DNA of 64,000 nt from Bdellovibrionota bacterium (lineage in GTDB: Bacteria > Bdellovibrionota_C > UBA2361 > CAKMMH01). The stretch lies in contig JAXFOK010000005.1 of assembly GCA_034180415.1 (NCBI GenBank), positions 65,093 through 129,092 of the forward strand, given 5' to 3'. Made by a program: the position numbers and the translations under genes. Under the pieces are notes generated by a model. It was not told the DNA's origin, made no database searches, and saw only the letters and a list, made by a program, of their open reading frames with translations. Position 1 is the first letter of the stretch, and every line of letters begins with the position of its first letter. Positions 1-64,000 of this stretch are shown here, piece by piece.

Positions 1-1
1 T

Positions 2-3000
2 TTATATTTTGAAGCTTACATCGTAACAGATCCTGCAGATTCTCAATATGAAGTAGGTGATTTGTTAAATGAAAAAGAATATAGAGCTGCAAAAGCTGAG
101 TTTGGCTCAGATTTTGAAGCAGGAATGGGTGCTGATACTATTCAAAAAATGCTTCAAGATTTAGACTTAGAGGAACTTTCAAAAAAATTAAAGAAAGAAT
201 TTTTAGCAACAAATTCTGATGCAAAGAAAAAGAAAATCACAAAGAGATTAAAAGTTATTACAGCATTTATTAATGCTGGTAATAAGCCTGAATGGATGGT
301 ATTAAATGTTATACCTGTTATTCCACCTGATTTAAGACCTCTTGTTCCATTAGATGGTGGAAGATTTGCAACAAGTGATTTAAATGATCTTTATAGGCGT
401 GTAATTAATAGAAATAATCGTTTAAGAAGATTACTAGAGCTTAATGCACCAGATATTATTATTCATAACGAAAAGAGAATGCTTCAAGAATCAGTTGATG
501 CATTATTTGATAATGGAAGACGTGGAAGAACTGTTACAGGACCTAATAAGCGTCCACTTAAGTCATTAAGTGATATGCTTAAAGGTAAGACAGGTCGTTT
601 CCGTCAAAACTTATTAGGTAAACGTGTTGACTACTCAGGACGTTCAGTAATTGTTGTAGGACCAGAATTAAGACTTTATCAATGTGGTCTTCCAAAGAAG
701 ATGGCTCTAGAATTATTTAAGCCATTTATTTACAACAAGCTAGAAGAAAAAGGATATGTAACAACTATTAAGTCTGCAAAGAAAATGGTTGAAAAGCAAA
801 GACCAGTAGTTTGGGATATTCTTGAGGATGTAATTAAAGAGCACCCAGTATTATTAAACCGTGCTCCAACACTTCACAGACTTGGTATTCAAGCATTCGA
901 GCCAAACTTGATTGAAGGTAAGGCTATTCAACTTCACCCTCTTGTTTGTAGTGCATTTAACGCTGACTTTGATGGTGACCAAATGGCTGTGCATGTTCCA
1001 CTATCAGTAGAAGCACAAGTTGAAGCAAGAGTTCTTATGATGTCAACAAATAACATCTTAAAGCCAGCAGATGGTAAAGCAGTTATCGTTCCATCACAAG
1101 ACATGGTTCTAGGGCTTTATTATATGACAAGAGAGCGTCCATTTGCTAAAGGTGAAGGTAAGTCTTTCTTTGATATTGATGAAGTGTTATTTGCTTGGGA
1201 TGCTAAAGAGGTTGATCTTCAAGCTTCAATTCAAGTTAGAATTGAAGGAAAACTTGAAAAAACTACAGTTGGTAGAGCGTTATTATATCACTTCTTACCA
1301 AAAGTTCTTCCTTTCTCAAGTCTTAATAAAGTAATGAAGAAGAAACAAATTGGTGGACTTATTGACGAAGCATTTAGAATTTCAGGAAACAAGGCAACTG
1401 TACTTCTAGCTGACCAATTAAAGAATATTGGATATCGTTTCGCTACAATTGCTGGTATCTCTATTGGTATTAAGGATATGGTTATCCCAGAAGCTAAGAA
1501 GACAATTTTAGCAGAAGCTGATGCAAAAGTTGCCGCAGTAGATAATCAATATCAAGAAGGTCTTATAACAGCCGGTGAGAGATCAAATAAGGTAATTGAT
1601 ATTTGGTCAGAAGTTGGAGATAAGATTACTACAGAGCTAATGGATAATATTTCTAAAGAAGAGTTTGTAAATGAAAAGACTGGCGAGAAGAAGACAGGTG
1701 AAGCATTCAACTCAGTTTATATCATGGCTGACTCAGGTGCCCGTGGTTCGTCTCAACAGATAAGACAGCTTGCTGGTATGAAGGGTTTGCTTGCTAAACC
1801 AGATGGTTCAATTATTGAACAACCTATTAAAGCAAACTTAAGAGAAGGACTTGATGCTATTCAGTACTTTATTTCAACACACGGTGCTAGAAAAGGTTTG
1901 GCAGATACTGCTTTAAAGACTGCAAACTCAGGTTACTTAACACGTAAGTTAGTTGATGTTGCACAAGATTGCATCATTACTGAGCATGATTGCGGAACAA
2001 CTAATGGTGTTAAGATGTCAGCTTTAATTGAAGGTGGTGAAGAAATTGAATCACTTGCAAATAGAGTAATTGGACGTGTAACAGCAGAGGATATTATTGA
2101 CCCAGTAACAAATGAAGTATTAATTCCAAGAAATACATTGATTGATGAGGCTAAATCAAAAGTTATAGCTCATTCAGGAATTGATTCAATTATGGTTCGT
2201 TCAGTATTAACTTGTGAATCAGAACATGGATGTTGTTCACTTTGTTATGGTCGTGATTTAGCAAGAGGACACCTTGTAAATATTGGTGAAGCAGTTGGTG
2301 TTATTGCAGCTCAGTCAATCGGTGAACCAGGAACTCAGTTAACAATGCGTACGTTCCACGTCGGTGGTACTGCTAGTATTGGTAAGACTGAACAGACATC
2401 ATTAGAAGCTAAATATGATGGTATTGTTAAGCTTATTGATTCTAAGTTAGTATCAAGACAAGATGGCACATCAGTTGTAATGGATAGAAAAACAGAGCTT
2501 GTTGTTCAAGATCCTCAAGATGGTCGTGAGAGAGAAAGATACAAACTTGTTTATGGTACAAGACTTCGTGTTAAAGATGGACAAAAAGTTAAAGCAGGAA
2601 CAGTTCTTGGTGAATGGGACCCATTTAGTTTACCAATTCTTTCTGAAATTTCAGGTCGTGTTGTATGGCAAGATATCAACGAGCAGACTATGGAAGAAAG
2701 AGCTGATGAAAGAACAGGTCTTGTAGAAAGAGAAATTATTCAAGCTAAGGATAGAGCAAAAGACTTATCACCTCGTATTGTTATTCAAGGCGAGAATGGT
2801 GAAATGAAAGCTTATAACTTACCAGTAGGTATCAGAATTACAGTTGAACATAATGTTCAAATTGAAGCAGGTGACGCGATTGCTAAGAGAGAGCGTTCAA
2901 CAACTAAGACTAAAGATATTACGGGTGGTCTACCTCGTGTTGTTGAATTATTCGAGGCAAGACGTCCTAAAGATCCTGCACAAGTTACTGAAGTTGATGG

Positions 3001-3712
3001 TATTGTTGATTTTGGTGAAGATATTAGAGGTAAGAGAAGACTTATCGTAACACCTGAATATGGTGATGCTAAAGAATATTTAATTTCTAAGAACAAGCAT
3101 ATTGCTGTTCAAAAGGGTGATTTTGTAAGAGCTGGTGAAGCTTTGACAGATGGTGCTATTGACCCTCATGATATTTTAAGTATTGAAGGTGTTGGCGCGT
3201 TAGCAAATTACTTAGTAAATGAAGTACAAGAAATTTATCGTCTACAAGGTGTTAGTATCGATGATAAGCACGTTGAGGTTATCATATCTCAAATGTTAAG
3301 ACGTGTAACTGTTATTGAGCCAGGAGATAGTAATTTATTAATTGGTGAATCAGTTGAGAAATGGAATGTTATTAAGCTTAATAATGAGCTTATTTCTCAA
3401 GGAAAGAAGCCAGCAACTTATGAACCACTTCTTCTTGGTATTACAAAGGCTGCACTTTCTACTGAGTCATTTATCTCAGCTGCTTCATTCCAAGAAACAA
3501 CTAAAGTGTTAACAGATGCTGCAGTTTCTAGTAAGATTGATACGCTTCGTGGATTAAAAGAAAATGTAATTATGGGGCGTTTAATCCCAGCAGGATCTGG
3601 AGCAACTAGATATGCATTTGATGAAATAAAAGTTAAGGAAGATGAGAAAGAGAAAGAACAAGATATTTATATTGGTCAATCTTCAATCGAATCATTAGCT
3701 GGACTTTTATAA
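2..3712 (+). CDS. rpoC: DNA-directed RNA polymerase subunit beta-prime, C-terminal about 1230 aa; the 5' end lies outside the window and the frame is open from base 2
   Basis: Translation contains hallmark RpoC blocks ([16 protein letters not shown] catalytic Asp triad region, trigger loop, C-terminal clamp). The reading frame is open upstream of the first ATG ([22 protein letters not shown]...). Confidence 0.95.
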
Positions 3713-3740
3713 TAAATTTAATTTACGTATTTCAATTTAA

Positions 3741-3778
3741 GAGGGTTTCTTTTATAATACAAAAGAAGCCCTTTTTTA
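3741..3778 (+). terminator. Rho-independent terminator after rpoC
   Basis: Stem GGGTTTCTTTT / AAAAGAAGCCC with a 7-nt loop, followed by a TTTTTT tract directly after the rpoC stop. Confidence 0.55.
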
Positions 3779-3798
3779 TTATATGGAAAAAACAATTT

Positions 3799-4662
3799 AT
3801 GGATTTAGATGCAGGTATTAATGCAGTTTTAGAGCGAGTTGAAAAAACAGGTTCACTTGATGTGCAAGATGAGTATTTTTTAAAGTATTTTGATATATAT
3901 TCCGATATAAATTCACTTAAAAGAAGAATCGTAAAGTCTGGTCATAAACATGTCACTCATACCTATTTTGAAAATAAAGAAAAATTCATAGATATAAGAA
4001 AGTTTTTGAAAATTTCAAATTTATACGATTTTATGGAGTGTGTTTTTATTGAAATATTCTCTAGAGCTTGTGAGCAAGGTGTAATGGTAGATATTATCAA
4101 GCGACTAGAAAATAACGAGTTGTCAAAAGAAGAGTATTTAGAAACTTTAGAAAGTTCGATAGAAGCAAAAGAAAAAGATATTAAGTTTACAGGATATAGT
4201 AAATTTAATGTTAATGCTTTTAATAATCTTTCTTCAAAGGATTTCGTAAGAATTGCATTTATAAGGTTACTTGAAAGGGAAGCTGATGATTTTGGCCTTA
4301 AAGATTTTACACTCAAGTTAAAGTTAGGAGAGCTTACAAGAAACGAAGTTATAAGAAGGATTGTACACTCAAATGAGGCACAAGGAAAAAATCTTCCTAA
4401 GATTATCTATTCTGGTGATGAAAATAATCAAAAGAAAAAAATATTTAATAGACATCCATTTAATAAACATGAACTTGAATTTATAAGTCAAGATTATGAT
4501 GAAATGGATAATCTTGAAAAATGTTATAAAGATGCAAAAAATGAGATTAAAAAAATGCATCAAAGATCGGATGAGCTTTTAGGTATGGTAAACTGGTTAT
4601 CGGGAAGATTAGAGCTTGCATTTTATATGTTAAGTACTAAAGAAGAATATAAAAAAAATTAA
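3799..4662 (+). CDS. hypothetical protein, 287 aa
   Basis: Long ORF with an SD-like AAGGA/ATGGAAAAA context; lysine- and glutamate-rich soluble protein with no recognisable motif. Confidence 0.45.
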   Translation: MDLDAGINAVLERVEKTGSLDVQDEYFLKYFDIYSDINSLKRRIVKSGHKHVTHTYFENKEKFIDIRKFLKISNLYDFMECVFIEIFSRACEQGVMVDIIKRLENNELSKEEYLETLESSIEAKEKDIKFTGYSKFNVNAFNNLSSKDFVRIAFIRLLEREADDFGLKDFTLKLKLGELTRNEVIRRIVHSNEAQGKNLPKIIYSGDENNQKKKIFNRHPFNKHELEFISQDYDEMDNLEKCYKDAKNEIKKMHQRSDELLGMVNWLSGRLELAFYMLSTKEEYKKN

Positions 4663-4686
4663 TAAGAAAAAATCAGAGTTAATATA

Positions 4687-5217
4687 ATGGAAAATTTTGC
4701 TAAAAATTTATTTAATAATATTAAAGCAGATAATATTAGATTAAAATCTATGATAGAAGAAAAGATTTTAAATTTAATAGTATTAGGTGATGCAAAAGAA
4801 AATTCTGATTATAAACTCATATGGGATGTACTTGATTGTTATAGAAACTATGTAAGTCCAGATTTTTATGTTTATATTTATAACTCAAAATTAGAAAACA
4901 ATGAGATTTTAAATAAGATTATCCATTATTACAATTTAGATAAGTTCGTATCTTTTATAAATAATGATAACATTAAAGATACTTTTACAACTTTTCTAGG
5001 AAGTGATATAGCGATTTTATTAAATGATGTTAAAGATGAAGATCTAAGTTTAGTAGAGTATTTTATGCTTCCTAGTATTGTTACAAATAAAGAATTAGTA
5101 AAATGTAATAATAAGTTTTTATATATAGAAGATAATCCTGAGGATATAGCCTCAGCTCTTAGTATACTAAACTTAAATATTGATTATAGAAGAAAGTTAG
5201 TTTTAGGGAATGATTAA
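4687..5217 (+). CDS. hypothetical protein, 176 aa
   Basis: ORF tightly spaced after the previous gene; no recognisable motif. Confidence 0.4.
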   Translation: MENFAKNLFNNIKADNIRLKSMIEEKILNLIVLGDAKENSDYKLIWDVLDCYRNYVSPDFYVYIYNSKLENNEILNKIIHYYNLDKFVSFINNDNIKDTFTTFLGSDIAILLNDVKDEDLSLVEYFMLPSIVTNKELVKCNNKFLYIEDNPEDIASALSILNLNIDYRRKLVLGND

Positions 5218-5232
5218 TAAAAGGATTTTTTT

Positions 5233-6276
5233 ATGAAAGTAGCGATTGCAACAGTTCAAGTTCCATTTACAAGAGGTGGGGCTGAAATCCATGCTGAGAT
5301 GTTAGAATCAGAATTAAAAAAAAGGGGATATAATGCAGATATTATTACTATTCCTTTTAAGTGGTATCCATACTCGTCGCTTGTGAAGTCAATTGAAATG
5401 GGGCGAATGATGGATTTAACAAGTGTTAATGGAGAGAAAATTGATAAAGTTATAGCAATGAAATTCCCTGCATATTTACTAAAACATGATGATAAAGTTT
5501 TGTGGCTTCTTCATCAACATAGACAAGCATATGACCTTTGGAATACGCCTTATGGTGATATTCATCTTTGGGATAATGGCGAGGAAGTTAGAGATTTTAT
5601 AAGGAAGATTGACAAGAAATATCTTCCAGAGGCTCGGAAGATTTATACTAATGCAAAGTGTACAGCAGATAGACTTAAAAATTATTGTAATATTGAAGGT
5701 ACTGCTTTATATCATCCACCACTAAATTATGAGAAATTTTATACCGAAGAATATAAAGACTACTTCTTTTATCCAAGTCGTATCAACTCAATAAAAAGGC
5801 AAAGAGTTTTAGTTGAGGCGATGAAGTATGTTAAAACAGATGTTAAAGCTGTGATTTCTGGTGGCGCAGAAGAAGATGAACTTATATATATAAAAAATTT
5901 AATAAAAGAAAATAAATTGGAAAATAAGGTAAAACTTGCAGGGTTTATTTCAGAAGAAGATAAGTTAAAGTATTATGCTAATGCTTTAGGTATTTATTTC
6001 GGAGCGTACAATGAAGATTATGGTTATATAACGCTTGAAAGTTTTTACGCTAGAAAGCCAGTAATTGTACATACTGATGCAGGTGGACCACTTGAGTTTG
6101 TAAATGATAATTATAATGGGTATATCATAGAAGCTGATGCAAAAGAAGTTGCAAAAAAGCTTGATTATTTATATGAAAACAAAAATGAAGCTATAAAACT
6201 TGGCGAAAATGGTTACAAATCATTACAAGAAAAAAATATAAACTGGGATTACGTAATAGAGTGTTTGTTATCTTAG
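5233..6276 (+). CDS. glycosyltransferase, GT4-like (GT-B fold)
   Basis: N-terminal VAIATVQVPFTRGGAE and C-terminal ARKPVIVHTDAGGPLEFVNDNYNGYII match the GT4 retaining glycosyltransferase pattern (E-x7-E-like block). SD sequence AAGGA upstream. Confidence 0.65.
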   Translation: MKVAIATVQVPFTRGGAEIHAEMLESELKKRGYNADIITIPFKWYPYSSLVKSIEMGRMMDLTSVNGEKIDKVIAMKFPAYLLKHDDKVLWLLHQHRQAYDLWNTPYGDIHLWDNGEEVRDFIRKIDKKYLPEARKIYTNAKCTADRLKNYCNIEGTALYHPPLNYEKFYTEEYKDYFFYPSRINSIKRQRVLVEAMKYVKTDVKAVISGGAEEDELIYIKNLIKENKLENKVKLAGFISEEDKLKYYANALGIYFGAYNEDYGYITLESFYARKPVIVHTDAGGPLEFVNDNYNGYIIEADAKEVAKKLDYLYENKNEAIKLGENGYKSLQEKNINWDYVIECLLS

Positions 6277-6286
6277 GTAGTTTAAT

Positions 6287-7447
6287 ATGGTTAAAAAAAA
6301 ATTATTATATGCAAGTCCTTTTCTTCCGATGAAAAGTGGGATTTCCGATTATTCTGAAAAGTTAATAAATGTTTTAAAAGAAAAATTTGATATCACACTT
6401 TATATTGATAATTATAAAATTGCTAATAATCTTAATAATGAATTTAAAGTATTAAAATACGGTGTATCAAAAGTAGATTATGATTCTTATGACTGTATTA
6501 TTTACAATATTGGTAATAATGAAAAATATCATAAGTACATATATAAGGAGTGTTTAAAGCATCCAGGATTTGTGATTTTACATGATTTTGTAATTTTTTA
6601 TCTATTTTATGGTATGTATGATGATGACATTATCTTTTATGAGAAGTTATTTAGAGAAGGTTCAAATAAAGATTTTTTTCAAGTAAAATGCATGATAAAA
6701 GAAGGATATTTTGATATTAATAAAATTGCAAATATTCCTTTAAATGGTGAAATCTTAAGATCTCAAAATAAAATTATTGTTCATTCAATATACGCGTATA
6801 ATAAAATTTTAGAAACAGGATTTAAAAACAAAGAAGATATATATAAAGTTAATTTAATATCACTTGATGAAGATTTAATTCGTATTCAAAATAAAAAAGA
6901 ATTGTTTAACAAGTATAATATTCCTTTAGATGCGATAATTATTGCGTCATTTGGGAATATCATTCCTACAAAATTAAATAAAGCTACATGTAAAGTAATT
7001 AAAAAAATTTCTGAAAATAGCAATAAAAAATTATGCTATTTATTAGTAGGTGAAGGTAAAGAGGTAGATGATATTTTAGAAGATAATTTAATTATAAAAA
7101 CTGGCTATACGAGCATTAATGAATTTAAAGCTTTTATGCATTACTCTGATTTAATTATAAATTTAAGATATCCATCTATGGGAGAGACATCTGCTTCGAT
7201 GGTGCAAATAATGAAAAATGGAAAATGTTGTATCATAAATGCTGATGGATGGTTTGCGGAAATTCCAAATAACGCAGCGTATCAAGTTAAAAGAGAAAAT
7301 TTAGAAAAAAATTTAGAAGAAGCGATTTTAAAATTAATTAATGATGATGAATTAAGAGAAAATATTGGAAAAAATGCAAAGGCATATATTGAAAAAGAGT
7401 ATAATGATAGTAAGATTTTAGACGATTTCTGCAAAATTCTATCTTAG
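6287..7447 (+). CDS. glycosyltransferase-like protein, GT4-like C-terminal domain
   Basis: C-terminal GETSASMVQIMKNGKCCIINADGWFAEIP ... DDELRENIGKNAKAYIEKEY resembles the GT4 nucleotide-sugar binding half; the N-terminal half is divergent. 10-nt spacing from the upstream GT. Confidence 0.5.
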   Translation: MVKKKLLYASPFLPMKSGISDYSEKLINVLKEKFDITLYIDNYKIANNLNNEFKVLKYGVSKVDYDSYDCIIYNIGNNEKYHKYIYKECLKHPGFVILHDFVIFYLFYGMYDDDIIFYEKLFREGSNKDFFQVKCMIKEGYFDINKIANIPLNGEILRSQNKIIVHSIYAYNKILETGFKNKEDIYKVNLISLDEDLIRIQNKKELFNKYNIPLDAIIIASFGNIIPTKLNKATCKVIKKISENSNKKLCYLLVGEGKEVDDILEDNLIIKTGYTSINEFKAFMHYSDLIINLRYPSMGETSASMVQIMKNGKCCIINADGWFAEIPNNAAYQVKRENLEKNLEEAILKLINDDELRENIGKNAKAYIEKEYNDSKILDDFCKILS

Positions 7448-7456
7448 TTTTGTTTT

Positions 7457-8011
7457 TTGATATCACTGATGGTTAATTTAAAAAATATAGATAATGTAAT
7501 TATTAGAAAAGCCTCAATTCAAGATGTTCCTGAGGTTTGCAAAATTCAAGTAGATGGCTGGTGTAAGACTTATAAGGGAATTATCTTGGATGATTATTTA
7601 AGTAGTTTAAAAAGTAATATTGAAGAGAAAATTCAAGAAACAATTAAATGGTTTAATGAAGATAAAATTTCTAAAAGATTTGTCGTAGCTTTAGAAGATG
7701 AAATAATAGCTTGTTTTTCTTTAATTTTTCCAAGCAAAACTCCAAACAATATTGAAGCAGAAGTGCAGCTAAGTGATATGTATGTAAAAAATGAATATAC
7801 GGGACTGGGAATAGGAACAAAGATTTTTGAATTCATTAAAGATTTTCTTCTTAGTAAAGACAAAAATACCCTTTGTGCATGGTGCTTTAAAGATAATATA
7901 GATGCTTTTAATTTTTATAAGAAAAAAGGCGGTATCGTAAAAAAGGAAGTTCTAAAAACAATTTCTGATAATGAGTACACTGTGGTTTGTTTTTACTATG
8001 AGTTTTTGTAA
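7457..8011 (+). CDS. GNAT family N-acetyltransferase
   Basis: Motif A-like block TGLGIGTKIFEFIKDF and overall 184-aa GNAT architecture. Confidence 0.5.
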   Translation: MISLMVNLKNIDNVIIRKASIQDVPEVCKIQVDGWCKTYKGIILDDYLSSLKSNIEEKIQETIKWFNEDKISKRFVVALEDEIIACFSLIFPSKTPNNIEAEVQLSDMYVKNEYTGLGIGTKIFEFIKDFLLSKDKNTLCAWCFKDNIDAFNFYKKKGGIVKKEVLKTISDNEYTVVCFYYEFL

Positions 8012-8024
8012 AATGAGCATAATT

Positions 8025-10457
8025 ATGAAAAAATTATTATATACAAAATTTATATTTGTTTTTCTGGTAACTTATTTAGTTATATTTTCTGTAGTTTTTA
8101 AAAATGACTATTTAAGTAATATTGATACCACAGAAATTTTAACTGAATGGCAAGTTAACTTTTCACAAATAAAAATATTGTACTATATGTTTCAGTCTGC
8201 GGTATATAGTATTTGCTTGTTGTCATTTATTGTCTTTTTATACAATTATAGCAGCAAAATTTTTAAATTAAAATTATTGATGGAATCTTTAGGAATAATT
8301 AGTATAACCGTAATTTTATTTGGTTATATATATGGCAATTTTTCTTGGGATATTATAAATCTTCCGTTGTTCTTTTATGGAAGTGATGATGCTTATTTTT
8401 TATCTATCGCAAAAAATATTCTAGATGGCAATAGTTTTTGGTTTATAAAAAATTTAGATGCACCATTTGGTACAAGATTGTATGATTTTCCAAATACGTT
8501 GCCTTTTTTTTGCATTTGCGTTCGTGTTTTAGGATTGTTTACAAGTAATGTAATTTTTATAACTAACTTTTATTATTTCTTAACTTTTTTATTAGCCACA
8601 CTCTCGTTTTATATAGTTTTAAGGTTATTTAATATAAATTACTTTTTTTCTATCTTAGGAAGTATTGTATTTTCATTCTCTCAATATCACTTTTATAGAA
8701 ATATTGTACATTTAAATATTTCATCGTTTTTCTCTACGCCCATTGTTTTATACGTGTGCTATTGCATTGCATTTAACAATGATTTTAATAAGAGAGATAA
8801 TCAATTTACCGAAAAGCTAAGGACAATCACAAATATTATAACAATTAGTTTATTAATTACATTTTCTCATATTTATTATATCTATTTTGGATGCGTAGTA
8901 ATTGGTTTTAGCATGATTTGGGCGTTATTTAAAAAAAGATATGTAGCAATAGTAAAATCAATATCTATTCTTTTTTGTATAATAATGTTTGTATTTTGTG
9001 ATTTATTACCATCAATAATATATGGTATTGTCAATACTAATATGATTTCTCATCTTAGACTTCCTTATGATGCGTACGTATATAGTTTGCAATTAGTACA
9101 TTTATTTATGCCTTATCTCACCGAAGGTAAGCATGTTTTTTCGAATATCACTGATGCATATATTCGTTCAGGTATGAGTCAAAGTGAAGCTATGGTTAAT
9201 TACTTAGGAATTCTATCTTTAATTGGATTTGTAATTCTAATTTTGATTTTACTCGTTCCATCATTTAATAATTATATAAGGAAATATGAAGATGAAGGTA
9301 AAAAAGGAATACTAAGTTTTTTTTCGGCAAGCAATATGCTAATACTGTTATTAGGATTACAAAGTGGCATAGGAGTTATCGTAGCACTGTTAGGTTTTAC
9401 AAAAATTCGCGCATATAATAGGGTATCAATATATATATTAATGTATTCAATATTTGCTTTAATTTATATAATGGATATTCTCTATAAGAAATATAATAAA
9501 AAATTAAAAAATTTATATGCAGCTATTATAACAATTTTACTTATATGTTTTCATATTTATGAAACACATTTAACAAATTTTGTACAAAACCAAAATTATA
9601 ATAAAATTGCAATAAGTAATGTTAAGGATTATGCTTACAAGTTAGAAAATTTATACAAAAATGGAGCAAATATTTTACAACTTCCAATAGTAAGTTATCC
9701 AGAAAATTTAACAAATAATTCTTTAACTAATTGTAATTATCAAGTTTTGCCGTACATTTATACTAGTAATATAAAATACAGTTCTGGCGCACTAAATAAT
9801 ACAAAAGAGTATTTTGCACAAAAAGTATTATTTGATATAGATGATATAGAAAATATTTTATTAAATGCGAAAGAATACGGGTTTGATGGAATTAGCGTAA
9901 ATACCGATATGTATAATAATAATTCAATTATTGATAAATTTAATAATATCTTAGGTAACCCTAAAATTATCAGCGATTTAAAAAATATATATTTATACGA
10001 TATAAGAAATTATAAATCTAATAAAAACTTTGAATTGGACAATGTTAATTTTATAGATGATGAAAGATATATTGCTGGCGGTTTTAGTATATTAGAAATA
10101 GGTAAGGATTTTAATATAAGATGGGGAACATTAGAAGGTAAAAAAAAGTCTAAAGGTATTAATTCTTATATTTATTTTCTCCCTCCCCCAAACAAGCCAT
10201 ATAAAATCTTTTTTGATGCAAATTCAGAAATTGATAATACCCTAACAGTTTACGTAAACAATAATAAAATAGATACCTTTAATATCCATAGAGGCGAAAA
10301 TATCTTTGAAACGAAATTAATTAATTTCAATAATATACTAAAACCTTGCATTCTAAAATTAGAACATTCTGCTTCATTTTCTCCAAAAGATATTGATAGC
10401 ACAAGTTTAGATGGGCGGGAGTTGACATTAGCTTATAAACAGATTCGGCTAAAATAG
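8025..10457 (+). CDS. large polytopic membrane protein, paralog A (GT-C / YfhO-like candidate), multi-TM N-terminal domain plus about 300-aa C-terminal extracytoplasmic domain
   Basis: Probable start at ATG 8025 (MKKLLYTKF...) rather than the overlapping 7971. Conserved blocks shared with the two downstream paralogs: NFSWDIINLPLFFYGSDDAYFLSIAKN..GNSFWF..NLDAPFG, FTSNVIFITNFYYFLTF, INYFFSILGSIVFSFSQYHFYRN, C-terminal NCNYQVLPYIYTSNIKYSSGALNNTKEYF...YGFDGISVNTDMY. Confidence 0.6.
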   Translation: MKKLLYTKFIFVFLVTYLVIFSVVFKNDYLSNIDTTEILTEWQVNFSQIKILYYMFQSAVYSICLLSFIVFLYNYSSKIFKLKLLMESLGIISITVILFGYIYGNFSWDIINLPLFFYGSDDAYFLSIAKNILDGNSFWFIKNLDAPFGTRLYDFPNTLPFFCICVRVLGLFTSNVIFITNFYYFLTFLLATLSFYIVLRLFNINYFFSILGSIVFSFSQYHFYRNIVHLNISSFFSTPIVLYVCYCIAFNNDFNKRDNQFTEKLRTITNIITISLLITFSHIYYIYFGCVVIGFSMIWALFKKRYVAIVKSISILFCIIMFVFCDLLPSIIYGIVNTNMISHLRLPYDAYVYSLQLVHLFMPYLTEGKHVFSNITDAYIRSGMSQSEAMVNYLGILSLIGFVILILILLVPSFNNYIRKYEDEGKKGILSFFSASNMLILLLGLQSGIGVIVALLGFTKIRAYNRVSIYILMYSIFALIYIMDILYKKYNKKLKNLYAAIITILLICFHIYETHLTNFVQNQNYNKIAISNVKDYAYKLENLYKNGANILQLPIVSYPENLTNNSLTNCNYQVLPYIYTSNIKYSSGALNNTKEYFAQKVLFDIDDIENILLNAKEYGFDGISVNTDMYNNNSIIDKFNNILGNPKIISDLKNIYLYDIRNYKSNKNFELDNVNFIDDERYIAGGFSILEIGKDFNIRWGTLEGKKKSKGINSYIYFLPPPNKPYKIFFDANSEIDNTLTVYVNNNKIDTFNIHRGENIFETKLINFNNILKPCILKLEHSASFSPKDIDSTSLDGRELTLAYKQIRLK

Positions 10458-10489
10458 GCGATGCAATCTTTGATGCCTCGCCTGTTTTA
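10458..10489 (+). terminator. hairpin plus U-tract immediately after paralog A stop
   Basis: GGCGATGCA-atctttga-TGCCTCGCC stem-loop followed by TGTTTTA. Confidence 0.4.
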
Positions 10490-10544
10490 GCAGCTAGGCG
10501 ACTGAACTACAGTCAATAAAAGTGAAGTGTTTTATTTATAAATC

Positions 10545-10880
10545 TAGTATGCAACAACCCCCCGTAGGGGGTTAATGAAGCGAAGCGGAGCCAGGATGGG
10601 GGGAGCTCGCATAAAAAATGCGACAGCATTTTTTAATGTGCGATTCAACCCATTATAGCAAATGCCCCCCCACACCACGACCCCTTTAGGGATCGACTAA
10701 CAAAATTAAATCGCAATCAATTTAGTAAACATCCCAAATAGAATATCCATTTATATTAGTATAGACAAAACCCCTGTAAAGGGGTTATTAAAGCGAAACG
10801 AGCGTTAGCGAAGTGAAGCGGCGCTAGGGCGTAGTGGCCTAAAGCACAAGCGCTAGCTTGTGCACTCACCACTACGTTAG
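10545..10880. repeat. GC-rich island of REP-like palindromic repeats (CCCC-n-TA-n-GGGG hairpins, each followed by an AGCGAAGCG-type motif) plus a nested compound stem-loop
   Basis: aaCCCCCCGTAGGGGGtt (10556-10573), aaCCCCTGTAAAGGGGtt (10769-10787) and gaCCCCTTTAGGGatc (10679-10694). Each of the first two is followed by ttaatgAAGCGAAGCGgagc / ttattaAAGCGAAACGAGCG. Nested hairpin GTAGTGG-cctaaa-GCACAAGC-gcta-GCTTGTGC-actca-CCACTAC (10831-10875). Composition is visibly GC-richer than the flanks. Confidence 0.5.
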
Positions 10881-10974
10881 AGCTACATATTGTGCATGCT
10901 ACTTGGTTGTCATACAATTATATTATATACTAATTTAAAACTAATTTTAATTAATTCAAGGAATATATGGATTT

Positions 10975-13752
10975 ATGAAGGGTAATATCAAATTTTTGGG
11001 AATTTTTTTTGTCGTTTATGTTTTTATTTTAAGTTTGATATTCAACAATAACTCATTATCTTACCTTAATACTACTAAAATTATAAAAACTTTAAATGTA
11101 ACTAATTTTAATAAATATAAGGTTAATAATAACAATAAAAACTTTGATTTAGAAATTCCCCTTAACCCCTATAATAACGGAACCTCTTATACTGTTTCTC
11201 TTAAATTAAATAACACTTTAAATAAACTATTCAAAACTCATATAAGCTTATATGATGTAAATACAAATAAATTAGCCTATAAGAAACTTTTTAATATAAA
11301 AAAAGGAAGAAGCGTAATTCTTGCTAAAATTTCATACGAAACAAAAGATACAAATTATAAACTAAAAATTGAATCTTCAAATGAAAATATTATAAAAAAT
11401 ATAAAAATTTCTCAAAATAACGTTACACCAAAAATTGTAAATGCTTCCTGCTATGTTTTTCAAGCTTTAATATATAGCATAATTTTATTTGCTTTTATTT
11501 TATTTACCTATTTTCATAGAAAACAAATATTTAATTTAAAAAATATAAGAGATTTTTTTCTAGTAAGCTTAATTACTCTAATACTACTAGGATACATCTA
11601 TAATAACTTTAACTGGGATTTTGTTAATGTACCTATTTATTTTCTAGGCTTAAATGATGCCCACTGCTTAGCTGTACTAAAAAACGCTATGCAAGGAAAT
11701 AGCTATTGGCATATTCCAAACTTAGGAGCACCTTTTGGAACAAATGTTTATTATTATCCAATCCTAATGGGGTTTTATTACTATTTTGGAAGGCTTTTGG
11801 GAATTTTTACGAATAATGTCATTTTTGTAAATAATTTATATTTAATATTAACTTTTATACTTTCTTCTTTTGGGGTTTTTATAATTGCAAGAATTTTTAA
11901 AATTAATTATTTTCTTGCCATTCTCGGAGGCTTGCTTTTTTCAATTTCTCAGAATCATTTAATAAGAAACGGTCTACACGTCCAAATTTCATCATATTTT
12001 GTAAACATAATCGTTTTTTATTACTGTTTTAAAATTGTTAAAGATGAAAAATTCAATAATAAATTAATCTTACTAAATGATAAATTAAAATTATACATAG
12101 GTTTAATCTTAGGAGCTTTCTTACTTGGGTCAGTAGAAATTTATTATGCTTATTTTGGATTGATATTTTTAACTCTAAGTGTGTTTATATCATTATTTAA
12201 TAAAAGATATACCGCAAGCATTAGAGGATTATTATTTATTTTTTTAATATTTATATGTTTAGCAAATAGCTTACTTCCTGCTATCATAAACGCAATTTTA
12301 AATGGAGCTACTAAATCTGCTGTAAGAAGTCCATCTGAAGCTTTTTATTATGGATTAATGCTAGTTCATTTGTTTAAACCGTATAATGTTACTAGCTCTC
12401 ATATTTTTTCTGCTATTTCTAACTCTTATGATAAAGTAATGCCATTTAAAGGAGAAGTGCTTTATAATTATCTTGGAATATTAGGAGGAATAGGATTTTT
12501 ATTATTACTATTATTTTTACTTGTTGAACCCTTTAAAAATATAATACAAAAATATGAAAAGCAAGAAAATAGAGGAACATTAAGTCTTATTTCGATACTA
12601 AATATTTTTGCACTTTTAGTCGGATTTCAAAGTGGTATAGGGATAATAATATCTTTAATGGGGCTTACGCAATTTAGAGCATATAATCGTATTAGTGTTT
12701 ATATCTTACTGTTTTCAGTATTTACACTAATTTATTTACTCGATATCTTCTTTAAGAGAGCCTTTAAAAATAAAACAAACGTATATGTAGCTATCTTTTC
12801 ATTGTTTTTATTATATATTCATATTGTAGATATTAATCCTTCAAATTTAGTTCAAGATTTTAATACAAATAAAGAAAAAGTTAATAATGTAAAAGAGTAT
12901 GCTAAAAACTTAGATGATTACTATAAAGATGGCGCAAAGATTTTACAATTACCTGTTTTATTATTTGTTGATAATTATGTAAGAGATGATTTTACAAACT
13001 GTAATTATCAAGTTTGGCCATATCTTTTTACAAAAAATATTAGGTATAGTTTTGGCGCATTTAAAAATACAAAAGAGTTTTTTATGCAAAATGCACTATT
13101 TGATGATAATAATATTGAAAATGTTGTGTCAAATGCTAAGAATTATGGTTTTAATGGAATAAGCGTAAATACAGATATATATGATAATAGTGATGTCGTA
13201 GCTAGTTTAAAAAACCTTTTAGGTGAACCTAAAATTGTAAGCAAGCTTGGAAACATATTATTGTTTGATTTAAAGGATTATAAATCAAATAAGGAAGTGC
13301 ATTTTAAAAATATTAATTTAATAGAAAACGATAGTAATATTATTAGTGGATTTAGTGGATTAGAAAGAGGAAAAGATTTTTATATAAGATGGGCGGTTTT
13401 AGATGAAAATTTTAACTTAAAGAAAAATAATGGCATAAATTCTTATATTTATTATATTCCTCCAAAAGGTAAGTCATATAAGATTGTTTTAAATGTTCAC
13501 TCTGAAATTGATAATACATTAAAGGTATACGTAAATAATAATAAAGTAGGGGATTTTAAAATTGAAAAAGGGGATAGTATTTTTGAGACCAAAACAATAT
13601 TAAAAGGGAGCGGGGCTAAAAAATTAGAACCTAGTGTGTTAATGTTAGAACATAGTAAGTCTTTTAGACCAAGCAGTTTTGATAATAAATCAATAGATAA
13701 AAGAATATTAACATTAGCATATAAGGAAATCTTGGTTAAAATTTTAGAGTAA
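10975..13752 (+). CDS. large polytopic membrane protein, paralog B (925 aa), with an extra N-terminal extracytoplasmic module
   Basis: Shares all conserved blocks with paralog A (NFNWDFVNVPIYFLGLNDAHCLAVLKN..GNSYWH..NLGAPFG; NCNYQVWPYLFTKNIRYSFGAFKNTKEFF; YGFNGISVNTDIYD). Also carries an N-terminal about 150-aa region (LDLEIPLNPYNNGTSYTVSLKLNN...) absent from A. SD sequence AAGGA 11 nt upstream. Confidence 0.6.
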   Translation: MKGNIKFLGIFFVVYVFILSLIFNNNSLSYLNTTKIIKTLNVTNFNKYKVNNNNKNFDLEIPLNPYNNGTSYTVSLKLNNTLNKLFKTHISLYDVNTNKLAYKKLFNIKKGRSVILAKISYETKDTNYKLKIESSNENIIKNIKISQNNVTPKIVNASCYVFQALIYSIILFAFILFTYFHRKQIFNLKNIRDFFLVSLITLILLGYIYNNFNWDFVNVPIYFLGLNDAHCLAVLKNAMQGNSYWHIPNLGAPFGTNVYYYPILMGFYYYFGRLLGIFTNNVIFVNNLYLILTFILSSFGVFIIARIFKINYFLAILGGLLFSISQNHLIRNGLHVQISSYFVNIIVFYYCFKIVKDEKFNNKLILLNDKLKLYIGLILGAFLLGSVEIYYAYFGLIFLTLSVFISLFNKRYTASIRGLLFIFLIFICLANSLLPAIINAILNGATKSAVRSPSEAFYYGLMLVHLFKPYNVTSSHIFSAISNSYDKVMPFKGEVLYNYLGILGGIGFLLLLLFLLVEPFKNIIQKYEKQENRGTLSLISILNIFALLVGFQSGIGIIISLMGLTQFRAYNRISVYILLFSVFTLIYLLDIFFKRAFKNKTNVYVAIFSLFLLYIHIVDINPSNLVQDFNTNKEKVNNVKEYAKNLDDYYKDGAKILQLPVLLFVDNYVRDDFTNCNYQVWPYLFTKNIRYSFGAFKNTKEFFMQNALFDDNNIENVVSNAKNYGFNGISVNTDIYDNSDVVASLKNLLGEPKIVSKLGNILLFDLKDYKSNKEVHFKNINLIENDSNIISGFSGLERGKDFYIRWAVLDENFNLKKNNGINSYIYYIPPKGKSYKIVLNVHSEIDNTLKVYVNNNKVGDFKIEKGDSIFETKTILKGSGAKKLEPSVLMLEHSKSFRPSSFDNKSIDKRILTLAYKEILVKILE

Positions 13753-13866
13753 CTTTACAAATGTTTTAGATTTTCAATTTTTAATAAATTACTTTATAAT
13801 ATTAATTATTGATAACTATTCAAAAATATTTAATTTTTTCTATATTATATTTTTTAGATTTTATTT

Positions 13867-16659
13867 ATGAAAAAACTTTCTTATTTATTTTTATTTATTT
13901 TTATTTTGTCTTTTAGCTTAATATTAAGTCTAGTTTTTTATAGAAACCCATTATCAAATATTACAAGGACTAAAATTGTAAAAAGTTTTGGTAATACTAA
14001 TTTAAAAGATATTCAAAGAAATAGTGATAATGATAAATTAGACTTAGAGATTCCCCTTAATCCTAATAATAATGGTAATTCTTTTACCGCATCAATTAAT
14101 CTTAATAATTCATTTGATAAGGAAGGCGATATATTAATAAGCTTATATGAAAGAGATACAAATAAACTAATATATGATAAGCATTTTAATATTATAAAAG
14201 GGGAAAGTGTAATATTTCCTAAAATATTTTATGAAAATAAAGATATAAGTTATATTTTAAAAATTAAAGCTGAAAATAAAGAAATTTTAAAAAATATTGT
14301 AATTTTTCAAAATGAAATAACTTTAAAATTCATAAATTCAATCTGCTATATTTTTCAAGCATTACTATATACGCTAATATTTTGTTCTTTAATTGCATTT
14401 TTATATTGTTATAAAGCAAGAATATTTAATATTAAAAATATTAGTATCTTTATTATAACTAGTACAATAGTTTTAACATTATTTGGATACCTATATAATA
14501 ATTTTAATTGGGACATAGTTAATGTTCCTTTATATTTAGTCGGTATTGATGATTTTCATTTCTTATCCGTTGCGAAAAATGCCGTTGATCGAAATAGTTT
14601 TTGGTATATGAATGATATGGGGGCACCATTTGGAGTTGCAAGGTATAACTTCCCAATGCTTATGGCATTTTACTATGATTTTTGTTATTTCTTTGGATTT
14701 TTTACTAATAATGCAATTTTTATCACTAATTTATATTATATATTAACTTTTATTTTGGCTGTGTTTGGTTTTGTTTTAATAGCAAAAGAATTAAAAATTA
14801 ATTATTATCTTGCAGTTCTTGGTGGAATTATATTTTCATTTTCTCAATATCATATATTTAGAAGTACACATCATCTTACAGCATCTTCTTATTTTGTCGT
14901 AACCTTAGTTTTATATTTTTGTTTACATATTGTTTTAAAAGATAAATTTAATAATTGGAATTTAAAAATTGCAGATAAAATTAAGATATATTCTAGCTTA
15001 ATACTTAGTAGCTTTTTGATTGGGTCTGTAGATATATTTTATGCGTATTTTGGATGTGCATTTATCGCGTTATGTTTACTGATGGCATTATTTAGTAAGA
15101 GATATATTGCAAGTCTTAGAGGTTTATTTTTCATAATAATGATTTTACTAGTTCTTGTAAACAATTTATATCCATCAATATTAAATAGTATAATTCATGG
15201 GACGACCAAAACATCTATGCGAGATCCCTATGAGGTTTTTTTCTATGGATTAAGTTTAGTACACCTATTTATGCCAAGAACTTTTGGTGAATTTCACATA
15301 TTTTCGTGGTTAACACAGTCTTATAATAATTCAAGATTTTTTAGAAGCGAGGCAACAGCTAGTTATCTTGGTATAATAGGTATTATAGGATTTTTAGTTC
15401 TCTTATCTGTTTTACTTATAGATAGTTTTAGAAAAATTCTTCAAAAGTATGAAGAAAATTCTAATAAGGGAATGTTAAAATTCTTATCTAGGTTAAATAT
15501 TTTTGCATTACTTCTTGGATTACAAAGCGCAATAGGTGTGTTTGTCGCATTAGTTGGTTTTACTAAGGTTAGAACTTATAATCGTATTTCAGTCTATATA
15601 TTATTATTTTCGATACTTACAACCATTTATTTGTTTGATATTTTCTTTAAAAAATTTTTTAAAAATTTTAAACCAGTCTCTAATCAGATTTGTCTTATAA
15701 TTTTATGTATTGGATTATTGTTTATTCACATAAAAGATACTTATTTAGTAAAATTTCCTCAAAATTTTGACGCTAATAATAAGAAAGTTAGCATAGTTAA
15801 AAAATATGCCACAAATATTAATAAACATTATAAAAATGGTGCCATGATTTTACAATTGCCTATTCTTACATATCCAGAAAATTATGTATCACAAAAGCTA
15901 ACTAATTGTAACTTTCAAGTGTTTCCATATCTTTTTACAAAAAATATAAAATGGAGTCATGGAGCATTAAATCACACCAATGAGTCTTTTTTCCAGAAAA
16001 GTTTATTTGGCTCTGATGATATTGAGAATGATATTATCAATGCAAAGATTCAAGGTTTTGATGGAATTAGTATAAATACTGATATTTATGATTATACTGA
16101 CATTTTAGCGTCTGTTAAAAAAATTTTAGGAAAACCACTTTTTGTAAGTAAGAATAATAAATTATATTTTTTTGATTTAACTAATTATAGAATTGATAAG
16201 CTAGCTAATGTTAATAACATAAATTTTATCAAGGATGAATTATATTTAGGTGATGGTTGGAGTGATTTATGGCCACCAAGAGATGTTCAAAGTAGATGGG
16301 CATTTGTAGAGAGTAATAAAACGAAAGCAAAAAATAAAAATTTAGGGGGAAGCACATATGTTAGGTTTATTTCTTATGCTAAATCACCATATAAAATTGT
16401 AATTAAAGCTTCATCACCTATAAAAAATCATTTAAAAGTTTATCTAAATAATTCTATTATCGGAGATTTTTCAGTTAATAAAGGTGATAACGTATTTGAA
16501 ACAAAATATATTTATGAAGATTCTTCAAAGAATCTTTATGAACCTAACTTAATTAAGTTAGAACATTCATTATCGTTTAAACCGAGTGAGATTTATAAAA
16601 AAAGTCGTGATCATAGGTCGTTGACTTTAAAATATAATGAGATTAGCTTGAGAGATTAA
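13867..16659 (+). CDS. large polytopic membrane protein, paralog C (930 aa), same architecture as B
   Basis: LDLEIPLNPNNNGNSFTASINLNN; NFNWDIVNVPLYLVGIDDFHFLSVAKN..RNSFWY..DMGAPFG; NCNFQVFPYLFTKNIKWSHGALNHTNESFF; QGFDGISINTDIYD. Confidence 0.6.
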   Translation: MKKLSYLFLFIFILSFSLILSLVFYRNPLSNITRTKIVKSFGNTNLKDIQRNSDNDKLDLEIPLNPNNNGNSFTASINLNNSFDKEGDILISLYERDTNKLIYDKHFNIIKGESVIFPKIFYENKDISYILKIKAENKEILKNIVIFQNEITLKFINSICYIFQALLYTLIFCSLIAFLYCYKARIFNIKNISIFIITSTIVLTLFGYLYNNFNWDIVNVPLYLVGIDDFHFLSVAKNAVDRNSFWYMNDMGAPFGVARYNFPMLMAFYYDFCYFFGFFTNNAIFITNLYYILTFILAVFGFVLIAKELKINYYLAVLGGIIFSFSQYHIFRSTHHLTASSYFVVTLVLYFCLHIVLKDKFNNWNLKIADKIKIYSSLILSSFLIGSVDIFYAYFGCAFIALCLLMALFSKRYIASLRGLFFIIMILLVLVNNLYPSILNSIIHGTTKTSMRDPYEVFFYGLSLVHLFMPRTFGEFHIFSWLTQSYNNSRFFRSEATASYLGIIGIIGFLVLLSVLLIDSFRKILQKYEENSNKGMLKFLSRLNIFALLLGLQSAIGVFVALVGFTKVRTYNRISVYILLFSILTTIYLFDIFFKKFFKNFKPVSNQICLIILCIGLLFIHIKDTYLVKFPQNFDANNKKVSIVKKYATNINKHYKNGAMILQLPILTYPENYVSQKLTNCNFQVFPYLFTKNIKWSHGALNHTNESFFQKSLFGSDDIENDIINAKIQGFDGISINTDIYDYTDILASVKKILGKPLFVSKNNKLYFFDLTNYRIDKLANVNNINFIKDELYLGDGWSDLWPPRDVQSRWAFVESNKTKAKNKNLGGSTYVRFISYAKSPYKIVIKASSPIKNHLKVYLNNSIIGDFSVNKGDNVFETKYIYEDSSKNLYEPNLIKLEHSLSFKPSEIYKKSRDHRSLTLKYNEISLRD

Positions 16660-16687
16660 AGTTCTTGTATAATTGAGGATGATGTAT

Positions 16688-17813
16688 ATGGAACGAAATA
16701 TACAATTTGCCATCTTACAAACTATTGCAATTATATTTGTTGTAGTAGGGCATAGTGGTGGAATTTCGATTGGCTTTGAATGGTTTTCTATAAGTAGTTT
16801 TAATATTCCACTCTTTATTTTTATATCAGGATATTTTATAAAGAAGAGCAAGAAAATAAACTGTTAATAACTTTTATAAAGAAGATTAATAAATTTTTGA
16901 TACCAGGTCTAATAATTAATGCTATGTATGGTATTTTGTTAATCTTTTTAAAAAAATATGCTCACTTGCAGTATGGAAATGAAATTAATTTTACTACTCT
17001 TTTTATTCTTCCATTCCAATATTGTTTTCAGCTTGGTATTAATCACCCAATGTGGTTTATTTTTGCACTGTTCTTAATTCAAATAACATATTTAATACTA
17101 AGAAAATTAATTTTTACAAAAAATGATATTATTAAAAATAGCATAATATTTATTACGACTACTGTATAGGAGTATATTTTGTTCATAAAGCATATGTAAT
17201 GAATGAAGCGAGAATTGATTTTTATGTTACTGTGCAACATATTGCATACAGACTTTTCTTTTATCATCTAGGTTATTTATATCATAAATACATTGAAAAA
17301 TATGATAAATTGAATAATCTTTTGTATTTTATAATCATTTTTGCTTTGCAGGCATTATTAATAGTTATCACAAATGGAAATATTGGGATCTCAATGTGGA
17401 ATGCAAATTATAATAATTTAAAAACATATCCTATCATGGCTTTGATAACGCCACTTACTGGAATATTTTTATGGCTTAGAATTTCAAAAATTTTGGTTCC
17501 GTCATTTAAAGATAGTAAATTAATAAATTTTATAAGTAAAAATACTTGGTCTGTTATGGTTCATCATCAAATGGTATTTATCTTAATTAATTTATTACTA
17601 TTATCTTGTTATCAGGTCTTTCATATCTTTAGTGATTTTAATGTCGAAGAATTTAGAACGCAAATCTGGTATATATATAAATTGTTTGGTTATCATAATT
17701 TTGCTTTGATATATGCGTTTTTGGGGCTTGCGATTCCACTTTGTATTAAATATGTTTTGCAAAGATTATCAACAAGGAATGTTGTAATTAAATATATAGC
17801 TAAGATCTTTTAA
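16688..17813 (+). pseudogene. acyltransferase family 3 (OafA/OatA-like membrane O-acyltransferase) gene broken into three frames
   Basis: N-terminus MERNIQFAILQTIAIIFVVVGHSGG is the classic acyltransferase_3 start. The roughly 360-aa coding potential is split across ORFs 16673-16867, 16897-17169 and 17199-17813 in three different frames, which requires two frameshifts. Confidence 0.55.
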
Positions 17814-17825
17814 TAAATATTTAAT

Positions 17826-17872
17826 AAAAAATCCTCTTACTTTTTATAAATAGGAAAGTAAGAGGATTTTTT
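17826..17872. terminator. bidirectional Rho-independent terminator between convergent genes
   Basis: AAAAATCCTCTTACTTT / AAAGTAAGAGGATTTTTT perfect 15-bp stem flanked by A and T tracts on both sides. Confidence 0.6.
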
Positions 17873-17882
17873 AATATTAACT

Positions 17883-18815
17883 TTATTTCTTTTCAGCAGT
17901 AGTGGTAGTATTATTACTAAAAATTTCCTTTATTGTATTAAGGCTTCCAAGCACTCCAGAGGTTTCTACTGGCATAAAGATTTTTGTTGCTTGTCCATTT
18001 GCCATTTTCTCAAGAGATTCAAGATATTTTAATGTAATTAAATCTTTAGTTGGACGTCCTTCATGCATTGCATTAAATACATTTACAATAGCCTGAGCTT
18101 CACCTGATGCTATTGCAATCTTTTTGTATTTCTCAGCATCTGCAACTTGTTTAATAGCCTCGGCTTCACCTTCGGCTTTTTTGATTTGTGCTTCTTTTTG
18201 ACCATCAGCTATAAGAATTTGTGATTGCTTCTCAGCTTCTGCCTCAAGGATTTTAGCACGTCTGTAACGCTCAGCTTTCATTTGTTTATGCATCGCATCT
18301 GTAACATCTACAGGTGGTTCAATTCTCTTAATTTCAACTCTTGTAACCTTAGTACCCCATTTATCAGTTACTTCATCCAGAGATTTTTGAAGCTTAGCAT
18401 TAATTGATTCTCTTGAACTTAAAGATTCATCTAGTGACATATCACCAATTACATTTCTTAAATTAGTTTGCGCAAGGTTTACAATTGCTAACCAAAAATT
18501 TGCTATATTGTAATTATAACAATATGGATCTACTACTTCTAGAAAAACCACGGCATCTACTGTTGCTACAACATTATCTTTAGTGATAACTTCTTGAGGC
18601 GGAATATCTACGACTTGCTCTCTTAAATCAATTTTAACCATGGTTTCTAATAATGGTACAACAATTTTTAATCCAGGTTTTAAGATTCTGTCAAATTTAC
18701 CAAGTCTTTCAACTAGTCCATTTTGATATGGTCTAATTATTTTAATTCCAGAGAGAATAAAAATAATTAGCACAACCGCCAAAATTCCAAATATAAAAGT
18801 AAAAACTTCTCCCAT
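17883..18815 (-). CDS. SPFH/band-7 domain protein (stomatin/HflK-C family)
   Basis: N-terminal TM helix followed by an SPFH domain (RPYQNGLVERLGKFDRILKPGLKIVVP..., ...ILEAEAEKQSQILIADGQKEAQI coiled-coil/Ala-Glu-rich tail). Confidence 0.8.
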   Translation of the reverse strand: MGEVFTFIFGILAVVLIIFILSGIKIIRPYQNGLVERLGKFDRILKPGLKIVVPLLETMVKIDLREQVVDIPPQEVITKDNVVATVDAVVFLEVVDPYCYNYNIANFWLAIVNLAQTNLRNVIGDMSLDESLSSRESINAKLQKSLDEVTDKWGTKVTRVEIKRIEPPVDVTDAMHKQMKAERYRRAKILEAEAEKQSQILIADGQKEAQIKKAEGEAEAIKQVADAEKYKKIAIASGEAQAIVNVFNAMHEGRPTKDLITLKYLESLEKMANGQATKIFMPVETSGVLGSLNTIKEIFSNNTTTTAEKK

Positions 18816-19055
18816 AATTTCTCCTTAGAAAACGAAAATGAATTTTTACGACAACTAATATAATTATTATTTAATTTAATAATACTAGCAATGAGGAATT
18901 CTATTTAAGATTTTCTTAGCTTTTAATAAATAATAATTTATTTTTATCAATTTTAGGATCTAATAGGATTTCTACACACAAAAAATTTGCAATTTCATTA
19001 AAGAAGATGTTTTAAAAAAAAATGCTTAAAAGAGACATTAAATTTTAAATTAAAA

Positions 19056-19505
19056 TTAATCTTTTTTTGCAATTTCAACAACTAATTTTACACCTGAAAT
19101 TTTTTTGATTGATACAGTTTCATTTAGTGAAATTTGTTTTCCCGACTCGCTCGTTGCCATCCATGTTTCATTCTCAACTTTTACGCTTCCTGTTCCAAAT
19201 TCTGGAATTTCCTCTGTAACAATTCCGATTAGTCCAATTAATCTTTCCGAGTTTGCCACTTTTAAATCGTTACCTTTTTTATTGCTAGAAATTCTTTTTT
19301 GTCTTAAAAATAAAAATATTGTAAGGGAACTTATTGCGCAAAATGTAAGACATTGATACATAAATGAAAGTTTAAATGCAGCACATATTGCAGCACCTGT
19401 ACAAGCTAGTCCTAAAAATAATAAAACGAAAGTACCAGATAACATTTCTAAAATGAATAAAAGTGCAGCTATTAGAAACCATATTTGCCAAGAAAGAAGT
19501 TCCAT
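19056..19505 (-). CDS. NfeD-like membrane protein (short form), stomatin operon partner
   Basis: Two to three N-terminal TM helices plus a C-terminal OB-like beta domain (GIVTEEIPEFGTGSVKVENETWMATSE...VKLVVEI). It sits upstream of the SPFH gene on the same strand, which is the conserved NfeD-stomatin pairing. Confidence 0.65.
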   Translation of the reverse strand: MELLSWQIWFLIAALLFILEMLSGTFVLLFLGLACTGAAICAAFKLSFMYQCLTFCAISSLTIFLFLRQKRISSNKKGNDLKVANSERLIGLIGIVTEEIPEFGTGSVKVENETWMATSESGKQISLNETVSIKKISGVKLVVEIAKKD

Positions 19506-19604
19506 GATTATTTCCCTTATTATTTGATATATTGCATTTTGTAATATATATTAAGAATATTAATTTTTAAGTTTGCTAGCAATAATAATTTTTATTTTTT
19601 TGCC

Positions 19605-19910
19605 ATGTACGATTTTATAACAGAAAATGACAATTCTTTAATACTATCTTGTTATATTCAAGCAGGCGCTTCGAAATCCAGGATTTGTGGTGAATTTAAT
19701 GGAAATTTAAAACTTCAAATTCAATGTCCACCTGTTGATGGAAAAGCAAATAACGAAATTATTAAATTTCTTTCAAAAACCTTTAATGTCTCAAAATCTA
19801 AAGTTGGTATAATAAAAGGAGAGAAACAAAAAACAAAAATTATAAAGATATCAGGGATTTCCAAAAAAGATTTCGTGAAAATACTTGAAGAATTAGAAAA
19901 TAGTGATTAA
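19605..19910 (+). CDS. DUF167/YggU family protein
   Basis: The 101-aa sequence matches the YggU pattern (..LKLQIQCPPVDGKANNEIIKFLSKTFNVSKSKVGIIKGEKQKTKII.I.G). Confidence 0.55.
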   Translation: MYDFITENDNSLILSCYIQAGASKSRICGEFNGNLKLQIQCPPVDGKANNEIIKFLSKTFNVSKSKVGIIKGEKQKTKIIKISGISKKDFVKILEELENSD

Positions 19911-19960
19911 TTATATATGTGTTAAAGAGAGTAATTATATTGTGAAGGTCAAAGTAGAAT

Positions 19961-20209
19961 ATGCCAATATATGAATATAAATGTCCAAATTGTGGAAAGT
20001 TTGAAGTTTTCCAAAAGATTACAGAAGAAAATTTGAAAGAATGCCCAAAGTGCAAAGAGCAGGGGAAAAGTGTTCCTGTAGAAAAATTAATTTCTGAGTC
20101 AAGTTTTGTCCTTAAGGGAACCGGTTGGTATGAAACTGACTATGGAAGCAAGTCTCATAGTTGCTCATCAGGAAAATCATGTGGCTGTAAAGGTCATTGT
20201 AACCATTAA
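19961..20209 (+). CDS. FmdB-family zinc-ribbon protein
   Basis: [16 protein letters not shown]...CPKC: the N-terminal CxxC-x(n)-CxxC zinc ribbon typical of FmdB/putative regulatory proteins, with a Cys-rich tail. Confidence 0.55.
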
Positions 20210-20354
20210 ATGAATTTAAGTATATTTATAAACTAATGATTAAGAATGTTTCGTTAAAAATGATTTAATAGTTATATTAAATATTTTTTGAGACTTTTTT
20301 CTCATATGAAGAATTTTTTCGAAATGGAAATCTGGTGTCTAGGTATCAGAAAAT

Positions 20355-20385
20355 CTAGGAACCCTAGCGCTGTTCCTAGTTTTAT
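20355..20385. terminator. hairpin terminator between convergent FmdB-like and recO-like genes
   Basis: CTAGGAAC-cctagcgct-GTTCCTAG followed by TTTTAT. Confidence 0.4.
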
Positions 20386-20400
20386 ATAGTGGAATTTTAA

Positions 20401-21003
20401 TTACATATTAGACTTTTTTTGTGGTAAAATGCTCATAAGCATATTTAAACTTTTTAAGTTAGTTTCTGAAATTTCGATAATTTTATTTATAAGTTGTATT
20501 AGATTATTTTTTGATGCAATAAGTTTTCTTTTTGAATCTTCAAAACCAAGTATCACTAAAAGTGAAAATAGACAATCATAAAGGTGTTTAAAAATTTTTA
20601 ATTCCTCACTTTCTTTATTAATAACATTTAGTGTGTTTTTTATTAAGTTAAATGCATTTTTACATTCGTCATATTCTTTTATTAAATTATTTGTACATTC
20701 CATTAATGTCATGCTTACACATAATTTTTTAAAATTCTCACGTAAATTTTTATAATTTTCGATAAATTTAAAATCTTTAAGTTTATTTAAATTTTCATCT
20801 GATTCGATTATTTCAAATTGGCAAATATCAAGGACTTCAGGCGCTCCTTGCCCTTTTTTTGCACGTTTAACATTTGGTGCAAAAAGAGAAATTTTCTTAT
20901 TTTCTGATGTTAATATAGTAAAAATCTTATTATAATCTCCAGATTCTGCGTATCTTAATACAACGCCATCAATTTTTTTTGTTGATATATTTAAATTTTT
21001 CAT
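20401..21003 (-). CDS. recO: RecO-like recombination mediator (short, lacks the C-terminal zinc finger)
   Basis: N-terminal OB-fold region GVVLRYAESGDYNKIFTILTSENKKISLFAPNVKRAKKG aligns with the RecO N-domain (..VLh.r...E.s.i...lT.e.G.......G.r..). At 200 aa, with no CxxC...CxxC motif present. Confidence 0.4.
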   Translation of the reverse strand: MKNLNISTKKIDGVVLRYAESGDYNKIFTILTSENKKISLFAPNVKRAKKGQGAPEVLDICQFEIIESDENLNKLKDFKFIENYKNLRENFKKLCVSMTLMECTNNLIKEYDECKNAFNLIKNTLNVINKESEELKIFKHLYDCLFSLLVILGFEDSKRKLIASKNNLIQLINKIIEISETNLKSLNMLMSILPQKKSNM

Positions 21004-21144
21004 AAAAATTGTTCATTTTTCTTGAAAGGTTTGCTTTTAGTGATTATATAAGAAATCAGTGGAAAAAATCTATTGTTAAAATATTAATAATAAAGCTTAT
21101 ATTAACTATTTATTTTAATTATTTATTTTAATTTAGGTGTAATA

Positions 21145-21744
21145 ATGAATAGAAAAAATGATAATTTAGATGAAAGTATTCTAAATGAGAATATGTTTGA
21201 AGAACAGGAAGAACAGGAAGGAAAGGAAGAAGCTTCTTTAAAGGCAGAAAATCCTAAGAATAACAAAAAAATTGCAAAATTGAATGAAGAAATTTCTTCA
21301 TTAAAAAAAGCTCTTTCAGACAGCAAGGAAAAGTATTTAATGGCTCTTGCAGATTTGGAAAATTATAAAAAGAGATCAAGCAAAGAGAGGGCAGATTTAT
21401 TAAAGTATCAAGGGGAACCGATTTTAGTTGATCTTTTAGAGGTTGTTGATAACTTAGACAGGGCTCTAGAGCATGCAGATCAGGAAAATTCTTCGAATGA
21501 TGATATTTGTTCTGGCGTTAAAATGATTCATAAGCAGTTTGTAGATATTCTTAATAAATGGGGAGTAAAATCAGAAGGTTCTGTCGGAAAGATGTTTGAC
21601 CCAGAAAAACATAATGCACTTAGTAAAGTTCCATCTCATGATGCAAAGGTTAATGAAATTATAAGTGAGTTTAAAAAGCTTTATTATTATAAAGATAAAA
21701 TTCTTCGTCATGCGCAAGTTGTAGTATGTTCAAAGGAGGAATAA
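21145..21744 (+). CDS. grpE: nucleotide exchange factor GrpE
   Basis: LMALADLENYKKRSSKERADLLKYQGEPILVDLLEVVDNLDRALEHA is the diagnostic GrpE core; it sits directly upstream of dnaK. Confidence 0.85.
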   Translation: MNRKNDNLDESILNENMFEEQEEQEGKEEASLKAENPKNNKKIAKLNEEISSLKKALSDSKEKYLMALADLENYKKRSSKERADLLKYQGEPILVDLLEVVDNLDRALEHADQENSSNDDICSGVKMIHKQFVDILNKWGVKSEGSVGKMFDPEKHNALSKVPSHDAKVNEIISEFKKLYYYKDKILRHAQVVVCSKEE

Positions 21745-21925
21745 ATATAATTATAAAATAAAAACCATTGGCTATATAACTTTCGAAATTTAAAAAATTT
21801 TTAAATTTTTTACTTGATAAGTTAGATTTTGATGGTTACTTATAAACAATGTAAAAGAAGGAAAGATGAGTTTTTAGTAGAAAATAAATTTTAGTAATAA
21901 TTATAAAAAAGAGAGGTATTTATAT

Positions 21926-23845
21926 ATGGGAAAAATAATTGGTATAGACTTAGGAACAACAAATTCATGTGTTGCTGTAATGGAAGGTAGCTCTGCTGTT
22001 GTAATAGCTAATGCAGAAGGCGCAAGGACTACCCCATCAGTTGTTGCTGTTACTGATTCTAAGGAAAGATTAGTAGGGCAGATTGCAAAAAGACAGGCAG
22101 TTACAAATCCCAAGAATACGATTTTTGCTGTTAAAAGATTAATTGGTAGAAAATATGATTCAGAGGAAGTTAATAGGGCTAAAAAAGTTTTACCTTATGA
22201 GCTTGTTTCTGCAAAAAATGGAGATGCTTGGGTTAAACTTGCAGGAGAGGATAAAAGCCCTCAAGAGATTTCTGCTATGATTTTAGGAAAGATGAAGCAA
22301 GCTGCTGAAGATTACTTAGGAGAAACAGTAACAGATGCTGTAATTACAGTTCCTGCTTACTTTAACGATGCTCAAAGACAAGCAACAAAAGACGCTGGTA
22401 AAATTGCCGGGCTTAATGTTCAAAGAATTATAAACGAGCCTACAGCTGCAGCTCTTTCTTATGGTGTGGAAAAATCAGGTGGTGAAAAGACAATTGCAGT
22501 ATTTGACCTTGGTGGTGGTACGTTTGATATTTCAATCCTTGAGCTTGCAGAAGGTGTGTTCGAAGTAAAATCAACAAATGGTGATACATACTTAGGTGGT
22601 GAAGATTTTGACTTAAGGATTGTTGATTATCTTGCAGATGAATTTAAGAAAGATAATGGTATCGATTTAAGAAATGACACCATGGCACTTCAAAGATTAA
22701 AAGAAGCTGCTGAGAAGGCTAAACATGAGCTTTCATCTTCTATGGAAACAGATGTTAACTTGCCATTTATTACAGCTGATGCATCTGGTCCAAAACATTT
22801 AAATATTAAATTAAGTCGTTCAAAACTTGAACAGTTATGTGCTGACTTATTAGATAGATTAGATGGACCTTGCCAAATAGCTTTAAAAGATGCTGGTATT
22901 TCAACTTCTGATATTCATGATGTTGTACTTGTAGGTGGTATGACTCGTATGCCTGCAGTACAAGAAAGAGTTAAGAGAATATTTGGAAAAGAAGCTTCTA
23001 AAAATGTTAACCCTGACGAAGCTGTAGCAATTGGTGCTGCAATTCAAGGTGGTGTTTTACAAGGTGACGTTAAAGATGTTCTTTTACTTGATGTAACTCC
23101 ATTAAGTTTAGGTATCGAAACATATGGTGGTGTGTTTACAAAGCTTATTGATAAAAACACAACAATTCCTGTAGAAAAATCACAGGTTTTCTCAACTGCT
23201 GCAGATAACCAGCCTGCCGTTTCGATTCATGTTCTTCAAGGTGAAAGAGAGATGGCAAGTGATAATAAAACACTTGGACGTTTTGAGCTCGTTGGTATTC
23301 CACCTGCTCCTCGTGGTATTCCTCAAATTAGAGTTACATTTAAAATTGATAGTAACGGTATTGTTGCTGTATCTGCAAAAGATGAGGGAACAGGAAAAGA
23401 ACAATCAATTACAATTACTGCTTCATCTGGTTTAAGTGATGCGGAAATTGAAAAAATGGTAAAAGATGCTGAGCTTCATGCAGAGGAAGATAAGAATAGA
23501 AAAGAAGCAGTAGAGGCTAAGAATAACCTAGATAACTTAGTTTATACTACTGAAAAGTCAATTAAAGATTTAGATGGTAAACTTCCAGCTAGTGATAAAG
23601 AAAATGTTGAGAAAGAAATTGCCAATGCTAAGAAAGTTCTTGAAACTTCTAGTAATGACAAGAAAGCACTTACTGATGCATATGAATCTTTAATGAAAGT
23701 AAGTCATAAACTTTCAGAGGAAATGTACAAAAATGCTTCTCAGCAAAATCAACAAGCAGCAAGCGGCGCTAGCGATGCAAGCTCAAATGATTCAAAAAAA
23801 TCAGATGATGATGTAGTTGATGCTGACTATGAAGAAGTTAAGTAA
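21926..23845 (+). CDS. dnaK: molecular chaperone DnaK (Hsp70)
   Basis: [39 protein letters not shown] and a C-terminal [13 protein letters not shown] tail. Confidence 0.97.
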
Positions 23846-23921
23846 CAAGTAGTTTTTAGCATAATTTGACCAAAAGTGTACTTATTTAAGAATTAGTTTA
23901 TAATAAGAAAGCTAATCTTAG

Positions 23922-25100
23922 ATGAGTGCACTTTTTGTTTATAATAAGAAAAATAGGAAAAAGATTTTGGAAAAAAGAGATTATTACGAGGTATTAGGTG
24001 TTTCAAAAAATGCAAGTAAAGCTGATATTAAGAAAGCGTATAGAGTTCTAGCATTAAAGTATCACCCAGATAAAAACAAAGGAGATAAAGAATCAGAGGA
24101 TAAGTTTAAAGAGGCGACGGAAGCATATCAAGTGCTAAGTGATGATGATGCTCGTCAAAAATATGACCAGTTTGGACACGCAGCGTTTGACCAAAATGGT
24201 GGTATGGGTGGAGGCTTTGGAGGATTTGGCGATTTCTCTGGCTTTGAGGATATTTTTGGTGATATTTTTAGTTCGTTCTTTGGCGGTTCAATGCAAGGAG
24301 GGGGGCGTTCAAGAGGACAAGTTGGTGCAGACCTATCTTATGATTTAACTGTTGAATTTGAAGAATCTGTATTTGGTACAGAAAAGGAAATAAAATTAAA
24401 AAGGCGTGTAAAATGTGATGATTGTGATGGTACAGGAGCTCAAAAAGGAACGACAATAGATAAATGTCCACACTGTAAAGGAACAGGCCAAATTAGAATG
24501 CAACAAGGATTTTTTAGCATTAGTAGAACATGCCCAGATTGTCAAGGAAGTGGTCAATTTATTAAAAATAAGTGTCAAACATGTCGAGGAACAGGAAGAA
24601 AATTATCAGAGGCTTCTCTTAAAGTTAAAGTTCCTGCTGGTATTGCTGATGGTCAAAGACTTAAATTAAGAGGTGAAGGAGAATCAGGAATTAATGGTGG
24701 TGAGTCAGGTGACCTTTATGTAAATATCAGAGTTAAGGAACACAAAGTATTTAAACGAGAAGGATATGAGCTTTTTTATGAACTTCCTGTAAATTACACC
24801 ACTCTTGTTCTTGGTGGAAAAGTTGAAATGTTAACTCTTGAAGGAAAAGAGGAATTGGATATTCCGGCAGGTACTCCAGCAGAAAAAGTTTTTAAATTAC
24901 GAAATCGAGGCGTTCAAATTTTAGGCACATCAAGAAGGGGAGACCTTCATATAAAAGTTGTCGTACATGTTCCTACATCAATTTCTGATGATGAAAGAAA
25001 GGCCCTTGAACTTTTAAAACAAGCTGAAAAAAAAGCCCCTAAAGTTACTGAAAAGCAAGGAGAGGGGTTGTTTGATAAGTTTAAGAAAATGTTTGTCTAA
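23922..25100 (+). CDS. dnaJ: co-chaperone DnaJ (Hsp40); the true start is probably TTG at 23967 ([12 protein letters not shown]) with AGGAAAAAG as the SD sequence
   Basis: J-domain ([32 protein letters not shown]), a G/F-rich region, four CxxCxGxG zinc-finger repeats and a C-terminal substrate-binding domain. Confidence 0.93.
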
Positions 25101-25235
25101 TAAAAATGGACGATGCATCGAAAAATCCCGCGTTATCTTACAAAACGCTCCTTTCGCTGTAGAAGGACTACACCTTCAAGTCGCGTTTTATAAGATGCCT
25201 TGTCTTTTTCGCGCCTCGTCCATTTTTATAAAATT
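25100..25235. repeat. about 135-bp element bounded by a 27-bp imperfect inverted repeat (ATAAAAATGGACGAnGCnnCGAAAAA)
   Basis: Left arm taATAAAAATGGACGATGCATCGAAAAAtc (25101-25130). Reverse complement of 25205-25235 is ATAAAAATGGACGAGGCGCGAAAAAg. A third partial copy, GCGATGCATCC, lies at 25236-25250. GC-rich relative to the surrounding native DNA. Confidence 0.4.
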
Positions 25236-25408
25236 AGCGATGCATCCAAATATACTTCGTTATTTGAGAGAGATGACTTTCCTCGCTGCATTACCAGTAC
25301 AGCTCCGGAGATGTCCTCTCAAATGCCTAATTAACGCCTCATCAATCATCATTTAAGGTTGATACGTTTTTTCTTTTAGTTATTATCATCGCAAGGGAAG
25401 AAGCGAAA

Positions 25409-26129
25409 TATGACATTTTTTAGTATGAAAATGCGTGCGAGTCGTACAGATGGCGAAACGACTTTTCATGTATCTGGTGCCGAAAAGATACTTTCTGAAC
25501 CAGAGCTTGTCGTGAATGCAAGGGCATTGATTGAACGGGCACTTCATCATGCAAAGGGAGATGCTGATTATATTTAGTTGAAAATAGAAAAAGCTACACC
25601 GGAAAGTATAGAATATATTGATGCACTACCTGTTCATACTATTGAAGTGGATGATGTAGCATAAGGGCACGAGGCGATTTTGTCACTCTTAATGAAGCTT
25701 GGATTGAAAAATGGTGCTGACATTATGAAAAAATTTCATGAAACTTATGCAATGCGTGGTGCAATGTTATTAGATGTTGACTCTTTGGATCGTTTAGAGC
25801 CAGACCACGCTCGTGGAATACGTGCCACTTATATGGATTCAGAGCACTCTCTATTACGTCCTGTTGATGATGGTAAAAATCATTTTCAATAAGCCATTGT
25901 CCTTGCTAGCAAGGTGTCAAATACACCACACATTATAGCTGAAATCTGTATTTTCGATGATCCTGACTACGTGACAGGTTATGTCGCTTCAAAGCAGACA
26001 GGTTATGTGCGTATAACGAAGCTTAAGGAAATAGGTAATCCAGACGATGGGCGTATTTTCCTTTATCGCGGTCAAAGAGAAGAGGTAAAAATACTATCAA
26101 ATATCTTGAGAAGTAAATTGTCTTAGTAA
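25409..26129 (+). pseudogene. bioW: 6-carboxyhexanoate-CoA ligase (pimeloyl-CoA synthetase) BioW, full length in one frame but interrupted by three in-frame stop codons
   Basis: Single-frame translation MTFFSMKMRASRTDGETTFHVSGAEKIL...KGDADYI*LKIEK...VDDVA*GHEAIL...GKNHFQ*AIVLASKVSNTPHIIAEICIFDDPDYVTGYVASKQTGYVRITKLKEIGNPDDGRIFLY... aligns end to end with Bacillus-type BioW (YSVRMRAS...HISGGERL; AVVAELCWSDDPDYITGYVAGKKMGYQRITAMKEYG..GCRVFF). Internal stops: TAG ending at 25576, TAA at 25661 and TAA at 25893. The region is GC-richer than the genome background. Confidence 0.7.
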
Positions 26130-26132
26130 AAA

Positions 26133-26586
26133 ACGCACCAGATATACAAATTTCAGAAACTGCATACAGATCCGTGGCAGGTTCTTGCTAACAATTTAGA
26201 GCAACTAAAAAATGCAGGACTTTACCGAAGTATTACGACTATCGACTCGCCTCAAAGTGTTCATGTAACTATAGGTGGCAAGAATTTCTTAATGCTTGCT
26301 TCTAATTCCTACCTTGGATTGACGGATGAACCTCGTGTCTGCCATGCTGCATCTGATGCGACGTTACGATTTCGGTGCAGGGGCTGGTGGGTCACGGTTC
26401 ACTACAGAGAGTTTGCAACTTTATGACGAGCTTGAAAAGGCTCTCTCAGATTTTAAAGGAACTGAAGTAACACTACTTTTTAACACGGGTTATATGGCAA
26501 ATGTTGGTATATTGTCAGCCCTTAAATTAAATCGTAAATACCCTGTAATTTCTCGAATCAAATGCACATTTGTGCAAAAATTTTGA
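26133..26586 (+). pseudogene. bioF: 8-amino-7-oxononanoate synthase BioF, N-terminal about 150 aa only, with one frameshift and a premature stop
   Basis: Continues in the bioW frame: ...WQVLANNLEQLKNAGLYRSITTIDSPQSVHVTIGGKNFLMLASNSYLGLTDEPRV. After a frameshift near 26338 it reads HLMRRYDFGAGAGGSRFTTESLQLYDELEKALSDFKGTEVTLLFNTGYMANVGILSAL, which matches the BioF blocks NYLGL...FGTGSSGSRLTTGN...LEKKIA.FK.TEAALLFSSGYLANVGVLSSL. The frame ends at 26586 and native AT-rich sequence resumes. Confidence 0.65.
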
Positions 26587-26684
26587 GTATCATCACACTA
26601 ACGGGTTTACTAAAATTTTGGATTAATCAGTGTTTCCTTAGAGCTTTACAATGCTCTTGATACCTAATTAGTTTTTGATATTTG

Positions 26685-26990
26685 TTAATCTTCATTATCA
26701 AAATAAGGCCTAATTATTTTATATGGTTCTTTGCCGTGGATGCCAGGCCTGTAATAGTATATGTATCCTTTAGGTTCGTGCTTTTCAAGTGCAAGCTTCT
26801 TTTTTTCTTTTTCTGCTTCTGCTTTGGCTTTTTTACTTCTTTCAACTCTTGCATGTTTTGTATCTTTAATAAATCCTATAAACCAAAATACACCACTAAT
26901 TAATGAAAGGATAATTATAATTAAAAATATTAAACTTCCTTCACCTTCACCTTTTTGATTTCTATGACATTTACTAAAAAATCTAAGCAT
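26685..26990 (-). CDS. small membrane protein, hypothetical (one TM helix plus a Lys/Glu-rich tail)
   Basis: ORF last in a same-strand trio (SurA-like, UvrA-like, then this one); hydrophobic segment LIFLIIIILSLISGVFWFIGFI. Confidence 0.3.
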   Translation of the reverse strand: MLRFFSKCHRNQKGEGEGSLIFLIIIILSLISGVFWFIGFIKDTKHARVERSKKAKAEAEKEKKKLALEKHEPKGYIYYYRPGIHGKEPYKIIRPYFDNED

Positions 26991-27042
26991 AACAATATGA
27001 ACCTATAAATAAAATCTCACGAATTTTAATCAATACAATTTA

Positions 27043-28944
27043 TTAAATTGCTTCTAATATTATCGTATTATTTTCTATAGAACTTTCAAGTATATCTATA
27101 AATCGTAATTTTTGAGAATTACTTAAGAATGAAAAGGCATTTTTAATGATATAAAGATTTGAATTTTGTAACTCATTGAAATTGCTAAATATGTTAATTG
27201 TATTAATAATATTGCTAGTCAAATTATCCGTTTGGAAATTAAGCCTTAATTCCCCAAGTTTCATTTTGTTTAGTAGATCAATTTGATAGTATATCTTTTT
27301 AAAATTCTTAAAAAATTCTGATGCCTCAGTTATATTAAAGTTGTAAACTTCTTTTAAAGTTACATTTTTAAATTTTAAATTTAAAATAGTGTCATTAAAT
27401 AAATTTCCATTACATTTAGGACATATCTTATATATACCTTCTATTTCCTTAATCTTTCCTTTACCTTGGCAAATTTTGCACAAATACTTATTGCTTGTTT
27501 TTAAGAAAAAATCTTTTTTTTGAAGTCCTATAACCTTAGCATCTGTAGTTTGTAAAAAAATGTCATTAATCTTACTAAAGATATCTAAAAGATTCATTAA
27601 TGTTGTACTTTTAAAAAATAATGGATAAATAATATTAACCTTTTTATATAGATTACTTTCTTTTGCTAAATTAATAATATTTTCTAAATTTTTGTAAGAA
27701 ATAATATTAACTTTATTTTTAGTTATTGTTGTTTGCAGTTTAACACTATTTCTTTGCTTAATTATTAAATTGCTATCTGTATGCTTAGTTAAGTTATAAA
27801 CCTTATCAAAATTAAGTGAAAATATATCATTATTATTTTCAAATATTATTATAGATATATTCTTTAATTCTTTTAGGATTTGTTCTAAATATTTTCTCTC
27901 TATAAATGAAAGGGGATTTTGAATTATTAGGATATCATTTTTATTAATTTTATTTTTTATATCTATATAATTTAAAATATAACTTAATGTTAAATTGTTT
28001 ATTTGAGATAAAAAATTTAAAGATTCTAAACCAAAATTAATAAAATTTGCTAACAAATTTTTTATTCGTATATTCTCAATTTTTGAAATTAAGATATTAA
28101 ATGGATCGTTAAGTAAAGAAGATAAACTTATATTGTTATAAAAAATATTACTTAAAGAATTTAAATCTGAATTTTTATTGAAATTATATTTTGAAGTAGG
28201 AAAATCAAATTCGTATGAACAATTTTTGCAAATAAATTTATCATTAATGTTATAAATTTTAAAATTATTATTTTTAGTAGAGAATATAAAGAAATCATTA
28301 GTTTGGTTTTTATAATCGTTTAAAATGCTATTAAATTGATTTTTAAATGTAGTAAAATTTGATAGTGATATTTTATTTTTTACGATGTAAAAATTATTTA
28401 TTTCCTTAGTGTTTATATCATCAATGTCAATTATGCTGTCATTATAGATTATATTAAATATGCCTTTTTTAATAAGCTCTTTAACGTTAATGTTGTCAGT
28501 TATGCATTTATTTTCACCAATAGCTATAATATCACCTTGATAATTATCAAAAATATTTTTTGTTAAACTTTGAGTACTATTTTTTTCTAATATATGACCA
28601 CATTTGGGACATTTGTAAGATAATGCGGGGTCATTTTTTAATATTTCATTTAATACATTAAATTTGTTTAAAATATTAAAAGAGTCATTTTGATAATCTA
28701 AACAATAAATGTTGCTATAAAAATTATTAATTTGGCTATTAATACTTAATGGGGGAATGATTCCAAAATTTATAAGTTTATAATTTTCATTTTTAATTAA
28801 AGTATAGTTTTTTAAGTTCTTATATAAAAAAAACGTATCATTTAACTTTGATGAAAAAAGTAAAGAATGCTTATGGTATTCGAAAGAAAACTTATCTATT
28901 GAAAAATTTAATGTATCGTTATTCTTTAATCCTTTATTAACCAT
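27043..28944 (-). CDS. UvrA-derived protein with conserved zinc-finger/helix region but degenerate ATPase motifs (ATPase-dead UvrA relic), 633 aa
   Basis: C-terminal CKICQGKGKIKEIEGIYKICPKCNGNLFNDTILNLKFKNVTLKEVYNFNITEASEFFKN aligns with the UvrA zinc-finger 3 region [63 protein letters not shown]. Walker A position reads YPLFFKSTTLMN (expected GVSGSGKSTLIN). The signature position reads LNFQTDNLTSN (expected LSGGEAQR). The Walker B position reads LYIIKNAF (expected LYILDEPT). The ORF stops at the H-loop position. Additional CxxC pairs are CPKCGH and CKNC. Confidence 0.6.
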   Translation of the reverse strand: MVNKGLKNNDTLNFSIDKFSFEYHKHSLLFSSKLNDTFFLYKNLKNYTLIKNENYKLINFGIIPPLSINSQINNFYSNIYCLDYQNDSFNILNKFNVLNEILKNDPALSYKCPKCGHILEKNSTQSLTKNIFDNYQGDIIAIGENKCITDNINVKELIKKGIFNIIYNDSIIDIDDINTKEINNFYIVKNKISLSNFTTFKNQFNSILNDYKNQTNDFFIFSTKNNNFKIYNINDKFICKNCSYEFDFPTSKYNFNKNSDLNSLSNIFYNNISLSSLLNDPFNILISKIENIRIKNLLANFINFGLESLNFLSQINNLTLSYILNYIDIKNKINKNDILIIQNPLSFIERKYLEQILKELKNISIIIFENNNDIFSLNFDKVYNLTKHTDSNLIIKQRNSVKLQTTITKNKVNIISYKNLENIINLAKESNLYKKVNIIYPLFFKSTTLMNLLDIFSKINDIFLQTTDAKVIGLQKKDFFLKTSNKYLCKICQGKGKIKEIEGIYKICPKCNGNLFNDTILNLKFKNVTLKEVYNFNITEASEFFKNFKKIYYQIDLLNKMKLGELRLNFQTDNLTSNIINTINIFSNFNELQNSNLYIIKNAFSFLSNSQKLRFIDILESSIENNTIILEAI

Positions 28945-28958
28945 AAAAAGTTAGTAAT

Positions 28959-29888
28959 CTAAAATTTTTTATCTATAGAATAATTTTTATAAATTTCTTT
29001 TGAAAAGTAAGAATCAATAGCATCTTTTAAATGTTCTTCTTCAAGTTTTGCTTTTATAATTCTCTTTTCTTCTTCTGTCGGCTTTTTTGTCGCATCTTTT
29101 TTGGCAACTTGGAATATGTAATATGCATTTTCTGTGTCAACAATTTTTGATACTTCATTTTCGCTAAGTTGAGAAATTGCATTAAATATTTCATTTGATA
29201 ATTCATTTAACTCAAATTCACCTAAATACCCTCCATTTTTTGCATCCGGAGTTTCTGAATATTTTTTAGCTACTTCTTTAAAATCATCATTTTTAAGAGC
29301 TTCTAAAATATCTTTTAAAACTTTTAAGCTTTCAGCCTCAGTCTTATTACCTTTTAGTATGCAAATTTGATTAAGTGAAATTTTACTATTTAATAAATTA
29401 TTTTCATTAACCTTTTTAATATAGGAATTAATTTCTTCATCGGTTACGGCTGCTCCATTTCTAATAATATTGGAAGCAATTTTTGATTTTAAAATATCAC
29501 TTCTTATTTGTTCTTTATAATTTTTAAAAGAAATATTTTGTTTTTTTAATTCTTCTTTGAAAGCAGGGACTGTTAATGAATTTTTGTTTGCTATTTGCGA
29601 AATGTAACTATCTAGTTCTTTATCGGAAACACTTAGTCTCTTTTTTTGACCTTCTAATTCAACTATCGTGTCTAGTATAGCAGCATCTACAATTTTACTA
29701 GCCTGAAGATTGTTTTTTAAATCATCATATGTCAAATGTTTGTTATATTTTTTATTTATATCTGATAATGTTATAGGTTTATCGTTAATTGTTGCAACTA
29801 TAGCATCTAAAAAAAGTTCAGCATTTGCATTAATAATTGGCGTAAATAAAATAACGGCTAATACTAAGAAACGTAATTTTTTTATCAT
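28959..29888 (-). CDS. SurA/PrsA-family periplasmic foldase (SurA N-domain plus parvulin-type PPIase domain) with signal peptide
   Basis: Signal peptide MIKKLRFLVLAVILFTPIINANA; SurA_N-like AIVATINDKPITLSDI; parvulin block ETPDAKNGGYLGEFELNELSNEIFNAISQLSENEVSKIVDTENAYYIFQV. Confidence 0.55.
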   Translation of the reverse strand: MIKKLRFLVLAVILFTPIINANAELFLDAIVATINDKPITLSDINKKYNKHLTYDDLKNNLQASKIVDAAILDTIVELEGQKKRLSVSDKELDSYISQIANKNSLTVPAFKEELKKQNISFKNYKEQIRSDILKSKIASNIIRNGAAVTDEEINSYIKKVNENNLLNSKISLNQICILKGNKTEAESLKVLKDILEALKNDDFKEVAKKYSETPDAKNGGYLGEFELNELSNEIFNAISQLSENEVSKIVDTENAYYIFQVAKKDATKKPTEEEKRIIKAKLEEEHLKDAIDSYFSKEIYKNYSIDKKF

Positions 29889-30129
29889 AATAACACACTC
29901 TTTTTATTAAAAATTTTACTTTTTAAATATACAAGTTTATTTATTTCATATCAACAATTTGGGTTTAAAACCCTGTGTTATTTTTGTGATATTTTCATAT
30001 ATATGTGTAGTTTTAGAGATTAAATTAAAGAATATTTTAATGAATTCCGATTTTTAAACATTGAGAGTAAAGATGCAAGAATATTTTTGTAATTATTTAT
30101 GTTAATTTTTACCAAAAGGAGTTTTTTAA

Positions 30130-31620
30130 GTGGAAGAGAAAAAATATTACACATATCAACGCGAAAATAATATAGCTAGTAATAATTCTATAAACCAAAA
30201 TATACCTCCTTTATTTACAAAAAATTTAGAGCTTAGACAAGCGTTAAATTCGATGTATGCAGCTTGGATGCCTTTAAATGAAGTAGTTTATAATTCGATA
30301 AAAAGTAAAGTTATCCAAAGAGTATATGATAATAATAGAGGAAAGTTCATTCAGGATATTTCTGCGGATTTTACAATTTTATCTTTAATCTTAAGAGAAA
30401 TGCCTAGTATTATTACTTCAAGAGAGAGCGTAGATCCTGTAAAATTTTTAAAATCGTGCGATATTGAACAGTTTAAAAATATCTTTTTAAAAGATGCAAG
30501 TGATTATTCGTTTCATTCATTTGATGACATTAATTATTCTCAAGCTGTAATGTATAAATATACTGCAAATTCTTCTCAGATTTCACAAAAGTATGCAATC
30601 CTTAATAATCAAGATCCATTATGGATTTACACGATATCAGTTTTAAGAGGACTTGCAAACTGCTTGCTTTCTTGGAACTATCCTCGTTTGTTTAGTAGGG
30701 GATTAAAAGTACAAGCTAATCAAGAAGGTACTCTTGATGATTTCATCGAAAGAGCATTAGGGTTTTCTCCAAATGATTTAATCGTTGAGCTTATTACGAC
30801 TTGGAATTTAAATGATAATGTAAGAGATTTAGTTGATAATACAAGAGCCGCTAACAATAAGGATACTTTAGCATATAAATGTATATACGACTCTGAAATG
30901 GTAGCAAAACTTCATGAACCAAAAGTTTTTCCTGAAGTTATTAATAAACTTGATGATTATGAAGACGAAATTTCAGGTACAAAAAATATATCAAAAGTTA
31001 TAAGTAAAGAAGTAACTAAAGTTTGCGAATACTATGAAAAATATGCACCTGAAATTTTTGATTTAACTATGTCTTTAAAAGATAAAATTAAAGAAGCAAT
31101 TTTAGCTCATGCTGATAATAAGCTTCGTAAAAATACTTTCATTTTCCAGTGTGATGATAGTATTTTTAATAGTTTTAAAAAAGTTTATGTAAACATGTCT
31201 GATGATAAATTTTCAAAGAAAGCTTTAGAAATTTTAAGATACGAAACTATAAATAAAGCAGGTTTTGAAAATGGTTGCTTATATGTTTATAACGAGCAAA
31301 AAAATACACTAATTCCAACATTAAAAATTGGTGAAAGAGAGTTATTTAAATATAGAGAAGTTTTATGTGAAGAAAATATTTTATCTTCTAGTATGATTTC
31401 TGATGCACTTAAATGTACTGTCCCCATAAGAAATTTTGGAGTCTCCGTTACTGGTAAATACGTAAGTTATATCTGTGCTTCATTTGGTAATTCGTTTAAA
31501 AGAGGAGTACTTTATCTAGAATATTCAAATGATGATGAAGATATGGATGGCGAAATGATGTTACGTTTTAAAGCTATTCTAAAGTGTCTAAATGAGTGTT
31601 TAGGCTTTAGCGTAAATTAA
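30130..31620 (+). CDS. hypothetical protein, 496 aa (possible HDOD-like N-terminus and GAF-like C-terminus, weak)
   Basis: Long ORF, soluble, no firm motif. Confidence 0.4.
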   Translation: MEEKKYYTYQRENNIASNNSINQNIPPLFTKNLELRQALNSMYAAWMPLNEVVYNSIKSKVIQRVYDNNRGKFIQDISADFTILSLILREMPSIITSRESVDPVKFLKSCDIEQFKNIFLKDASDYSFHSFDDINYSQAVMYKYTANSSQISQKYAILNNQDPLWIYTISVLRGLANCLLSWNYPRLFSRGLKVQANQEGTLDDFIERALGFSPNDLIVELITTWNLNDNVRDLVDNTRAANNKDTLAYKCIYDSEMVAKLHEPKVFPEVINKLDDYEDEISGTKNISKVISKEVTKVCEYYEKYAPEIFDLTMSLKDKIKEAILAHADNKLRKNTFIFQCDDSIFNSFKKVYVNMSDDKFSKKALEILRYETINKAGFENGCLYVYNEQKNTLIPTLKIGERELFKYREVLCEENILSSSMISDALKCTVPIRNFGVSVTGKYVSYICASFGNSFKRGVLYLEYSNDDEDMDGEMMLRFKAILKCLNECLGFSVN

Positions 31621-32040
31621 AACTTTATCCCCATTGCATCTTTTACTTCTATAAGTGTTTCTTTTGCGATTTCTCTTGCACGTTTTGTGCCATCGTTTAA
31701 GATATCCCATACTTCGTTTGTATGAATTTCATAGTGTTTTTTTCGCTCTCTTATTTCTCTTAATGACTCATTAAGTTTACACGCAAATTTTGCTTTGCAA
31801 TCTCTACATCCAATACTTGCACTTTCACTTCATGTCTTATTTCATCTAGCATTTCTAGCGCAAATATTTTCCAATATGTATACGCAAAACATTATTTCTG
31901 CATATTTTTTAATTTGATCGGTAAAAACTTACCAATTTGCGATAATAAAATAGCAATCATAGGTATCCTGTATTTTTTAACGAACCAATATAATGTCCGA
32001 TGTGAAGCTGCCTGTCGCCCTATCTCCTGTTAATATCCTT
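31617..32040 (-). pseudogene. trpS: tryptophanyl-tRNA synthetase remnant: C-terminal about 60 aa intact in frame, N-terminal block in fragments, middle of the gene missing
   Basis: Minus-strand translation of 31617-31800 gives GCRDCKAKFACKLNESLREIRERKKHYEIHTNEVWDILNDGTKRAREIAKETLIEVKDAMGIKF*, which matches the TrpRS C-terminal blocks (G.C.DCK..l.e.v...l.PIRER...pe.v..iL.eGaeKAr.iA.eTl.eVk.AmG). The 31900-32030 minus strand gives ILTGDRATGSFTSDIILVR*...DCYFIIANW*VFTDQ, resembling the TrpRS N-terminal class-I region (..cyFfiaDlHAiT..) with stops. The total span of about 420 bp is less than the roughly 1 kb expected. Confidence 0.5.
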
Positions 32041-32564
32041 TTTTTACTTGCATTATTTGAATTTTCCTTAAGATTGGATTATATCGATACCCTAACAATA
32101 TTTAAGGGATTTTTATTTAATAACTAAAAAATTTTCAAATAATTTTCCTAATTTATTGACATTTATCACTAAAAAATGTATTTTTTATCACCATGAGATG
32201 TCATTAGATTTACTTTTAGGGTTTTTAAACTCTAAGATGTTATAAGATGCTCTGCTAAAAGTCATCCTAGATTTTTATGTTATCCATCTTTAAAAGTAAA
32301 TTAATCATTGATAAAAATTTGTTGTACTTATTTATTTTTTTATAATTAGGTGCTAATCTTATATAACTTTAATTTTAAATAAAATTTTTTGAATGAAAAA
32401 TTTTTGAATGAAAAATTTTTAAAGTATCCTGTTTTAAAGATTACTTAATAGCTTATAAATGTAGGTATTTTTTAAAACTTGGAGTAATAGTTTTTTGTAT
32501 TTTTTTATTTTATTTATAGAAAAATTGTATCAAACTTGTTATAAATTTATGGAGATGAGGCGTT

Positions 32565-32939
32565 ATGCCAACGATTAATCAGTTAGTAAGAAAAGGAAGA
32601 CAAGATAAAGTTAAGAAAACAAGTGTTCCAGCATTAAAAGCTTGTCCTCAGAGAAGAGGAGTTTGTACTCGTGTTTATACTCAAACTCCAAAGAAACCAA
32701 ACTCAGCTTTAAGAAAAGTTGCTCGTATTCGTTTAACAACTGGAATGGAAGTAACTAGCTATATTCCAGGTATTGGACATAATCTTCAAGAGCACTCAGT
32801 TGTATTAGTTAGAGGTGGTCGTGTTAAAGACTTACCTGGTGTTCGTTACCACATAATAAGAGGTAAACTTGAAACTCATGGTGTTCAAGATAGAAAGAAG
32901 AGCCGTTCTAAGTACGGTTCTAAGAGACCTAAAAAATAA
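32565..32939 (+). CDS. rpsL: 30S ribosomal protein S12
   Basis: [57 protein letters not shown]... is near-identical to the bacterial S12 consensus. Confidence 0.97.
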
Positions 32940-33020
32940 GGGAGCCTAAAAATAAGTCGATTTAGGTAAACGATTTTATAATAAGTAAAATTAATAAAAT
33001 AAAAAGTAAAGGGGTATGGT

Positions 33021-33491
33021 ATGCCAAGAAAGAAAAGAGATTTTACAAGAGAAATTATAGCAGATCCAAAATATGGTGAAGTTATCGTTGCTAAGTTTAT
33101 AAACAATCTTATGGTTGATGGAAAGAAGAACGTTGCTGAGCGTGCTTTCTATACTGCTATGGATAAAATCGAAGCTAAAACTAGCAAGAACCCAATTGAA
33201 GTTTTTATGAAAGCTTTAGATAATATTCGTCCATTAGTTGAAGTTCGTTCAAGACGTGTTGGTGGTGCTAACTATCAGGTTCCTGTTGAAGTTTATCCAA
33301 AAAGAGCTCAGGCGCTTTCTATTAGATGGCTTTTAACTGCTGCTAATAATAGATCAGAAAGAAATATTTCTGATAGACTTGTTGGTGAAATTTTAGATGC
33401 AATAGATAACAGAGGTGGGGCTATTAAGAAGAGAGAAGATACTCATAAGATGGCAGAAGCTAATAAAGCATTTTCACATTTTAAATTTTAA
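33021..33491 (+). CDS. rpsG: 30S ribosomal protein S7
   Basis: [50 protein letters not shown]...: S7 consensus. Confidence 0.97.
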
Positions 33492-33539
33492 TTTTTTATT
33501 TTTTAGTTTTATAGGTAATCAAGTTAGGAGAATAAAAAG

Positions 33540-35633
33540 GTGGCAAAAAGAGATCTTCACAAGTTACGTAACATTGGTATCATGGCTCACATCGATGCTG
33601 GTAAGACAACTACTACAGAAAGAATTTTATACTACACAGGTGTTAACTATAAAATAGGTGAAGTACATGATGGTGCTGCAACTATGGACTATATGGACCT
33701 AGAGCAAGAAAGAGGTATTACGATTACTTCTGCTGCAACAACTTGTTTCTGGCAAGGTTCTGGGCATCAATATGATAAGCATCAAATTAATATTATCGAT
33801 ACTCCAGGGCACGTAGACTTTACAGTTGAAGTAGAAAGAAGTTTAAGAGTGCTAGATGGCGCAGTTGCCGTATTTGATGGCGTAGACGGAGTTCAACCAC
33901 AATCAGAAACAGTATGGCGTCAAGCAGATAAATTTAGCGTTCCTAGAATTTGTTTCATTAATAAAATGGATAAGACTGGTGCTAATTTTAATTATGCTAC
34001 AAGCACAATTAGAGAAAAGCTAGGAGCAAATGCTGTAAGAGTTCAGCTTCCAATAGGTGCTGAATCAAATTTAAAAGGTTGCATTGACCTAGTAAAAATG
34101 AAAGGTATTATTTTTGAAGATGCTGATAAGGGATCAACTTTTAACTATATTGATATTCCAGCTGATTTAGTTGATGAAGCGAATGAAGCAAGAGAACAAC
34201 TTTTAGAAGCTGTTTCAGAAATAGATGATGCTTTAATGGAAAAATTCCTTGAAGGGCAAGAAATTTCAGAAGAAGAAATTAGAGCTGCAATTAGAAAGGG
34301 AACACTTGCGTTAAAAATATTCCCAGTGTTTGTTGGTAGTGCATTTAAAAACAAAGGTGTTCAACCACTTCTAGATGGTGTTATTGATTATTTACCTTCA
34401 CCATTAGATATTCCTCCTGTAGAAGGAGTTAATCCAAATGATCCAGAAGGTGCACCTATTACAAGAAAAGCAGATGAGGAAGAACCTTTCTCAGCTCTTG
34501 CATTTAAAATCATTACTGACCCTTATGTTGGTGTGCTTACTTTCTTTAGAGTTTATTCAGGTAAAGTAACAGCTGGTGCCACAATTTATAACGCTACTCA
34601 AGGTAAGAAAGAGAGAATGGGTAGAATTTTAAGAATGCACGCTAACGATAGAGAAGAATTAAAAGAATTAGGTGCAGGTGAAATTGGTGCTGCTGTTGGT
34701 TTAAAAGAAACAGTAACAGGTGATACTTTATGTATGCAAGAAACACCAATCTTACTTGAAAACATTACATTCCCAGAACCAGTTATTAAGATTGCAATTG
34801 AACCAAAGACAAAAGCTGATGAAGAAAATATGGGTGTTGCATTAATGAAGCTTTCAAAAGAAGATCCATCATTATATGTAAGTACAGACCAGGAGTCAGG
34901 ACAAACAACAATTGCTGGTATGGGTGAACTTCACCTTGATGTTATTGTTCAAAGATTAAAAAGAGAATTTAATGTTGAGACTATAACTGGTAAGCCTCAA
35001 GTTGCTTATAGAGAAACAATTAACTCTAAGGTTGAGCATGAATATAAATATGCTAAGCAATCAGGTGGTCGTGGTCAATATGGACATGTACTTTTACGTC
35101 TTGAGCCACTTGAACCAGGTAGCGGATTTGAGTTTGTTGATGAAATTAAAGGTGGTGTTATTCCTAAGGAATATATTCCTGCAGTTAAAGCCGGTGTTGA
35201 AGAAGCACTTAAGGGTGGTGTGCTTGCAGGTTACCCTGTAATAGATTTAAAAGTTGCATTATATTATGGTAGTTTCCACGAGGTTGACTCAAGTGAAATG
35301 GCTTTCAAAATTGCAGGTTCTATTTGTGTTAAGGAAGGTGCTAAGAAAGCTGGTATGACACTTCTTGAGCCAATAATGAAAGTTGAGGTGGTAACACCTG
35401 ATGAATATTCAAGCAATATCGTTGGAGACTTAAATAGAAGAAGAGCTAAGATTATGGGTATGGAACCTCGTTCAGGCGCAACGATTATTAATGCAGAAGT
35501 TCCATTATCTGAGATGTTTGGATATGCAACTGACTTAAGATCAGGCTCTCAAGGTAGAGCAAGTTATTCGATGGAGTATTCTCATTATGCACCAGTGCCT
35601 GCACAGGTAGCAGAAGGGATAATTAATAAATAA
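33540..35633 (+). CDS. fusA: elongation factor G; initiates at GTG
   Basis: GTG at 33540-33542 with AGGAGAATAAAAAG as the SD sequence. [46 protein letters not shown] and the EF-G domains IV-V. Confidence 0.97.
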
Positions 35634-35654
35634 GCTTAAGTTTACTTAGGCTTT

Positions 35655-35678
35655 AAGGATAAAATCTTTTTTATCCTT
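35655..35678. other. AT-rich hairpin between fusA and tuf (weak terminator or processing signal)
   Basis: AAGGATAAAA-tctt-TTTTATCCTT perfect 10-bp stem, but no downstream U-tract. Confidence 0.25.
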
Positions 35679-35764
35679 AAAAATGAGTGTATTGCCATGG
35701 TCAAAGCTTTTAAGCTTGCAATCGCTCAAATTTGGTATTTTGTTAACTTATTTAGGAGTTTAAT

Positions 35765-36961
<1,197 letters not shown>

Positions 36962-36972
36962 TTAAAATAATG

Positions 36973-37010
36973 TGTGTGAGAGGTGTTTAGACTTCTCACA
37001 TACAGTTTTT
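36973..37010 (+). terminator. possible terminator after tuf
   Basis: TGTGAGA-ggtgtttagact-TCTCACA stem followed by TACAGTTTTT. Confidence 0.4.
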
Positions 37011-37047
37011 AGATCTTTTTAAAAATATACTAAGGATCAGATTAGAT

Positions 37048-37362
37048 ATGATAAGTAGTGAAAGAATAAGAGTTAAATTAAGAGGGTATGATCACAAACT
37101 ACTTGATACAGCAGTTCAAGAGATAGTTTCTGCTGTAAGAAGAACAGGTGGTCGAATTGTTGGTCCAATACCATTTCCAACTAGAGTAGAAAGATTTACA
37201 GTTAATCGTTCAACTTTTGTTGATAAGAAATCAAGAGAACAGTTCGAGATGCGTACTCATAGGAGACTTTTAGATATATTAGAACCTACTCAACAAACTA
37301 TTGATGAGTTAGGAAAGTTAGAATTATCAACAGGAGTGGATGTAGCAATTAAATTACAATAG
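37048..37362 (+). CDS. rpsJ: 30S ribosomal protein S10
   Basis: [49 protein letters not shown]: S10 consensus. Confidence 0.96.
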
Positions 37363-37483
37363 TATTAATGCTTAAATTTTGACTTGATTTAGTCATTGTT
37401 GTAAGATATTTTGGTTGTAAGATTTTTAGGTCTCATCCGTTAAAATTTAGTTCGAAAAGTACGTAGGTACGGGAGTATTTTAG

Positions 37484-38167
37484 ATGACAACAAATAAAAT
37501 TTACCAAGATGGGTTGCTAGGCAAAAAAATAGGTATGACTCAGATTTTTGATGAGCAGGGGCATTGTATTCCTGTTACATTAATAGAAGCTGGACCTTGT
37601 TATGTTCTTAGCGTTAAGAATGAGGAAAAAAACGGATATCAAGCTGTTGAGTTTGGTTTCGATGCTAAGAAAACACAAAGGGTTAATAAGGCTCTTATGG
37701 GACATTTTGCTAAAGCTGAGAAAGGTGCTTTTAAGTATGTAAAAGAAGTAAGATTTTCTGGCGAGTCAAAACTTGCAGGATTGTCTGTTGGTTCAGAAGT
37801 AACAGCGAAAGACATTTTTTCTCAGGGTATCTTTGTTGATATCACAGGTGTTTCAAAAGGTAAGGGCTTTGCAGGTGTTGTAAAAAGATACGGCTGTAAA
37901 GGTCAACCTGCTACTCGTGGTACTCACGAAGATAGAAGAAACATCGGTTCTATAGGTAACAGAGCAAGACCTGGTAAGGTATGGAAAGGAAGAAAATTAG
38001 CAGGACATATGGGTTTTGAGACAGTAACTACTCAAAATTTAAAAGTTGTTGCTTTTGACGAATCAAAAAACCTTCTTATGGTTAAGGGGGCAGTTCCTGG
38101 ACCAAAGGGCGGTATGGTCGTTATTAAGAATGCTGTTAAAAAGTCTTGTAAAAAGCAAGCTGCTTAA
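37484..38167 (+). CDS. rplC: 50S ribosomal protein L3
   Basis: GLLGKKIGMTQIFDEQGHCIPVTLIEAGPCYV...GKGFAGVVKRYG: L3. Confidence 0.95.
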   Translation: MTTNKIYQDGLLGKKIGMTQIFDEQGHCIPVTLIEAGPCYVLSVKNEEKNGYQAVEFGFDAKKTQRVNKALMGHFAKAEKGAFKYVKEVRFSGESKLAGLSVGSEVTAKDIFSQGIFVDITGVSKGKGFAGVVKRYGCKGQPATRGTHEDRRNIGSIGNRARPGKVWKGRKLAGHMGFETVTTQNLKVVAFDESKNLLMVKGAVPGPKGGMVVIKNAVKKSCKKQAA

Positions 38168-38216
38168 TAAATTTTTAAAAATTGAAGTTATAATTTGATA
38201 ATGAGGTAAAGAAGCG

Positions 38217-38867
38217 ATGGAAGCTTTACAATATGATATACATAATATGGCAGGTGAAGTAGTTGGTAATATCAATTTAGATCCTGATGTTTTTGGAGCT
38301 GCTATTTCAACAGATCTTGTTCATCAAACTGTTGTTTGGCAATTAGCAAAAAGAAGAGCTGGAACACATTGTTCGAAGAATAGAGCTGAAGTTTCTGGTG
38401 GTGGTAGAAAGCCTTGGAAACAAAAAGGTCGTGGTACTGCTCGTTCTGGTAGTAACACTTCTCCTGTATGGGTAGGTGGTGGTGCTGCATTTGGACCAAA
38501 ACCAAGAGACTATGAAACTAGACTTTCAAAAAGAACAAGAAGACAAGCATTAGCTTCTGTTTTAACTGATAAAGTTAATAAGAAAGATTTGTTTATCTTA
38601 GATTCTTTAGAATTAGATTCTCATAAGACAAAAGGTCTAGTGGGCGTTATAGAAAATTTAAAAATCGCAAAAGAAGATTTATGTAAAAGAGGAATTGCTG
38701 TTATAGACAAGGATGGAAATGAGAACCTTGTAAGAGCTTCTTCAAATCTTCCAAAATTATTAACATTATCAGTAGCTGGTGCAAATGTTTATGACTTAGT
38801 AAAACATAAGATTTTAATTTGTACAAAAGATGCTATCGAAATGTTAGAAGAAAGAGTAAAAGCATAG
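38217..38867 (+). CDS. rplD: 50S ribosomal protein L4
   Basis: RAEVSGGGRKPWKQKGRGTARSGSNTSPVWVGGGAAFGPKPRDY: L4. Confidence 0.95.
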   Translation: MEALQYDIHNMAGEVVGNINLDPDVFGAAISTDLVHQTVVWQLAKRRAGTHCSKNRAEVSGGGRKPWKQKGRGTARSGSNTSPVWVGGGAAFGPKPRDYETRLSKRTRRQALASVLTDKVNKKDLFILDSLELDSHKTKGLVGVIENLKIAKEDLCKRGIAVIDKDGNENLVRASSNLPKLLTLSVAGANVYDLVKHKILICTKDAIEMLEERVKA

Positions 38868-38897
38868 AGTAACAAGCATAAATTAATTGAGGTAAAA

Positions 38898-39212
38898 ATG
38901 GCTAAAGAAACAGCTCCTAAAATTAAAGATTATGAAATAATTAGATATCCTTTGCTTTCTGAAAAGACTACTGGCTTGACTAGTGATAATAATACTTACA
39001 CTTTTTGTGTTGGTACTAGTTCAAGTAAGATTGAAATTAAAGAAGCAATAGAAAGACTATTTAATGTTGAAGTTGAGAATGTTCGTACATGCAATTACCG
39101 TGGTAAAATGAAAAGAACTTTAAAAGGTATTGGCAGTACACCTAAGTATAAAAAAGCTTATGTAACTCTTAAAGAGGGAAATAAGATAGATAGCTTAGTT
39201 GAAGGATTATAA
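38898..39212 (+). CDS. rplW: 50S ribosomal protein L23
   Basis: 104 aa with the L23 pattern (IIRYPLLSEKTT...YTFCVGTSSSKIEIKEAIERLFNVEVENVRT); conserved position in the S10 operon. Confidence 0.93.
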   Translation: MAKETAPKIKDYEIIRYPLLSEKTTGLTSDNNTYTFCVGTSSSKIEIKEAIERLFNVEVENVRTCNYRGKMKRTLKGIGSTPKYKKAYVTLKEGNKIDSLVEGL

Positions 39213-39288
39213 TTTTAATATTATGATTTATAGATTTTTAAGTTTATGAAATAAGACTTAAAGTATTAATTAATAGGTATTAGTAAAA

Positions 39289-40122
39289 ATGGCACTTAAG
39301 AAATTTAAACCAACAACACCATCAAGAAGACAGTATACAGTTGCTGATTTCACAGAGCTTACTGATAAGAGACCTGAGAAATCATTAGTAGCAACAAAAA
39401 GAGCTGCTACTGGAAGAAATAACTATGGTCGTTTTACAAATATAAATAAAGGTGGCGGTCATAAGCAGCTTTATAGAATAATTGATTTTAAAAGAAGAAA
39501 ATATGGTATTCCTGCAAAGGTTGCATATTTAGAATATGATCCAAATAGAAGCGCTAGAGTTGCACTTCTTCATTATGCAGATGGTGCCAAAGCTTACATC
39601 TTAGCTCCTAACGGTTTAAAAGTTGGAGATGTAGTTATAAGTGGTGAAGATGCAGATATTAAAGTTGCAAATTGCTTAAAAATGAAAAATATTCCAGTTG
39701 GTCAAATGATTCATAATATTGAGTTAAAAGTTGGTGCTGGTGCTAAACTAGTTAGATCTGCTGGAACTGCTGCTCAGCTAGTAGGTAAAGAAGGTGCTTA
39801 TTGCCTTGTTAAGATGCCTTCAGGTGAGCTTAGAAAGATTTTTGGTGAATGCTATGCTACAATTGGTATTGTAGGAAATGCAGAGCATAAAAACATTGAT
39901 CTTGGAAAAGCAGGCCGTAATAGATGGTTAAATAGAAAGCCACATACAAGAGGTGTTGCTAAGAACCCAGTTGATCACCCAATGGGTGGTGGTGAAGGTA
40001 AATCTTCAGGTGGACGTCATCCATGTACTCCTAAAGGAAAACCAACTAAGGGTTACAAGACAAGAACTAATAAGAGAACTAATAAATTTATAGTAAGAAG
40101 ACGTTCAACTAAAAAACGTTAA
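39289..40122 (+). CDS. rplB: 50S ribosomal protein L2
   Basis: [48 protein letters not shown] and a C-terminal [23 protein letters not shown]. Confidence 0.97.
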
Positions 40123-40154
40123 TTTTTTCAGAGTTAATTTTTGGAGGATAAAAA

Positions 40155-40424
40155 ATGCCAAGATCACTTAAAAAAGGTCCATTTGTTGATGAACATTTAA
40201 TGAAGTGGGTTAATAGAGCAAAAGATGGTAGTCATAAAGGACCTATTAAAACTTGGTCTCGTAGATCTACAATCATCCCTGAGATGATTGGTCTTAGCTT
40301 TGCTGTATACAATGGTAAGAAATTTTTACCTATATTTGTTACAGATAATATGGTAGGTCACAAGCTTGGAGAATTTTCACCAACTCGTACATATCATGGT
40401 CATACAAGTAAGGATAAGAAGTAA
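40155..40424 (+). CDS. rpsS: 30S ribosomal protein S19
   Basis: [19 protein letters not shown]...[51 protein letters not shown]. Confidence 0.96.
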
Positions 40425-40469
40425 GATTTTTAATAAATGATAATGCTATTTAGATAGGCGGAAAATAAT

Positions 40470-40823
40470 ATGGGAAGTAATTCAAATAATTCAATTTCAA
40501 AAGCTACTTTAAGAGGAGTTAGAATTTCTCCTAGAAAGTTAAGATTAGTAGCAGATGTAATTAGAGGAAAAAATGTTTGGGATGCTCAGCAAATTTTAGC
40601 ATTTATGCCTAAAAAGGCCGCTAAAATCACAGCATCTGTTTTGAGCTCTGCTATATCAAATGCTAAAAATAATAGCAATGTTGATATTGATAGCTTAATT
40701 GTAGAACAAGCTTATGTTGATATGGGGAAAACATTAAAGAGATTTTTACCATGTTCTCGTGGTACTGCTCACCGTATCAGAAAAAAATCATCACATTTAA
40801 CTATAACATTAAATGTTATGTAA
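40470..40823 (+). CDS. rplV: 50S ribosomal protein L22
   Basis: ATLRGVRISPRKLRLVADVIRGKNVWDAQQILAFMPKKAAKI...GTAHRIRKKSSHLTITL. Confidence 0.95.
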   Translation: MGSNSNNSISKATLRGVRISPRKLRLVADVIRGKNVWDAQQILAFMPKKAAKITASVLSSAISNAKNNSNVDIDSLIVEQAYVDMGKTLKRFLPCSRGTAHRIRKKSSHLTITLNVM

Positions 40824-40953
40824 TGTTTAAGTTTTTTAAAGTATGTTTTTGTGAAAGTTTGATTAAATTTTCACTTTTATGTAAATTGTTTAAGCTGATT
40901 TTCCTTATAGATTGTTATAGGTTAATCAGAAAAATTGTATAGGAAGAAAATAC

Positions 40954-41616
40954 ATGGGGCAAAAAGTTAATCCAAAAGGCTTAAGAGTAGGTATTATTGA
41001 ATCTTGGCTTTCTAAGTGGTTTTCAGCAGATAATATTGCAAAATTTATTGATGAAGACGAGAAAGTTAGAAAGTATGTTAAGTCAAAATTATATACTGCT
41101 GGTATTTCAAAAGTAGAAGTAGAAAGAACAGCTGCTAGAATTAAGCTTAATATCCATAGTGCTAAGCCAGGTCTAGTAATAGGAAAAAAAGGTAAAGATA
41201 TTGAAGATCTTAGAAAACATTTAAAGAAAATTGTTGGAAAGGATGTCGTATTAAATATTATAGAAGCTAAAAAACCTGATATGGACGCACAGTTAGTAGC
41301 AGAGAGTGTTGCATATCAACTTGAAAAAAGAGCTAACTACAGAAAAGTTGCGAAAGATGCTCTTAATAAAGCTATGAGAATGGGCGCTGAAGGAATTAAG
41401 ATTTCTGTTGGTGGACGTTTAAATGGTGCTGATATCGCAAGAACTGAGCAGTATAAAGAAGGACGTATTCCATTACATACTTTAAGAGCTGAAATCGATT
41501 ATGCTACTGCTAGAGCAAATACTACTTATGGTGTAATTGGTATTAAAGTTTGGATCTTTAAGGGTGAAAAATACTCAAAAGCTGAACAAGCACCTGTTGA
41601 AGCTATGCAGTTATAA
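40954..41616 (+). CDS. rpsC: 30S ribosomal protein S3
   Basis: [26 protein letters not shown]... KH domain, ...[41 protein letters not shown]. Confidence 0.96.
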
Positions 41617-41770
41617 TCATTAAGAGTATTTAAATTTTTTTACTAGTTTTTATTTAGTATTTTATTATATTTTTTTATTGTAAATCTTGAATCTGTAATA
41701 AAAATGTATTACTTTTAAAAAGCTTACATTTTAAGATAGTTATAAGATGAAATTTTTGGGAATTTAAGTT

Positions 41771-42196
41771 ATGTTACAACCAAAGAAACCAAGACATAGA
41801 AAGCAGATGAAGCAGGTTAGCCATTTAAATGGTACTGAAACTAGAGGATGCGACCTTGCTTTTGGTGATTATGGATTAAAAGTATTAGAATCTGGTTGGA
41901 TTACAGCTAGACAAATTGAAGCTGGCCGTGTTGCCGTTAACCGTCATATGAAACGTGGTGGTAAGCTTTGGATTAAAGTGTTTCCTGATAAACCTTTAAC
42001 TTCGAAGCCTGCAGAAGTTCGTATGGGTAAGGGAAAAGGTGCTCCAGAGCAATGGGTAGCTGAAATTAGAGCAGGAAAATTACTATTTGAAGTTACAGGT
42101 GTTGCGAAAGAAGTTGCGCTAGGAGCTTTGAGTAGAGCAGCTGCAAAAATTCCTTTAAAGTGTAAGGTAGTTGCTCGTAGTGGTAATCTTTTATAG
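41771..42196 (+). CDS. rplP: 50S ribosomal protein L16
   Basis: [75 protein letters not shown]. Confidence 0.96.
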
Positions 42197-42278
42197 ACAT
42201 TTATTGATAAATTTTAAACGTTTTAGTATATTTTAAGTTTAAATACACTAAAGTAGACATACTGTTAAAGGAGTATAG

Positions 42279-42476
42279 ATGAAGAATAAAGAATATCTTA
42301 AAGAGCTTGAAGGACTTGATGTTTCAGCTCTTAATCAGAAAGAAAGAGAGTTAAGAGAAGAGATTATGAAGTATAGGTTTCGTATTGCTACTGGACAGCT
42401 TGATAAAAGTAATTTAGTTTCATTAGCTAAGAAGAATCTAGCTAGAGTTAAAACAGTTTTGAATAGTAAGAAATAA
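42279..42476 (+). CDS. rpmC: 50S ribosomal protein L29
   Basis: 65-aa coiled-coil protein (LNQKERELREEIMKYRFRIATGQL) in the canonical position between L16 and S17. Confidence 0.9.
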   Translation: MKNKEYLKELEGLDVSALNQKERELREEIMKYRFRIATGQLDKSNLVSLAKKNLARVKTVLNSKK

Positions 42477-42491
42477 TATTATTTAAAAATT

Positions 42492-42788
42492 TTGAAATTT
42501 AAGGAATTTTGTATGATACAAGAGAATAATTCAGAGCAAAGAGGAAATGCGAAGCTTCGTATAGGTACTGTTGTTAGTAACAAGATGGATAAAACTGTTA
42601 CAGTTTCTATTACAAGACATACTAAAACTGAACCTTATGGAAAATTTATAAAAAGAACTGTAAAATATCTTGCACATGATAAGGACAATTCGTGCAATAT
42701 TGGTGATACTGTAAGAATTGTAGAAACTAGACCACTTAGTAAAAGAAAACGTTGGTTGGTGCAAGAAATTTTAGAAAGAGCTAAATAG
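42492..42788 (+). CDS. rpsQ: 30S ribosomal protein S17 (the start may be the internal ATG at 42513)
   Basis: [71 protein letters not shown]. Confidence 0.93.
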
Positions 42789-42812
42789 GATATAAATAAA
42801 GGGTATATATTC

Positions 42813-43184
42813 ATGATACAGGTAAAATCTCGTTTAAATGTTGCTGATAATTCAGGAGCTAAAGAATTAGTTTGTATTAAAGTGCTTGGTGGCTCTAAGA
42901 GACGTTATGCTACTATAGGGGATATAATAGTTGTTTCAGTTAAAGATGCTTTACCAAATACTAAGATCAAGAAAGGTACTGTTCATAGAGCAGTTATTGT
43001 AAGAGTTGGTCAAGATGTTAAGAGACCAGATGGTTCTTATATTAAGTTTGATGATAGCGCAGCAGTGCTAGTTGATAAGAAAACTAATGAGCCACTTGGA
43101 ACTCGTATTTTTGGCCCGGTAGCAAGAGAGCTTCGTGCTAAGAAGTTTATGAAAATAGTATCTTTGGCACCTGAGGTGTTATAA
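42813..43184 (+). CDS. rplN: 50S ribosomal protein L14
   Basis: [49 protein letters not shown]. Confidence 0.97.
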
Positions 43185-43258
43185 TAAAGATTACGATAAA
43201 GTTTTAAAGTAGTTATTAAGTCTAATATTCAAGGCTTATAAGTTTAAGAGGAATAGAA

Positions 43259-43618
43259 ATGACATTAGCAAAAAGAATAAAAACATCACTTAGAATTGGC
43301 GATACAGTAATGGTGATTGCTGGTGGAAGTGGAGATAAGAGGAACAACAAAGGCAAAACTGGAAAGATTTTAAAATTTGTTGGAAAGGATAGAGTTATAG
43401 TTGAAGGTTTAAACTTTACTGTAAAACATCAAAAAGCTACTAGTGCTAGTCAGCCTGCACAAAGAATTGTTAAGGAAGGCCCAATGCATATTTCAAATGT
43501 TATGTATTATGCAGAAAAAGCTAAACGTCCTGTAAGACTTTGTAAAAGAGTATTGGCTGATGGAACGAAAGTAAGAGGGTATATTGATCGCGAAACTAAG
43601 GAGTTTGTGCAGATCTAA
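43259..43618 (+). CDS. rplX: 50S ribosomal protein L24
   Basis: KOW motif IGDTVMVIAGGSGDKRNNKGKTGKILKF...DRVIVEGLNFTVKHQK. Confidence 0.93.
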   Translation: MTLAKRIKTSLRIGDTVMVIAGGSGDKRNNKGKTGKILKFVGKDRVIVEGLNFTVKHQKATSASQPAQRIVKEGPMHISNVMYYAEKAKRPVRLCKRVLADGTKVRGYIDRETKEFVQI

Positions 43619-43655
43619 TTAAATTTTTTTTATTTTTGGGGTAAATGGATTTAAA

Positions 43656-44195
43656 ATGGATAGAATAGAGCAAAAGTATAAAAATGAAGTTGTTCCTGCA
43701 CTTATGAAAGAATTCAATTATTCTTCTGTAATGGAAGTGCCAAAGCTAGAGAAAATAGTTTTGAGTTGTGGACTAGGAGAGTCTGTTCAAAACTCAAAAG
43801 CTATTGAGTATGCTAAGTATGCTATGGAAAAAATTTCAGGTCAAAAGATTATTGTAACAAAGGCTAAAAAATCAATATCTAACTTTAAGTTAAGAGAAGG
43901 TATGCCTATAGGTTGCATGGTAACTTTAAGAAAATCAAGAATGGATAGCTTTCTTGATAGATTAATTTCAATTGCTTTACCACGAGTTCGTGATTTTAGA
44001 GGTATCTCAAAGAAAGCTTTTGATGGAAGAGGAAATTATAACTTAGGACTTAAAGAACAAATAGTTTTCCCTGAAATTGAAGTTGAAAAACTTGATAAAA
44101 TTAGAGGTATGGATATAACATTTGTTACTTCTGCTAAAACTGATAAAGAAGCTTTAATGCTTTTACAACTTTTAGGATTGCCTTTCCGTAATTAA
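43656..44195 (+). CDS. rplE: 50S ribosomal protein L5
   Basis: [62 protein letters not shown]...[28 protein letters not shown]. Confidence 0.96.
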
Positions 44196-44264
44196 TATTT
44201 ATGTGAAGGCGTTTGTATTGTAATTACAGTAATTTGTAATTACGAAGATATATGGAGAAATAAA

Positions 44265-44450
44265 GTGGCAAAAAAATCGCTTATTGAAAAATGTAATAGA
44301 AAACAGAGATTTGAAGTACGTGAATATTCACGTTGTCAAAGATGTGGTAGACCACGTTCTGTTTACAGAAAATTTAAACTATGTCGTATTTGTCTTAGAG
44401 AATTAGCACATCAAGGAATGCTTCCAGGTGTTACTAAGGCTAGTTGGTAA
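44265..44450 (+). CDS. rpsN: 30S ribosomal protein S14, type Z (zinc-binding, 61 aa)
   Basis: [61 protein letters not shown] with the CxxC...CxxC motif. Confidence 0.95.
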
Positions 44451-44479
44451 TTTAATAATATTTAAAAGAGAATAGTAAA

Positions 44480-44881
44480 ATGGTAATAGATCCAATCGCT
44501 GACTTATTAGTGAGAATCAAAAATGCTCATGCAAGGCAACATAAAACTGTAAGAATTCCAGCTTCTAAAGTTGCTAAGAGTATTTTAGATTTATTAGAGA
44601 AAGAAGGGTTTATCTGGTCTTATAGTACAGAAAAAGATAACCAAGGTAAATTTGATGAATATGAAGTAAACTTAAAATATTCTCAAACAGGCAGGCCTGC
44701 TATTAAGAATTGTAAGAGAGTAAGTAAATCAGGTCGTAGAGTATATGTTAAAGCTACTGATGTTCCTAAGGTTAATTGTGGCCTAGGATTAGCAATAATT
44801 TCTACATCTGAAGGAGTTATATCTGATTGTGAATCTCGCAAAAGAGGGATCGGTGGTGAGATTTTAGCTTATATTAGTTAG
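44480..44881 (+). CDS. rpsH: 30S ribosomal protein S8
   Basis: DPIADLLVRIKNAHARQHKTVRIPASKVAKSILDLLEKEGFI...GLGLAIISTSEGVISD. Confidence 0.96.
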   Translation: MVIDPIADLLVRIKNAHARQHKTVRIPASKVAKSILDLLEKEGFIWSYSTEKDNQGKFDEYEVNLKYSQTGRPAIKNCKRVSKSGRRVYVKATDVPKVNCGLGLAIISTSEGVISDCESRKRGIGGEILAYIS

Positions 44882-44904
44882 TTTTTTTAAATTAAGGTGT
44901 TTAA

Positions 44905-45435
44905 ATGTCAAGAATAGGAAAACAACCAGTTAGTTTAGGTTCAGGTGTTAAAGCAAGTGTTAATGGTAATGTTGTTTCAATCACAGGGCCTAAGGGGACA
45001 TTAAATTATACATATCCAAAGGGTATTGAAGTTAAAGAAGATAATGGTCAATTAGTTGTTTCATGCCAAGATGCAGAATGTAATGCAGTTTATGGTACAA
45101 CTAGGGCAATTCTTCACAACATGGCGTTAGGTGTTGTTACTCCATGGAAGAAAGAGCTTGAGCTTCAAGGTGTTGGATATACGGTAAGAATGGATGGCAA
45201 TGCTGTTTGTCTATCTGTTGGATTTTCTCATGAAGTAAAGGTTCCTGTTCCTCAGGGAGTTACTTGCACAGTAAATAAAACAGATATTACTTTAGAGTCT
45301 ATTGACAAGCAGTTAGTTGGTAACTTTGCTGCGAAGCTAAGAAAAGTTGCTCCTCCTGAGCCATATCTAGGTAAAGGTGTTCGTTACAAAGGCGAAGTCG
45401 TTCGTAGAAAAGCTGGTAAGACAGGTAAGAAATAA
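44905..45435 (+). CDS. rplF: 50S ribosomal protein L6
   Basis: MSRIGKQPVSLGSGVKASVNGNVVSITGPKGTLNYTYPKGIEVKEDNGQLVV...YLGKGVRYKGEVVRRKAGKTGKK. Confidence 0.96.
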   Translation: MSRIGKQPVSLGSGVKASVNGNVVSITGPKGTLNYTYPKGIEVKEDNGQLVVSCQDAECNAVYGTTRAILHNMALGVVTPWKKELELQGVGYTVRMDGNAVCLSVGFSHEVKVPVPQGVTCTVNKTDITLESIDKQLVGNFAAKLRKVAPPEPYLGKGVRYKGEVVRRKAGKTGKK

Positions 45436-45482
45436 GATCTTATAATTTGATATTATAAAAGTTTGTTTTTGAGGAAAATAAA

Positions 45483-45893
45483 ATGGCTATAAAGAGTAAA
45501 AAAGAAAAGTTAACAGCAAGAGAGAGATGTAAGTTAAGAATAAGAAAAATTATTTCTGGTACTCCTGAAAGACCTAGAGTTAGCGTTTTTAGAAGTTCAA
45601 AATATACTTATGCTCAAATCATTTGTGATAATGAAGGAAAAACTTTAGTTAGCGCTTCTACGAGAGATAAAGACGTAATGGCAGGTGTTCCTTCTGTAGA
45701 GAGTGATGTGATTATCAATGATTCTAAAAGCACTAAGAGCATTAGAGCTGCTTATAGTTTAGGTTTAGTTCTTGCTAAGAAAGCGCAAGATAAAAATATT
45801 ACTAAAGTAGTTTTTGACCGTAATGGTTATGTTTATACAGGCAGAGTGAAGGCATTAGCTGAAGGCTTAAGAGCTGGTGGAATGCAAATTTAG
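45483..45893 (+). CDS. rplR: 50S ribosomal protein L18
   Basis: RERCKLRIRKIISGTPERPRVSVFRSSKYTYAQIICDNEGKTLVSAST...VVFDRNGYVYTGRVKALAEGLRAGGMQI. Confidence 0.95.
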   Translation: MAIKSKKEKLTARERCKLRIRKIISGTPERPRVSVFRSSKYTYAQIICDNEGKTLVSASTRDKDVMAGVPSVESDVIINDSKSTKSIRAAYSLGLVLAKKAQDKNITKVVFDRNGYVYTGRVKALAEGLRAGGMQI

Positions 45894-45950
45894 TAAAAGA
45901 TTTAATAAAAGTATTTTCATTTTATAAATTATATAAGGATTAAAAAAAAT

Positions 45951-46490
45951 ATGAGTTCAATTGCTAAGTTGATACAATCAAGAAGAGTGCCAATGGCAGT
46001 ATGTGGCGAGCTTACAGATAAGACAGTTGCAGTAAGTCGTGTTGCAAAGGTAGTAAGTGGAGGTCGTCGTTTTAGTTTTAGTGCACTTGTTGTAACAGGT
46101 GATGGTCAAGGACATGTTGGCTTTGGTTTAGGAAAAGCTGCTGAGGTTCCTGAGGCTATAAGAAAAGCTTCTGATGCTGCAAGAAAGAACATTGTAAAGA
46201 TTCCTTTAAGAGGCTTAACTATTCCTCATGATATTATTGGAACTTTTGGTTCTTCAAAAGTTGTGTTAAAGCCAGCAAGACCAGGTACAGGAGTTATAGC
46301 TGGTTCTTCTGTTCGTGCAATTGTTGAGCTTGCAGGAATTCAAGATATTAGAACAAAATGTATCGGTAGTAATTCAGCTCAAAATATTTTACAAGCTACT
46401 TTAAATGGTTTATTAAATCTTGATGAGCCAGAAGCTATTGCTAGCTTAAGAGGAAAAACTTTAGAAGAGCTTGATTATCAAGCATACTAA
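45951..46490 (+). CDS. rpsE: 30S ribosomal protein S5
   Basis: [46 protein letters not shown]...[28 protein letters not shown]. Confidence 0.96.
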
Positions 46491-46537
46491 TTTTGATTAA
46501 TACATAAGTTTTAGAGTTTAAGAAGTTATTTAGGAGT

Positions 46538-46747
46538 TTGAACCACATGGAATTAAAAGAGGGACAAAAGATACTTATTACTCAAGTAAGAGGTTCTGGA
46601 AGAAGGACAAAGGAAGTTATTGATACATTAAAAGCTCTTGGTTTAGGTAGAACGGGAAAAAAGAAAGAGCATACATTCAATAACTGTATTTTTGGTATGA
46701 TTCGTAAAGTTGAACATCTTGTTTCAGTAGAGAAGTTAGATTTTTAA
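46538..46747 (+). CDS. rpmD: 50S ribosomal protein L30
   Basis: KILITQVRGSGRRTKEVIDTLKALGLGRTGKK: L30 ferredoxin-like fold signature, in the canonical position. Confidence 0.9.
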   Translation: MNHMELKEGQKILITQVRGSGRRTKEVIDTLKALGLGRTGKKKEHTFNNCIFGMIRKVEHLVSVEKLDF

Positions 46748-46795
46748 TTAATTTTAAGGAAATATTAAAAAAGTTTTTAATATAGGAGTTACTAA

Positions 46796-47254
46796 ATGGA
46801 ATTATCTAGTTTGGCACCAAATAAGGGAGCAAAGAAAAATAGAAAGAGAGTAGGTAGAGGAAATGCTAGCGGTTATGGAAGAACAAGTGCTAGAGGTGAA
46901 AAAGGACAAAAGGCTCGTTCAGGCGGTAAAGTTGCTCCAAGGTTCGAAGGTGGACAAATGCCTTTGTATAGAAGAATCCCAAATATTGGATTTAAGTCTA
47001 AAAAACAAGTTTATGGTACAAACGATTACGCGTTAGTGAAGTGTAGCGATTTAGAAGTATTAGATAATGATACAGTTGTTGATATGGAACTATTATACAA
47101 AATGGGATTTAAGTGTTCTTTAAAACAGCAAGCAGGATTTAAACTTTTAGGAAATGGTGAACTAACAAAGAAACTAACAGTACGTGTTAATGCTATTACT
47201 AAGACTGCATTAGAGAAAGTTCAAAAAGCAGGTGGTACTGTAGAGTTATTGTAG
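46796..47254 (+). CDS. rplO: 50S ribosomal protein L15
   Basis: LSSLAPNKGAKKNRKRVGRGNASGYGRTSARGEKGQKARSGGKVAPRFEGGQMPLYRRIP. Confidence 0.96.
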   Translation: MELSSLAPNKGAKKNRKRVGRGNASGYGRTSARGEKGQKARSGGKVAPRFEGGQMPLYRRIPNIGFKSKKQVYGTNDYALVKCSDLEVLDNDTVVDMELLYKMGFKCSLKQQAGFKLLGNGELTKKLTVRVNAITKTALEKVQKAGGTVELL

Positions 47255-47317
47255 TTTTTAGTTCATTATAATTAATTTTTAGTATTTATAATTATAGGTT
47301 GACATGTTATTCTTAAA

Positions 47318-47378
47318 AGCCAATAGGTAAATCTTTTTATATTTAATATAAGGTTTACTTATTGGCTTTTTTTATTTT
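47318..47378 (+). terminator. strong hairpin plus U-tract inside the spc operon, between rplO and secY (terminator or attenuator)
   Basis: AAGCCAATAGGTAAA ... GGTTTACTTATTGGCTT (14 of 15 bp stem, 19-nt loop) followed by TTTTTTTATTTTT; lies in a 176-bp gap. Confidence 0.45.
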
Positions 47379-47430
47379 TGGGATTTTTATGTTAGCCTTA
47401 TAGTTTATTGTTTTATATGGGAAGTGCTTT

Positions 47431-48807
47431 ATGGCCAATATGGATGAAGTATATAATGTTGTCAAGGGAAGTGGCTCAGAGTTAAAGAAAAGATTCCTTT
47501 TTACTTTAATGATGCTTGCTGTTTACAGATTAGGCGTTTTTGTTTCAACTCCAGGGGTAAATGTTTCATTGTTAAGATCAAGACTTGGATTTGGTGAAAA
47601 TGGCGGTGGAGATGGTACAGTCTTTGGCCTTATTAATATGTTTTCAGGTGGTTCATTTGAAAACTTTTCTATTTTTACTTTAGGTATAATGCCATATATC
47701 TCAGTTTCAATTATCATTCAATTTATGACTCCATTATTTCCTTCACTAAATGAATTAAAGAAGCAAGGGGAGGCTGGAAGAAGGATAATTACAAGATGGA
47801 CAAGACAAGGGACAGTAGTTCTTGCTCTTATACAGAGCTTTATGATTGCAATCGGGCTTCAAAGAAGTGGGCTTGTATTAAATCCTGGACCTAGTTTTGT
47901 TTTCCTAACAATGGTTACGCTTACAGCGGGTACTGCGTTTATAATGTGGCTTGGAGAGCAAATTACTGAAAAAGGTGTAGGTAATGGTATAAGTATTATA
48001 ATTTTTGCTGGTATTGTAGCGAGAATGCCTCAGGTATTTGGTCAAACAGTTGAATTAGCAAAAGGAGCAGTTAATCCTCTGATTGTTTGTTTAGCAATTT
48101 TATTTTGTATTGCAACATTCTTCTTAATCGTATTTGTCGAAAGGTCTGCAAGAAAGATTCCTGTTCAATATCCAAGGCGTATGGTAAATAGTACGATGGC
48201 TACGCAAAAGCAAGTTCAGTATATGCCATTAAAGCTTAATATGTCAGGTGTTATTCCTCCAATTTTTGCGTCATCAATTTTGGTTATTCCTGCAACTATT
48301 GCTGGTTTCACAACTAATGAAACGATAAGAAATTTTTTATTAAATTACTTAAATCCATCAAATTTCTGGTATAATATAGTATTTGCATTATTAATTTTCG
48401 TTTTCTGTTATTATGCAACTGCAATGATGTTTAATCCAGAAGAGATTGCAGAGAATATGCAAAAAAATGGTGGATTTATTCCTACTGTAAGACCTGGAAA
48501 AGAAACCGCTGATTTCTTTTTTGATGTACTAAATAAGTTAACATTTTGGGGTGGAATTTATATAGTTATTATTTGTATATTGCCAAGGCTTGTTTATTCA
48601 AAATTTGGTTTAGATTCATTTTCATATGTATTTGGTGGTACATCAATACTAATTGTTGTTGGTGTTATATTAGATACGATGAATCAAATTCAATCAATCT
48701 TGGTTTCTAGAAACTATGAAGATTTTATGACAAAAGCTTCGAGATCTAAAGCTGGTATCAGTGGAGCTTTTGGTGGACATAAAGGCGGAAAAATATTCCA
48801 TAGATAA
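47431..48807 (+). CDS. secY: preprotein translocase subunit SecY
   Basis: 10-TM protein with SecY blocks (GIMPYISVSIIIQFMT, GEAGRRIITRWTR, FFFDVLNKLTFWGGIYIVIICILP). Confidence 0.95.
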   Translation: MANMDEVYNVVKGSGSELKKRFLFTLMMLAVYRLGVFVSTPGVNVSLLRSRLGFGENGGGDGTVFGLINMFSGGSFENFSIFTLGIMPYISVSIIIQFMTPLFPSLNELKKQGEAGRRIITRWTRQGTVVLALIQSFMIAIGLQRSGLVLNPGPSFVFLTMVTLTAGTAFIMWLGEQITEKGVGNGISIIIFAGIVARMPQVFGQTVELAKGAVNPLIVCLAILFCIATFFLIVFVERSARKIPVQYPRRMVNSTMATQKQVQYMPLKLNMSGVIPPIFASSILVIPATIAGFTTNETIRNFLLNYLNPSNFWYNIVFALLIFVFCYYATAMMFNPEEIAENMQKNGGFIPTVRPGKETADFFFDVLNKLTFWGGIYIVIICILPRLVYSKFGLDSFSYVFGGTSILIVVGVILDTMNQIQSILVSRNYEDFMTKASRSKAGISGAFGGHKGGKIFHR

Positions 48808-48876
48808 TTTCTAGATTTGTTTTAAACTATAAGTAGTTTCTAGAAATTTTTATAAAAAAGAATTTAACAAAGATGA

Positions 48877-50553
48877 ATGTCTTATGTTAATTCTTTTTTT
48901 ATAATTGCTCGTTTAAGGTGGCATGTGAATAGAAAAATTGTAAGATTTTCATATATTATTTTTAGCTTAATAGTAATTTTTGCTCCAGTTGTCCTAGAAA
49001 ATTTACAATCTATATTTAATTTTAATTTTGACACTAAACTTATAGGTTTTACAATAAAAAATAATAAGCCTCAAAGATTATCTTATAATGATTTTAAATC
49101 TGGTAAATTTCAAACAAACTATTCTTCTTGGTATAATGATAACTTACCGCTTAGAGGTCATTTAGTAAAATGCTATAATACGATACGTTTTAAGCTTTTT
49201 CATCTTGCAAATTTATGTAGGTTAATAGGTAATGATAATTTTGTTTACGAACCTGCTTATCTAAATGCTCATTTTGTTTTAAGTGAAAAATATGATTTTT
49301 CAATAAAGAAGAATAAAATGGGTATGCAAGAGTTTGTTAATGATTTAGTAACTCTTCAAGAAAAATTAGATAATATGGGTAAAACATTATATATATTTAT
49401 TCCACCAAGCAAAGTACATTTTTATCCTCAAAGTGTACCGAATAAATTTTATAATATGAAAGATGAGCATGCCATAAGTCCCTTAACCATGTTTAAAAAT
49501 TTAGTGGATAAAACAAACCTTAATGTTAGAATTGCCACATATGATATGCAAGATAATTATAAGTATCCTTCCTTTTACTCTACTGGAATTCATTGGTCAA
49601 GGACTTATGAACAAATTGCTACTGATAAAATGTTAGAAGATATTAATAATATTTCAGGTAGACATTATAGGAGGTTAGTATTTGGTAAAGTTAAAAAAAA
49701 CAAAAAGGGCTTTTGGCGTGATAAAGATGTTTATAATGCATTAAATATTTATGATAACAAAAAAAATGAAAAATATTATGAATTTAAATTAAAAAGGGAA
49801 AAACCACAAGAATATGACAAGATGAGGTTTTTAATAAATGGTGATAGCTTTTCAGAAGGTTTAATTCATGATATTTTACAAATTTATCCTGATGAAAAAT
49901 TTATAGTGAGAGTAAATAGAGATGTTTCTGTAACTGATGGTTATAACAATCGAATATTGCTAAATCATGATTTTAATAATGCTGATTTTGGAAAGTATTT
50001 GAATGAATCTGATGTCGTAATTATAGAAATGATAGAACCTGAAATTTTATATTATTCACATGGATTTGTTAAACATTTATTACGTATTATAGATAATGAT
50101 AGTGAGGTTCAGCATGGTCGCAATAAAGATAATAAAAATACGAAATTAATATTTGATGATAATATTGACTATGAAAATAGTATTGGGTTGTATAATAAAT
50201 ATAGAAGAGGTATTTGGACTAATAAATATGCTTCAATTAATATGACTAATAAATATATAGGGAAGAAAGGTTTTAAGATTGACTTTAAAATTCCTCATCA
50301 AATTATTGAAAAACATAAAACGCAGAATGTTGTTATGTATATTAATCAAGAAAAAGTATACGAAAAAGAATTTAGTAAATCTGGTTTTTACACTTTTCAA
50401 ATGTCGCCAAAAGATATAAATATTACAAAAGATGATACGTATGAAGTCGTACTTGAACTAAGTCATATTTTTATTCCGAAAAACTTTAATAAAAAAAGTA
50501 ATGATAGCAGAAAACTTGGTGTTCTTATTAAATATATTGGTGAGGTGAGGTAA
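48877..50553 (+). CDS. SGNH/GDSL hydrolase-family protein with N-terminal membrane anchor; likely partner of the downstream MBOAT (AlgJ/AlgX/DltD/PatB-like O-acyltransferase)
   Basis: N-terminal TM (FSYIIFSLIVIFAPVVL); GDS block RFLINGDSFSEGLIHD; 3-nt spacing to the MBOAT gene. Confidence 0.45.
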   Translation: MSYVNSFFIIARLRWHVNRKIVRFSYIIFSLIVIFAPVVLENLQSIFNFNFDTKLIGFTIKNNKPQRLSYNDFKSGKFQTNYSSWYNDNLPLRGHLVKCYNTIRFKLFHLANLCRLIGNDNFVYEPAYLNAHFVLSEKYDFSIKKNKMGMQEFVNDLVTLQEKLDNMGKTLYIFIPPSKVHFYPQSVPNKFYNMKDEHAISPLTMFKNLVDKTNLNVRIATYDMQDNYKYPSFYSTGIHWSRTYEQIATDKMLEDINNISGRHYRRLVFGKVKKNKKGFWRDKDVYNALNIYDNKKNEKYYEFKLKREKPQEYDKMRFLINGDSFSEGLIHDILQIYPDEKFIVRVNRDVSVTDGYNNRILLNHDFNNADFGKYLNESDVVIIEMIEPEILYYSHGFVKHLLRIIDNDSEVQHGRNKDNKNTKLIFDDNIDYENSIGLYNKYRRGIWTNKYASINMTNKYIGKKGFKIDFKIPHQIIEKHKTQNVVMYINQEKVYEKEFSKSGFYTFQMSPKDINITKDDTYEVVLELSHIFIPKNFNKKSNDSRKLGVLIKYIGEVR

Positions 50554-50555
50554 AA

Positions 50556-51938
50556 ATGGTTTTTTCATCTACAATATTTTTATTTATATTTTTGCCTGTA
50601 TGCTTATTTTTTAATTTTATTGTTGATAAAAAATTTAAAAATTTAGTACTACTAATTTTTTCATTAATATTTTATGCCTGGGGAGAGCCTAAAAATGTTA
50701 TATTAATGCTTTTTTCGATTTTATTTAATTATTTTTTTGGAATTCTTGTTGAAAAAGACAATAAGTATATTAAAAAATCATCTTTAATTCTTGCGTGTGT
50801 TTATAATTTAGGTGTTCTTTTTGTTTTTAAATATTTAAATTTTTCAATAGATACCTTTAATGAACTTTTTAACCAGAATATTGAAATTGCAAAAATTGCG
50901 CTTCCAATTGGTATTTCATTTTATACATTTCAAAATTTATCTTATGTAATAGATGTTTATAGAGGAAATGTAAAAGCGCAAAGAAAATTTTTGGATCTTG
51001 CACTTTATGTTTCGCTTTTTCCTCAATTAATTGCCGGCCCCATAGTTAGATATATTAATATTCAAAAGCAGATTATAAATAGGGTGTCATCTATTAAAAG
51101 AGTAAGGGAGGGACTCGTTAGATTTCAAGTTGGATTTATAAAGAAAGTTTTAATTGCTGATGTTTTGTCTGGTCTAGTTGATATTGCATTTAGAGGAGAA
51201 TATCCATCAATATACACAAATTGGATTGGTGCCATAGCGTATGCACTTCAAATATATTTTGATTTTAGTGGTTATTCAGATATGGCAATAGGAATTGGTA
51301 GAATTTTAGGATTCAAATTCTTAGAAAACTTTAATTATCCTTATATTTCAAGGTCAATACAGGAGTTTTGGAGAAGGTGGCATATTTCACTTAGTTCATG
51401 GTTTAAGGATTATGTGTATATCCCTCTTGGTGGAAGTAGAGAAGGAAATTTTAAAACATATAGAAATATATTTATAGTTTTTCTTTTATGTGGTACGTGG
51501 CATGGAGCTAGCTTTAATTTTATCTTTTGGGGCGTTTATTATGCGTTATTTTTGATGTTTGAACGCGCTATAGGAAAGAGCCTCCTTGAGAAGCTCCCCT
51601 TAATTTTCAGACATTTTTACGCAATATTAGTTGTGCTTGTTGGTTGGGTGTTTTTTAGAGCAGACACAATGATTGATGCAGTAAAATATTTAAAAGGTAT
51701 GGTTACATTTCAAGGAAAGGATTTAGCTAATTTTAATTTTATCATGAATGGGGAATATTATCTTTTTTTAATAGTTGGAATTTTATGTTCAATGCCTCAT
51801 ACAAAAATTAAAAACTTTTTTAAGAAAACAATCTTTAGAATATGTATATCTGACTTTTTAACACTTTTAATCTTTTTGGTAGCAATTAGCTATATGGTTG
51901 GAAAAGGACATAGCCCGTTTTTATATTTTAGATTTTAA
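50556..51938 (+). CDS. MBOAT-family membrane O-acyltransferase (AlgI/DltB/PatA-like)
   Basis: MBOAT signature FWRRWHISLSSWFKDYVYIPLGGSREG with the invariant His, and the multi-TM architecture FYAWGEPKNVILM at the N-terminus. Confidence 0.8.
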   Translation: MVFSSTIFLFIFLPVCLFFNFIVDKKFKNLVLLIFSLIFYAWGEPKNVILMLFSILFNYFFGILVEKDNKYIKKSSLILACVYNLGVLFVFKYLNFSIDTFNELFNQNIEIAKIALPIGISFYTFQNLSYVIDVYRGNVKAQRKFLDLALYVSLFPQLIAGPIVRYINIQKQIINRVSSIKRVREGLVRFQVGFIKKVLIADVLSGLVDIAFRGEYPSIYTNWIGAIAYALQIYFDFSGYSDMAIGIGRILGFKFLENFNYPYISRSIQEFWRRWHISLSSWFKDYVYIPLGGSREGNFKTYRNIFIVFLLCGTWHGASFNFIFWGVYYALFLMFERAIGKSLLEKLPLIFRHFYAILVVLVGWVFFRADTMIDAVKYLKGMVTFQGKDLANFNFIMNGEYYLFLIVGILCSMPHTKIKNFFKKTIFRICISDFLTLLIFLVAISYMVGKGHSPFLYFRF

Positions 51939-51980
51939 TTTTTTGGTACTGCAGTATTTATATAATTTAAGAGGATAATT

Positions 51981-53804
51981 TTAGTTTTTTAACTTTTTTA
52001 TCGCTTCCTCTAATTTATTATTAGCTTCTTCTAATTTTAAAAAGCTTTCTTCAATCTGGCTTTCAAGATATGCACAATCGCTTTCAAGAGTTTTTACTTT
52101 ATCTGTATATTCTTGTGTGTAAAGTAGTAATAGTTCTTCTTTTATAGCTTTTAGCTTATCTTCTTTTTGAGTAATTTCATTTTCAATCTTTTCTACTTCT
52201 TTTCTAAGTGGCCTTAGAAGCTGATTTCTTTTTGTAAGCTCATCTGCTCTCTGTTTTCTAGCTTCTTTTTTGCTATTTTGAGAAACTTCTTTTTGAGTTT
52301 CATTTTCAATGAATTCATCTTCCCAGCCAATTTTTTCTAAGAATTCATCATAATTACCATCAAAAAACAAAATTCCATCTCTTTGAAAGATAATAAGCTT
52401 ATTTACAAGCTTTCTTAAAATGTTTTCACTATGAGTTACTATAAGAACTGCTCCATTAAACTTACTTGTTGCCTCAATTAAAGCGTCTGTTGAAGACAAA
52501 TCAAGATGGTTTGTAGGTTCATCTAAAAGTAAAATATTGCTAGGCTTTACTAAGATTTTTCCAAGAAGCACGCGGCTTTTTTCTCCACCAGATAGCACAG
52601 AAACTTGTTTTAGAGCGTCGTCTCCCTGAAACATCATAAGACCGCATATGCTTCTAACGTTTGTTCTTGGCATTAGAGGATCTACCGACCATATTTCTTC
52701 TTCAACCGTTAGCTTTGGATCTAATCTTTCAATATTTGTTTGTCCAAAATAACTAATTTTTGCAAGTGGAGGAGTTGAGATAGTACCTGTAAAAGGAGTA
52801 AGCTCTCCAAGAAGAAGTCTTAAAAGGGTAGTTTTTCCTTTACCATTTTTACCAATTATTCCAATTCTATCATTTTTCTTTAATATAAAACTTAAATCTT
52901 TAATAAGAATATTATCATTATTATAACCAAATGATAAATTAGAAGCGCTCATCGCCGTTTTCCCTTGTAGGGGTTCTTCTTTAAATTTAAAATCAAGAGT
53001 TTTTATTTTTTGAAGCTCATCTAAACGTTCAATTTTTTCAATCATTTTTATTCTTGATTGCGCAGCCTTTGCTTTTGTAGCTTTTGCACCAAGCTTATCG
53101 ACAAATCTTTGCATGTGTGCAATTTTTGATTCCTGATTTATCCTTGTTTTTTCGTAAAGCTCCTCTTGCTCTCTTATAACTTTTTCGTAATCTTCAATTT
53201 TTCCTTTAATTTTAAGGATTTTTTTTCTGTGAATACCAAGTGTGTGATTTACTATACTATTTACAAACCCTCTATCGTGGCTAATTAATAAAAGTTCATT
53301 CTTCCAATTTCTTAAGAATTTTGTAAGCCATCTAATAGATACAATATCTAGGTAGTTACTAGGTTCGTCAAGTAAAAGAAGATTGGGATTTGTAAGAAGA
53401 AGTTTTGCAAGTTCAAGCCTCACTTGAAAACCACCTGAAAGTTTATAAGGACTTAAAGATAAACTTTCATCAGTAAAACCAAGACCAGAAAGCATAGCTT
53501 TTGCTAGATATGTCTTATCAGTCCCATCTTCATCTTTGGGAATTGAGCTAAGAGCTTCATTAAGGATGGTGTCTTTTGTAAGATTTATATGCTGAGTTAA
53601 ATAACCAATTTTATAATCTTTAGGAATACGAATATTTCCTGAGTCTATACTTTCAAGTCCTGCAAGAATTTTAAATAGGGTACTTTTCCCAGAGCCATTT
53701 AATCCCACGAGACCAATTTTGTCTTTTTCATTAATAAAAAAGTTTACTTCATCAAATAAACATCTTGTGCCGAAATATTTTGAAACATTATTTAGTTCTA
53801 TCAT
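51981..53804 (-). CDS. ABC-F family ATP-binding cassette protein (tandem ABC domains plus C-terminal coiled coil)
   Basis: Two Walker A sites (GLNGSGKST; GKNGKGKTT), two signature motifs (LSGGFQVR; LSGGEKSR), Walker B LLLDEP twice, and a Lys/Glu coiled-coil tail. Confidence 0.8.
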   Translation of the reverse strand: MIELNNVSKYFGTRCLFDEVNFFINEKDKIGLVGLNGSGKSTLFKILAGLESIDSGNIRIPKDYKIGYLTQHINLTKDTILNEALSSIPKDEDGTDKTYLAKAMLSGLGFTDESLSLSPYKLSGGFQVRLELAKLLLTNPNLLLLDEPSNYLDIVSIRWLTKFLRNWKNELLLISHDRGFVNSIVNHTLGIHRKKILKIKGKIEDYEKVIREQEELYEKTRINQESKIAHMQRFVDKLGAKATKAKAAQSRIKMIEKIERLDELQKIKTLDFKFKEEPLQGKTAMSASNLSFGYNNDNILIKDLSFILKKNDRIGIIGKNGKGKTTLLRLLLGELTPFTGTISTPPLAKISYFGQTNIERLDPKLTVEEEIWSVDPLMPRTNVRSICGLMMFQGDDALKQVSVLSGGEKSRVLLGKILVKPSNILLLDEPTNHLDLSSTDALIEATSKFNGAVLIVTHSENILRKLVNKLIIFQRDGILFFDGNYDEFLEKIGWEDEFIENETQKEVSQNSKKEARKQRADELTKRNQLLRPLRKEVEKIENEITQKEDKLKAIKEELLLLYTQEYTDKVKTLESDCAYLESQIEESFLKLEEANNKLEEAIKKLKN

Positions 53805-53928
53805 AGATTAAAATCTTTAATGAGGGTTATACATATAATAATATATAATAGCAAAGCAAAGCTATAAGTATAAAGGCGTAACTTTGTAGTACACTTAAAA
53901 ATAGTATTAATAAATGTTAACTAGATTT

Positions 53929-54882
53929 TTAATATTCAACTACATCTTTAACCTCATTTAAGTACCAATTAATCATAGTATTAAGCCCTTCTTCAAGTGA
54001 TACGTGTGGATTATATCCTAAAACTTCTCTTGCTTTATTAACATTAGCATGAGTTGTAAGTTGGTCTCCAGGGCGTTTAGGTAGCATTTTTACTTTTAAC
54101 TTTCTTTTAAAAATTTTTTCTGCTACTTCTATGCAGCGTTTTGTCGTGTTTTGCTCTTCTGTTCCAATATTAAAAATCTCGCCTTCTGCTTTTTCCCATT
54201 TTTTAAGGGGAAGTATTAGCCCTTGAGTTATGTCTTCAATGTTTGAAAAACTTCTTTTATGTTCTAGACTTCCTTCAAATAGAGGAAACTCAGTATCGTT
54301 TGCTAACGCTTTAATTAGTTTCGGGCAAAGTTTATCAGGCCTTTCTCTTTTTCCAAATACTGAAAAAAGTCTACAAGAACAAGCAGGGAATTTGTTATTT
54401 CTATGTTCCGACATTACAAGGTGTTCTGCTGCAAGTTTAGTAACTCCGTAAGGTGAAACTGGTAGTGGAATCTCAGTTTCTGGGCTTGTAGCAAAAAATC
54501 CATAAACAGAAGAAGTCGCTATATTTATAAAAGCTTTTAAAGAATTAAGCTTTTTTACTTGCTCAAGTAAATTTTTAGTAGCGTAAATATTATTATTTAC
54601 ATAATTTTCAAAAGGTGTCTTTGCGTCATTTCCAGGTTGCGCAGCAAGATGATATACAACATCTACGCCATCTAATGCATTACTTAAGCTATCTTTACAT
54701 AAGTTAAGCTCATAAACCTTTATGTCTTGTTTTTCTAAAATATTTGCAGTATGTCTTTTAAATATAGGGCTATAATAATCTTCAAAGGAATCAATTCCGA
54801 CAACTTCATATCCATAATTATTTAATTTTTCTGCAAGGTTTGAGCCAACAAATCCAGCGATGCCTGTAATACAAATTTTCAT
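53929..54882 (-). CDS. NAD-dependent epimerase/dehydratase (extended SDR family, nucleotide-sugar epimerase-like)
   Basis: N-terminal Rossmann MKICITGIAGFVGSNLAEKL and the SDR-e catalytic region. Confidence 0.75.
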   Translation of the reverse strand: MKICITGIAGFVGSNLAEKLNNYGYEVVGIDSFEDYYSPIFKRHTANILEKQDIKVYELNLCKDSLSNALDGVDVVYHLAAQPGNDAKTPFENYVNNNIYATKNLLEQVKKLNSLKAFINIATSSVYGFFATSPETEIPLPVSPYGVTKLAAEHLVMSEHRNNKFPACSCRLFSVFGKRERPDKLCPKLIKALANDTEFPLFEGSLEHKRSFSNIEDITQGLILPLKKWEKAEGEIFNIGTEEQNTTKRCIEVAEKIFKRKLKVKMLPKRPGDQLTTHANVNKAREVLGYNPHVSLEEGLNTMINWYLNEVKDVVEY

Positions 54883-54962
54883 AAATATAATATCCTTAAA
54901 TATAAATATATATTTGTGTATTATATCTTAAAAAATGCAATACTTAAAGACTTTAAAAGGTG

Positions 54963-55526
54963 TTAGCATCCATAAACAACTAACCCAGTTAGTGCTGATA
55001 TTAATATAAGATAAATAGGAGACATCCTGGTTTTAAATAGCTTTTTTGATAAAAAGTTAATGGAAAGTAAAAATATTGTTATAAAGAGTGATGTCGTGTT
55101 AATACTATTTTCTTTATGAAAATTAGTTATATTTTCTAGCATCATGCTAGCGCCAACTGCCAAAATAATTCCGATCATGCAAGGCTTTAAAGCTTCTAAT
55201 AGCATGTTTACAAATTTATTTTTAATATTTTTTTTAAAAAAAGAAGCTATTAATAAAATTATAAAGAAACAAGGGGTAATAACAGCACTTGTCGAAACTA
55301 GAGCTCCTAACATTCCACCTTTGGTGCTTCCTATGTATGTAGCAAGATTTATGATAATTGGACCAGGGGTACTTTCACTTACTGCTATAATATAAGTAAG
55401 CATTTCTTCTGTAAGCCAATTATTTTTTAAAACTACATCTCTAATTAATGGAATTGCAGCATATGCTCCACCAAAAGCAAATATCCCAACCTTTAAAAAC
55501 CCTAAAAATAGTGATAAGTAAATCAT
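54963..55526 (-). CDS. chrA: chromate transporter ChrA, short form (C-terminal-type half)
   Basis: GLFAFGGGYA-type block (FLKVGIFAFGGAYAAIPLI), the ESTPGP motif and about 6 TM helices; overlaps its partner by 4 nt. Confidence 0.7.
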   Translation of the reverse strand: MIYLSLFLGFLKVGIFAFGGAYAAIPLIRDVVLKNNWLTEEMLTYIIAVSESTPGPIIINLATYIGSTKGGMLGALVSTSAVITPCFFIILLIASFFKKNIKNKFVNMLLEALKPCMIGIILAVGASMMLENITNFHKENSINTTSLFITIFLLSINFLSKKLFKTRMSPIYLILISALTGLVVYGC

Positions 55527-56113
55527 GACTTTTTACTTCCCTTGGGCTTAGAATAGTTTAAGTTAAAATTTTTTGTCAAATAAATAAGCATTGCGCATAT
55601 TGCAACAAATATAATAATAGTTATTGAAGAAATTTTTGATGAAAAAATATTAGCGTAGAGCATAAGAAGAAATGAAAATAAGAAAATAAGCTTAATTAAT
55701 GTTTTAGTACTTAAATTTTTGTACATATTTAGTCCTGCATCAAAAATCATGACACTAACTCCAATTTTTATGCCTTTAAATGCATTTGCGATAAATGATA
55801 TTTCTAAGAAATTATCAAAATACAAAGATATAAAATAGATAATTAAAAATGATGGTAAAATTAAACCAAGAGTAGCTATAAAGCTTCCGATAATACCTTT
55901 TTGTAAAAAACCAACATAAGTGGCAGTATTAACTGAAATAGGACCAGGAGTGGATTCTGCAATTACAATTATGTCTAGCATTTCATCTTTAGAAATCCAC
56001 TTTTGTTTTTGAACACAGGCGTTTTCTATAACAGAAATCATGGCGTATCCACCACCAAAGGTGAAAAGTCCGACTTTGAGAAATGTTATAAAGAGCTTTA
56101 GTAAGATAGACAT
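55523..56113 (-). CDS. chrA: chromate transporter ChrA, short form (N-terminal-type half)
   Basis: FLKVGLFTFGGGYAMISVI, IAESTPGPISVN. Confidence 0.7.
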   Translation of the reverse strand: MSILLKLFITFLKVGLFTFGGGYAMISVIENACVQKQKWISKDEMLDIIVIAESTPGPISVNTATYVGFLQKGIIGSFIATLGLILPSFLIIYFISLYFDNFLEISFIANAFKGIKIGVSVMIFDAGLNMYKNLSTKTLIKLIFLFSFLLMLYANIFSSKISSITIIIFVAICAMLIYLTKNFNLNYSKPKGSKKS

Positions 56114-56189
56114 ATTGATTATTAGATAACTTTTTTGAATAATAAGTTTCTAATAAATAAATTATTTATAATTAATATGTTAGAGAATG

Positions 56190-58037
56190 TTAGTTGCTAT
56201 ATTTTTTAAATTGTTCTTTAAATTCTTGATATTGTTCTTGTATGAATTTATATAAATCAGTATATTTTGGAACTTTTTTCCCCTCGTATTTGCAAGAAAT
56301 ATTTTGAAAACATCTAACATAGTTTTCTTTATCAGTATTTTTGCATTCATTAATTATTTCTTTTATCGTTTCAAATTCTTTTTCACTTGGAATACCTTGT
56401 CTATTAAACATTCCACTTATAGAACTAAATAACTTAAATATTTCTTTGTTATCTTTAATATGAAGTTCATTTTCTGAATACTCTATAAATTTATTTAAAA
56501 AATCTTTAGCTTTATTTAAATCTTTAGCACCTTTTTTTGCTAACATACTAGTAAATGAGCTAAAGATATTTAAATAATTATCACTGTCTATGCTTTGACA
56601 TTCTTTAATTATTCCTTTAATTTCTTCAAATTCATCACTACTTGGAATACCTTGATCAGCAAACATTCCACTTATAGAACTAAATAACTTAAATATTTCT
56701 TTGTTATCTTTAATATGAAGTTTATTTTCTGAATACTCTATAAATTTATTTAAAAAATCTTTAGCTTTATTTAAATCTTTAGCACCTTTTCCACCTAACA
56801 TGCTAGTAAATGATCTAAAAATATTTAAGTAATTATCACTATCTATGCTTTGACATTCTTTAATTATTCCTTTAATTTCTTCAAATTCATCACTACTTGG
56901 AATACCTTGAGCAGCAAACATTCCACTTATAGAGCTAAATAACTTAAATGTTTCTTTGTTGTCTTTAATATGAAGTTCATTTTCTGAATACTCTATAAAT
57001 TTATTTAAAAAATCTTTAGCTTTATTTAAATCTTTAGCACCTTTTCCACTTAACATGCTAGTAAATGAGCTAAAAATATTTAAGTAATTATCACTATCTA
57101 ATTCTTTACAAGCTAGGATTATTTCTTTTATAGTTTTAAATTCACTTTGAGTAGGGATACCTTCTCCATGATACATTCCACTTATTGATTTTAATATTTC
57201 AACTGATAACTCTTTATTCCCTAATTCTTTTTCTGAAAAATTAGATAACTTTTGTAAAAATTCATTAAATTTTGTCATATCTGGTATTTCGCAAGAGGCA
57301 CTATACATCGATGATAAATTCTCTCTATATTTAGAACTTGCATATACTGATAAATCTTCAAAATCTGTCATTAATAAATTTTGAAAAAATCTTTTCATTT
57401 TATGATACTGAGTCATATTTGAAATAGCAGTAATAACTCGTATATCATGATTTTTTTCATTATCTATAAGTTCTTTAATTCTTAATGTAAGTTCAATTTC
57501 TAGAACTCTTAAAAATTTTTTATTATTTTCATTAATTTCAAATTCATTTTCTATTAATCCATCTTTTGTATATATTGGTTTAATATCATAGACTTTATAC
57601 ATTTCACAAATTTGTGCTTTTAAATTTTGATATCCTATTTTTATTTCACCTATTGAATTTTCCATATCCTCAAAAAAGTTATCAACAAATTTTTTTGCAC
57701 ATAGAAATAATTTTTCAAGAGACTCAATTTTGTCTTCTTTAGCTTCTTTATGCTTAACTTTTGTATTACCTACATGATAATTTTTATAAAAATATAGAAT
57801 TCGGTCAGTAGGGAAGCTTTTAATTTCTCCAAATGTTGATATTTTTTCATCTTGTCTTAATCTTTCACATCTTTTTTTAATATCTTCTATTTGTTCTTCC
57901 GTTAGCCTTCTCGTTTCTTTATCTACCTCTAAACTAGATGCTACATATTTTAAATATAATTTAGGTAATATCCCCGTGCACTTTGCATCATGCTGATAAA
58001 GTTCATTACTATTACTTATTAAAATTTGCTCTGCCAT
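56190..58037 (-). CDS. hypothetical protein built from tandem about 85-aa repeats
   Basis: The 615-aa ORF has a central region with 3 nearly identical repeat units plus two diverged units (LNIFSSFTSMLSGKGAKDLNKAKDFLNKFIEYSENELHIKDNKE.FKLFSSISGMFA.QGIPSSDEFEEIKGIIKECQSIDSDNY). Confidence 0.5.
   Translation of the reverse strand: MAEQILISNSNELYQHDAKCTGILPKLYLKYVASSLEVDKETRRLTEEQIEDIKKRCERLRQDEKISTFGEIKSFPTDRILYFYKNYHVGNTKVKHKEAKEDKIESLEKLFLCAKKFVDNFFEDMENSIGEIKIGYQNLKAQICEMYKVYDIKPIYTKDGLIENEFEINENNKKFLRVLEIELTLRIKELIDNEKNHDIRVITAISNMTQYHKMKRFFQNLLMTDFEDLSVYASSKYRENLSSMYSASCEIPDMTKFNEFLQKLSNFSEKELGNKELSVEILKSISGMYHGEGIPTQSEFKTIKEIILACKELDSDNYLNIFSSFTSMLSGKGAKDLNKAKDFLNKFIEYSENELHIKDNKETFKLFSSISGMFAAQGIPSSDEFEEIKGIIKECQSIDSDNYLNIFRSFTSMLGGKGAKDLNKAKDFLNKFIEYSENKLHIKDNKEIFKLFSSISGMFADQGIPSSDEFEEIKGIIKECQSIDSDNYLNIFSSFTSMLAKKGAKDLNKAKDFLNKFIEYSENELHIKDNKEIFKLFSSISGMFNRQGIPSEKEFETIKEIINECKNTDKENYVRCFQNISCKYEGKKVPKYTDLYKFIQEQYQEFKEQFKKYSN
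56386..57150. repeat. three near-identical direct tandem repeats of about 255 bp (in-frame coding repeats), flanked by diverged copies
   Basis: The landmark ttccacttatagaRctaaataacttaaat recurs at 56411, 56667 and 56921 (periods 256 and 254 bp), with near-identical intervening sequence. Confidence 0.8.
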
Positions 58038-58277
58038 ATTCTGATTACTTTTGTATATTAATTAATTATATATTTAGGATAATTATTATGAATTTTTAAA
58101 TAATAATAAAACGCTTAGATATACTCACATAAATATTACTGTTATGCAAAAATAATTTTAGAATATTATTTCTTTTAATTTTTTACCTATGTTGGTCTTT
58201 TTTAGTGTTAATCTTTTTTAGCGATATTCTAGATAGATGTTTTTATAATATATTGAAGTTATTATAAAAGTTTTCTT

Positions 58278-58928
58278 TTATATTCTATTTGGAAAAATCC
58301 CTTCAATGTATCTTTTAGCCATAATCATAACTTTTAAATAGTAACCAGAAATTTTTGTTCGCTCATCGTGTAAATTAAAATCAGAAATAGAAATAGTTTT
58401 CGTGTTATCTAAATAGCTGTTATCTTTAAATATTTTTCCTGAAACTTTTACACTTTCTATTTTATTTGAAAATAAATTAATTCCATCTTCTATATTTAAT
58501 TTATATACACCATAAACTTCGCCTGCTTCTAAAGAAAAATCTTCTAACTTACTATTTGTACTTGCAATAAATACGTTGCAAAATTCTCTATTTATATAAT
58601 TTTCGCTTATAAATATATTTCTAAAAACGCCTAAATATTCCTTATTAAAAATTATTATATTATTTCCAAGTTCTTCTTTAAGCTCTCTAAAGCCATCTTC
58701 TATCTTTTCGTTAAATGCCAGATGCCCGCTTGCTGTGGCATCAAAAGTATTTGCGCCAACTCTATTTTTAGTCCCTCTAAGCTGAAGATAAATAACATTC
58801 TCGTCTTTATTTACAAGCCAACAAGCAAAAGTTTGGTGCCAGAGCCCAAGTTTGTGAATATTATCAATTGACGTGTGATAAGGCTTAAGTTTATTATACA
58901 TTTCATCAAAGATTTCTATTTCTTCCAT
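58278..58928 (-). CDS. Nudix hydrolase family protein
   Basis: Nudix-box-like GHLAFNEKIEDGFRELKEELG (G-x5-E-x6/7-REuxEExG). Confidence 0.45.
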   Translation of the reverse strand: MEEIEIFDEMYNKLKPYHTSIDNIHKLGLWHQTFACWLVNKDENVIYLQLRGTKNRVGANTFDATASGHLAFNEKIEDGFRELKEELGNNIIIFNKEYLGVFRNIFISENYINREFCNVFIASTNSKLEDFSLEAGEVYGVYKLNIEDGINLFSNKIESVKVSGKIFKDNSYLDNTKTISISDFNLHDERTKISGYYLKVMIMAKRYIEGIFPNRI

Positions 58929-58948
58929 TTTTATTTCATTTAAAAATT

Positions 58949-59734
58949 TTATTCATTTTTAACATCTAAATTAGATTCTAATATTGTTACATTATCTGTT
59001 TTTTCTTCCCATGATGTCTGAATTTCGCAAATTAACGCATCATCTTTTGTAATCTTATGAATATAAGTTTTTTCTTTATTTGTTTTAAATGTTTCGCAAG
59101 TTAAGGAATCACCTAAAAAGGTTTCTCTATAAAATTTAATACTAAGTTTTTTTACAGTATTATTTTGCTTAAATTCGTCAGGGGCTGTCATCTCAGCAAT
59201 ATTAATGTAACTTTTATTATTCACATGTTTATTAAAATCTAAATCTGATAAGTTAATTATATGAGTAATCTCATTATATTTTTCTGAAACGTCAAAAAAA
59301 GTAGTTTTTTTATGTTCACCTAAAGTATACTCATTTTGAATTTCAAGTAACTCTTTTAGAAACTCAGCTTTTACTGGATGTTTTGTCTCGGTGCTAATTA
59401 AAAACCACAAAGCATTTCCTTCTGCGATAGTTTTTCCTTTATAAGTTATTTCATAATCAGTATAAATTTTAAGTTTAGAAATTTCTGAAATCCAAATATT
59501 TACACCAATTTCTTCAGACCAGAAAGGAAGCTCATCTATAAATTCAATATTAAACTCTGTAACTACCCAGTACATATTTTTAGGGAACATATCATAAGCA
59601 GCCACTTTTTTTGTTGCACACAATCTTGCGAAAGCATCTTGAATATACATGATTGCAGATATTGGCCTAAGCTTATAATTATATATATCCATGTTATCAA
59701 GAATTACATTGTAAGTTTTAGAATATTTTTTCAT
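58949..59734 (-). CDS. acyl-ACP thioesterase (FatA/B-type double hotdog)
   Basis: Two hotdog halves; catalytic-region block DLDFNKHVNNKSYINIAE matches D.N.HVNN.KY. Confidence 0.55.
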   Translation of the reverse strand: MKKYSKTYNVILDNMDIYNYKLRPISAIMYIQDAFARLCATKKVAAYDMFPKNMYWVVTEFNIEFIDELPFWSEEIGVNIWISEISKLKIYTDYEITYKGKTIAEGNALWFLISTETKHPVKAEFLKELLEIQNEYTLGEHKKTTFFDVSEKYNEITHIINLSDLDFNKHVNNKSYINIAEMTAPDEFKQNNTVKKLSIKFYRETFLGDSLTCETFKTNKEKTYIHKITKDDALICEIQTSWEEKTDNVTILESNLDVKNE

Positions 59735-59809
59735 AAGTTAAAAATTTTAAGTAATTATATAGTTAAATGTTATGTAAATTATTTAGGGGGTAGAATAATG
59801 ATTGTTATT

Positions 59810-60193
59810 TTACCAAAGATGCTTTCCAGTTTCTAGTAGGCTTTCAATATCTTTATAAGCGTTTTCTAGTGCTTCTTGATGATAGACAAAGTAGCTATCG
59901 TAAACTTCTTGTGTTATGCCTTTTTTATCCCAGTATCTTAGTACATCAGAAGTTTTCATATTTTTATCATAAGCATAACGTTCAAGAAGTAGGGTGAAAA
60001 ATTTTAACTCTTTACTCATCTTAAAAACCTTTTCAGAATTTTCGATTTTTGATTTTCTTTTTGCCCAAGAAACGGCTTGATTAAAATCAGATGTAGTGTA
60101 AAAGCCAGGTCCAAAATCTAAATTTTTCCTTGAACTTGATGCTAAAGGTTCTTTAACTACTATATTACTTCCATGATATAAAATTTTTATCAT
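59810..60193 (-). CDS. DUF3990-like small protein (YHGS...DFGPGFYTT...WA motif), function unknown and possibly toxin-like
   Basis: 127-aa ORF; the N-terminal motif LYHGSN-x12-DFGPGFYTTSDFNQAVSWA resembles the DUF3990 family. Confidence 0.35.
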   Translation of the reverse strand: MIKILYHGSNIVVKEPLASSSRKNLDFGPGFYTTSDFNQAVSWAKRKSKIENSEKVFKMSKELKFFTLLLERYAYDKNMKTSDVLRYWDKKGITQEVYDSYFVYHQEALENAYKDIESLLETGKHLW

Positions 60194-60299
60194 AATAAAG
60201 GAACTTTAAAAAAAATATTATGGACAACCTTTAATATTCTAATAAAAGAGAAGAATTTTAACAATTAATCTTGTTTCTTAATCCTTTAAACATCCAATA

Positions 60300-60545
60300 G
60301 GAACTATTAAAATACCATCTTTATTTTTGTATGCGTACGTTCCAACGCCTGAAAAAAAATCATTTTAAATGATGGCTCTTTCATTTTTTCAGTATCTAAA
60401 ATTTTAGATAATTTTTGAAGTGTTTCAATGCCTTCGTTAATTCGTGTATCCCCACCAAGTTTTATTTCTATTAAACCATATTGCCCGTTTTGTAAATGAA
60501 TAATTGCATCACATTCAAGGTCGTTTCATTAAAATATTGTTAACA
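60300..60545 (-). pseudogene. possible remnant of an ATPase/DUF4143-like gene (fragment only)
   Basis: Minus-strand translation IHLQNGQYGLIEIKLGGDTRINEGIETLQKLSKILDTEKMKEPSFKMIF is flanked by stops in all frames; there is no intact ORF. Confidence 0.2.
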
Positions 60546-60689
60546 ATTCTTGGTTTATAATCCATAAATTTAAGTTTTCTTATAATAATTAAATGACTTT
60601 TTAAAGATTATTGTAACAACATGAAACATATATAAATTAATATGTTAGCTTTGATTTTAATAAACATTATAAGTTTAGGTAGATTTTTC

Positions 60690-60775
60690 ATTATAGGTTT
60701 TGACGGATTTTTAATATAAGTTTTGGCGGAATTTTGATATAGGTTTTTGCAAAATTTAATAATATATAAACTATG
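60690..60775. repeat. three tandem imperfect direct repeats of about 25 nt in a non-coding stretch
   Basis: ataGGTTTTGACGGATTTTTAATATAAG / TTTTGGCGGAATTTTGATATAG / GTTTTTGCAAAATTTAATAATATATAA; also GTGGCTAGA x2 at 60860-60885. Confidence 0.35.
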
Positions 60776-60925
60776 AGTTTATGTTATCTGACTTCGGCGA
60801 TTTTTGAGAGAAATTAATGTAAAATTTGGTAATATGTTGAAAATAATATAGATTTTCTAAAAAGCAAAGTGGCTAGAAAAAGTGGCTAGAGGCTTATGCT
60901 TTCGGGTTATATGTTCAATATGAAT

Positions 60926-62344
60926 TTATTTATTTTGAAATTTATATTTCTTGTAAACATAAATATTCCCATCATTGTAAATATTTTTCCATGATTTAGA
61001 ATTGAAAATTGTTTCATTAATGTTATTTAATTCTTTTTTTGATACTGGAAAAGAATCTAATTGTTTATTAATAATTATGTAATCAGCGTTTTCATAACTA
61101 AAATTGTTTTGATATGGAAATACTTTTACAAATTTATAATTTCTTAAATGGGGAACTATTGGTCCTTGTGAAGAAATTTTAACATTTTTAGGAATGGTTT
61201 GTAGTATATCATGTTGCTTAAAGCAATCTTTATTTGGTAAATATATTTTCCAGCCCCATTGAGTGGTTAATAATATTACAAATATAATACTTATTAAGTA
61301 CTTATTTATAAATAAATATTTTGTTTTCAAAATTTTATAAATAAATGATTTTACTTCTGCTAATGAGGTAATTGCTCCCCAGTAAATAAAAGGAAGGATA
61401 CCAAATGAATAATATAATTTAAGTTCTGACTGAATATTAAATGAAGACGTGGTGTGTAAACTTATGTAAGGAAGTGACATAAGAAGTTGGTTAGGAGATA
61501 ATACTGGTAAAAAATAGAAAGTTTCAAGGAGTTTGTAGTAAGAATTAAGTAGAGATTTTATTATAAATATAGGATGAGTAATAAAGTACATAAAGATTTC
61601 TAATTTTGAATTTCCAAACTGTCCCCATCTAGCTTTTATCATCCAACTTTGATCGTTATTAAAATTGCCAAAATATGGAATTAGAAAAAAAATAATAAAA
61701 ATAAAATATAAAATTAAAAATGAAATTAATGATGTTTTTAGCTTTAATGAAAAATTTTTATTCAGAAAAATGTAAAATCCAATTAATGAAAGTGCCATGT
61801 CTTCTTTAACAATGAGTAATAGTGTAGAAAATAGATATACATATTTATTTTTATTTTTTAAGTAACAATAAATAATAAGTAATAAAAGAGGAATAGCAAA
61901 AATTTCAGGGTGATAATTATACATAATACCTTGTGCTAATCTTCTATTAAATATGCATATGAGTCCAATAAATCTTGCTTCTCTAATGTCGAAATCATAA
62001 AAACGTGCAATTTTAAAGCAAATACAAAAAATGATACCAACTAATATCGCTTGCGATAAAAAAAGCCAATATATTGAATTGAAGATTAAATATAATGGTA
62101 AATAGATTAATATTATTGGACAAAAATGTTCTGATAAAATGCTTCTTTCGATTTGATTAGAATATAAAAATTTCAATTTTAAAGTATTACTTATTGCAGT
62201 ATCAAATGTCGATAAATCGTAAGCATGTGTATTAAATGTGTAATGTTGTAAACACTTTAATATAAATATAAATGCTATTATTGAAGTGATTATTAGTAAA
62301 TTAATTTTTTGCTCTTTATTTATTACAATTTTACTAGCATTCAT
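60926..62344 (-). CDS. polytopic membrane protein (12 or more TM helices; GT-C/DUF2079-like candidate)
   Basis: The 472-aa ORF is almost entirely hydrophobic helices; it overlaps the upstream gene by 4 nt. Confidence 0.5.
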   Translation of the reverse strand: MNASKIVINKEQKINLLIITSIIAFIFILKCLQHYTFNTHAYDLSTFDTAISNTLKLKFLYSNQIERSILSEHFCPIILIYLPLYLIFNSIYWLFLSQAILVGIIFCICFKIARFYDFDIREARFIGLICIFNRRLAQGIMYNYHPEIFAIPLLLLIIYCYLKNKNKYVYLFSTLLLIVKEDMALSLIGFYIFLNKNFSLKLKTSLISFLILYFIFIIFFLIPYFGNFNNDQSWMIKARWGQFGNSKLEIFMYFITHPIFIIKSLLNSYYKLLETFYFLPVLSPNQLLMSLPYISLHTTSSFNIQSELKLYYSFGILPFIYWGAITSLAEVKSFIYKILKTKYLFINKYLISIIFVILLTTQWGWKIYLPNKDCFKQHDILQTIPKNVKISSQGPIVPHLRNYKFVKVFPYQNNFSYENADYIIINKQLDSFPVSKKELNNINETIFNSKSWKNIYNDGNIYVYKKYKFQNK

Positions 62345-63588
62345 TTTTTATTGTTCTTAGATAATTCTTTTACTTTTAAAGCATATTCTAGATTTATTGT
62401 ATCAAATTTATTATTTATTAGATTAATTGTCGCAGTATCTCCTTTTAGATTTTTAATATTTTCAGCAAGAACTGAAACTGTATGTGAGCGAAGAGAAACA
62501 CTTACTAATTTTCGTTGTGAAATGGGTAATACTATCACTAAGTAAATAATCATTATAAAGAGTATCTTATTGTTTATTATCAAACTATTTTTTACAAATG
62601 TGATTATACTGCAGATTAAAAATGGGAGAGAAATGTACACATATAAGTATGAAGAATTAGGTACTGGCATAGTGGGAATGACAAATATGATACCTGTAAT
62701 TAAAATTAAGAGGGCATGCATATTTTTAAATGAACAGTCATTCTTCAAGTCTTTAGTATTAAAAACAATTAGGAAGAATATAGGAATTAATGAAATAAAA
62801 TAAACATTAAAAATATAGTATGAGATTTTTTTTAAAAAGTATAAAAGAGAATAGTTGTATGTATATAAGTCTGGTGCTGTCGATATTTCCCATGCATTTG
62901 TATTTTTACGCAAATACAAATACAAGATAGTTAAAATGATATGAAAACTTAAACTTAAAATAATTTTTATTTTATTGATTTTACAGGTTATTAAAATAAT
63001 TGGGGTTGCAAATAATGTCATTATTGCAGTTTCTTTGCTAAGTAATGATAAAAATATAAGTATATTAAATAATATTAATGAAAGAACAGTATTTTTTATA
63101 TAAAGAAGTGCTACAAGTGCTAGGAAGAAAAAAAATACCCATAAAGTTTCTGTTCTTCCGACTATCATAAGTAATGTATTTTGAGCAATTTTAAAATTTA
63201 GAGCCCATATAAAAATTATGATACTAGATAAAATTTTTGAACCTGTTATCTTATTAAAAATATAATACCCAAGCATTAAATTTGTAAGAAATAATAAAAA
63301 ATTAAATAGTCCATAAGGGTACGGGTTAAATCCAAATAATTTTATGCAAATATAAAATGAGATATGGTTGATTGGTCTAAAGAAGCCATCCATTCCAATA
63401 TCTAATAAGCCTAGCATCTTGTTAGAATTGTCAACTAATCTAAAGAAATCATCACCAAAGAAATATTTTCCAGTAAATGGAAGATATGCTGTAAAACAAA
63501 AATATACAGCTAAAAGTAATATTATTTGGTTGTAAGAAAGATCTTTAATTTTGTTAATGTATCTGGTAAATATTTTGAATTGTATCAC
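62341..63588 (-). CDS. polytopic membrane protein (GT-C, ArnT/PMT-like candidate)
   Basis: The 415-aa multi-TM ORF has an N-terminal GDDFFRLVDN loop-like acidic motif after TM1, as in GT-C lipid-linked sugar transferases. Confidence 0.45.
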   Translation of the reverse strand: MIQFKIFTRYINKIKDLSYNQIILLLAVYFCFTAYLPFTGKYFFGDDFFRLVDNSNKMLGLLDIGMDGFFRPINHISFYICIKLFGFNPYPYGLFNFLLFLTNLMLGYYIFNKITGSKILSSIIIFIWALNFKIAQNTLLMIVGRTETLWVFFFFLALVALLYIKNTVLSLILFNILIFLSLLSKETAIMTLFATPIILITCKINKIKIILSLSFHIILTILYLYLRKNTNAWEISTAPDLYTYNYSLLYFLKKISYYIFNVYFISLIPIFFLIVFNTKDLKNDCSFKNMHALLILITGIIFVIPTMPVPNSSYLYVYISLPFLICSIITFVKNSLIINNKILFIMIIYLVIVLPISQRKLVSVSLRSHTVSVLAENIKNLKGDTATINLINNKFDTINLEYALKVKELSKNNKK

Positions 63589-63704
63589 TTTTATAATGAC
63601 TTTTTTAGAAAAACCTAATACTCTTTAGAAATGCCTAAGGCACTCACTCTATGTTTTGTGTCTTAGGCATTTAGATTTACTAATCAATATATATTGTTAG
63701 TTGA

Positions 63705-64000
63705 TTATTTAGTTTCATAACCTGTAACTTCTAATTTGTCTTGTCCATAGATATAAGGGATATAGAAAAACAAATGAGATAAGTTTACATCAACTAACAT
63801 ATTTGCATCTTTCCACGTTGTCGCCTCTTTATACGCATCAGAAAAAAGAGGATTAAAATCAGTTGGAACAATACAAATAATATGTCGTCTTTTTACTCCA
63901 CTTACATAATTTCCTTTGTCCCGTGTGTTTACAGAGAAATCACTAGGATTAATTTGTCCATTAGAGAGTAATGTTAAATGAGACTTGCTTGTACAAGATG
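63705..64000 (-). CDS. hypothetical protein, C-terminal part only (the N-terminus lies beyond the window end)
   Basis: Open minus-strand frame to the window edge, ending ...DKLEVTGYETK*. Confidence 0.35.
   Translation of the reverse strand, partial: SCTSKSHLTLLSNGQINPSDFSVNTRDKGNYVSGVKRRHIICIVPTDFNPLFSDAYKEATTWKDANMLVDVNLSHLFFYIPYIYGQDKLEVTGYETK

Follow-up and report, generated by a model that had tools for sequence, protein, structure and literature searches.

A trpS relic beside rpsL

Downstream of a plus-strand gene for a 496-aa protein, the DNA analysed here (a stretch of 64 kb, hereafter the window) carries on its minus strand the remains of trpS, the gene for tryptophanyl-tRNA synthetase (TrpRS), and then rpsL, which starts at 32565. 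The 944 bp from 31621 to 32564 are without genes, in agreement with the region of about 940 bp described in the first-pass annotation. That annotation had placed the remnant at 31617–32040, about 420 bp; its small size stands, but the 5′ end lies 13 bp further out, at an ATG at 32053, and the relic measures 437 bp (Table 1). Its stop codon overlaps that of the convergent 496-aa gene (TAA, 31618–31620) within the palindrome TTAA at 31617–31620, as had been noted. Neither a T-box nor any other Rfam family was detected on either strand of 31500–32700, even at E ≤ 1. RNAalifold on the rpsL leader, run with four sequences, found almost no covariation, and we therefore claim no structure for it.

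Three-frame translation of the minus strand (31560–32130) recovered all the peptides on which the first-pass annotation had based a stop-interrupted N terminus and a clean C terminus, namely DCYFIIANW*VFTDQ and GCRDCKAKFACKLNESLREIRERKKHYE...ILNDGTKRAREIAKETLIEVKDAMGIKF*. In the second frame, LHIGHYIGSLKN represents the class-I HIGH motif of trpS, and the HIGH-bearing peptide of that frame reads QLHIGHYIGSLKN. Together, the surviving parts correspond to codons ~1–58 and ~239–329 of a TrpRS of 329–334 aa.

The assignment to trpS, also made in the first-pass annotation, is borne out by profile, structure and ortholog comparisons. Pfam PF00579 (tRNA-synt_1b) matches a frame-joined conceptual relic protein at model positions 5–54 (E = 1.3e-8). 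TrpRS chains of the PDB match the relic (6ncr, 4e-19; 2g36 from Thermotoga maritima, 7e-18), each in two stretches (approximately residues 9–66 and 264–342) with the middle missing, whereas TyrRS chains score far more weakly (E ~0.65–0.7). In tblastn, the TrpRS of a syntenic relative (L009, see below) finds the C-terminal part at 2e-32 (75–76% amino-acid identity), and its residues 5–58 find the N-terminal part at 1e-14. At the nucleotide level the relic is 82% identical over 431 aligned bases to the trpS of locus L013, its closest intact ortholog. A second version of the relic, repaired for frame, scored 70.3 bits (E = 1.7e-19, model positions 240–328) on TIGR00233, the trpS equivalog profile of NCBIfam. 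This whole-protein score is under the curated cutoff of 176.75 bits, which is exceeded by the intact orthologs from L009 (P0065, 266.9 bits) and L013 (P0066, 269 bits), themselves 85% identical to each other. Across PF00579, TIGR00233 and the PDB chains, the similarity is significant and, judged on these alignments, far above chance.

The relic was the sole match in the 64-kb window to approximate E. coli TrpRS and TrpRS-fragment queries in phmmer, and no second TrpRS-like open reading frame (ORF) was found there. With the frame-repaired relic as query, 5.8 billion proteins yielded relic ORFs and TrpRS fragments only, and no close intact homolog. Intact orthologs were reached instead via homologs of the neighbouring 496-aa gene.

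Lesions in the relic

Table 1. Coordinates of the trpS relic, its preserved parts and its lesions (positions in the window; lesion positions are aligned against intact orthologs).
Feature	Position	Strand	Details
Whole trpS pseudogene	31617..32053	minus	437 bp; ATG 32053-32051 to original TAA 31619-31617
N-terminal relic, codons ~1-58	31894..32053	minus	M-Q-V-K-(K)-RILTGDRATG / QLHIGHYIGSLK / QDTYDCYFIIANW*VFTDQIKKYAEI
HIGH motif	32004-31993	minus	CAC ATC GGA CAT; inside N-terminal relic
Lesion 1, 1-nt deletion in A7 run, codon 4	32039..32045	minus	gap at L013 trpS nt 11
Lesion 2, 1-nt deletion between GG and CAG	32005..32015	minus	ortholog codon 15 (TG-Q-LH); gap at nt 45
Lesion 3, 11-nt deletion	31965..31980	minus	ortholog nt 84-94 missing relative to L013 and to L009
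Lesion 4, nonsense TAA at Gln46 (ANW-Q-VFTD)	31929..31931	minus	CAA in 3/3 intact orthologs
Lesion 5, 539-nt deletion junction	31883..31901	minus	ortholog nt 174-712, codons ~59-238, missing
C-terminal relic, codons ~239-329, anticodon-binding domain	31617..31893	minus	CFAYTYWKIFALEMLDEIRHE(C)ESASIGCRDCKAKFACKLNESLREIRERKKHYEIHTNEVWDILNDGTKRAREIAKETLIEVKDAMGIKF*
Lesion 6, 1-nt (T) deletion in Cys260 codon	31821..31834	minus	CAT GAA [T]GT GAA; alignment against L013 and strains
Relic of C-x2-C part	31797..31808	minus	TGT AGA GAT TGC; ortholog alignment to 2g36

Base-level alignment to the L013 trpS identifies seven lesions: three 1-nt deletions, deletions of 11 nt and 539 nt, a CAA-to-TAA change and a TAA at the junction of the large deletion. 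The 539 absent nucleotides account for the internal deletion that had been proposed at first sight. Lesion 1 throws the reading frame off directly past the start codon, and lesion 3 takes out the codons N-R-I/V-R/K-L between SLK and QD. The 539-nt deletion has cost the gene most of its Rossmann catalytic domain together with the KMSKS motif (HKMSKS); its junction, near 31894/31893, reads GAA ATA A/TG TTT (slash at the junction) and yields an in-frame TAA just 5′ of Cys239. LHIGH is still encoded, but two frameshifts separate its frame from the start codon and stops follow downstream. The relic thus has neither KMSKS nor a complete Rossmann-fold domain, and the ORFs of the 64-kb window are all free of KMSKS-like motifs. 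No active enzyme can be encoded by what is left.

Intact orthologs at the same locus

The 496-aa neighbour is lineage-specific, with homologs graded at 90, 68, 62, 58 and 57% identity; a scan of JGI metagenomes with this protein gave no matches. The 62% relative is a Bdellovibrionota metagenome-assembled genome (GCA_050952645.1; loci L008 and L009), in which a 329-aa PF00579 gene, annotated by NCBI as tryptophan--tRNA ligase, stands head-to-head with rpsL. The gene order in L009 is DnaK-DnaJ-...-SurA-518aa-three small extra genes-trpS (329 aa, minus strand)-rpsL-rpsG-fusA, and the wider upstream order is shared with the window. Identity between the window and L009 is 94% for S12, 92% for S7, 80% for DnaJ, 69% for SurA and ~62–65% for the 496-aa protein. 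L013 also carries an intact trpS divergent from rpsL, and the first 52 residues of its rpsL product are identical to those of the window at 51 positions. In the more distant L012 (74% TrpRS identity), trpS lies near rpsM-rpsK-rpsD-rpoA instead; L011, from the same sample as L012, encodes a ~57% identical homolog of the 496-aa protein. The relic is 79% identical to the ortholog of L013, 77% to that of L009 and 59% to that of L012, a ranking that parallels that of the 496-aa neighbour. G+C content is ~30% at all compared loci and 29% in the window.

Because L009 and L013 both keep trpS there, the head-to-head arrangement with rpsL is taken to be ancestral in the group, and because these relatives hold an intact gene at the same site and in the same orientation, the relic is read as the copy inherited vertically from the ancestor. 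No trpS is left in L005/L006, the 90% relative: an unrelated 623-bp segment stands in place of window positions 31623–32117, and the flanks around it align with the window at 88–91%. One locus in this clade therefore shows trpS intact (L009 and L013), half-decayed (the species of the window) and erased (L005).

Cysteine motif of the ancestral enzyme

Over their full length, the intact proteins P0065 and P0066 can be aligned with T. maritima 2g36 (E = 2.9e-76). At all four ligand positions of the [4Fe-4S] cluster in 2g36, P0065 has a cysteine (Cys239, Cys260, Cys267 and Cys270), with the spacing C-x20-C-x6-C-x2-C. Three of these, Cys239, Cys267 and Cys270, persist in the relic; at the fourth, Cys260, a frameshift disrupts the codon in the window, and other strains have it unbroken. 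Since cysteines occupy all four ligand positions in the ortholog, the lost trpS was by its motif probably of the Fe-S type. The ancestral enzyme would thus be classed as a [4Fe-4S]-type TrpRS on its cysteine motif, with putative cluster binding. In organisms with several TrpRS genes, the motif is present in only one of them (PMC2954223).

Occurrence, strain variation and constraint

The same relic, 99.5–99.9% identical, is present in four independent assemblies (GCA_028724725.1 and Logan SRR25667260, SRR21357815 and SRR20662467), in all of which the large internal deletion is identical; it is therefore no assembly error. In addition, more than 100 public contigs carry gene-caller ORF fragments of it (64–91 aa). 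By exact sequence, proteins of the window occur in metagenome-assembled genomes labelled by NCBI as Bdellovibrionota bacterium or Pseudomonadota bacterium (MDY60897xx, locus tags SPJ04_; MDD74730xx, from GCA_028724725.1). Secondary lesions differ among public metagenome strains, with independent truncations and frameshifts: the most frequent public allele is truncated at ...REISK*, and in others a frameshift leads to the ending ...KMQWG*. Polymorphism extends to the T deletion at Cys260: L001, L004 and the window have it, L002 and most public variants do not. The relic is fixed, yet still decaying, in a population that is present in many metagenomes.

A reading of TGA as Trp, as in public ORFs (P0001) that give both TGA codons as W, was rejected: under code 11 the long genes remain uninterrupted. 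Among 60 ORF stops in the window, 45 are TAA, 12 TAG and 3 TGA. The public ORFs with TGA as W are gene-caller artefacts.

Where the three other sequences agree, the relic has 12 amino-acid changes unique to it, against 2 in L013 and 3 in L009; among those of the relic are a P-to-A change in the PTG motif, a Pro-to-Leu change and Cys252-to-Met. Over a shared core of 53 residues, its conceptual translation shows a mean pairwise amino-acid difference of 4.3% and 21% variable columns; in the same clusters, EF-G, SurA and the 496-aa protein give 0.5–1.3% and 2–4%, respectively. It thus varies 3–9 times more than the neighbouring proteins, in a comparison that uses lists of distinct cluster members, with neither a synonymous-site control nor a population sample, and is for that reason supportive, not rigorous. 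Taken with the unique changes, it points to relaxed constraint on the relic.

Source of charged tRNA-Trp

EF-G and S7, both encoded in the window, contain tryptophan; as these proteins are essential, TrpRS is still needed. Given that trpS function is essential and the copy in the window is lost, a functional trpS must lie elsewhere; most economically, this replacement would be unlinked and more distant in sequence. The first-pass annotation had left it undecided whether an intact trpS exists elsewhere or a duplicated or horizontally transferred gene has decayed here; synteny with L009 and L013 favours the former and disfavours the latter.

Several searches bear on the replacement. Among the 120 top-ranked relatives of the ancestral TrpRS, down to 51% identity, none is attributable to this species as its second TrpRS. 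The 80 best loci of a scan of GTDB representatives contained no replacement trpS, the genome of L009 being the only close relative among them. Amino-acid composition of the matches gave no informative signal on the replacement. Beyond the window, the protein at its left end had no record, and the right end reached short contigs only, with no trpS on them. We infer that a cluster-free TrpRS has most probably taken over, one that shares less than about 50% identity with the enzyme that was lost. Displacement of an oxygen-sensitive [4Fe-4S] TrpRS by a cluster-free xenolog is much more likely than total loss of TrpRS. The ancestor may also already have had two trpS genes, in which case one of two paralogs was lost and no displacement took place.

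Alternative explanations

An artefact of sequencing or assembly that hides an intact trpS in the cell might be suspected, as the source is a metagenome-assembled genome and one lesion sits in an A7 homopolymer. It is effectively refuted by the recurrence of the 539-nt deletion and other lesions, identical in four independently assembled samples, and by dozens of ENA and Logan contigs with short ORFs that begin past the deletion junction; moreover, sequencing error does not typically produce nonsense codons or an 11-nt deletion. The relic could also be the decayed form of an extra trpS, duplicated or horizontally acquired, with the original always elsewhere. Organisms with two TrpRS genes of which one has the Fe-S motif are documented (PMC2954223), and the location of trpS near rpsM-rpsK-rpsD-rpoA in L012 means that its position is not fixed over the wider clade. 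We nevertheless consider an extra copy unlikely: L009 and L013 hold an intact trpS at the exact position and orientation beside rpsL, the similarity of the relic to its orthologs ranks like that of the neighbouring gene, and the flanks of the relic bear no sign of a mobile element.

That the C-terminal fragment is expressed, as a mini-protein of 64–91 aa with an anticodon-binding or Fe-S role that starts at MLDEIRHEC, is distinctly unlikely. An ATG-initiated ORF of 64–78 aa is kept in many strains (P0185 on 56 contigs, P0186 on 24) and includes three of the four cysteine ligands, but the first ligand is absent, and neither a ribosome-binding site nor a promoter was identified. What disfavours this reading is that strains differ in where the ORF is broken or cut short: the 1-nt deletion interrupts it in L001, L004 and the window, and elsewhere it ends at other points (REISK*, KMQWG*); its variability relative to neighbouring proteins (3–9-fold) also speaks against it. 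Bdellovibrionota include obligate predators, and a host- or prey-associated lineage might have no trpS at all, obtaining TrpRS activity or charged tRNA-Trp from another cell. The low G+C content (29%) and the absence of a replacement from the window, from the best 120 relatives and from the 80 best loci of GTDB representatives would fit such a loss. It is very unlikely all the same: the searches covered part of the genome, so that a missing gene says little, and the window has a normal gene complement with 87% coding density. To our knowledge, cellular organisms encode their own TrpRS, save a few extremely reduced endosymbionts. A literature search on the ecology of this clade found nothing specific.

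Discussion

The segment 31617–32053 on the minus strand is very probably a non-functional, neutrally decaying pseudogene, the remains of the ancestral trpS of the lineage. The ancestor would have had a TrpRS of ~330 aa with a [4Fe-4S]-type cysteine motif, encoded head-to-head with rpsL, the two genes being separated by a long, AT-rich stretch. In the Bdellovibrionota lineage of the window, the gene at this locus would have lost its function, and would then have gained frameshifts, a nonsense codon and the 539-nt deletion of the catalytic core including KMSKS; this order of events is the one we infer. The relic would have gone on acquiring lesions that differ between strains, and would now have no role, tRNA-Trp presumably being charged by the product of another trpS elsewhere in the genome.

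The relic is an ordinary pseudogene, and alone it matters little, as one more of its kind in bacteria. It is of some use as a dated view of turnover among aminoacyl-tRNA synthetases, and the replacement gene, once identified, would make the locus a clean example of synthetase displacement in a poorly sampled group within the Bdellovibrionota. Annotation pipelines should flag it as a pseudogene, not as the 64–91-aa ORFs that have been called publicly. Beyond what was first observed, the analysis adds that this is the ancestral copy at the ancestral locus, that the enzyme, judged by its cysteines, was probably an Fe-S TrpRS, and that the relic is fixed but still decaying.

With the unitary pseudogenes of bacteria the relic shares multiple, independent disabling lesions and an intact syntenic ortholog in relatives (L008, L009 and L013), signs of relaxed constraint with decay that is faster and differs between strains, and, in a sister lineage, L005, disappearance of the gene without trace. 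It differs from them in that trpS function is normally essential, and a second gene is therefore implied. Deinococcus radiodurans has two TrpRS genes, and its TrpRS II is a functional auxiliary enzyme and no relic. The structure of this TrpRS II (PDB 1YI8/2A4M) is the top-scoring solved structure for the intact ortholog (5e-77), but by alignment it is without cysteines at the ligand positions. The [4Fe-4S] TrpRS of T. maritima (PDB 2G36; PMC2954223), with the motif C-x22-C-x6-C-x2-C, differs from the intact ortholog in the first spacing, which is x20 in the latter and x21–24 among the homologs described in PMC2954223, and from the copy in the window in that this copy is a pseudogene that has lost the catalytic core and has a frameshifted second ligand codon. 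The ortholog has cysteines at all four ligand positions of the T. maritima enzyme, and the relic sequence ...ESASIGCRDCK... nearly equals ...TTASIGCVDCK... of that enzyme.

A conserved region upstream of rpsL

The region upstream of rpsL contains near-invariant blocks across four lineages (the window, its 90% relative L005, and L009 and L013, relatives with an intact trpS divergent from rpsL), in which the flanking proteins are just 62-90% identical. This region looks like a conserved str-operon leader of ~400 nt. It gave zero matches to Rfam. Covariation in the RNAalifold analysis was almost nil with four sequences, and we therefore make no claim of structure for the leader. The window leader also includes a 16-nt tandem duplication, TGAATGAAAAATTTTT, present in two copies and missing in L005, L009 and L013.

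Coordinates of features in the window and in related loci
Feature	Position	Strand	Remark
Gene-free stretch	10458-10974		517 bp
Gene-free stretch	25357-26325		969 bp; after dnaJ
496-aa protein gene	30130-31620	+
trpS relic part with TGA read as Trp in public gene calls	31830-31880	-
Conserved rpsL upstream region	32150-32564	+
Promoter-like site	32156-32184		TTGACA-17-TATTTT; near-invariant block upstream of rpsL
Near-invariant block, rpsL upstream region			ACCATGAGATGTCATTAGATTTAC
Near-invariant block, rpsL upstream region			GATGCTCTGCTAAAAGTCATCCTAGATTTTTATGTTATCCATCTT
Near-invariant block, rpsL upstream region			AATTAGGTGCTAATCTT
Near-invariant block, rpsL upstream region			ATCCTGTTTTAAAGATTACTT
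Near-invariant block, rpsL upstream region			GGAGTAATAGTTTTTTGTATTT
16-nt tandem duplication	32386-32421		within the leader
Gene-free stretch	60194-60925		732 bp
rpsL upstream counterpart	L005:8146-8539
rpsL upstream counterpart	L009:10319-10828
rpsL upstream counterpart	L013:154-640	-
Segment in place of the trpS relic	L005:7491-8113		623 bp; also in L006
Genes without window counterpart	L009:7632-9232		between 518-aa gene and trpS

The trpS position in L005 and L006

At L005 and L006, an unrelated segment stands in place of the trpS relic. In L005 it is apparently more G+C-rich than its AT-rich flanks, and comprises two similar hairpins, heptamer arrays (CCTGATA and CCTGAAG) and a 27-nt unit repeated 2.8 times. 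This unit was not found in the window or in any of the other loci, and Rfam returned no credible match for the segment.

TGA codons in the trpS relic

Both in-frame TGA codons of the relic are translated as Trp (…ARNARWNKTWSESAS…) in four public ORF fragments (P0001, P0199, P0200 and P0202), gene calls made on short Logan and ENA contigs. These calls almost certainly reflect a code-4 model picked by the gene caller on a short AT-rich contig. Code 11 leaves the long genes of the window intact, and TGA terminates 3 of its 60 ORFs.

Neighbouring gene and gene content

The 496-aa protein encoded next to the relic is specific to this clade; among 5.8 billion protein clusters, only about seven represent it. 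It has no Pfam domain above threshold and its HDOD similarity is weak (E=0.012); P0064, a homologue with 23% identity, has PF08668.

Coding density in the window is 87%, with three further gene-free stretches besides the trpS-rpsL region. The position in L009 that matches the stretch after dnaJ is occupied by a 187-aa gene; a tblastn search of the window with the L009 protein detected no remnant of it. Between its 518-aa gene (the homologue of the 496-aa gene) and trpS, L009 carries a 101-aa ORF, a small ORF with an RDD domain and, side by side, two ORFs with RCC1/WD40_RLD repeats that may be one split gene. As these genes lack window counterparts, some 1.6 kb here has also been lost from the window lineage, or was never part of it.
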